DNA of 33,269 nucleotides from assembly GCA_016192205.1 (NCBI GenBank), contig JACPUP010000050.1, positions 1 to 33,269 of the forward strand, written 5' to 3'. This document shows positions 1-33,269 of this stretch, in pieces. The stretch comes from Candidatus Kerfeldbacteria bacterium (lineage in GTDB: Bacteria > Patescibacteriota > Patescibacteriia > SBBC01 > JACPUP01). Below the pieces are notes generated by a model that was not told the origin of the DNA, did not search any database, and saw only the letters and a program-made list of their open reading frames with translations. A program made the translations under genes and the position numbers. Each line of letters begins with the position of its first letter. Within the stretch, counting starts at the first letter, position 1.

Positions 1-134
1 GATGGCCCGGTCACGGCGATGAACTCGCCCGGCTTGATGCTCACACTCACGTCTTCGAGTGCCTGCACCGTTATGCCACCAAGGTGAAAATGACGGCTGG
101 CGTGTGAGAGTGCAATGAGCGGTTGCGCGACCAT
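1..134 (-). CDS. ABC transporter ATP-binding protein (LolD/MacB-like), N-terminal part only (runs off window)
   Basis: Manual translation from ATG at 134: MVAQPLIALSHASRHFHLGGITVQALEDVSVSIKPGEFIAVTGP, the typical lead-in to a Walker A motif; starts 4 nt after the upstream stop at 139. Confidence 0.85.
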   Translation of the reverse strand, partial: MVAQPLIALSHASRHFHLGGITVQALEDVSVSIKPGEFIAVTGP

Positions 135-138
135 GCGC

Positions 139-1656
139 TTAAAACAGGTGCCTGCCCCACTGGATGAGCGTCTGCGCGTCTTGCGAGCGCGTGGTGTTCG
201 ACGGGCTGAACAAGACAATGACGATGAACGTCTTGCCGCCGTCACCAACCGCCTCGAGTGCTACGCACCGGCCAGCCTCGTTGAGAAAACCGGTCTTGGC
301 GCCGTAGATCGGCTCGTCGTCGAGTACCCGGTTGTAGAGGTACAAGGGGTTCTTGATGGTTCGCACCTCGCGAGTGTCGAGCTTCGTGTAGGACACGGCC
401 CGTCGCGTCGTCGCATTGCGGATGATACGCTCGTCCATGGCGACATCGACCAGCTTGGCCAGGTCGCGAGCGGTCGAGACGTTGCCGACATCCAGACCGG
501 TCGGGTCAACGAACCGCGTATTCACCAGGCCCAGTCCGGCGGCTTTCTCGTTCATCGTGGCAACGAATTGGTCACGGGTGAGCCCAGTTGACCGCGCCAG
601 GGCCAGGGCGGCGTTGTTTGCCGAGCCGGTCAGCGTCGCATACAAGAGATCCCGGACGGTGACCCGCTCGCCTGGGCTCACAGCGAGGCGGACGCCGGGA
701 TCAGGCTGCGGGGTATCCTCGGTTTGCATCGTCACGACCGTCTGGAAGCTCGGCCGGTGCTCCAAGAAGACCAAGGCGGTCATGAGTTTAGTCAGGCTGG
801 CGATGGAGCGCTCCACCCCGCCCTTTTTCTCCCAGACCACGGCGTCGGTTTCCGGATTGTAGACGAGCGCAGTTCTGGCACTAACGGCCGGCGGTATTGC
901 GTCAACGGTTCCGAGTTCCGCATCCTTCGCTAACGGCTCCACCCGCACCCGGGCCAGCCCAGCGCTCGGCGACGCAACTTTCGTGAACGCGGTCAGAGAC
1001 AGATCAATGACTCGGCTATTCACGTAGGGGCCGCGCGAAACCACCTCAACGTTGACCGTCGCGCCGGTCTCGAGGTTCGTGACGCGCAGATGGCTGCCGA
1101 GAGGAAATTCGTTGTTGGCAGCACCGTAGGGGTACGCGCTCGACCGGTACCAACTCGCCAACCCTTCTTGCGAACGGTCATCCTCGGCTACGACGACCTG
1201 ACCGGAGGGCGAGAAGAGCTTGGCGCGGATGCGTTGGCTGTCCGGGCTGTCCCACGACGGAAGCTTTTTCCATCCCGCGCCAGTCCCGATGTACACGGCC
1301 CGCTTTTTGTTCGTCTGCGAATTGTACGCGATGCGCAGGTAGATCGGCTTGGTAATGGCTTCACGCTCCGCCTGCTGGATATCAAACACCCAAAAGTCAG
1401 ACACGGCCATGAGCCCGTCGGGTAAGGGAACGCTATCAATGCGGCCAGGCTGGATGACGAGCGTGAGCGGCCGGGTGAAGACGCCAGGGAAAATGCCGAA
1501 CGCAAAGTCCCGGCTCTCGGCGTTCAAAGTAAATCCCTGGGCGACGGCCTCCGGGCCCAAGTACACCTCCTGGCGCGCATCCGCTTGACCATGCGCCGGT
1601 TCGGTCAGTACACTGAACGCCGCAACGACTGCGACGGCCACGACGAACAGGCGCAA
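139..1656 (-). CDS. Secreted fusion: N-terminal unknown domain + RlpA-like double-psi beta-barrel + peptidase S11 (D-Ala-D-Ala carboxypeptidase/PBP7-like)
   Basis: RlpA-like GLASWY, SRGPY..RVIDLS; S11 motifs SLTK (SxxK), SAN (SxN), KTG. TTG at 1656 precedes a signal-peptide-like stretch (LRLFVVAVAVVAAFSVLTEPAHG). Start uncertain: frame is open to ATG 1851. Confidence 0.85.
   Translation of the reverse strand: MRLFVVAVAVVAAFSVLTEPAHGQADARQEVYLGPEAVAQGFTLNAESRDFAFGIFPGVFTRPLTLVIQPGRIDSVPLPDGLMAVSDFWVFDIQQAEREAITKPIYLRIAYNSQTNKKRAVYIGTGAGWKKLPSWDSPDSQRIRAKLFSPSGQVVVAEDDRSQEGLASWYRSSAYPYGAANNEFPLGSHLRVTNLETGATVNVEVVSRGPYVNSRVIDLSLTAFTKVASPSAGLARVRVEPLAKDAELGTVDAIPPAVSARTALVYNPETDAVVWEKKGGVERSIASLTKLMTALVFLEHRPSFQTVVTMQTEDTPQPDPGVRLAVSPGERVTVRDLLYATLTGSANNAALALARSTGLTRDQFVATMNEKAAGLGLVNTRFVDPTGLDVGNVSTARDLAKLVDVAMDERIIRNATTRRAVSYTKLDTREVRTIKNPLYLYNRVLDDEPIYGAKTGFLNEAGRCVALEAVGDGGKTFIVIVLFSPSNTTRSQDAQTLIQWGRHLF
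1585..1614 (+). promoter_or_regulatory. Putative sigma70 promoter for tRNA-Gly, inside the opposite-strand CDS
   Basis: TTGACC (1585-1590), 18 nt, TACACT (1609-1614), about 58 nt upstream of the tRNA. Confidence 0.55.
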
Positions 1657-1672
1657 CCCGGGCGGTCGCCGC

Positions 1673-1746
1673 GCGGGATTCGTACAGTGGTAGTACACTG
1701 GCTTCCCAAGCCAGAGAGGCGGGTTCGATTCCCGTATCCCGCTCCA
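1673..1746 (+). tRNA. tRNA-Gly(CCC)
   Basis: Acceptor GCGGGAT/ATCCCGC, anticodon arm CTGGC-TTCCCAA-GCCAG, T-loop GGTTCGATTCC, encoded 3' TCCA. Confidence 0.96.
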
Positions 1747-1847
1747 TCGGCGCAATCCATACAACCGAACCCGCTCGTCCGGTAGGCGGAGCGAGTCATT
1801 CGTGTTGATCATCGCTGGCCCTGGTCGAGGGACGCTTTTCGTTGTGC

Positions 1848-2609
1848 TCATGCCTGTTTCGCGATTGCCTGAACAAAGCCAATAATACGGTCTATGATTC
1901 GGTCTGCCTCTTTGGAGAGAAGCACATGGTGGATTCGCTCGTCAACCCAGAGGAGCGCTTTGTGGGTGCTGCCGGCGTGCTCGGAGAGGAAGTAGGCGGA
2001 GCTGGGGTGCACTTCATAATCCTTCTTCGCTTGGACGACGAAAAGCGGCACGCGCACGCCCTCCAGCTCGCGCTTGGTGTGCCGGTCGATGAAGCGGATG
2101 ACTTCAGCATACGCCCGCAACGGGATGCGAAGGTACGAACCAGCGGCGCGCTGGGCTGCCGGATCCTTGACCCATGATTTGCGATGGTACGGTTGAATCC
2201 GCGTGAGGATGGGCAACAGCGCGCGGTTCATCAAATCGTGGCGGGCACTCACGGGCGTGCCGAGCGTGACCACCCCGGCAATGGGCGGGCCCATGAGCGC
2301 CGCGTACAAGGCGAGGTTTCCGCCAAAGGAATCGCCGATAACAATGATGCGCTGCGTCTGTCGCCGCAGCCGATCAATACCCGCCCGGAGCGAGAGCACC
2401 CAGTCAGATGAGGTTTTCGTTGCCAGATCCTCTTCGCTCGTCCCGTGACCCGCCAACCAGATGGTGTGGACGGTCCAGCCTTGGGCTATCAATCGTGGAA
2501 TGAGTGGCGCAAAACTGGCGGGTGAACCGGAAAAACCATGCACCAAGAGAATGCCGGTATCGTCGCCGTGGTGCTGGAGTGGGGCTGGGGACTCGAGAGT
2601 TGACGCCAT
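1848..2609 (-). CDS. Alpha/beta hydrolase (carboxylesterase/monoacylglycerol lipase-like)
   Basis: HGFSG oxyanion motif, GDSFG nucleophile elbow, candidate catalytic Asp (KKDYEV) and His (IHH). Confidence 0.9.
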   Translation of the reverse strand: MASTLESPAPLQHHGDDTGILLVHGFSGSPASFAPLIPRLIAQGWTVHTIWLAGHGTSEEDLATKTSSDWVLSLRAGIDRLRRQTQRIIVIGDSFGGNLALYAALMGPPIAGVVTLGTPVSARHDLMNRALLPILTRIQPYHRKSWVKDPAAQRAAGSYLRIPLRAYAEVIRFIDRHTKRELEGVRVPLFVVQAKKDYEVHPSSAYFLSEHAGSTHKALLWVDERIHHVLLSKEADRIIDRIIGFVQAIAKQA

Positions 2610-2628
2610 CGGGAATCTCCCCTACGCT
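2600..2628 (+). promoter_or_regulatory. Putative sigma70 promoter for tRNA-Thr
   Basis: TTGACG (2600-2605), 17 nt, TACGCT (2623-2628); the -35 lies in the first codons of the divergent hydrolase gene. Confidence 0.6.
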
Positions 2629-2663
2629 CCCTCCTGCCAGTGGTACACGAGCCTACGCTCCCT

Positions 2664-2739
2664 GCCGAAGTAGCTCAGCTGGTAGAGCAGTGCTTTCGTA
2701 AAGCAAAGGTCGTGGGTTCGAATCCCACCTTCGGCTCCA
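2664..2739 (+). tRNA. tRNA-Thr(CGT)
   Basis: Acceptor GCCGAAG/CTTCGGC, D-arm GCTC-AGCTGGTA-GAGC, anticodon loop TTCGTAA, T-loop GGTTCGAATCC, 3' TCCA; 76 nt. Confidence 0.96.
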
Positions 2740-2753
2740 GGCTTTCGTCTCCT

Positions 2754-2806
2754 CCGGTCGGTTTCACCCTTCGGGTGACCGCCCGCAGGGCGGCGGATCC
2801 GACCGG
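2754..2806. repeat. Branched (Y-shaped) inverted-repeat element between convergent tRNA-Thr and prsA-like gene
   Basis: Outer stem CCGGTCGG (2754-2761)/CCGACCGG (2799-2806) encloses TCACCC-TTC-GGGTGA (2764-2778) and CCGCCC-GCA-GGGCGG (2779-2793). Confidence 0.75.
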
Positions 2807-2835
2807 TGGCTTTGGCCCGCCTCACCCACGTCATC

Positions 2836-3879
2836 CTACGATCCTTGCCCGCGCACAACCACGCGGCTACTTTCCGGATCCCAGGCCAAGGCCGGGTGGT
2901 AGATGCTGACGCGTGCCGTTGCCAACTGTTCCGCAATCCAGGTGTCGATGGATTTCGCGCGAATCAGAATGTGGCGCGGGTGCAGGACGACAGAACCGTC
3001 CGCGTCAGGCGGAACGCTCTCCATGAGTTCAACGATGTGGTAGCCTTGGCTCGTGCGGACAAGACCGGACCGCTCGCCCGGTCCAAGCACTTTGGCCGCA
3101 TCGAATAATGCCTGATCGACGTCGCCCTCGCGGACGTAGCCGAGGTCGCCGCCCTGGAGTCGCGTCGAGGCATCATCGCTCAACTCGGCCGCCAAGGTAT
3201 CGAACGCTTCCGTACTCTCCTCCACGCGCCGCACGACATCGTTCGCTTTAGCCGTCAGATCAGGATTGATGTCATCATCGAACGCAATGTCGCGCTCCAG
3301 TCGGTCGCGGAGGACCGAGTAACGCACCACGAGCTGCTGGTACTGGTCAATCGTCAGGCCGAACTGTTCCTCGAGCTGCTGGGTTACCTGATTGAGATCC
3401 ACTCCCTCGACGACACGGTCGAACGCGTCGCTGATGGCCTGGCGCTCGGCGGTGATTGTTCGCCGCGCGGCCAGCTCCTCCAGGATGGCGTTGTGGACCA
3501 ACCGATCGAGTACGACCTGTCGGACTTGCGCGTCGGAGAGTTCCTCGGAGAAGAGCTCGGGTGCTTGGCTGCGCTGGTAGGCGATGAAGACGCGCAACGT
3601 TGCTTCGTCGCGCCGCAAGGCCTGCCCGCTAATGAACCGACTGTCGACTTTCGCCACGGGCAGCCGCAACGCATCGCCAACGCTGGCGACCAACGCCGGC
3701 GCACCTTTCCACCAGTAGAAACTCGCGATTTCGGCAATCAAGAACGCGAGGACGACGCTGCCAGCGAGCCACCACAGTCCGGCGCGAGGACTAGGCGACC
3801 GCTGTCGAGCCGGCGTGGGCGTTGGCGTTTCAGCGGGCGAAGCAGATGCGTGGAGTGTCGTGGTCTGGTGTGTCGTCAT
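2836..3879 (-). CDS. PrsA/SurA-like foldase (parvulin-type peptidyl-prolyl isomerase), membrane anchored
   Basis: N-terminal TM, SurA-N-like helical region, rotamase motif FDTLAAELSDD..GGDLGY..SGLVRTSQGYHIV. Confidence 0.9.
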   Translation of the reverse strand: MTTHQTTTLHASASPAETPTPTPARQRSPSPRAGLWWLAGSVVLAFLIAEIASFYWWKGAPALVASVGDALRLPVAKVDSRFISGQALRRDEATLRVFIAYQRSQAPELFSEELSDAQVRQVVLDRLVHNAILEELAARRTITAERQAISDAFDRVVEGVDLNQVTQQLEEQFGLTIDQYQQLVVRYSVLRDRLERDIAFDDDINPDLTAKANDVVRRVEESTEAFDTLAAELSDDASTRLQGGDLGYVREGDVDQALFDAAKVLGPGERSGLVRTSQGYHIVELMESVPPDADGSVVLHPRHILIRAKSIDTWIAEQLATARVSIYHPALAWDPESSRVVVRGQGS

Positions 3880-3885
3880 AGCGTT

Positions 3886-4290
3886 TTACGTCCCAAAGAA
3901 GTATTGCCACCACCGTTGGGGAAGTGGGTTCGAACCGTTGGCGGTGGAGGTGACCGCCGCGGCATCGTCTTCGCTCGCCGTGATTGCGTTGACGGTTGGC
4001 TGTTGGATGAGCAGCGCTCGCTCGCCCGGATGGGCCAAATTGAGCCGGGTCCGCGCTTCGCGCTCCTGGGCGGTGGCTGTTTGAAATTCAGCAATCAAGC
4101 GCTGGAGTTCGTCGCGTCGACTGGTCAGCGACGCCACCTCGGCCCGCAACGCAGCAATGTCATCGGCAACGGCCCGCCGGCGGAGGAGTTCCCGGCTCAC
4201 CCCAATGCTGAAGACGACAATGAGGAGCACGCCGACGAGCAAAACCCACTCGCCGCGCAAACGGTCCTGCCAGCCGGACGGGAAGCGCAT
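3886..4290 (-). CDS. Septum formation initiator (FtsB/DivIC family)
   Basis: Single TM, coiled coil, EREARTRLNLAHPGE motif; ATG 4290 chosen because TATACT lies 9 nt upstream and it avoids overlap with the next gene. Confidence 0.85.
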   Translation of the reverse strand: MRFPSGWQDRLRGEWVLLVGVLLIVVFSIGVSRELLRRRAVADDIAALRAEVASLTSRRDELQRLIAEFQTATAQEREARTRLNLAHPGERALLIQQPTVNAITASEDDAAAVTSTANGSNPLPQRWWQYFFGT

Positions 4291-4324
4291 AGCGCAGTGA
4301 GTATACTCGACCCGCTCGTTCGGT

Positions 4325-4900
4325 TCAACTCCGTTTCCGGTGCGGCTGCGATTCAATGCGCTTGAGGGCGGCCAGGATGCGCCCCGCCGCATCATCACCA
4401 GACGGGTCGGCGTGATCGCGCATCACCTGGAGAATCCGCTCCTGCACGCGCTGGGGTTCTCTCACCCCCGTCAGCTCGAGCCTAAGGTCGCTGCCGGCGG
4501 TCTGGATTTCCAGCCGGCCGATCTTGAACACGGTCGGCCAGAGTCCGCGAATGGAAAAACTCACGTCCTGGATTTTCCCGTAGGCCGCGGACGAGACTTC
4601 GGTCGTGAAGAAACCGTGTTGGTCAACATCAATAATTCGCTCATTCGTCAACACGAAGGCGTTGACCGACCACACGAACCAGGTGCGGAAGCCGTAGACG
4701 ACGCCGCTGACGATTGCCCCGATGAAGATGGCCACGCCCCAGGCGCCGAACCGGAACAACGGGATGAGGAGGAAGAACGGCACGAGGAACAACCCGACCG
4801 CCAGGGCGGCCCGGCCGAGTTCAACGATGGGCGCGCGCCGGATCACGGCCACGAGCGCTTCTCCCTCGCGCAGATTTTTGGTAAGCTTCTGTTCGAACAT
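4325..4900 (-). CDS. Membrane protein with bacterial PH domain (bPH_2/YdbS-like)
   Basis: Two TM helices then FVLTNERIIDVDQHGFF..KIQDVS..GRLEIQTAG..P..VQ. Confidence 0.85.
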   Translation of the reverse strand: MFEQKLTKNLREGEALVAVIRRAPIVELGRAALAVGLFLVPFFLLIPLFRFGAWGVAIFIGAIVSGVVYGFRTWFVWSVNAFVLTNERIIDVDQHGFFTTEVSSAAYGKIQDVSFSIRGLWPTVFKIGRLEIQTAGSDLRLELTGVREPQRVQERILQVMRDHADPSGDDAAGRILAALKRIESQPHRKRS

Positions 4901-5005
4901 ATGCAGCGTCGCACGATACGGATTGTCTGGATCGTTCTCTCGATTCTCATGATCGGGAGCATGATCCTGTTCACCCTCATCCCCTACTTTGGGAGCTTCG
5001 GCTAG
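4901..5005 (+). CDS. Small single-TM protein, 34 aa (DUF4044/Prli42-like pattern)
   Basis: MQRRTIRIVWIVLSILMIGSMILFTLIPYFGSFG: basic N-terminus plus hydrophobic helix; extended -10 TGgTAAGCT at 4879-4887; fills the whole intergenic gap. Confidence 0.7.
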   Translation: MQRRTIRIVWIVLSILMIGSMILFTLIPYFGSFG

Positions 5006-6795
5006 CCCTGGTCGGGTTTGAGCAGCGAGGTCACCACCTCGGCGGACAATTGGACGGACCCGCGTTGCCGCAAGCGCTTCTTGCCTGCCTTCTGTTTCTT
5101 CAACAGCTTCATTTTGCGGGTCACGTCGCCGCCGTAGAGCTTGGCCGTAACGTCCTTGCGGAGCGGCGCCACGCGGGCCGAAGCCAGGATATCGCTCCCG
5201 ACCGCGGCTTGGATGCGGATTTCGAACTGCTCCCGCGGGAGGACCGTGCTCAAGCGTTCAACCAACGTGCGGCCGCGACGCTGGGCTTCAGCCCGCGGAA
5301 CAATAACCGCCAGCGACTCTGCCGCATCGCCGTTGAGCAGGATGTCAAGCTTGGCGACGTCGGCCGGCCGGTACCCGCCCAGAGTCACCTCCAGACTCGC
5401 GTACCCAGCTGAGGCGCTCTTTATCCTATCATAGAAATCCACGAGAATCGACGCGAGCGGCACGGCCGCCGTGATGAGGAGCTGGTCGTCCGCGAAGTTT
5501 TCCGTGGATTCCACCAGGCCGCGCGCGTCGCGAAGAATCTGCAGCAGCTGACTCAAGGCTGACGGCGGCGTGAGGAGTTCGACCGACGCCCACGGCTCTT
5601 CCACGGCGACGAGCGTGTCACCGCTCGGAAACTCGCTCGGTGAATGGACGACGAGCTGGCGTTCCCCGCCTTTGGCCCGAACCGTCACCCGATAGGCAAC
5701 CGAGGGGAAGGAGAAGATGGGTTCGAGGCCGAACTCCCGCTCCAGGCGTTCGCGGACCACGTCCAGGTGCAGCAACCCCAGGAAGCCAGCCCGGAATCCC
5801 TGGCCCAGTGCGCGCGTGTGTTCCGGCTGGAAGGAGAGCGCGGCATCGTTGAGTTTGAGCTTTTCGAGTGCGCTCCGGAGCTGCGGAAAATCCTCACCCG
5901 AGCCCGGGAAGATGCCGGCGAACACAACGGGTTCGGACACGGCAAATGCGCTCAGGGGCGCTGCTCCCGGCGTTTCCGCAACCGTGTCGCCCACGCGAAC
6001 AGCTGCGAGATCTTTGAGTCCAGTCACGACATACCCAATGTCGCCGCTCCCCAACGTCGGCTGTGGTACCCGCTGGGGCGCAAAGGTCCCCACGTCGATC
6101 GCTGTACTCGTCGCCTGGCTGCCGAGGAACACGAGTGGGCTGCCCTTTCGGACGTGGCCGTCGACCACCCGCACGTACGCAACCACGCCCAGGTAGTCGT
6201 CATAGAGCGAATCAATCACCCGCGCGCGCAACGGCGCTTCGACGTTCACGGAAGGTGGGGGTATCTTCGCCACGACTGCTTCCAACACCTCGCGCACGCC
6301 CAGTCCGGTCTTGGCCGAACACCGCAGCACCACGTCGGGTTCAACGCCAATGAGGGCTGCGAATGAGAGGGCAACCGCATCGGTGTTCGCATTTGGCAAA
6401 TCGACCTTGTTCACGACCGGTACAATCGCCAGCCCGAGCGACTGCACGCGCCGGTAGTGGGCCATGGTCTGGGCCTGGATGCCTTGGGTGGCATCGACGA
6501 GCAAAATGACCCCTTCCACGGCAGCCAGCGACCGCGAGACCTCGTCAGTAAAATCCACGTGACCCGGCGTATCGATGAGGTGCAAGGTGTACCCACCGTA
6601 CTGGAGCCGGAGTGGATGGAGCTTGATGGTAATCCCCCGTTCCCGCTCCAGGTCCATGGAATCGAGGAACTGTTCTTTGAACTCACGTTTGGAAACCGCA
6701 CCGGCCAGCTCCAGGAAACGGTCGGCGAGCGTCGACTTCCCATGGTCGATGTGCGCGACAATGGAGAAATTGCGGATAAACGCAACCTCGGTCAT
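5002..6795 (-). CDS. lepA: Elongation factor 4 (LepA)
   Basis: IRNFSIVAHIDHGKSTLADR, ERERGITIK, DTPGHVDF, NKVD, C-terminal KDVTAKLYGGDVTRKMKLL; ATG 6795 overlaps the murJ stop (ATGA). Confidence 0.98.
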   Translation of the reverse strand: MTEVAFIRNFSIVAHIDHGKSTLADRFLELAGAVSKREFKEQFLDSMDLERERGITIKLHPLRLQYGGYTLHLIDTPGHVDFTDEVSRSLAAVEGVILLVDATQGIQAQTMAHYRRVQSLGLAIVPVVNKVDLPNANTDAVALSFAALIGVEPDVVLRCSAKTGLGVREVLEAVVAKIPPPSVNVEAPLRARVIDSLYDDYLGVVAYVRVVDGHVRKGSPLVFLGSQATSTAIDVGTFAPQRVPQPTLGSGDIGYVVTGLKDLAAVRVGDTVAETPGAAPLSAFAVSEPVVFAGIFPGSGEDFPQLRSALEKLKLNDAALSFQPEHTRALGQGFRAGFLGLLHLDVVRERLEREFGLEPIFSFPSVAYRVTVRAKGGERQLVVHSPSEFPSGDTLVAVEEPWASVELLTPPSALSQLLQILRDARGLVESTENFADDQLLITAAVPLASILVDFYDRIKSASAGYASLEVTLGGYRPADVAKLDILLNGDAAESLAVIVPRAEAQRRGRTLVERLSTVLPREQFEIRIQAAVGSDILASARVAPLRKDVTAKLYGGDVTRKMKLLKKQKAGKKRLRQRGSVQLSAEVVTSLLKPDQG

Positions 6796-8396
6796 GACCC
6801 TTCGACCCGGCGGCGTTCCGGCCGCAGCAGCCGCTTCAACCAGTTCCGCACCATGGTCGCTTCGTCTGGGGCAAACAAGAGGATGAGGCCTACGTACACG
6901 ATGATCCCGAGTATGCCGGCTACGCCCGCCTGGAGGAAGAGACCGATGCGCGTCGCCTGGTCCACACCGGCCACGAGGACACGCAACATGAGCCACACCA
7001 CGGCCGCCAGGCCAGCCGAGGCAAAGAGCACTCGGCTGGTCGAGCGCAACACATAGGCGTCATCAAGGTCGCCGACCCGGATGCGCAGGATTGCGTAGAG
7101 CAAGCTCATCTGTAAGAGGTTCGCGATGGAAAATGCAAAGGCAATGCCGAGCACGCCCCACAGGCGGCTGAACACAATCGCCAACGAGATGTTCACGACA
7201 ACGCTCACGACGCTCACCTTGACCGGCGTGAACGTATCCTGGAGCGCATAGAACGACCGCGCCAGCACCGGAATCAGGCTTTGGGCGAACAGCGAGAGCG
7301 CGAAAATGCCCAGCGCCTGGGCGGTGAGGATGGTATCCTCCCAATCGAACTGTCCGAACCCAAAAATGACCCGGACGATGTGCGCGCGCAGCAACAGCAG
7401 CAGCACCGAGATGGGAACGATGAGGAGCAGGATGCGGCGGACACTCCGCGAGAAGTGTTCGGCAAACTTCCGCGTGTCCTTCTCAATGAAGGCTTGGGAG
7501 AAGAGCGGAAACACCGAGATGGCCATAGACACTCCCACGACATTAATGGAAAATGTCTGCAAATCATTGGCGGCGGCCAGCACCGTCACGCTCCCGACCG
7601 CAAGCGTCGACGCAATGATGACACTGACGGTTTGTTCCACCTGCGACACGGCCAGTCCAAGCGTCCGTGGTGCCATGAGCTTCAGAATCTTCCGCACGCC
7701 CGTGTGACCGAAGAGCCCGCGGGGACGGAAGCGAAATCCAGCCCGAATCACCGCTGGGAGCTGGATCAGCAAATGGAGCGCCGCCCCGAGCACGACGCCC
7801 CAGGCCAATCCGGCGATGCCCAACACGGGCTCGAGGACGACGATGCCGAAGATGATTCCCACGTTGTAGAAGAGCGGTGCCAGCGAGTATGCGAGAAACC
7901 TTCGCAGCGCCGTCAGGATGCCGCTCAACACGTTCGAGAACGCGAAGAGGACGGTGGCGAGCAACATGATGCGCGTAAGCCCGACGGTCGCCGACTGTTT
8001 CGCAGCATCGAAGCCGGGGGCGATCAACGGCACCAGCTGCGGCGCGAACGCTGCCGCGACGGCGGCCAATCCCCCAATCGTCAGAACGAGTACCACCATG
8101 AGACCGCTGGCGAGCTGCCACGCGCCTGGTTGTTCATCCCCGTGGTTCCAATACTGGAGGAAGACGGGGATGAATGCAGCCGACAGAGCACCGAGGACGA
8201 GAATATTGAAGATGAGGTCCGGCACCTTGAACGCCGCCAGGTACACGTCCGTCGCGTCGCCGGCCCCAAACCGAGCCAGCAGCACGCTCGTCCGCACCAA
8301 CCCGACGACTTTGGATAAGACAAAACCGACGGCGATGATCAGCGCGCCGGCGGTCACACTCCGCAGTCTCGTCTGATGCAGTGAGGAGTCACCCAC
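6792..8396 (-). CDS. murJ: Lipid II flippase MurJ (MviN)
   Basis: SKVVGLVR..FGAG..DVYLAAFKVPD..GALSAAFIPVF; RSFYALQDTFTP; many TMs; GTG 8396 lies 6 nt after an extended -10. Confidence 0.95.
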   Translation of the reverse strand: MGDSSLHQTRLRSVTAGALIIAVGFVLSKVVGLVRTSVLLARFGAGDATDVYLAAFKVPDLIFNILVLGALSAAFIPVFLQYWNHGDEQPGAWQLASGLMVVLVLTIGGLAAVAAAFAPQLVPLIAPGFDAAKQSATVGLTRIMLLATVLFAFSNVLSGILTALRRFLAYSLAPLFYNVGIIFGIVVLEPVLGIAGLAWGVVLGAALHLLIQLPAVIRAGFRFRPRGLFGHTGVRKILKLMAPRTLGLAVSQVEQTVSVIIASTLAVGSVTVLAAANDLQTFSINVVGVSMAISVFPLFSQAFIEKDTRKFAEHFSRSVRRILLLIVPISVLLLLLRAHIVRVIFGFGQFDWEDTILTAQALGIFALSLFAQSLIPVLARSFYALQDTFTPVKVSVVSVVVNISLAIVFSRLWGVLGIAFAFSIANLLQMSLLYAILRIRVGDLDDAYVLRSTSRVLFASAGLAAVVWLMLRVLVAGVDQATRIGLFLQAGVAGILGIIVYVGLILLFAPDEATMVRNWLKRLLRPERRRVEGS

Positions 8397-8402
8397 GGAC
8401 GG

Positions 8403-8411
8403 ATAGTAGCA
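8403..8411 (-). promoter_or_regulatory. Extended -10 promoter, leaderless murJ-lepA transcript
   Basis: TGcTACTAT, 6 nt, GTG. Confidence 0.65.
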
Positions 8412-8590
8412 AACGGGGATGATGGCGACAAGCACTCGACCCCCCACGTGCTGCCGACGGACAACGCCCGTCAGGACGACGCAAGCGGAGCACGGAACGA
8501 ATGAACTGTCGGCGCCGGTCGCCCGAAAAACCAATCGCAAACCCCCTCGGTGGAGCTGTGAGGGCGAGGGTCATGGACTGGGTCACCGCG

Positions 8591-9205
8591 TCAGCCAGAC
8601 TGTTCGCCGACCGAGTTCGCGAGCGTCCGCCAACGCGACCCGCGCCGCTCGCCCCACACGTACACCGCGTACGCAAGCAGCGCGCCCCCGAGCAGATCAG
8701 CCGAGTAATGGGTCTTGGCGAGCAACGTGCCAACGCCGAATGCCAACGTCGCCGCGACAAACCACACGCGGAAACGAGCCGTTGGGAGCCACAACGTCAA
8801 AAGCACCATCAGTCCGAAATGGCCGCCGGGAAAAAACGCGTGCGCAGCATAGGGGTAGAGCGTGAAGCGATCGACCGGCAGGGCAGCTCCCAGTGGCGCG
8901 CCGATCGGTACGAGCAGCAAGAACGAGCCACGCAGAGCGTAATACAGGCCGATGAGCGCCAGGAACTTCGGCAGCTCGTGCCAGCGGCGGCGCAGCAACA
9001 CCGTGGCGAAGACGAGGATGAAGGCGAAGAACGCCAGTTCTCCCCACACGCCGAAATGAACCAACGGCAACCGGTCGACCAGCACATCGGGGACGCGCGG
9101 GAACACGCCGGCGGTGCGTTCGGCAATGGCCAGAGCGGCCATGTGCCATCCGACCCCAACGACCAGGAGGCCCGCTGGTGCTACGAGTGCACGGACGTTA
9201 ACCAC
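8591..9205 (-). CDS. PAP2-superfamily membrane enzyme (sphingomyelin-synthase C-terminal/PAP2_C-like)
   Basis: About 6 TMs; PDVLVDRLP, FFPGGH (cf. FSGH), HYSADL (cf. HYTIDV); GTG 9205 overlaps the upstream stop; start uncertain. Confidence 0.75.
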   Translation of the reverse strand: MVNVRALVAPAGLLVVGVGWHMAALAIAERTAGVFPRVPDVLVDRLPLVHFGVWGELAFFAFILVFATVLLRRRWHELPKFLALIGLYYALRGSFLLLVPIGAPLGAALPVDRFTLYPYAAHAFFPGGHFGLMVLLTLWLPTARFRVWFVAATLAFGVGTLLAKTHYSADLLGGALLAYAVYVWGERRGSRWRTLANSVGEQSG

Positions 9206-9632
9206 TGTAGGTGCGGTCGACGAAAAATCGACAGTCGAACCATTGCTCACGATTCGCAAAAACTTCGTCGACATCTTGGTGCCGTAAATGGAAAATCGCC
9301 TTGGATTCCGTCCATTCCTCAAGCGTCAGATACTCGTTGGCCGTGTTGCCAAGCGTGCCAACCATGACACTGTCGTTCACGGGTTGCGGACGAATGTCGA
9401 CCCCACGGAGCGTGACCGTACGGGTCTCCGCATCGACAACGTAGTAGCGTCCCCCGCCCACGCGCACTTCGATCGCCTCCGGCGTTACGGAAATTGCATG
9501 AACAGTTTGCGGGCGGCAATCAGGGCTCAACGCCGTCTCGCGGTCGGACGCGATCCGTCGAACGACCACAACCACCAACCCCGTAATGCCGGCGAAGAGC
9601 ACCAGGACGAGAACGAAGAAAAAGCGCCGCAT
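9198..9632 (-). CDS. Hypothetical membrane-anchored protein
   Basis: MRR + hydrophobic helix, beta-rich extracellular part with two Cys; co-oriented with neighbours. Confidence 0.7.
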   Translation of the reverse strand: MRRFFFVLVLVLFAGITGLVVVVVRRIASDRETALSPDCRPQTVHAISVTPEAIEVRVGGGRYYVVDAETRTVTLRGVDIRPQPVNDSVMVGTLGNTANEYLTLEEWTESKAIFHLRHQDVDEVFANREQWFDCRFFVDRTYSG

Positions 9633-9763
9633 GCTACTCGGCTCCAGCCGGCCTTTTCATGGATTCTGTTCGAGCGGGGATCTCGGCCTGTGACGCTGAT
9701 TCGAGGATGGTGAAGAGTGGCCACGGTGCGAAGACGAGCATAGTGCTATGGATGATTTAATTA

Positions 9764-9772
9764 AGTATACCA
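9764..9772 (-). promoter_or_regulatory. Extended -10 promoter in an AT-rich patch
   Basis: TGgTATACT followed by TAATTAAATCAT. Confidence 0.55.
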
Positions 9773-9882
9773 CAACATCAGAGGGCAGTCGTCCAGCCGT
9801 CTGACGGAAACGTGCGGCGCAGAGCAGCATGGGAGGCCGCCCCAGGGACGGCCACCCTACCGTCAAACACGTCGCGTGAGGA

Positions 9883-10557
9883 TCAGCTCTTCACCTCGAC
9901 CTCGCCCAAAAGCGACGTCCCCCGGATGCGGAGAGACTGCGTTGCTTGGGGATGCGGCTGCGTCCGGTCCTCCCAGCCGCCTCCGATGGCCGTTCCTTCG
10001 ACGGTCACGCGGACGTCGGTCCCGACGATGACCTCAATGCCACCCATGGCAGTGAACAGATTGAGCGTGGCCCCGTTGGCATAGGTGGTGCCACGCAGAT
10101 CGAGCCTGACGCCACCGAGGATGGCGGTCACGTTACCGCCCTGAAAGCCGACGGCCGAAATCCGCCGCTCGCTCCCGCGAAAAATAACGAACGCGCGGAA
10201 CGCACCACCCGCGAATTCCCCCGCGTGAAAGTGCGGCGCGCGGACGAGCAGCCAAGCACCAATGAGGATGATGCTGCTGGGCCATAGGACGGCGTAGAAC
10301 TGTCCGCCGACCAGGTCGAGCGTGCGCACGAGCAGGCCAAAGCCAATCAGGATCGTCACCAGCGGCCCGGCCACCGAGCGCGGCGTCAAGTACCAGCTGA
10401 ACAGTCCGGCGACGATGATGAGTGCCGGCCACCACCGGCTGAACGAATTCCAAAACGCCAGGAGGCCAATGGCGTCGAGGAGCGCGCCCAGCCCCACCAG
10501 AATGATGAGGGCGCCGAACGGACTCAACGGTGAACGCGATCGCCCATCCCTGGACAA
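9883..10557 (-). CDS. LiaF-like cell-envelope stress protein (LiaI-LiaF-type TM region + DUF2154-like beta domain)
   Basis: TM repeats with WWPALIIVAG / LWPSSIILIG; C-terminal GGVRLDLR..AMGGIEV..LLGEVEVK; SD AAGGAGG 8 nt before TTG. Confidence 0.85.
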   Translation of the reverse strand: MSRDGRSRSPLSPFGALIILVGLGALLDAIGLLAFWNSFSRWWPALIIVAGLFSWYLTPRSVAGPLVTILIGFGLLVRTLDLVGGQFYAVLWPSSIILIGAWLLVRAPHFHAGEFAGGAFRAFVIFRGSERRISAVGFQGGNVTAILGGVRLDLRGTTYANGATLNLFTAMGGIEVIVGTDVRVTVEGTAIGGGWEDRTQPHPQATQSLRIRGTSLLGEVEVKS

Positions 10558-10560
10558 GGG

Positions 10561-10680
10561 TTAGTCCTCCTTGATGATGATGCGCCGGCTGTTCCCCTCC
10601 CGAACCAACGCCTTGACCTTTTCGACCGGGTCCTGACCGCTCACCGTGAACGCTTCGGTGTGCTGCCGTCCAGTGGGCAT
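10561..10680 (-). pseudogene. Truncated DUF4342-family gene (39 aa)
   Basis: Manual translation MPTGRQHTEAFTVSGQDPVEKVKALVREGNSRRIIIKED* matches the DUF4342 N-half but lacks the hydrophobic C-half; SD AAGGAG and TTGACG-N16-TAGAGT upstream. Confidence 0.7.
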
Positions 10681-10722
10681 AGGTGCTCCTTAAACTCTAC
10701 TCTACCGCAGATGCAGGTATCG

Positions 10723-11106
10723 TCAACGGGCGCGCCGTTGTCGCTCCCAGGCGCGTACATGCTGTTCCCCCATCCCAAGGTGGTGACCGACCTCGTGGAG
10801 GACCGTCGCGTGCACAATCGCGCGAATCTCCGCTGGACTGCCGCGGCCCAGCTCCTCAATGACGCCCTGGAAAATGGTAATTTTATCGGGCAGCACCGCC
10901 GAGTAATGCACTCCCCGCTGGGTCAATGGCACACCTTCATACAGGCCGAGCAGGACCGACCCGCGTCGGATCCGTCGGACGCCTGGTCCAGCTCGCCGCA
11001 CGTGGTCCTCCACGACGAACACGACGTTGCTCATCCGTTCTCGGATCGACTCCGGAATCGTGAGCAAGGCCTCACGAATGTAGCGTTCAAACAGTCGTCG
11101 CTCCAC
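10723..11106 (-). CDS. Minimal zincin-like metallopeptidase (Zincin_1/DUF1025)
   Basis: LLGLYEGVPLTQR..LPDKITIF..TVLHEVGHHLG (HExxH); second GTG chosen, 6 nt after TGgTATACT (11113-11121). Confidence 0.9.
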   Translation of the reverse strand: MERRLFERYIREALLTIPESIRERMSNVVFVVEDHVRRAGPGVRRIRRGSVLLGLYEGVPLTQRGVHYSAVLPDKITIFQGVIEELGRGSPAEIRAIVHATVLHEVGHHLGMGEQHVRAWERQRRAR

Positions 11107-11128
11107 GGGCACAGTATACCATTCGTCC

Positions 11129-11156
11129 TTGACAGCGAGGAGGAGCAGCGTAGGCT
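11129..11156 (+). promoter_or_regulatory. Putative sigma70 promoter
   Basis: TTGACA (11129-11134), 16 nt, TAGGCT (11151-11156), upstream of ORF 11190. Confidence 0.5.
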
Positions 11157-11189
11157 TGATTCGATCACCGCCAATCGGGAGGGAGGAGG

Positions 11190-11621
11190 ATGGTGATGTA
11201 TCGGACGATCCTCGTCATCGGAATGTTCGCGGCAGTCGCCTACCGGCTCTGCCGATCGAGGCAGCCAAGCCCAACCGCTCCAGCCCAGCGGACCGAACTC
11301 TGGTCGTCTGACGGAATGCGCCTTATCGCCGCCTGCGCTGATGGGACGGTGCTGGACGCGCGCGGGGCCGAGCTCGGAATCATTCGATTGCCCCAAGCCG
11401 AACGGAACCAACGAATTCTCGGCCGTGTCAGCGAGGATCGCATCCAGCACCTTCGACGAAACGCACTCGCAGCGTACATTCGAGGCCACTGCATTGTCTC
11501 GTCAGACGAGCGGCTCATCCTGTTCCGCTTCCGCGGAGATTCCCGCGTCGCGGGTGCCATGGCTCTGATCCTCCTGGCGACGTTCGAGGAGGCACTCGCG
11601 CTCTGTGTGCCGAACGACTAA
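11190..11621 (+). CDS. Hypothetical membrane-anchored protein
   Basis: GGAGG-rich SD, N-terminal TM, promoter upstream, hairpin immediately downstream. Confidence 0.75.
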   Translation: MVMYRTILVIGMFAAVAYRLCRSRQPSPTAPAQRTELWSSDGMRLIAACADGTVLDARGAELGIIRLPQAERNQRILGRVSEDRIQHLRRNALAAYIRGHCIVSSDERLILFRFRGDSRVAGAMALILLATFEEALALCVPND

Positions 11622-11648
11622 AAGACTCCGGACCGCTCGCCGGAGTCT
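11620..11648. terminator. Hairpin terminator between convergent units
   Basis: AGACTCCGG (11623-11631)/CCGGAGTCT (11640-11648), 8-nt loop; short T-run follows on the - strand. Confidence 0.6.
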
Positions 11649-11836
11649 CGTTCCTCTTCGAAGACCCTGAACGGCTAGCGCCCGGTCTTCCATTGGCCCG
11701 CGACCGGCGTCACGGTTTCCGGGGGCGTTCGGGCCTCGCTGCAGGCTCGGTCGCTTTGGGCAACGAACTCCGGACCGCAGTGGTCTCCTCCGTTGGCGTG
11801 GTTGGCTGTTCCAGACGCGTGGCCAATGAATGGTGG

Positions 11837-14011
11837 CTATCGTTTGAAGAGTAACGCAAAGCGCTGGTCCGAGTCGACCACGGACGAAAACGAGACGACC
11901 CTTTCTTGGCTGGTCACCGGAACCGTAGCGAACCGCAGGTCCTGCCCGGACCAGGCCTGGACCTCAAACGGCAACGGTGCGGCCCCCGGCTGTTTCGCAA
12001 TGGTCAGCCGGTACTGGTCGCCGCTCGACTGACGGTCAATCCGCGCGCCGGACCGATAGCGGAACGTAACGGTTTGCACTTCACCCGGCTGGAGTTCGAT
12101 CCAGTTGCCGAAGGCGACGCGGCCAAATTCCTCGGTCTTCCGCGTGCCCGACAACTCATCCAGGACCGGCTGCTTCTCAATTTGAAGCAGATCCGCATCG
12201 AGTTCCGCATCATCCGGCGGTGGGAACAATGCGGTTGAGGGTAAGCGGTCAAACCCGCGCGACTCAAGGAGAACGCTCCCCGCTGGTAAATAGATTTTGA
12301 CGTACCCACGGTACCGTACGCCCGTCCAGCGATCACCAGGCGTCCCGGCGTGGCGAATGGTAAGCTGGAGGGTATTCTCCATGGTCTCGTCGACGATTTT
12401 CACATCGAGCGTCGCAGAACGTTCGAGCGCTCGACTGGTCTTCCCGCCGCCGAGGTTGGCTTCGACCACGGCCAAGAAATCTCCATCATCCGAGGGTAAC
12501 GCGCCGGTCCAGCCCAGCGTATGGAGGCTCGAGCGCTGTGCATCGTCGCGGAGCCAGAGCATGAGATCTTTCGTGCGGAAGCTCTCCTCGAGGGCGCTCA
12601 AGACCGCCACGAGATCGTCCGGCTCGACGCTCCCAAGGCGCTCGAGGACAGCGGGGATGAGGTCGATGACGAACTGCTTCGGTTGATTCGTGTGGATGTC
12701 ATAGGCGAGCTCCACCTGGTCCTGGGTCGTACGGACGAAGTTTTCTTCCGTCAGGACGACGCCGTACGCCGGCATCGGCAACGGGCCGGTTGCGGCCAAC
12801 ACCCGCTCAACCACTCGCGGTGTGAGTGCAACGAGCCCGTCAATGGCAAATCCCCTTGCTTGCTCATAAAACCACGTCACCTTCTCGGCCGAGGTGGGAA
12901 AGTGAGCGAACCAGTTGGCATCGTGGAGCGTCCAGATCGGGGCCACGGTACTCACTGGCTGCGGCGGCACGAGGTGTTTCGGAAAGTAATCGTTCACGGC
13001 AAAGGGCCCGCGACCAGGCGCGTCGAGGATTTTGAACCCGCCCTGGTCAAAGCGCACGAGCGCCAGGGAGCCCAAGAAACCTCCGCCGGGCCGAAGTTCC
13101 GTATCGTTTTCAAAAACGAACAGCAATTCCCGCGGCCGATCGCTGCCGAACAGGTGTTCGAGCAGCGGAATCATGACGGCGCTCCGTCCGAGCTGCGCGT
13201 GGACCATGGCGAGGTTATCCTGCAAGGCCGAGAAGGCGGCCCGATACTTCCGGGGCAGGTGATGCGGATTCACGTCGTCCAATTCCAGGAGGGCCTGCGC
13301 GACGAGATGGAGACTGGCCGCAACATCCGCCGAGCGCGAGAGAAAGGTTTTGGCAATCGGAAAACGCTCTCCGGGTTGGGTTGGTGTTTCGAGCAGTGCG
13401 ACCAGCGTCCGGGCAAACGTTTCACCGGCCGACGAGAGCTGGTGGCCCGCGGTGAGCAACCGCTGTCCATCCTGGACTTTCCCCCGCGTGAAGGGAGAAA
13501 CGTTGAGGAGCGTTTTAACCGCGCCTTGGGAGCCATCGAAAACGTGCTGGGCTTCGGCAAATTGTGCTTCCGCCTGAGCAAACCTGTCAGCCGCGTCGGC
13601 AAAACGATACTCCTGCAAGGCTCCGCCCGCTTCGGTAAACGTTGAGAGCGCGGCGGACGACGACCGCACGAGTTCATCCTCCCACGCGAGCAACGGTCGA
13701 ATGCCGCCGAACACGAGGACGGGGACGAGGAACAGTGCTGCCAGCGCCGCGAATGGGCTGATGCGTTTGAGGACCAGACGCGGCGGCAGCGACGGGGCGG
13801 ATGGACGCTTGGGTGGTGGTGGCAGCGGCGACTGCCGCGGTCGTGGTGCTGGTGCCGACCGACGCCGGAACCACAGCCAGGCTCGTTGCGTCCGGCGCGA
13901 CCTGGCCGCCCGGGCGTTGCGCTCGCCAGCCAGGCGACGCAAATCAACGACGTTCGTCAGCGGAACGTCATGGTGTTGCGCCCGGTTGTCCGCTCCCTTA
14001 GCGTGTTCCAT
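11837..14011 (-). CDS. DUF4012-domain membrane-anchored protein
   Basis: TM + long helical region, then ENDTELRPGGGFLGS, DANWFAHFPTSA, IDGLVALTP, VVEANLGGGK; SD GGAGGTG. Confidence 0.88.
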   Translation of the reverse strand: MEHAKGADNRAQHHDVPLTNVVDLRRLAGERNARAARSRRTQRAWLWFRRRSAPAPRPRQSPLPPPPKRPSAPSLPPRLVLKRISPFAALAALFLVPVLVFGGIRPLLAWEDELVRSSSAALSTFTEAGGALQEYRFADAADRFAQAEAQFAEAQHVFDGSQGAVKTLLNVSPFTRGKVQDGQRLLTAGHQLSSAGETFARTLVALLETPTQPGERFPIAKTFLSRSADVAASLHLVAQALLELDDVNPHHLPRKYRAAFSALQDNLAMVHAQLGRSAVMIPLLEHLFGSDRPRELLFVFENDTELRPGGGFLGSLALVRFDQGGFKILDAPGRGPFAVNDYFPKHLVPPQPVSTVAPIWTLHDANWFAHFPTSAEKVTWFYEQARGFAIDGLVALTPRVVERVLAATGPLPMPAYGVVLTEENFVRTTQDQVELAYDIHTNQPKQFVIDLIPAVLERLGSVEPDDLVAVLSALEESFRTKDLMLWLRDDAQRSSLHTLGWTGALPSDDGDFLAVVEANLGGGKTSRALERSATLDVKIVDETMENTLQLTIRHAGTPGDRWTGVRYRGYVKIYLPAGSVLLESRGFDRLPSTALFPPPDDAELDADLLQIEKQPVLDELSGTRKTEEFGRVAFGNWIELQPGEVQTVTFRYRSGARIDRQSSGDQYRLTIAKQPGAAPLPFEVQAWSGQDLRFATVPVTSQERVVSFSSVVDSDQRFALLFKR

Positions 14012-15149
14012 TCGTCACCTCCACGACCGAACGATACACGGCGAGCGTCTCTGAAGCAAGCCGCCGCCAGCTGTACTTTTTCACCTGCACGAAACCCCGC
14101 GCGCGGAGTTCTGCCAACTGGCGCGGACTCGCCAGCGTTTCCACGATCACACGCGCCATGTCATCGGGTCGTTTCGGATCGAAGTAGACGGCCGCATCAC
14201 CGAACACTTCGGGCAAGCACGAGCTGCGCGAGGACGCCACGGGCAGACCACAGCGCATGGCCTCGAGCCCAGGAAGGCCAAACCCTTCGGACAGCGAGGG
14301 GAAGACGTACAGCCCGGCTCCTCGGTAGAACGCCCCCAAGTCAGCGTCGGGGACGAACCCGGGGAAGACCACCTCGCGGCCGGGTTCCAGGTCGAGCGAC
14401 GCGGCAAAGGCTTGGAGCCGTTGGCGGAAATAATCGTCCTTGCCGGCAACGACCAGCACGAGGCGCGGATTGGCAGCGCGGACCCGAACCCACGCCCGCA
14501 GGAGCATTTCCAAGTTCTTGTGCGGGTACGCGTTGCCCACGTACAACACGTACCCAGGCCGGAGGTGGTACTTGGCGACAACCGCCTGGTCGGCCTGCTC
14601 GCTCGCCGGGGGGACGATGGCAGACGCGCCCTCATACGTGACGGCCACGCGCCGCGGGGAGATCGGAAAATGGCGCAGCAAGTTCTGCTTCGAGTACTCG
14701 GAAATGGTGATGATGCGCGCGGCCCGCTCGATGGCGCGACGGATGACGACATGGTAGGCCTTGCGCTTCAACCAGTACTGGGTCCGGCTCAAGGTTGAGG
14801 CGCGTTCTGTCGGAAAATCGTGGAGGATGAGATCGTGGACGGTGACGACGAACGGCTGGGGACTGAACACGGAAACGTTGAAATGCGGGAAGTGCAGCAC
14901 GTCAGCCTGGGCCCGCCGGAGGACGGGTGGGAAACGCAGCTGTTCGGTCAGCGTGTACCAGCGGTAGGGAAAGAGCACCCGTGTGACCTGCGGATGGTTG
15001 GCATAGACGTGGTATCCCTCGGGCCGGAGAAAGAGCGTCAGGCGGACATTGGCATCGAGGGCCAGGAGGTTGTCGATGAGTTCGGCCGTGTAGCGGCCCA
15101 AGCCGCTGCTCGACGGACCGAAAAACCGGGCATCGATCCCAACGTGCAT
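13998..15149 (-). CDS. Glycosyltransferase family 4
   Basis: IDAR..GLGRY, VTVHDL, HKNL, FPSLSEGFGLPGLEAM (EX7E). Confidence 0.93.
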   Translation of the reverse strand: MHVGIDARFFGPSSSGLGRYTAELIDNLLALDANVRLTLFLRPEGYHVYANHPQVTRVLFPYRWYTLTEQLRFPPVLRRAQADVLHFPHFNVSVFSPQPFVVTVHDLILHDFPTERASTLSRTQYWLKRKAYHVVIRRAIERAARIITISEYSKQNLLRHFPISPRRVAVTYEGASAIVPPASEQADQAVVAKYHLRPGYVLYVGNAYPHKNLEMLLRAWVRVRAANPRLVLVVAGKDDYFRQRLQAFAASLDLEPGREVVFPGFVPDADLGAFYRGAGLYVFPSLSEGFGLPGLEAMRCGLPVASSRSSCLPEVFGDAAVYFDPKRPDDMARVIVETLASPRQLAELRARGFVQVKKYSWRRLASETLAVYRSVVEVTNGTR

Positions 15150-15158
15150 ACCAAAACG

Positions 15159-15776
15159 TCACGCCTCGGTCGGGAGCGCTCGGAGGTACGCCAGGACGGA
15201 TACGGTCGACAACGCCACGAGAAACCCGGCCAGCAGCCCAGCGAACGTGTAGAGTAGGAGGTTCGGCCGCGTCGCCACGATGAGGGGATTCGTCCCAACG
15301 ATTTCGAACAGCGCCGTTTCATCGGCGGTCTGGTTGAGTGCGGCTGCGCGTTCCTGCATGGTGGTGGTAACGGCTTCAGCCAATATCGCGGCGCGCTCTT
15401 CCGTTGACTCTGCGAACGTCACAATGATGTTCTGGGCTGCTTCCTTCTTCGTCGAGAAACGCCGCACCAAGCTGTTCAGCGACGAGACGTCAACCGAGAG
15501 TCCGGCGTTGTCGTAGACTTCGCGCAAGACCGATGGGGTGGAAAACCAGCTCACCACCGTCTGGGAGAAGAGGTCGGCCGCCTGGATGGCGTAGTACCCG
15601 TCGTACTCGTACTGGTCGGTCGGGCCTTGATTGATGCGATTGACGGCAAAGGAGATCGATGTCTCGTACCGCACTGGACGGCTCCAGGCAACGACGAGTG
15701 CGGCCACGCCCGCCAGCAGCGTGACCACAATGATGAATGGCGTTGGGCGACGGATGAGGGAGGAAGTGAGACTCAT
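15159..15776 (-). CDS. Wzz/CapA-like polysaccharide chain-length determinant (short two-TM type)
   Basis: N- and C-terminal TMs, PVRYE after TM1, Pro before Gly-rich TM2; lies in a glycosyltransferase operon. Confidence 0.65.
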   Translation of the reverse strand: MSLTSSLIRRPTPFIIVVTLLAGVAALVVAWSRPVRYETSISFAVNRINQGPTDQYEYDGYYAIQAADLFSQTVVSWFSTPSVLREVYDNAGLSVDVSSLNSLVRRFSTKKEAAQNIIVTFAESTEERAAILAEAVTTTMQERAAALNQTADETALFEIVGTNPLIVATRPNLLLYTFAGLLAGFLVALSTVSVLAYLRALPTEA

Positions 15777-16882
15777 AGGTCATGGTCCTTTCGAAATGAT
15801 TCCCAGGTGGTGGAGACAAATGATTGGAAACGCTCTTGGAAGCGCTGCGTGTCGAAGCGCAACGCGTGCTCGCGAATGGCCGGCGGTGAAAACCGCTCGG
15901 GCTGGAAACGGATGATGGCATCAGCCAATGACTCCCAGGTTGGCTGGTGGAAGAACGTTCCGGTTACCCCTTCGATGACGGTCTCGAGCGCGCCACCACG
16001 ACCGTACGCGATGACCGGCCGTCCCGAGGCCATCGATTCGATGGCCGTGATTCCGAAGTCCTCTTCCTGCGGATTGATGAACCCGACCGCGCGCGCATAC
16101 AACGTGGCGCGGTCTTCCTCGCTCACTTTCCCGAGCAACTCGACGTTTTTCGCGGCCAGATTCTTGAGGAATGTGTACTCTGGCCCAACGCCGAATATTT
16201 TCAACGGGATCCCGAGCTTGTTGAACGCACGGATGGACAGATCGAACCGCTTATAGGGTACCAGCCGACCGCCCATAAGGTAATACGACTCCGGGTGACT
16301 CGCAATGGCGAAACGGCTCGTGTCCACCGGTGGGTAGATGACCGTGCTGTCACGGCGGTAGTACTTGGCAATCCGTCGCTGAACCGGCTTGGAATTGGCC
16401 ACGAACGTATCGACCCGATCAGCCGCCAGCCGATCCCATTGGCGAATCCGACTGAGAAACAGTGGCAGGATAGATTTGATCACGCGGTTGGTGGGAAATT
16501 CCTGCAGGTAGCTGTGCGTGTCCGACCACAGGTAACGGGTCGGAGTATGGCAGTAGCAGAGGTGGAGCGTATCCGGCCGCGTGATAACCCCCTTGGCGAA
16601 CGACGCGGTGGACGAGATGACGACGTCGTAGTCCATGACGTCGTAGCTCTCGACCGCGATGGGCATGAGCGACAAGAACCACTGGTACTTCCGCCGCCCC
16701 AGCGGCAGCGATTGGAGGAACGACGTCCGAATATCCTTGCCCCGGAAGGCGGGATTGGCATGGCGCTCGTCGTAGACCAACGTGAATGTGGGCGCGTCTG
16801 GATAGAGTTCCTGGAGCACGCGCAAGACGAGCTCGGCGCCCCCGTCCTGGGCCAGGTGATCGTGGACCAACGCGACGCGCAT
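15773..16882 (-). CDS. Glycosyltransferase family 4 (WbaZ-like)
   Basis: MRVALVHDHL..GGAELVL, YCHTPTRYLW, GRLVPYKR, EDFGITAIESMASG. Confidence 0.93.
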   Translation of the reverse strand: MRVALVHDHLAQDGGAELVLRVLQELYPDAPTFTLVYDERHANPAFRGKDIRTSFLQSLPLGRRKYQWFLSLMPIAVESYDVMDYDVVISSTASFAKGVITRPDTLHLCYCHTPTRYLWSDTHSYLQEFPTNRVIKSILPLFLSRIRQWDRLAADRVDTFVANSKPVQRRIAKYYRRDSTVIYPPVDTSRFAIASHPESYYLMGGRLVPYKRFDLSIRAFNKLGIPLKIFGVGPEYTFLKNLAAKNVELLGKVSEEDRATLYARAVGFINPQEEDFGITAIESMASGRPVIAYGRGGALETVIEGVTGTFFHQPTWESLADAIIRFQPERFSPPAIREHALRFDTQRFQERFQSFVSTTWESFRKDHDL

Positions 16883-16883
16883 G

Positions 16884-18272
16884 CTAACTCGCCGACTTCG
16901 CCGCCAGCACCACCAACGGGGTGCGCAACAGAATCTGGAGGTCGATCCGCAGCGACCAATTCTCAATGTAGAAGGTGTCGAGCCGCACCTCCTCTTCGAA
17001 GGACAAATCCGACCGGCCGGAAATTTGTGCCATCCCGGTAATCCCTGGCTTGATTTCCAACAGCTTCAAGTGATGCTTCTCGTACTTGGCGACCTCTTCC
17101 GGTTCATGCGGCCGCGGACCAACGAGGGACATCTGACCCCGAATGACGTTCCAGAGCTGCGGCAACTCGTCGATGGAGAAGCGACGGATGAACCGGCCCA
17201 CGCGCGTGACACGCGGATCATTTTTTATTTTGAACAGCGGTCCGTCCCCGCGTTCATTCAGCGCAACGAGATTCTGCTTCAGCGCCTGCGCGTTCTTGAC
17301 CATCGACCGGAACTTGTAGACAACAAAGGGCTTCCCCTTCTCACCGATGCGCTGGAGCGAGAGGAAGACCGACCCTTCCGAGTCGAGCTTTACCGCGATC
17401 GCCGTCACGACGAACACGGGCGAGAGGATGGTGAGCAGCAGCGTCCCGAAGACCGCATCAAACACACGCTTGAGGATTCGTCCCCACCCATCAAGGGCCG
17501 TCCGGCGAATTTCCAAGATAGGTACACCGCCGATGGCGCTGATGTCAATGTTCGAGACTTGCGCGTCAAAAATGTCCGCCGCGTACTTGAAGATGATATG
17601 GTGTTGCGCGGCAAAATCCAGCAGGCGCTGCCGGTGCGCACGATCGAGCTGCGGGTCGGCAATCACGATCTCGTCGAAATGCAGCAGCGCGCGTTTCTCC
17701 GCGAGCGTGGCCAGGGCTGCATCCGAGGCATCATCGAGCCGCTGGACGACCTTGAACCCTAACAGTTTATTGGTCGCGAGGTAGCCGATGAGGTCCTCGG
17801 TGGTCTGATCGGAACCGACGACCACGATCTGGTGGACACCGATGCCTTTCCGGAAGAACGCATGCTGGATGGCCCGCACCACCAGGCGGCCGAACGAGAC
17901 GAAGAGCATCGCCAACACCCAGCCAGCTAGGATGATGAACCGCGAGGAGAACAGGTCACGGTTGAAAAACGTCAGCAGGACGATGAGGACGAATCCGGTT
18001 GAGCAGGCCAGGAAAATTTTAGCTATCTCGTCAACCGCCCGCCGTGTGGCGCGGAAAGCGTACAACCCTGACATGGCAAAGATGGCGATCCAGCCGACGA
18101 GCACGAGCACGATAATGCGGGCGAACTCACCGAACGGGAGTTCGTACAACACCGGACGGATATCGGTCAGCGCGGTGAAACGCAGGTAGTACGCAACGCT
18201 CGCTGCGGCGAGCAGCATGAGAATATCAACCGGAACGAGGAGGGCTGAAAACGCAAGCTCAGAACGTTTCAT
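16884..18272 (-). CDS. Priming polyprenyl-phosphate hexose-1-phosphate transferase (WcaJ/CpsE/WbaP family)
   Basis: N-terminal TMs, KRVFD, YKFRSM, DPRVTRVGRFIRRFSIDELPQLWNV..MSLVGPRP, KPGITG; start set at MKRSE, outside the RNase P gene. Confidence 0.95.
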   Translation of the reverse strand: MKRSELAFSALLVPVDILMLLAAASVAYYLRFTALTDIRPVLYELPFGEFARIIVLVLVGWIAIFAMSGLYAFRATRRAVDEIAKIFLACSTGFVLIVLLTFFNRDLFSSRFIILAGWVLAMLFVSFGRLVVRAIQHAFFRKGIGVHQIVVVGSDQTTEDLIGYLATNKLLGFKVVQRLDDASDAALATLAEKRALLHFDEIVIADPQLDRAHRQRLLDFAAQHHIIFKYAADIFDAQVSNIDISAIGGVPILEIRRTALDGWGRILKRVFDAVFGTLLLTILSPVFVVTAIAVKLDSEGSVFLSLQRIGEKGKPFVVYKFRSMVKNAQALKQNLVALNERGDGPLFKIKNDPRVTRVGRFIRRFSIDELPQLWNVIRGQMSLVGPRPHEPEEVAKYEKHHLKLLEIKPGITGMAQISGRSDLSFEEEVRLDTFYIENWSLRIDLQILLRTPLVVLAAKSAS

Positions 18273-18278
18273 ACGCAT

Positions 18279-18300
18279 GACCCCGCATGGCAGCGGGGTC
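18279..18300 (-). other. GC-rich hairpin without U-tract between rnpB and the sugar transferase
   Basis: GACCCCGC/GCGGGGTC 8-bp stem, 6-nt loop, 6 nt before ATG 18272. Confidence 0.6.
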
Positions 18301-18314
18301 TCTCTGGTCGAGGC

Positions 18315-18893
18315 TTGCCGGAGAAAGCCTGTAAGCCGAATTCTGTCCACCTCCGCCAAGGCTCCGGCGGACAAGTTCTTCGTTGAACGTGCCTGCCAGC
18401 CGAGGCCTCGGCGAAGGCTGGATGATCATCTCTCTGGTCCGGCCATTGCTGACCGGTTCTAGCGACCAACCCGTCCCGCCGGAAAGCGGGACCTACTTGG
18501 TCTTGCACCGGGTAGGGTTTGCCCCAGTCCGATTTCACAATCGGTCTGCGTGGGCTCTTACATCCACCTCCGTCCGGGTTGAGCCGGACTTTGGCGGACG
18601 AGTCGTCATCCGACTCCCCACGATTTCACCCTTGCCGTGTCCCGATAAGGAAGGACGTCAGGCGGTATGTTTCTGTTGCCAGCGCTGCCCGTCCTTACGA
18701 ACAGGCAGGCTGCGACCGAGCGCGGTTCGACTTTCCCTGGGCTTCGTTCAAGTTCAAAGATTCGCGCGAGCGCCTTTGACACTTCTACTCCCGGTCCCCG
18801 TTAGGGACTACCCATTTTCAAGGTGTTCGGACTTTCCTCTCCCCGCGACGCCGCAAAGCGAGCGGACAGCGATCATCCGGCTTTCTCCGGCAA
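18315..18893 (-). ncRNA. rnpB: RNase P RNA (type A-like, unusually long, ~580 nt)
   Basis: Perfect 15-bp P1 (18879-18893 with 18315-18329); CR-I GAGGAAAGUCC (18829-18839); CR-II AACAGAAA (18670-18677); AAGGGUGAAA; GCAAGACCAA; CR-V ACAGAAUUCGGCUUA (18332-18346). Confidence 0.96.
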
Positions 18894-18898
18894 CCGAT

Positions 18899-18927
18899 AC
18901 TATACCCGACAATACCCGCACTGTCAA
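18899..18927 (-). promoter_or_regulatory. Near-consensus sigma70 promoter of rnpB
   Basis: TTGACA, 17 nt, TATAGT, ending 5 nt before the P1 5' strand. Confidence 0.85.
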
Positions 18928-18952
18928 TGCGGGGTTGGATCAAGGAATGCAC

Positions 18953-20203
18953 CTACGACAGAAATCGCACTGCGCCGGACCGCACGGCCTCGTCGGCGTA
19001 CAAGAACATCCCGGCTGACCAGGCCTGTTCGACGAACCCGCGCGGCTCGCCTGTTTGACCGTGGAACCATTCGTTGAACTCCCACTCCACCGTCTTGCCC
19101 CGGCGGTTGAGCTCGGCCAGCTGCGCCAGCTCGCGCTTCGCCTCCACCATCCGCCCCGCCTTGACGAGCGCGGCCACGTAGAACCCGCCAATGAACGGCC
19201 AGATGCCACCGTTGTGGTACTGGTGCGGCAAGTTGAGGTTGCCAAAACGGTAGTAATACCGCCAGTCCTTCTGGTTCGGATGGATGGGCGGATCAATGGC
19301 GCGGATGGGAAATGGTTTGGCCAGGCCGCGACGCTCGATGAACGCCAGAATGGCCTTCCCCTGGAGTGGTGAGGCCACGCCCGTCAAGATGGCGAGGAGG
19401 TTGCCGAGCGTATCGAACCACTCGCCAAAGTCCTTGAACGTCACGTACGGCAAATAGTACGATGCAGCGCGGAGGATGGTCTTTTTGGGCAGGATGAGCT
19501 TCCGGCCCAGGCGATCCTTCCCCGAGACGAACCGATTGAAGTAGCTCCGCTGGATAATGGCGGAGAGGTCTTGGTCTGGTGTGTACCACAGAAAATCGTT
19601 GACCTGCCGTTTGACACCGGTACTTAACGCCCGATAGCTCCGGGCGCGTGCTGCCTGGCCGAGTTGGCGCGCCCACCGGCTGGCTCGCGCCAGCGCAGCC
19701 GCGTACAGGACATTGAGCGTCAAAGCTTTATCGCGGACAGCGAACTGGTCTTCCCAGTCCGCGCCCTCGCGCATGTGAATAAGCCCGCTCTGGTCCACGT
19801 CCTGGTGGGCGTACCAGTCGAGCGTTTTCGTCACCGATGGCCAGAGCCGGCGCAGGAACGCTCGGTCGCGGTGTCGCTCGGCGACAGCCGTAATGCCGAT
19901 GACGTACCAGAGGCCGCTGTCCGCACCGGCAGTGTAATTCGGGCGCCGCGTCTCGACTGAAACGTTGTTCGGAATGAGGCCCAGGGGCGTCTGGAATGTG
20001 GCGAGCGCGGCAATGCTTGAACGGATAGCCGTCTGCAGTCGGGCGTCATCAACGAAGAGCGCGCCGAGTGCAGCAATCATGCTGTCACGTGCCCAAACTT
20101 GATAGTGCTCGGACGGTCGGGCCGACGCCTTGATGCCGAGAGGATGCGTGCAGTCGCGCAGGACGCGGGTGGCTTCAACGCGGGCTTGTGCGATGAGATT
20201 CAT
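18953..20203 (-). CDS. Six-hairpin glycosidase, GH100 (neutral invertase)/glycogen-debranching C-terminal-like
   Basis: YQVWARDSMI, DWED, FDTLGNLLAIL, YHNGGIWPFIGGFY, EFNEWFHG..QAWSAG; SD AAGGAG before ATG 20203. Confidence 0.8.
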   Translation of the reverse strand: MNLIAQARVEATRVLRDCTHPLGIKASARPSEHYQVWARDSMIAALGALFVDDARLQTAIRSSIAALATFQTPLGLIPNNVSVETRRPNYTAGADSGLWYVIGITAVAERHRDRAFLRRLWPSVTKTLDWYAHQDVDQSGLIHMREGADWEDQFAVRDKALTLNVLYAAALARASRWARQLGQAARARSYRALSTGVKRQVNDFLWYTPDQDLSAIIQRSYFNRFVSGKDRLGRKLILPKKTILRAASYYLPYVTFKDFGEWFDTLGNLLAILTGVASPLQGKAILAFIERRGLAKPFPIRAIDPPIHPNQKDWRYYYRFGNLNLPHQYHNGGIWPFIGGFYVAALVKAGRMVEAKRELAQLAELNRRGKTVEWEFNEWFHGQTGEPRGFVEQAWSAGMFLYADEAVRSGAVRFLS

Positions 20204-20261
20204 GCGACACTCCTTCGGGCGACCGGCCGGGCCGCCCGCACCATAGTCGAGAGCACCGCGC

Positions 20262-20675
20262 TCATGAACCTGCTGCCTCGTCAAGAGCTTCATTCACGAG
20301 CCGATCCGCAGCCGTGTTCTCCTCGCGGGGGACGTGGGTAAACGTCACGCGATCAAACTCCTGGCAGAGATTGTGGACCTTCACAAACCACACGCCGAGC
20401 TCCTGGTTCTTCATTTTGTACTGACGATTGAGCTGCTTCACCACGAGTTCCGAGTCGAGGAAACACGCAACCTGCGTCGCGCCGAGTCGCTTGGCCTCCT
20501 CTAATCCCATGAGCAGGGCTTGATACTCGGCCTGATTATTCGTCGCTTCGCCCAGGGAGCGCTTCAGGGCGGCGACCGTCTTCCCTCCCTCCCTGAGGAC
20601 AGCGCCCGCACCGGCCGGCCCAGGATTGCCGCGGGCGCCGCCGTCACTGTAGAGGGTCAGGTGTTTCGTCTTCAT
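20262..20675 (-). CDS. rnhA: Ribonuclease HI (RNase HI-like family)
   Basis: YSDGGARGNPGPAG, TNNQAEY, DSELVVKQ, HVPREENTAADRL. Confidence 0.93.
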   Translation of the reverse strand: MKTKHLTLYSDGGARGNPGPAGAGAVLREGGKTVAALKRSLGEATNNQAEYQALLMGLEEAKRLGATQVACFLDSELVVKQLNRQYKMKNQELGVWFVKVHNLCQEFDRVTFTHVPREENTAADRLVNEALDEAAGS

Positions 20676-22401
20676 GCGAATGCCGGGCATCAATCATCTT
20701 CAGTTCAATTTCACGGTTGCCGTTCCACTCATGGACGCCAACCTCGTAGACGACGTCTATTGTATCACCGACCGTCAGCCGCTCGCCATGCTCGCCGAAC
20801 GTAAAGCCAATCATTTTCCGCACGATGTGGTCGCCGCCCGTGACCGCGAGCTTGAGGTGCTGCAAGTCGCCCCCGACGCGTTCAATGGCCGTCACGACGA
20901 CGCCACGGGCAAGGAAGCGTGGTTTCCGATTCCCCACGCCGTAGGGCTCGAGCACCTCCAACCGTTCGACGAGTTCCCAGGTGACATCTTCAATTGCCAG
21001 GACCGCATCGATGACGAGCGATGGTCGAGCATCAATCCCCTTCAGCCGACGGGCCACAACGCGCGACACCTGGCGCTCAAAGGCTGTTCGGCCCGCGCGC
21101 GATTTGAGTGTGAACCCGCAGGCTTGCTCATGGCCGCCGTACCGACTCAAGAGCGACCGGACTTCAGCCAGCGTTTCGATGATGTTCAGCGACTCGATCG
21201 AGCGGCCCGAGGCGACCGTCTCGCCATTGAGCGATCCAAAGACGAACGCCGGTTTGCCGTAGTGCTGGACGAGCTTCCCCGCCACCAAACCGAGGAGGCC
21301 CGGCGACCAGGCCGCATCACCGGCAAAGACTACCGGACCAGCTGGCTGCTCACCAATCTGCTGACGCGAGGCGTCGTAGACGAGCTTGGTCAGCTTCTGA
21401 CGCTCTGTATTCGTGCTCGTGAGGTCGTCGCTCAATGCCGCCGCTTCGGTTTCCTCCGTGCTCATGAGCAGCCGGAAGGCGGTTGAGGCATGATTGAGGC
21501 GGCCGGCCGAGTTGATCCGCGGGCCAATGACAAACGCAACGTCCTCGGCGGTCAGCCGTTCAACCTGCTTGCGCGCCGTGCGGATGAGCGCGTGGAGACC
21601 CAACCGTCGCGTTTTGCGTAGGACGGTCAACCCGTAGCTGACGAGCGTCCGGTTTTCGCCCAGGAGCGGCACCATGTCGGCAATGGTTGAGATCGTCACG
21701 AGGTCGAGGAGCCACTTCTCCCAGCCCTCGGGCAGCTCGCGCCCAAACGTCCGGCCATACGCCGTCTTCTGGAGGAGCGCCTGGACGACCTTGAACGCCA
21801 CGCCGGCTGCCGAGAGCCCTTGGAACGGGTAGGTTTCTCCGGTGAACCACGGGTTGATCAAGGCGTAGGGCTGGGGTCGTTCGGGCGGTTCGTGGTGATG
21901 GTCGGTCACGATGAGATCGAGGCCGAGCTCGGCGGCACGAGCAATTTCAACGACATTCGACGAACCACAGTCGACGGTCACAATGACTTTTGCGCCGCGC
22001 TTGGCTATTGCTTCAATGGCGTTGAGATGTAAACCGTATCCTTCGGTGTGGCGGTACGGGATGTAGACGTCCCAACGGGCACCGAGCGCCCGGAACGTTT
22101 CGGCCAGCGTCGCCGACGCGCAAACGCCATCGGCATCGTAATCGCCGTAGACGACAATGAGCTCTTTGCGCTCGACGGCAGCGATGAGTCGCTCGACCAC
22201 CCGCTCCATCTCACGGAACCGGAATGGATCATGGACATCCTGACTCCAGTCCGGGTGGAGAAATTCGTCCACGGCCGCTTGGGTCGTCAACCCGCGACGG
22301 ACCACCAGGCCGACGAGCACCGGATGGAGCTCGGGAAACTCGCGCGCGCTGTCCGGTGGCGCGGGCGGTGCCAGTTGCCATTGTCGATTCGTGAAACGCA
22401 T
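20644..22401 (-). CDS. recJ: Single-stranded DNA exonuclease RecJ
   Basis: YGDYDADG, EGYG, TVDCG, TDHH, GPRINSAGRL, SGRS, GGH..ACG, EPYGVGN. Confidence 0.97.
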   Translation of the reverse strand: MRFTNRQWQLAPPAPPDSAREFPELHPVLVGLVVRRGLTTQAAVDEFLHPDWSQDVHDPFRFREMERVVERLIAAVERKELIVVYGDYDADGVCASATLAETFRALGARWDVYIPYRHTEGYGLHLNAIEAIAKRGAKVIVTVDCGSSNVVEIARAAELGLDLIVTDHHHEPPERPQPYALINPWFTGETYPFQGLSAAGVAFKVVQALLQKTAYGRTFGRELPEGWEKWLLDLVTISTIADMVPLLGENRTLVSYGLTVLRKTRRLGLHALIRTARKQVERLTAEDVAFVIGPRINSAGRLNHASTAFRLLMSTEETEAAALSDDLTSTNTERQKLTKLVYDASRQQIGEQPAGPVVFAGDAAWSPGLLGLVAGKLVQHYGKPAFVFGSLNGETVASGRSIESLNIIETLAEVRSLLSRYGGHEQACGFTLKSRAGRTAFERQVSRVVARRLKGIDARPSLVIDAVLAIEDVTWELVERLEVLEPYGVGNRKPRFLARGVVVTAIERVGGDLQHLKLAVTGGDHIVRKMIGFTFGEHGERLTVGDTIDVVYEVGVHEWNGNREIELKMIDARHSHEDETPDPLQ

Positions 22402-22404
22402 CGG

Positions 22405-23990
<1,586 letters not shown>

Positions 23991-24000
<10 letters not shown>

Positions 24001-25538
24001 AGTGAGGTTCCGGTCATGACGGCCGGCTTCGGGTGGCCAAGGAGCTCCAAGAGCGTCGGTGCGAGGTCGCCCAGGCGACCGCCAGATCGGAGTTCGTGCG
24101 GACGGCGCACGAGCGCACCCTGGGCAATCACCAATGGAACCGGGCTGTTGGTATGCTCGGTGTTGACGTCACCGTTGGGCTGGAGCATCTGTTCGGCATT
24201 GCCATGGTCGCCGGTGACCACGAGCGTCCCCTGCCGACCCAGAACCAGGTCGGCGATGACGCCGAGGTGCTGGTCAATGACCTCAATGCCCTGGACCGTG
24301 GCCAGGAAATTCCCCGTGTGGCCGAGCATGTCGGCATTCGCGTAGTTGGCGCTGACGAACTCGATACCGCGGTCAATCGCTCGAACGACCTCGCGCGTCA
24401 CCGACGCCGCGCTCATGGCCGGGGCAACGTCGTAGTGCGACACGTCAGGCGATGGCACGGCAATGCGCTCCTCGCCAGCCACTGGATGATCATACCCGCC
24501 GTTGAAGAAATACGTCATATGCGCGTACTTCTCGGTTTCGGCCACGTAGAGTTGCGAGAACCCCGTCAAGGCAACGGGCAACGAGTTCTTGACGTCCTCG
24601 CTCGGGAAGGCCGTCAACACCGGCCCCAGGTCAGGACCAAAATCCGTCATGGCGATGAACTTGAGCTGGCGCAACACGACCTTGCGCCGGAAGCTGCCCG
24701 GATTCCTCGCATTGAATTGCGGCTGGACGAACGCCTTGGAGAGCTGCCGGGCGCGGTCTGACCGCAGGTTAAAGAAGATGACGGCATCACGGTGACCGAT
24801 GCGGCCGGTTCTCTCATACCGCGCCAGCACCGTCGGCAACACGAACTCGTCCGTTTCCCCGCGGTCGTAGGCAGCCCGGACGGCACTGACCGCATCGGGC
24901 GCGACCTCCCCTTTTCCTCGTGTCAAGCAATCGTACGCACGCTCGGTGTACTTCCAGACCTTCTTCCGCTCCATTGCGTAATGCCGACCGATGATACTGG
25001 CGATTTTCACGTTCGGCGGCAACCCGCGGGAAATCTGCCGGATGAGGAGCAACCCGTGGCGCGGATTGGCGTCGCGGCCGTCGGTGAACAGGTGGAGGAA
25101 TACACGCGGCACATTCCGTTTGCGCACGAGTGTCAGGAGCGCCAGGAGGTGGTCGGGGTTGGCATGCGCGCTTTGGTGCGCCGACACGAGCCCCATGATG
25201 TGGAGCTTGGAACGCGCCTGTTCCGCGTGAACGATGGCCTCGTTCAAAGCCGGATTCTTGAAGAACGTCCCGTCATCGATCGCGCGCGAAATCCGGACGG
25301 CGTCCTGCAGCACCACCCGGCCACCGCCGATGTTCAGGTGCCCGGCTTCGGAATTGCCCACCTGATTGGCGGGTAAACCAACGGCCACGCCCGAGGCGGC
25401 CAGGAGCGTTGACGGGAACGACGTTTGCAGTCCGGCGAAATGCGGCGTGCGCGCGCTCGCAATGGCATTCCCCTTCGAACGGGGCGCCCACCCAAATCCA
25501 TCCAGAATCACCAGGACAATCGGTGCGGACTCACCCAT
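23991..25538 (-). CDS. gpmI: 2,3-bisphosphoglycerate-independent phosphoglycerate mutase, copy 2 (more divergent)
   Basis: LDGFG, GNSEAGH, DGRD, GRHYAMER, AETEKYAHMT, NADMLGHTG, TGDHGN; ATG 25538 overlaps the eno end. Confidence 0.93.
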
Positions 25539-26772
25539 GGAGCTCCTCGGCAATGGCCACGAGCCGGTCGTACTTGGCCACGCGCTCGGGCGCATATGGA
25601 CCACCGGCTTTCAAGTACGTCACGCCCAAGGCAACGGCGAAGTCAGCAATGAAGGAGTCGAGGGTCTCGCCCGACCGGTTGGACATGACGGTCGACGCCT
25701 GGTGCTCGTCCGCGAGCTCGCGCGCTTGCACGGTCTCGGTGACCGTGCCGATTTGGTTTGGCTTGAGCAGGACGCCAATCCGGAGCTCGCGGCTGAACGC
25801 CTCACGGATGCGCGTCGGGTTGGTCGTGAGAAAATCATCGCCAATGACCGCCACCGAGCCCGACAGCAGATGGGAAGCGATGCCCCACCCATCCCAATCA
25901 TCTTGGTTCAGCGGGTCCTCGACGAGCTTCAAGGGGAACCGGCTGATCCACGACTGGTAGATGCGACAGAGCTGCTCGGCGTTCAGCGTCGTCCCCTCGG
26001 GTGAGAGGTGGTACAGGTTGTCGTGCGGCCCATAAAACTCCGAGGCGGCAGCGTCAATGCCAAGCGACGCGGCTATCTGCGTTCGGCCGATGGCTTCTTC
26101 GATCACCGCGAACACCTCCTCGTGGCTCCGGAGGGGAGCGGTGTAGGTCCCCTCCATCCCCGATTGGACGCGCAACCCGCGCTCTTGGAGGACCGTCCCG
26201 AGCGTATCGAAGGCACGCCGCACCTCATCCATCTGCTGGCGCGTGGAGTCGGCCTGGGGGATGATGTGGAATTCCTGAACGGACAGCGCCGTGTCGGCGT
26301 GGCGTCCGCCTTCGAAGACGTTGACCAGCGGACGAGGCAATCCGGTCGGAAGCTTTCGGCCGTACACGTGCGCCAAATAGGCGTAGAGCGGCTGGCCAAC
26401 CGACTGCGACAGCGCGCGCGAGAGCGCCAGCGACACGGACAGGAGAGCGTTCGCGCCCAACCGGTGTTTGTTCGGCGTCCCGTCCAATGCCACGAGTTGC
26501 GCGTCAATGGTTGGCAGGTCGGCTGGTTGCCCTTTGAGCGCTGCGGCGAGTTCACCATTCACGTTAGCCATGGCGCGCGTGACGCCCTTCCCCCCTGCGA
26601 CCGCGGGATCGCCGTCGCGTAATTCCAAGGCTTCGTATCGCCCGGTGGACGTGCCGGAGGGCACGGACGCGCTGGCGTGGGTGCCGTCGGACAGCACAAC
26701 GCTCGTTTCAAGGGTGGGCACGCCGCGGGAATCGGGAATGGTCTCGGCAGTGAGACGTTGAATCGAGTGCAT
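25531..26772 (-). CDS. eno: Enolase (divergent)
   Basis: DSRGVPT, PSGTSTG..EALELRD, LGANA, QEF, DAAASEFY, EDP, GDD, KPNQIGT, RSGET, ERVAKY. Confidence 0.93.
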   Translation of the reverse strand: MHSIQRLTAETIPDSRGVPTLETSVVLSDGTHASASVPSGTSTGRYEALELRDGDPAVAGGKGVTRAMANVNGELAAALKGQPADLPTIDAQLVALDGTPNKHRLGANALLSVSLALSRALSQSVGQPLYAYLAHVYGRKLPTGLPRPLVNVFEGGRHADTALSVQEFHIIPQADSTRQQMDEVRRAFDTLGTVLQERGLRVQSGMEGTYTAPLRSHEEVFAVIEEAIGRTQIAASLGIDAAASEFYGPHDNLYHLSPEGTTLNAEQLCRIYQSWISRFPLKLVEDPLNQDDWDGWGIASHLLSGSVAVIGDDFLTTNPTRIREAFSRELRIGVLLKPNQIGTVTETVQARELADEHQASTVMSNRSGETLDSFIADFAVALGVTYLKAGGPYAPERVAKYDRLVAIAEELHG

Positions 26773-26776
26773 AGCG

Positions 26777-27946
26777 TTAGCGTTGCAAAGCGCGCAGGGC
26801 CGGGAGCGTCCGTCGCTCGAGGAACTCGAGCATGGCGCCGCCGCCCGTCGAGACGAAGGAAAAACGCCTGATGAGCCTCGCCGCGCGAACAGCTTGGATG
26901 GTCTCGCCGCCACCGAGGATGGAGTGGCAGCGTGTTGCGGCAATGGCTCGGGCAATGGCTCGGGTGCCGCGGCTGTACGTCGGCTGTTCGATGAGCCCCA
27001 TGGGACCGTTCCAGATGACGGTGCCTGCGCTCCGGATGACGGCACCGTAGAGCTCAAGCGTGTCAGGTCCAATGTCGTAAATGAACTCGCGTGCGCCGAC
27101 CGAGCCCGCAGCCCGACGGTGCGAGGCAGCGCCGCGGCGCGGGGATGCAGCAGCAATGACATCAATGGGGATTTTGAGTTTTGGATTCTCGATTGGGATG
27201 GACCGCACGATACGGCCCAGGTTCGGCTCGACGAAAGAGCGACCGATTTGGATCCCCTTCTCGCGCAGCACGGCATTGGCCAACGCGCCACCGAGCAACA
27301 GGTAATCCACGTGGCGGAGGAGCGTTGTGATCAGCCTGATTTTCGTGGAAATTTTCGCACCGCCGATGATGGTCACGAGCGGTCGTTTCGGCTTGTGCAA
27401 CGCCTGTTCCAGCGTCGCAACCTCCTCTTCCAAGAGTCGGCCAGCCGCGCTCGGCAGGTACCGCGTAATGGCAACCATGGAGGCGTGCCGGCGATGCGCG
27501 TTCTCGAACGCGTCATCAACGTAGACGTCGCCGAGCGCAGCCAGTTGCCGCGCAAAGTGCGCGTCATTCCGTTCCTCTTCCGGTGCGAACCGAAGATTCT
27601 CGAGCATCGCTACCTGGCCAGGTTTCAGCTGGGCGACAGCGCGCGCCACCGCCGGTCCCATCAGGCTCGGGAGGAACCGCACGGGCCGGCGCAACCGCCG
27701 GCCGAGCGCGGTGGCAATCCCGCGAACCGAGAGCGCTCGCGACGGCCGGCCCTGGGGACGACCGCGATGGGTCATCACGACCAGGCTGGCCCGCTGTTGG
27801 AGCAGCGCCTGCAGCGTGGGCAGACCACGCTCAAGACGCCAGTCGTCTTGCACGTGGCCGCGGGCATTCGTCGGAACGTTGAACCCCGCCCGCACCAACA
27901 CGCGTTTTCCGCGCACGTTGAGGCTGCGGAACGATCGCAGTTTCAT
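26777..27946 (-). CDS. pgk: Phosphoglycerate kinase
   Basis: GKRVLVR.GFNVP, HRGRP, LENLRF..EE.ND, GGAKISTK, WNGPMG, GGGET, VSTGGGAMLEFL. Confidence 0.97.
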   Translation of the reverse strand: MKLRSFRSLNVRGKRVLVRAGFNVPTNARGHVQDDWRLERGLPTLQALLQQRASLVVMTHRGRPQGRPSRALSVRGIATALGRRLRRPVRFLPSLMGPAVARAVAQLKPGQVAMLENLRFAPEEERNDAHFARQLAALGDVYVDDAFENAHRRHASMVAITRYLPSAAGRLLEEEVATLEQALHKPKRPLVTIIGGAKISTKIRLITTLLRHVDYLLLGGALANAVLREKGIQIGRSFVEPNLGRIVRSIPIENPKLKIPIDVIAAASPRRGAASHRRAAGSVGAREFIYDIGPDTLELYGAVIRSAGTVIWNGPMGLIEQPTYSRGTRAIARAIAATRCHSILGGGETIQAVRAARLIRRFSFVSTGGGAMLEFLERRTLPALRALQR

Positions 27947-27952
27947 ACACGA

Positions 27953-27961
27953 AGTGTAGCA
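27953..27961 (-). promoter_or_regulatory. Extended -10 promoter, leaderless pgk operon transcript
   Basis: TGcTACACT, 6 nt, ATG. Confidence 0.7.
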
Positions 27962-27998
27962 AAAACACGGTCGGGATAACAGCGCTGGTACGGGCTGT

Positions 27999-28820
27999 CT
28001 AGGGCCGCGGGGTCAGACGCTGCACTTCCAGGAGGAGAGACTCGGCGGCACGGCGTCGGAGGCCGAATTGGATGAGGTCATTCAGCGACCGCGAAGTCAC
28101 ATCAACGGCTGACAGCACACCCGCATTCATGAGGACGTTCAGCTCCTGACGGCTGACGGATCCCAAAACCGTCACCGGGTACAGGCCTTGGGATTCAATC
28201 CAGTGTTCCAGCCCCCGTTGGTACGGCGTGCGCCAGGCGACGACGTTCAGCGAAACGCACTGGGCATAGCGCTCGGCTTCGGAGGTCACCCGCGTATTGG
28301 TCACGAGCCAGCCCAGGGTGTAGCCACTGCTCCCCTTGCGCAAATCCTCGAATCGGGCCTGGGTGTAGAGCGCGACCTTCACATCCGAGCGCGCACCGGA
28401 CCGATTGTGAAACTTGCACTCGACCATGACGCGCTGTCCGTCACGCTCGGCCGTGACATCCACCTCGTGTCCAACGCACGCTCCGAAAACCACCTGTCCG
28501 ACGCGCGTTCGATAGCCCTGGGCCTCGAACAAGCGCGCCACGAACTGTTCGAAGACGTAGCCGGCCGGACCGAGCGCCATGATGGCGCGCTTCAATGAGT
28601 AGCGAGCCGCGATCTCCGGCTGGTGTCTCGCCAGGTGCTGGCGGGCAGTCTCATAGATGACATCGGTGCGCACGCCCGGACGCACGCGACGCCGGATCGC
28701 AGCGGCCGTTTCTTTGACGAGCGCGGCCGATGCGCCAGCGCGATACAACGAGCGCTGGGCCTTCTCCTCGTCAAACGCCTCTTGCTGACCAGATGCTTTG
28801 ATGATGTATGGGGGTGCCAT
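27999..28820 (-). CDS. ATP-cone + Mrr-like PD-(D/E)XK nuclease-fold protein
   Basis: N-terminal IIKASGQQEAFDEEK (ATP-cone pattern); GPAGYVFEQFV, HEVDV, VECK, LVTN (Mrr_cat pattern); ATG 28820 is 8 nt after TGgTATCGT. Confidence 0.85.
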   Translation of the reverse strand: MAPPYIIKASGQQEAFDEEKAQRSLYRAGASAALVKETAAAIRRRVRPGVRTDVIYETARQHLARHQPEIAARYSLKRAIMALGPAGYVFEQFVARLFEAQGYRTRVGQVVFGACVGHEVDVTAERDGQRVMVECKFHNRSGARSDVKVALYTQARFEDLRKGSSGYTLGWLVTNTRVTSEAERYAQCVSLNVVAWRTPYQRGLEHWIESQGLYPVTVLGSVSRQELNVLMNAGVLSAVDVTSRSLNDLIQFGLRRRAAESLLLEVQRLTPRP

Positions 28821-28888
28821 ACGGATCCACGATACCATAGGACACGAACGGACTCACGACCACTGACCGCGCGATTTTCAGCGGTCGG

Positions 28889-29806
28889 CTAGAGCATGAA
28901 GCGCCGCTGCCGAACCGCCTCGATCCACACAAAGATGCGCCGCAGCACAAACCACGCCGGCCACTTGGCAAAGAAGACGAGCCAGTTGCGCTGCCCGTGA
29001 CGCCAGAAGCGAATCGCCAGCAGCGGAACCAGCACTGGGCTCACAGCGATGAGGAGGTAGTCGAGCGGCTGGACGAACCGTCCAAACCACACCCGCCGGC
29101 CGAACGCGTTGACGGTCCGCGGGTACCGAACGACCAGCGGGACGAAGACGGCGACGTTCTTGGCTGATGCGAGCAGCGATCGCGCTGTCCACTGGGTGGC
29201 CTGGTGGTACACCCGAGCGTCAGGCTGTCGCGCATAGGCAACCCCGCGCGCCAGCGCCCGCATGCCCAACTCGGTGTCCTCATTGTTGAACCGATCAAAA
29301 TCCTCGTTGAATCCACCCAGCGCTTCAAAGGTGGATTTTCGGTACGCAAGATTCCCGGCGCTGGGCCATTGGGCCCAGAGGTTTTGCACGACGCGCTCGG
29401 GAAACCGCCCACGATGGTCATCACGCACGTACTGCGTCTCACCAATGACGAAACCAACGTTGGGGTCGGTGAAGGGTTCTCCCAGGCGCGAGAGCCACAG
29501 CCGGTCAGCCGTGCAATCGTCATCAATGAACGCGACGAGACCATGCGCGGCCTGGCGAACGCCAAGGTTGCGCGCGCGTGACTTCCCCAGCCGTGTCTCG
29601 CTCCGTATCACCCGCACGCGACGGTCAAACAGCCCGGCCACGAGCGCGGCGACAGCGTATGACGAGGCGTCGTCCACAACAATGACCTCGAAGGGTTCGT
29701 ACGCTAACCGCGTCAGTGACCGCAGACAGTGCGCAAGTTCGGCGCGCCGGTTGCGCGTCGGCACGATGATGGAGACCCCGATCGATATGTTAGCTATGTG
29801 ACTCAC
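28889..29806 (-). CDS. Glycosyltransferase family 2
   Basis: SIIVPTRNR, VVDDAS, ARNLG, FIDDD, GGFNE, EDTELG; GTG is 6 nt after TGcTACGTT (29813-29821). Confidence 0.93.
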   Translation of the reverse strand: MSHIANISIGVSIIVPTRNRRAELAHCLRSLTRLAYEPFEVIVVDDASSYAVAALVAGLFDRRVRVIRSETRLGKSRARNLGVRQAAHGLVAFIDDDCTADRLWLSRLGEPFTDPNVGFVIGETQYVRDDHRGRFPERVVQNLWAQWPSAGNLAYRKSTFEALGGFNEDFDRFNNEDTELGMRALARGVAYARQPDARVYHQATQWTARSLLASAKNVAVFVPLVVRYPRTVNAFGRRVWFGRFVQPLDYLLIAVSPVLVPLLAIRFWRHGQRNWLVFFAKWPAWFVLRRIFVWIEAVRQRRFML

Positions 29807-29830
29807 CGCTTCAACGTAGCAGAAATGAGC

Positions 29831-29839
29831 TTATCCACA
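29831..29839 (+). promoter_or_regulatory. Single perfect DnaA box
   Basis: TTATCCACA in the divergent GT2/padR intergenic region. Confidence 0.4.
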
Positions 29840-29847
29840 AACGATGC

Positions 29848-29876
29848 TTGACACCAGCGGAAAGCTTGAATACTCT
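29848..29876 (+). promoter_or_regulatory. Sigma70 promoter of the padR cassette
   Basis: TTGACA (29848-29853), 17 nt, TACTCT (29871-29876). Confidence 0.75.
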
Positions 29877-29878
29877 CA

Positions 29879-29899
29879 ATATATCGCATAACGATATAT
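29879..29899. promoter_or_regulatory. Putative PadR operator
   Basis: Perfect inverted repeat ATATATCG-N5-CGATATAT spanning the predicted TSS and the start codon. Confidence 0.7.
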
Positions 29900-30221
29900 G
29901 AACCGCGAATTGCTGAAGGGCCACTCCGAACTCATTATCCTGGCCGCCTTGGCCCAACGGCCGATGCACGGATATTCGCTGTCAGAGCACATCAAAAGCC
30001 AGGTTCCGGAAACGTTCAAATTCGGCGTGGGGATGATCTATCCGCTGCTCCATCGCCTCGAACAGAAAAACCTCATTCGCGGCGTTTGGCAAGGGCCCGG
30101 CGGTATGCGACGCCGTGTTTACTCGCTGACCGCACGGGGAAAGAAAGCGCTCGCGGCCAAGCGCGACGAATGGCAAACGTTCCAGTCGATGATGACCAAC
30201 GTCGCAATACCAACCCGATGA
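29898..30221 (+). CDS. PadR-family transcriptional regulator
   Basis: ELLKGH..ILAAL..PMHGY..GMIYPLLHRLE..RRRVYSLTARG..W..F. Confidence 0.95.
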   Translation: MNRELLKGHSELIILAALAQRPMHGYSLSEHIKSQVPETFKFGVGMIYPLLHRLEQKNLIRGVWQGPGGMRRRVYSLTARGKKALAAKRDEWQTFQSMMTNVAIPTR

Positions 30222-31144
30222 CCGCTCGAACGTACATCGCCGCTTTCCTGCGTCATTTGCGCGTCGGCGGACAACGTCGAACGGAGATCATTGAAGAAAT
30301 ACAAACCCACCTCAAGGAACTCGGCACAACCGTCTCGCTCCTCGAGAAATTCGGAAACCCGCGACGTTTGGCACAAGCGTATAACCGCGTTCACCTGGGC
30401 TGGCTTTACAGCGCCGGTCGCTTGTATGGAATGCTGGCGCTTGTCCTGCTCGTACTTCCACTCGCTCTCTTGAAACTTTTCGATCGGTATGGCTTCGATG
30501 CTGCGGGAAACTTCAACGAAGCAGTCATCCAAACTGTGCCCTACTTTTGGCTACAGCTTGCCAGGGGCGTTACTTTTCTCCTGCCATTTGTTTTCACCGC
30601 TGCGGCTGCGCACGTGCTCATACGAATGAATGATTTCTCAGGCACGCTCCTGCGACTCATCGGAGCCGGTGCAACCTTCAACATCCTTTCTACGTTCATC
30701 AATTTCTACTTTTCCCTTCACCCAATCGATACTGTCGTTGGCTCCCTTTCGCTGAGTTTTGGCGTGACAGGCATTCTCCTCGTCATTCATCTCATCATTG
30801 CTTTCCTCGTGATGACCCTAACGGCACCGTGGACGCCAGCAAGCCATTCGTACCTTCAACAAAGGATGGGCTGGTCCGTAGCCCTGACCATCGCGACGGC
30901 TATCGTTTCACTACTCTTCAGTTCCTTTGCGATTGGGATGCTCGATCCGTACGACGGGTCGCTCCTCGAGTGGCTCCCGCCAAATGGGAGTCCAATGAGG
31001 ATGTACGCAAACCTCATCAATGGGCCGGCTGGCCTCCTGCCTGCCGGCGTGCTCCTGTTTCTCCTCGGTCGTAACCTTTTTCGTCAGTACCGTACGTACC
31101 GACTGCTCGTCGGTGACGAATCGGTGGAGGAACTGAAGGGCTAG
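30218..31144 (+). CDS. Multi-pass membrane protein with N-terminal HAAS-like helical domain
   Basis: YIAAFLRHL..RRTEIIEEIQTHL..KFGNPRRLAQAY then about 6 TMs; ATGA overlap with the padR stop. Confidence 0.75.
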   Translation: MTARTYIAAFLRHLRVGGQRRTEIIEEIQTHLKELGTTVSLLEKFGNPRRLAQAYNRVHLGWLYSAGRLYGMLALVLLVLPLALLKLFDRYGFDAAGNFNEAVIQTVPYFWLQLARGVTFLLPFVFTAAAAHVLIRMNDFSGTLLRLIGAGATFNILSTFINFYFSLHPIDTVVGSLSLSFGVTGILLVIHLIIAFLVMTLTAPWTPASHSYLQQRMGWSVALTIATAIVSLLFSSFAIGMLDPYDGSLLEWLPPNGSPMRMYANLINGPAGLLPAGVLLFLLGRNLFRQYRTYRLLVGDESVEELKG

Positions 31145-31380
31145 TGCACCCGATCCCGCGGCGGGAACGGGTCGTGCCCAAAACTGTCCTTGTTGCGGAT
31201 GCGGCCGTGCCGGTCGTGGATGACCAACTCGACGCGGTCCCGTCGCGCCAACGCTCGGGCCCGACGATCAGCCGCGGCCTGGGTACGGTGCGTCGAGACT
31301 GGCCGGCTGGCCCCCTCGCGCCGCACCTCCCAGCCGCCGTGCGGATTCGGCGCAACGTGGATATTCGGTTGGCGCGCCAT
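31141..31380 (-). CDS. DUF2188-family small protein
   Basis: HVAP..GGWEVRREGASR..TQAAA..ARALA..ELVIHDRHGRIR..DSFGHDPFPP; ATG 31380 is 8 nt after TGcTATGCT. Confidence 0.92.
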   Translation of the reverse strand: MARQPNIHVAPNPHGGWEVRREGASRPVSTHRTQAAADRRARALARRDRVELVIHDRHGRIRNKDSFGHDPFPPRDRVH

Positions 31381-31400
31381 ACGCCACGAGCATAGCACAT

Positions 31401-31814
31401 CTACCCCAGGAGCGCTTGCAACCGCTCGGGCAAATCACGAGGGTTCAAAGCCGACTTCACCCAGTAGTCTTCGGCGCCGAGCTCGCGTGCCCGCGCCCGG
31501 TGCTCGTCGGAATCGAGGTTCGAAAGCACCACCACCCGCAGTTTATGCCCGGCTCGGGCGCGCTTCCGCAGGACCTGCACCTCGCGGAGAATGTTGAAGC
31601 CGACCGGATTGTGGAATGGCTCCGGCACGTCCGGCGTCTTCAAACTGGGGATCAGAAGGTCGAGCAAAATGAGCTCGGGCAGTTTCCGGCGGATGATGCC
31701 GAGCGCCTCTTGTTCTTCAGCTGCGGACAGCAGCTCATACGAACACTGCTTCAGCACTGTCAGGTAGAGCGAGCGGATGAGCGGTTCGTCTTCGACGAGG
31801 AGAATGGTGGCCAT
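31401..31814 (-). CDS. Stand-alone response regulator receiver (CheY-like)
   Basis: ILLVEDE, LILLD (phospho-Asp), VVLSN, GAEDYWVK; no output domain. Confidence 0.93.
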   Translation of the reverse strand: MATILLVEDEPLIRSLYLTVLKQCSYELLSAAEEQEALGIIRRKLPELILLDLLIPSLKTPDVPEPFHNPVGFNILREVQVLRKRARAGHKLRVVVLSNLDSDEHRARARELGAEDYWVKSALNPRDLPERLQALLG

Positions 31815-31816
31815 AG

Positions 31817-33269
31817 TTACCCCAGTGGGAGAGCGAAGCTGAAGGTTGAGCCTTTCCCTTGGCCCTCGGATTCTACCCAGATCCGACCGCGGTGACCCTC
31901 CATAATCCGCTTGGCAATAAAGAGTCCCAAGCCCGAGCCATCCGGGTAGATCCGCGCAATGCCTGACCCGCGCACGAACTTGTTGAACAATTCTGGCGCC
32001 TGATCTTTCGGGATGCCAACGCCCGTGTCCTTGATGGAAACGACGAGTTCTCCCGGTCCGACCTCGGTGTGGACAGTGACACCGCCTTCGTTCGTGTACT
32101 TGATGGCATTGTCGAGCAAGTTCAGGATGACGTCTTGAATCTTGTCCTGATCGGCCATCACCTTGGGCGACGGTTTCCTCGGCCTCTCGAACGTCAACGT
32201 GAGGTGCTTGTCTGCCGCGAGCTTTTCGACCTCGTGCATCTGCTTTTCGATGAGGGGCAACAGGTCAATCGGCTGCGGGCTGATGTCGAACTTCCCGGCC
32301 TCGATCTTGGAAACGTTCAGGAATAGGTTGATGAGCCGGATCATCCGCTGGCTCTCGAACAGGAGATTCCGCAGGATGCGCGAGTGCTCAATTTTCATCG
32401 CCCCGAAGTCGCCAGCGGTGAGCATGGACAGATAGCCCATGATCCCGGTCATCGGGGTCCGGAGCTGGTGGCTGGCGATCGAGACGAACTCGCTCTTGGC
32501 CTGGTCGAGCAGCTGGAGGTGGCGGTTGGCGTCCTCAAGCTCCAGGTTGGCGTGTTTGACCTGCTCGAAGAGCTGGAGGTTGCGAGACACCACCCCGAGC
32601 TGGTCGGCCAGGGACTGCATGGTTTCGAGCTCGCGTTCGGTGATTTCCTCCTGCGGTTTCTTGAGACCGATCTCGATCGCGCCGATGACTTTCTCCTCGG
32701 AGACGATAGGCATGACCACGATGGTCTTGACGCCGACCAGTTTCTGGATGGCGCGAGCCAAGGCACTGGGCAGCGGCGGCGAGACGACTTCGGCGAAGTT
32801 CTCGCTGAAGCGCGCCTCGCCGGTCCGGATAACCTCGTGGGCGAGGTTTTTGTCCTTGAGGTTTTCGAGGTTCGTCGCGTAGTCAGTGAACGGTTTCGGG
32901 AGGAGCTTGAGCGCCTTGTTCGTCAGCGGGGTGTTCGTGATTGCCCGGGCGCGGACGGTTTTCCCGTCCTCGTCAACGAACACGAGCACCGCGCCGACGT
33001 AGCCAAGGCGCTTGGCCACCGAGTCGGCGATGTTCTGGACGACCTTGTTGAAGTCGAGGGTGCGCGTCACGTCCCGCGTGATGGTCTGGAGGGTCAGGAG
33101 CGAGACATTCCGCTCCTTCAACTCGGCCGTCGCCTCTTCCACCCGCTTCTTCAACCGCTCGCCGAAGGCCCGGACCTCTTCATAGAGGTTCGCCTTTTGA
33201 ATGGCTGACCCGATCTGCGGGCCCAAGACCTCGATGAGCTGCAAGTCGTCGTTGCCGAACGACTCGCCC
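31817..33269 (-). CDS. GAF-domain sensor histidine kinase (5' end outside window)
   Basis: H-box SEFVSIASHQLRTP, N-box NLLDNAIKY, DTGVGI, GSGLGL, GKGSTFSF; GAF region upstream; frame is open to the window edge. Confidence 0.95.
   Translation of the reverse strand, partial: GESFGNDDLQLIEVLGPQIGSAIQKANLYEEVRAFGERLKKRVEEATAELKERNVSLLTLQTITRDVTRTLDFNKVVQNIADSVAKRLGYVGAVLVFVDEDGKTVRARAITNTPLTNKALKLLPKPFTDYATNLENLKDKNLAHEVIRTGEARFSENFAEVVSPPLPSALARAIQKLVGVKTIVVMPIVSEEKVIGAIEIGLKKPQEEITERELETMQSLADQLGVVSRNLQLFEQVKHANLELEDANRHLQLLDQAKSEFVSIASHQLRTPMTGIMGYLSMLTAGDFGAMKIEHSRILRNLLFESQRMIRLINLFLNVSKIEAGKFDISPQPIDLLPLIEKQMHEVEKLAADKHLTLTFERPRKPSPKVMADQDKIQDVILNLLDNAIKYTNEGGVTVHTEVGPGELVVSIKDTGVGIPKDQAPELFNKFVRGSGIARIYPDGSGLGLFIAKRIMEGHRGRIWVESEGQGKGSTFSFALPLG

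Follow-up and report, generated by a model that had tools for sequence, protein, structure and literature searches.

A long type A RNase P RNA gene with four peripheral expansions in a Candidatus Kerfeldbacteria genome

The rnpB locus and its conserved core

In the present study, a stretch of 33,269 nucleotides (the window) from a Candidatus Kerfeldbacteria genome, contig JACPUP010000050.1 of assembly GCA_016192205.1, was analysed. A cmscan search of the whole window gave a match to RF00010 with 163.7 bits, against a gathering score of 100, and an E-value of 2.9e-51, extending over model positions 1-367 (Table 1). An initial annotation of this DNA had described the gene, rnpB, as an oversized RNase P RNA of about 580 nt, which the full-model match of 573 nt bears out. 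The remaining Rfam matches in the window were two tRNA genes, tRNA-Gly and tRNA-Thr, and no Rfam intron family, group I and group II models included, scored above its gathering threshold anywhere in the window. The sigma-70-like promoter of rnpB ends about 10 nt upstream of the 5' end of P1, and the promoter search returned this one site, where 50 shuffled sequences gave 0.2 on average. Downstream of the gene, 14 nt from the 3' end of rnpB, is a G+C-rich hairpin (18281-18302) that has no U tract and was not called a terminator. An ORF of 496 aa encoding a bacterial sugar transferase (PF02397) was found at 16884-18374. If translation began at its first TTG (18374), the ORF and the 3' end of rnpB would overlap; the ATG just past the 18281-18302 hairpin is the more likely start.

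The source genome (G000) is a metagenome-assembled genome of 880 kb in 69 contigs with 96% completeness, in which rnpB was the only match to RF00010. The relatives of the RecJ protein encoded next to rnpB carry titles from the Patescibacteria or Parcubacteria group, one of them being Candidatus Buchananbacteria with 48% identity, in agreement with the CPR organism that the initial annotation had guessed. The protein subunit, for which a check had been proposed, is also encoded: RnpA was found as a 115-aa frame at G000:C63:26717-27031 with a PF00825 score of 86 bits (cut-off 22.3). RNase III is encoded in the same genome (135.3 bits). A search of G000 for 23S rRNA found nothing, in a genome that is 96% complete and with a gene class that is often unassembled.

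The cmscan alignment contained all conserved regions from CR-I to CR-V, including both strands of P4, and small additions relative to the model in P3 and P12. P13 and P14, the signature of type A, are both present, the P13 stem being kept with its loop branched. Because P17 is deleted in the alignment, P16/P17 is a single hairpin, as the initial annotation had supposed, and given the missing P17, P6 is probably missing too. The GGU of J16/15, which in the M1 RNA of Escherichia coli pairs with the CCA end of the tRNA, is retained. P11 comprises five base pairs with AA in the 3' strand, the segments GU...GCA pairing with GGC-AA-AC. The accessible text of PMC1874661 gives five base pairs broken by AA in the 3' strand as the signature of bacterial P11.

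Type B was considered as an alternative class and rejected. P13, P14 and P16 are present, and rnpB is for this reason not type B; moreover, J5/7 of the G000 gene carries no hairpin. The sole type B resemblance is an additional element close to the P10.1 site. All the sequence-level criteria that were tested place the rnpB RNA in class A.

Table 1. Features of the rnpB locus and the tRNA genes, in coordinates of the window
Feature	Position	Strand	Basis or remark
rnpB, bacterial type A RNase P RNA, 573 nt	18316..18888	-	RF00010, cmscan
Sigma-70-like promoter, TTGACA-17 nt-TATAGT	18899..18927	-	11/12 matches to consensus
CR-I (5' strand of P4)	18828..18839	-	identical to consensus GAGGAAAGUCCG
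P8 hairpin, UAACG loop	18794..18808	-	cmscan alignment and reading by coordinates
Extended P9, 56 nt vs about 15: GGG/CCC closing stem, AGUA//GAA-type internal loop, extension helix	18738..18793	-	
P10 5' strand and first 2 bp of P11, GGGAAAGU	18730..18737	-	matches model P10/P11 consensus
50-nt insert in P11 5' strand, opposite AA bulge	18680..18729	-	small hairpin 18729-18713 and 14-bp hairpin 18712-18680
J11/12 (CR-II)	18666..18677	-	cmscan alignment
P12, ordinary length	18630..18665	-	36 nt vs sample median 35
Branched P13, stem 18622-18617/18554-18549	18549..18622	-	74-nt element
Hairpin 13a	18600..18616	-	92% paired, 3/5 pairs with compensatory changes
Hairpin 13b	18562..18599	-	only 64-75% paired in model-fitted alignment
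P14, GNRA (GUGA) loop	18524..18548	-	10/10 P14-helix pairs with compensatory changes, 7 sequences
P15 and single P16 hairpin, GGU of J16/15 present	18463..18505	-	P17 positions deleted in cmscan alignment
P18, GNRA (GCAA) loop	18437..18456	-	cmscan alignment and coordinates
P19 hairpin, 75 nt, near-continuous helix of about 30 bp	18347..18421	-	-45.7 kcal/mol, z -4.84
CR-V (3' strand of P4)	18332..18346	-	identical to consensus
tRNA-Gly(CCC)	1673-1746		3' CCA genomically encoded
tRNA-Thr(CGU)	2664-2739		3' CCA genomically encoded

Four expansion elements

The gene has 573 nt against 367 model positions, and the extra length of about 200 nt consists of four structured elements, namely P9, an insert in the 5' strand of P11, L13 and P19. 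In the cmscan alignment, the interval from P8 to P10 measured 102 nt against 13 in the model, L13 measured 61 nt against 6, and 58 nt were inserted between the 3' strand of P2 and CR-V. The initial annotation had counted three large insertions; the sites that it named (P9, L13 and P19) were correct, and the number was one too low. In particular, the extra sequence of about 110 nt that it had placed in the P9 region is real but is not a single insert, being composed of P9 itself (18793-18738) and the P11 insert (18729-18680). The coordinates proposed for the L13 insert (18561-18615) and for P19 (18345-18419) were right to within 1-2 nt.

The extended P9, taken alone, folded no better than shuffled sequences (z -0.39). 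Directly 3' of it lies GGGAAAGU, which is followed by the 50-nt P11 insert (z -2.61 against shuffles), whose 14-bp hairpin carries a GNRA loop at 18698-18695; the rest of P11 (GCA) and the J11/12 consensus come after the insert. The cmscan alignment put P10 and P11 elsewhere, with low posterior probability and non-canonical pairs. The revised placement was preferred because in the relatives G007, G008 and G011 the consensus follows P9 at once and without interruption, and because it restores canonical pairs with the 3' strand together with the AA bulge. The assignment of helix P11 is therefore our own reading, supported by the sequences of these three relatives, which have no insert at this site.

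The L13 insert comprises 55 extra nt (18616-18562) forming two hairpins, 13a and 13b. The motif G-UAAGAG (18561-18555) is contiguous and single-stranded and stands immediately before the 3' strand of P13, with both inserted hairpins on its 5' side; the insertion in L13 proposed in the initial annotation was thus confirmed, and the splitting of the conserved motif by it was not. The branched P13 of 74 nt folded with -40.5 kcal/mol (z -5.09), and none of 200 shuffled sequences folded as well. MAFFT combined with RNAalifold could not align inserts of unequal length, missing hairpin 13a in G000 and G001 and mispredicting 13b, and for this reason single-sequence folds and a structure given by hand were used.

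Since the source is a metagenome-assembled genome in 69 contigs, chimeric or duplicated sequence introduced by assembly or binning might have inflated the gene. Against this, an independent contig of 3736 nt from sequencing run X4 (record 16) covers 18216-18988 with two differences and no gaps, and because this contig from a separate run matches throughout, the length of rnpB is not an assembly artefact. Moreover, BLAST of the insert regions revealed no internal duplication, returning the self match and short weak matches only, and all four elements recur in identical order in G001, a genome of another species. An artefact of this kind is accordingly hardly credible. In runs X3 and X4, a contig with a depth of 40-62 was also observed that joins 18348 to 18418 through 17 other letters. 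This contig looks like the rnpB of another organism in the same groundwater, in which a short P19 hairpin replaces 69 nt.

The elements among relatives

RF00010 was matched in 19 of the 21 genomes of the order that were searched and in 146 of 151 genomes sampled evenly from the class. Among the 17 order members in which both CR-I and CR-V anchors were found, the span between these anchors had a median of 492 nt, against 508 nt in G000, and was at least as long as that of G000 in seven; in the whole sample this held for 10 of 131. Gene lengths in the class, taken from full-model matches above the cut-off (n=129), had a median of 427 nt, with 14 genes of at least 500 nt and four, that of G000 included, of at least 573 nt. 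The longest relatives were G014 (692 nt), G011 (633 nt), G016 (625 nt), G019 (589 nt) and G001, of the same family (583 nt). The apparently short genes of G013 (329 nt) and G018 (334 nt) were rejected as misalignments, the distance from CR-I to CR-V being 519 and 548 nt, respectively. In these two genes (G013, L185:420-938; G018, L186:1063-1610), the model could not bridge the roughly 100 nt that separate CR-I from P7, or the long P19.

For comparison by segment, each RNA was dissected along the ordered chain of anchors with the fewest mismatches, which succeeded in 116 of 149 loci, the 33 failures being left out. The segment from P5 to P11 had a median of 112 nt in these 116 RNAs, against about 57 in the Rfam model and 151 in G000, and was at least as long as the latter in 15. 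For P13-P14, the median was 61 nt and G000 had 113 nt (five at least as long); for the 3' strand of P2 with P19, the median was 29 nt and G000 had 80 nt (13 at least as long). In the cmscan alignments of 18 relatives, 15 from the order and three from other orders of the class, inserts occurred in many combinations at P3, J5/7, P8, P9, P12, L13 and P19. These comparisons indicate that the expansions are inherited, typical for the order and common in the class, and are not peculiar to G000. The proposal of a novel structural variant accordingly stands in a weak form only, since the extra sequence occupies elements that are expanded across the order and has lengths usual there, which comes largely to the refuting case named in the initial annotation.

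A P9 of 51-65 nt with the same layout was present in all 15 order members dissected. Two of the three pairs of its closing stem showed compensatory changes, and RNAalifold on the MAFFT alignment recovered the closing stem only. An extra hairpin at the P10/P11 junction occurred in 12 of the 15, lying between P10 and P11 in ten and 5 nt further, inside P11, in G000 and G001. In G001, this insert forms a 14-bp hairpin at the same site, with a stem of wholly different sequence and a GCAA loop.

The L13 insert was found in seven of 19 order members (G000, G001, G007, G011, G012, G014 and G016), the other 12 having a plain loop. In folds of the relatives it consists of one to three hairpins, always on the 5' side of a GUAAGAG-like motif. 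An insert of 45 nt is nearly invariant in G007, G011, G012 and G014, which belong to two families, and the P14 stems next to it vary freely among these genomes. When a covariance model for the branched P13 was run over 149 sources from the order and the class, 22 gave a match of insert length and 43 a plain P13 of 22 nt. Model R2, run over 151 genomes of the phylum, returned no match at an E-value of at most 0.01, G000 included, and is too insensitive at genome scale to bear on the distribution beyond the class. No clear link appeared between the L13 insert and a P12 of at least 60 nt (6 of 17 RNAs with the insert and 19 of 99 without it), and related RNAs in these counts are not independent.

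The long P19 has the same conserved blocks in the eight order members aligned. In this alignment of 22 pairs, 90.2% of cells were paired, against 32-54% when the partner strand was slid, and four pairs had changes on both sides, a count reached by two of 500 shuffles. Between G000 and G001, identity is 91% in the segment made up of the P2 3' strand and P19, and 62-78% in the other segments. Model R1, built for P19, matched its eight training sequences and gave only weak matches elsewhere (L027, L054 and L049), in a search in which long G+C-rich hairpins score on the opposite strand too.

Other elements of the relatives were observed that are absent from the G000 gene. Many relatives of the order (L003, L004, L005, L006, L007, L011, L016, L019, L021 and L024) have a J5/7 hairpin, at the position that P5.1 occupies in type B RNAs, and in some of these P3 loops reach 79 nt and P12 extensions measure 83-98 nt. 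In the class relatives L026 (G023) and L020 (G026), only 13-14 nt separate J5/15 from J18/2, and in L029 (G030) 45 nt. The RNAs of these three genomes therefore lack P15-P18 wholly or for the most part, the CCA-binding loop included.

The variation among relatives bears on the reading that the inserts are neutral expansions in solvent-exposed loops, perhaps seeded by palindromic elements, which are retained but have no role. Length and sequence do vary greatly between families, and presence is patchy. In addition, a BLAST search of three insert regions against the own genome gave, besides self matches, two weak matches, one of which joins a 48-nt stretch of hairpin 13b to an insert at C62:337-383 with 79% identity (E 1e-4). 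However, the comparable match of P19 is antisense inside uvrB, so that both weak matches are possibly due to chance. Furthermore, P19 and the 45-nt type of L13 insert are strongly conserved in sequence, and the internal-loop motifs of P9 and the GNRA caps are conserved too. Neutral expansion is therefore regarded as an unlikely explanation.

The locus on C62 outside the window resembles a c-di-GMP-II riboswitch (RF01786; L167:292-417, minus strand of G000:C62), with a sub-threshold score of 44.4 bits against a gathering score of 53.5 and an E-value of 1.6e-7 from a search of 4.9 kb. Its apical loop holds an insert of 43 nt, and it is the opposite strand of this insert that is 79% identical over 48 nt to hairpin 13b, a likeness that may be chance. 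The ORFs overlapping the locus had no Pfam match.

Probable retention of the arms and comparison with known RNase P RNAs

The initial annotation had suggested, as an alternative to a structural variant, that the inserts are intervening sequences which are excised. In such a case they would be transcribed and then taken out or cut, perhaps by RNase III acting on the long helices of P19, P9 or the P11 insert. The active ribozyme would then be shorter, or its fragments would be held together by base pairing, as with the intervening sequences of bacterial 23S rRNA. RNase III is indeed encoded in G000, the P19 helix of about 30 bp is a plausible substrate, and the L13 insert is as sporadic in the order as a dispensable or mobile element might be. 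The rRNA genes of CPR bacteria are themselves known for insertions, as Brown et al. are said to have reported in 2015. Self-splicing was rejected as a form of this explanation, the inserts of 50-75 nt being too short for a group I or group II intron, which needs a core of about 200 nt or more, and no intron family being matched.

RNA evidence on excision comes from run X15, a sediment metatranscriptome. Record 6 of this run, a Logan contig of 328 nt with a depth of 7.9, is derived from a relative, about 82% alike, and is unbroken over 18618-18839, in a type of library that may also hold DNA or precursor RNA. It crosses the P11 insert and the long P9, and its coverage stops short of L13 and P19; the stretches of rnpB that are uncovered in X15, X3 and X5 are no evidence either way. 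In the relative, changes on both sides preserve the pairs 18707/18686, 18703/18690 and 18727/18715, one-sided changes preserve four more pairs, and the loop exchanges one GNRA sequence for another. Three pairs (18705, 18709 and 18716) look broken or obscured by nearby indels, in a table of differences that was read without nine substitution rows and 15 indel rows.

Inserts that are cut out might be expected to evolve freely, and this was not what was found: the P2-3'/P19 segment is more alike within the family than the core segments are, and the L13 insert of the 45-nt type hardly varies among four genomes from two families. Moreover, GNRA tips are kept on hairpins whose stems covary fully, the inserts contain no ORF, and the RNA-library contig runs unbroken through P9 and the P11 insert. 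Among the literature-search matches listed, as far as their accessible text goes, there was no precedent for an intervening sequence in RNase P RNA. Excision thus found no support and is disfavoured in this organism, and the intervening-sequence explanation as a whole is considered improbable. Conservation, covariation, GNRA loops, the intact GUAAGAG motif and the X15 contig together favour the reading that the inserts are expansion segments kept in the mature ribozyme.

We therefore consider it likely that rnpB is a single functional gene with a canonical type A core, whose four lineage-inherited arms are kept as buttresses or docking arms. With RnpA, the ribozyme is predicted to remove the 5' leaders of pre-tRNAs, through a catalytic core that is canonical in CR-I to CR-V, P4, P8, P11 (AA bulge included), P14, P18 and the GGU for CCA. 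The roughly 200 extra nt are peripheral expansions (the long P9, the insert in the 5' strand of P11, the branched L13 and the long P19), which probably remain in the mature RNA and may buttress the S- and C-domains or act as their docking arms, rather than being spacers that are cut out.

Compared with the M1 RNA of E. coli and the P RNA of Thermotoga maritima, the G000 RNA has the same helices P1-P5, P7-P16 and P18, with P13/P14, GNRA loops in L14 and L18, the GGU and an RnpA partner. It differs from type A in its P9 of 56 nt, the 50-nt P11 insert, the L13 branched by 55 additional nt, the P19 of 75 nt and the absence of P17. An extended P9 has a parallel in the type A P RNA of Deinococcus radiodurans, in which, according to the accessible text of PMC8457005, the extension is functional, L9 is an internal loop with G-A pairs, and the extension pairs with L12 in a pseudoknot (P9c). 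Both P9 elements are extended with an internal loop, whereas the CPR element differs in sequence and length, and inspection by eye of the P9 apex and L12 of the G000 RNA revealed no convincing complementarity.

The junction helix invites comparison with P10.1, which in type B RNAs sits exactly between P10 and P11. The accessible text of PMC1874661 names P10.1 as a signature of type B. Table 3 of PMC2858038 lists P10.1 in types B and C with P13/P14 lost, confines P13/P14 to bacterial type A, and gives type B as having P10.1, P5.1 and P15.1 and lacking P13, P14, P6, P16 and P17. As in types B and C, an extra S-domain helix stands at or beside the P10/P11 junction, on the 5' strand, which is a positional analogy only. 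Unlike those types, the G000 RNA keeps P13/P14, even enlarged, and the order has P13/P14 alongside the junction helix, which is the least expected point.

The elements also share with rRNA intervening sequences, and with the insertions of CPR rRNA genes, a patchy occurrence as stem-loops at the tips of conserved helices. The rRNA elements, however, are excised or are introns with ORFs, whereas those of rnpB are 50-75 nt long, partly conserved and GNRA-capped, and, unlike excised sequences, the P9 and P11 inserts were seen inside the RNA-library contig of a relative.

The general phenomenon of diverged and expanded RNase P RNAs in CPR bacteria is already published, as the accessible text of PMC8172020 makes clear. 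In that text, Lui, Nielsen and Arkin had to refold most CPR RNase P RNAs manually on account of 'large extensions of helices' or missing helices, among them an extended P15 and losses of P12, P13, P14, P16, P17 and P18, and found the GGU/CCA motif missing in 23 of 35. The G000 RNA, in contrast to those 23, keeps this motif, and it has an L13 insert, an insert at the P11/P10.1 site and a long P19, none of which is mentioned in the accessible text of that study. No description of a branched L13, or of an insert at the P10/P11 site, in a type A RNA was found in the literature searched, subscription journals and the supplement of PMC8172020 aside. The detailed architecture, combining a branched L13, a junction helix together with P13/P14, and a long P19, seems to be undescribed. 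Butler and Fuerst reportedly described in 2004 a planctomycete RNase P RNA with an insert in P13.

It is a tentative idea, and on balance a doubtful one, that this is an undescribed S-domain architecture, a type A core with P13/P14 to which a P10/P11-junction helix and a branched L13 are added, and in which the long GNRA-capped arm and the conserved P19 dock with each other or recruit a CPR-specific protein; a bolder form of the idea would have fragments cut by RNase III assemble non-covalently.

RNase P RNA is the reference case of one catalytic core with swapped peripheral stabilisers, and the expansions of rnpB parallel the rRNA peculiarities of CPR bacteria. On the practical side, standard covariance-model alignments misplace or truncate such rnpB genes, and checks of genome completeness that rely on rnpB are affected. 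The finding merits a comparative or structural study, and it would be no great surprise to a specialist. By the published rule, the buttress of the S-domain is either P13/P14, in type A, or P10.1, in types B and C, and the CPR order has P13/P14 together with an extra helix at or beside the P10.1 site, a branched L13 and a conserved long P19. If the arms are functional, these RNAs would represent a third way to build a specificity domain.
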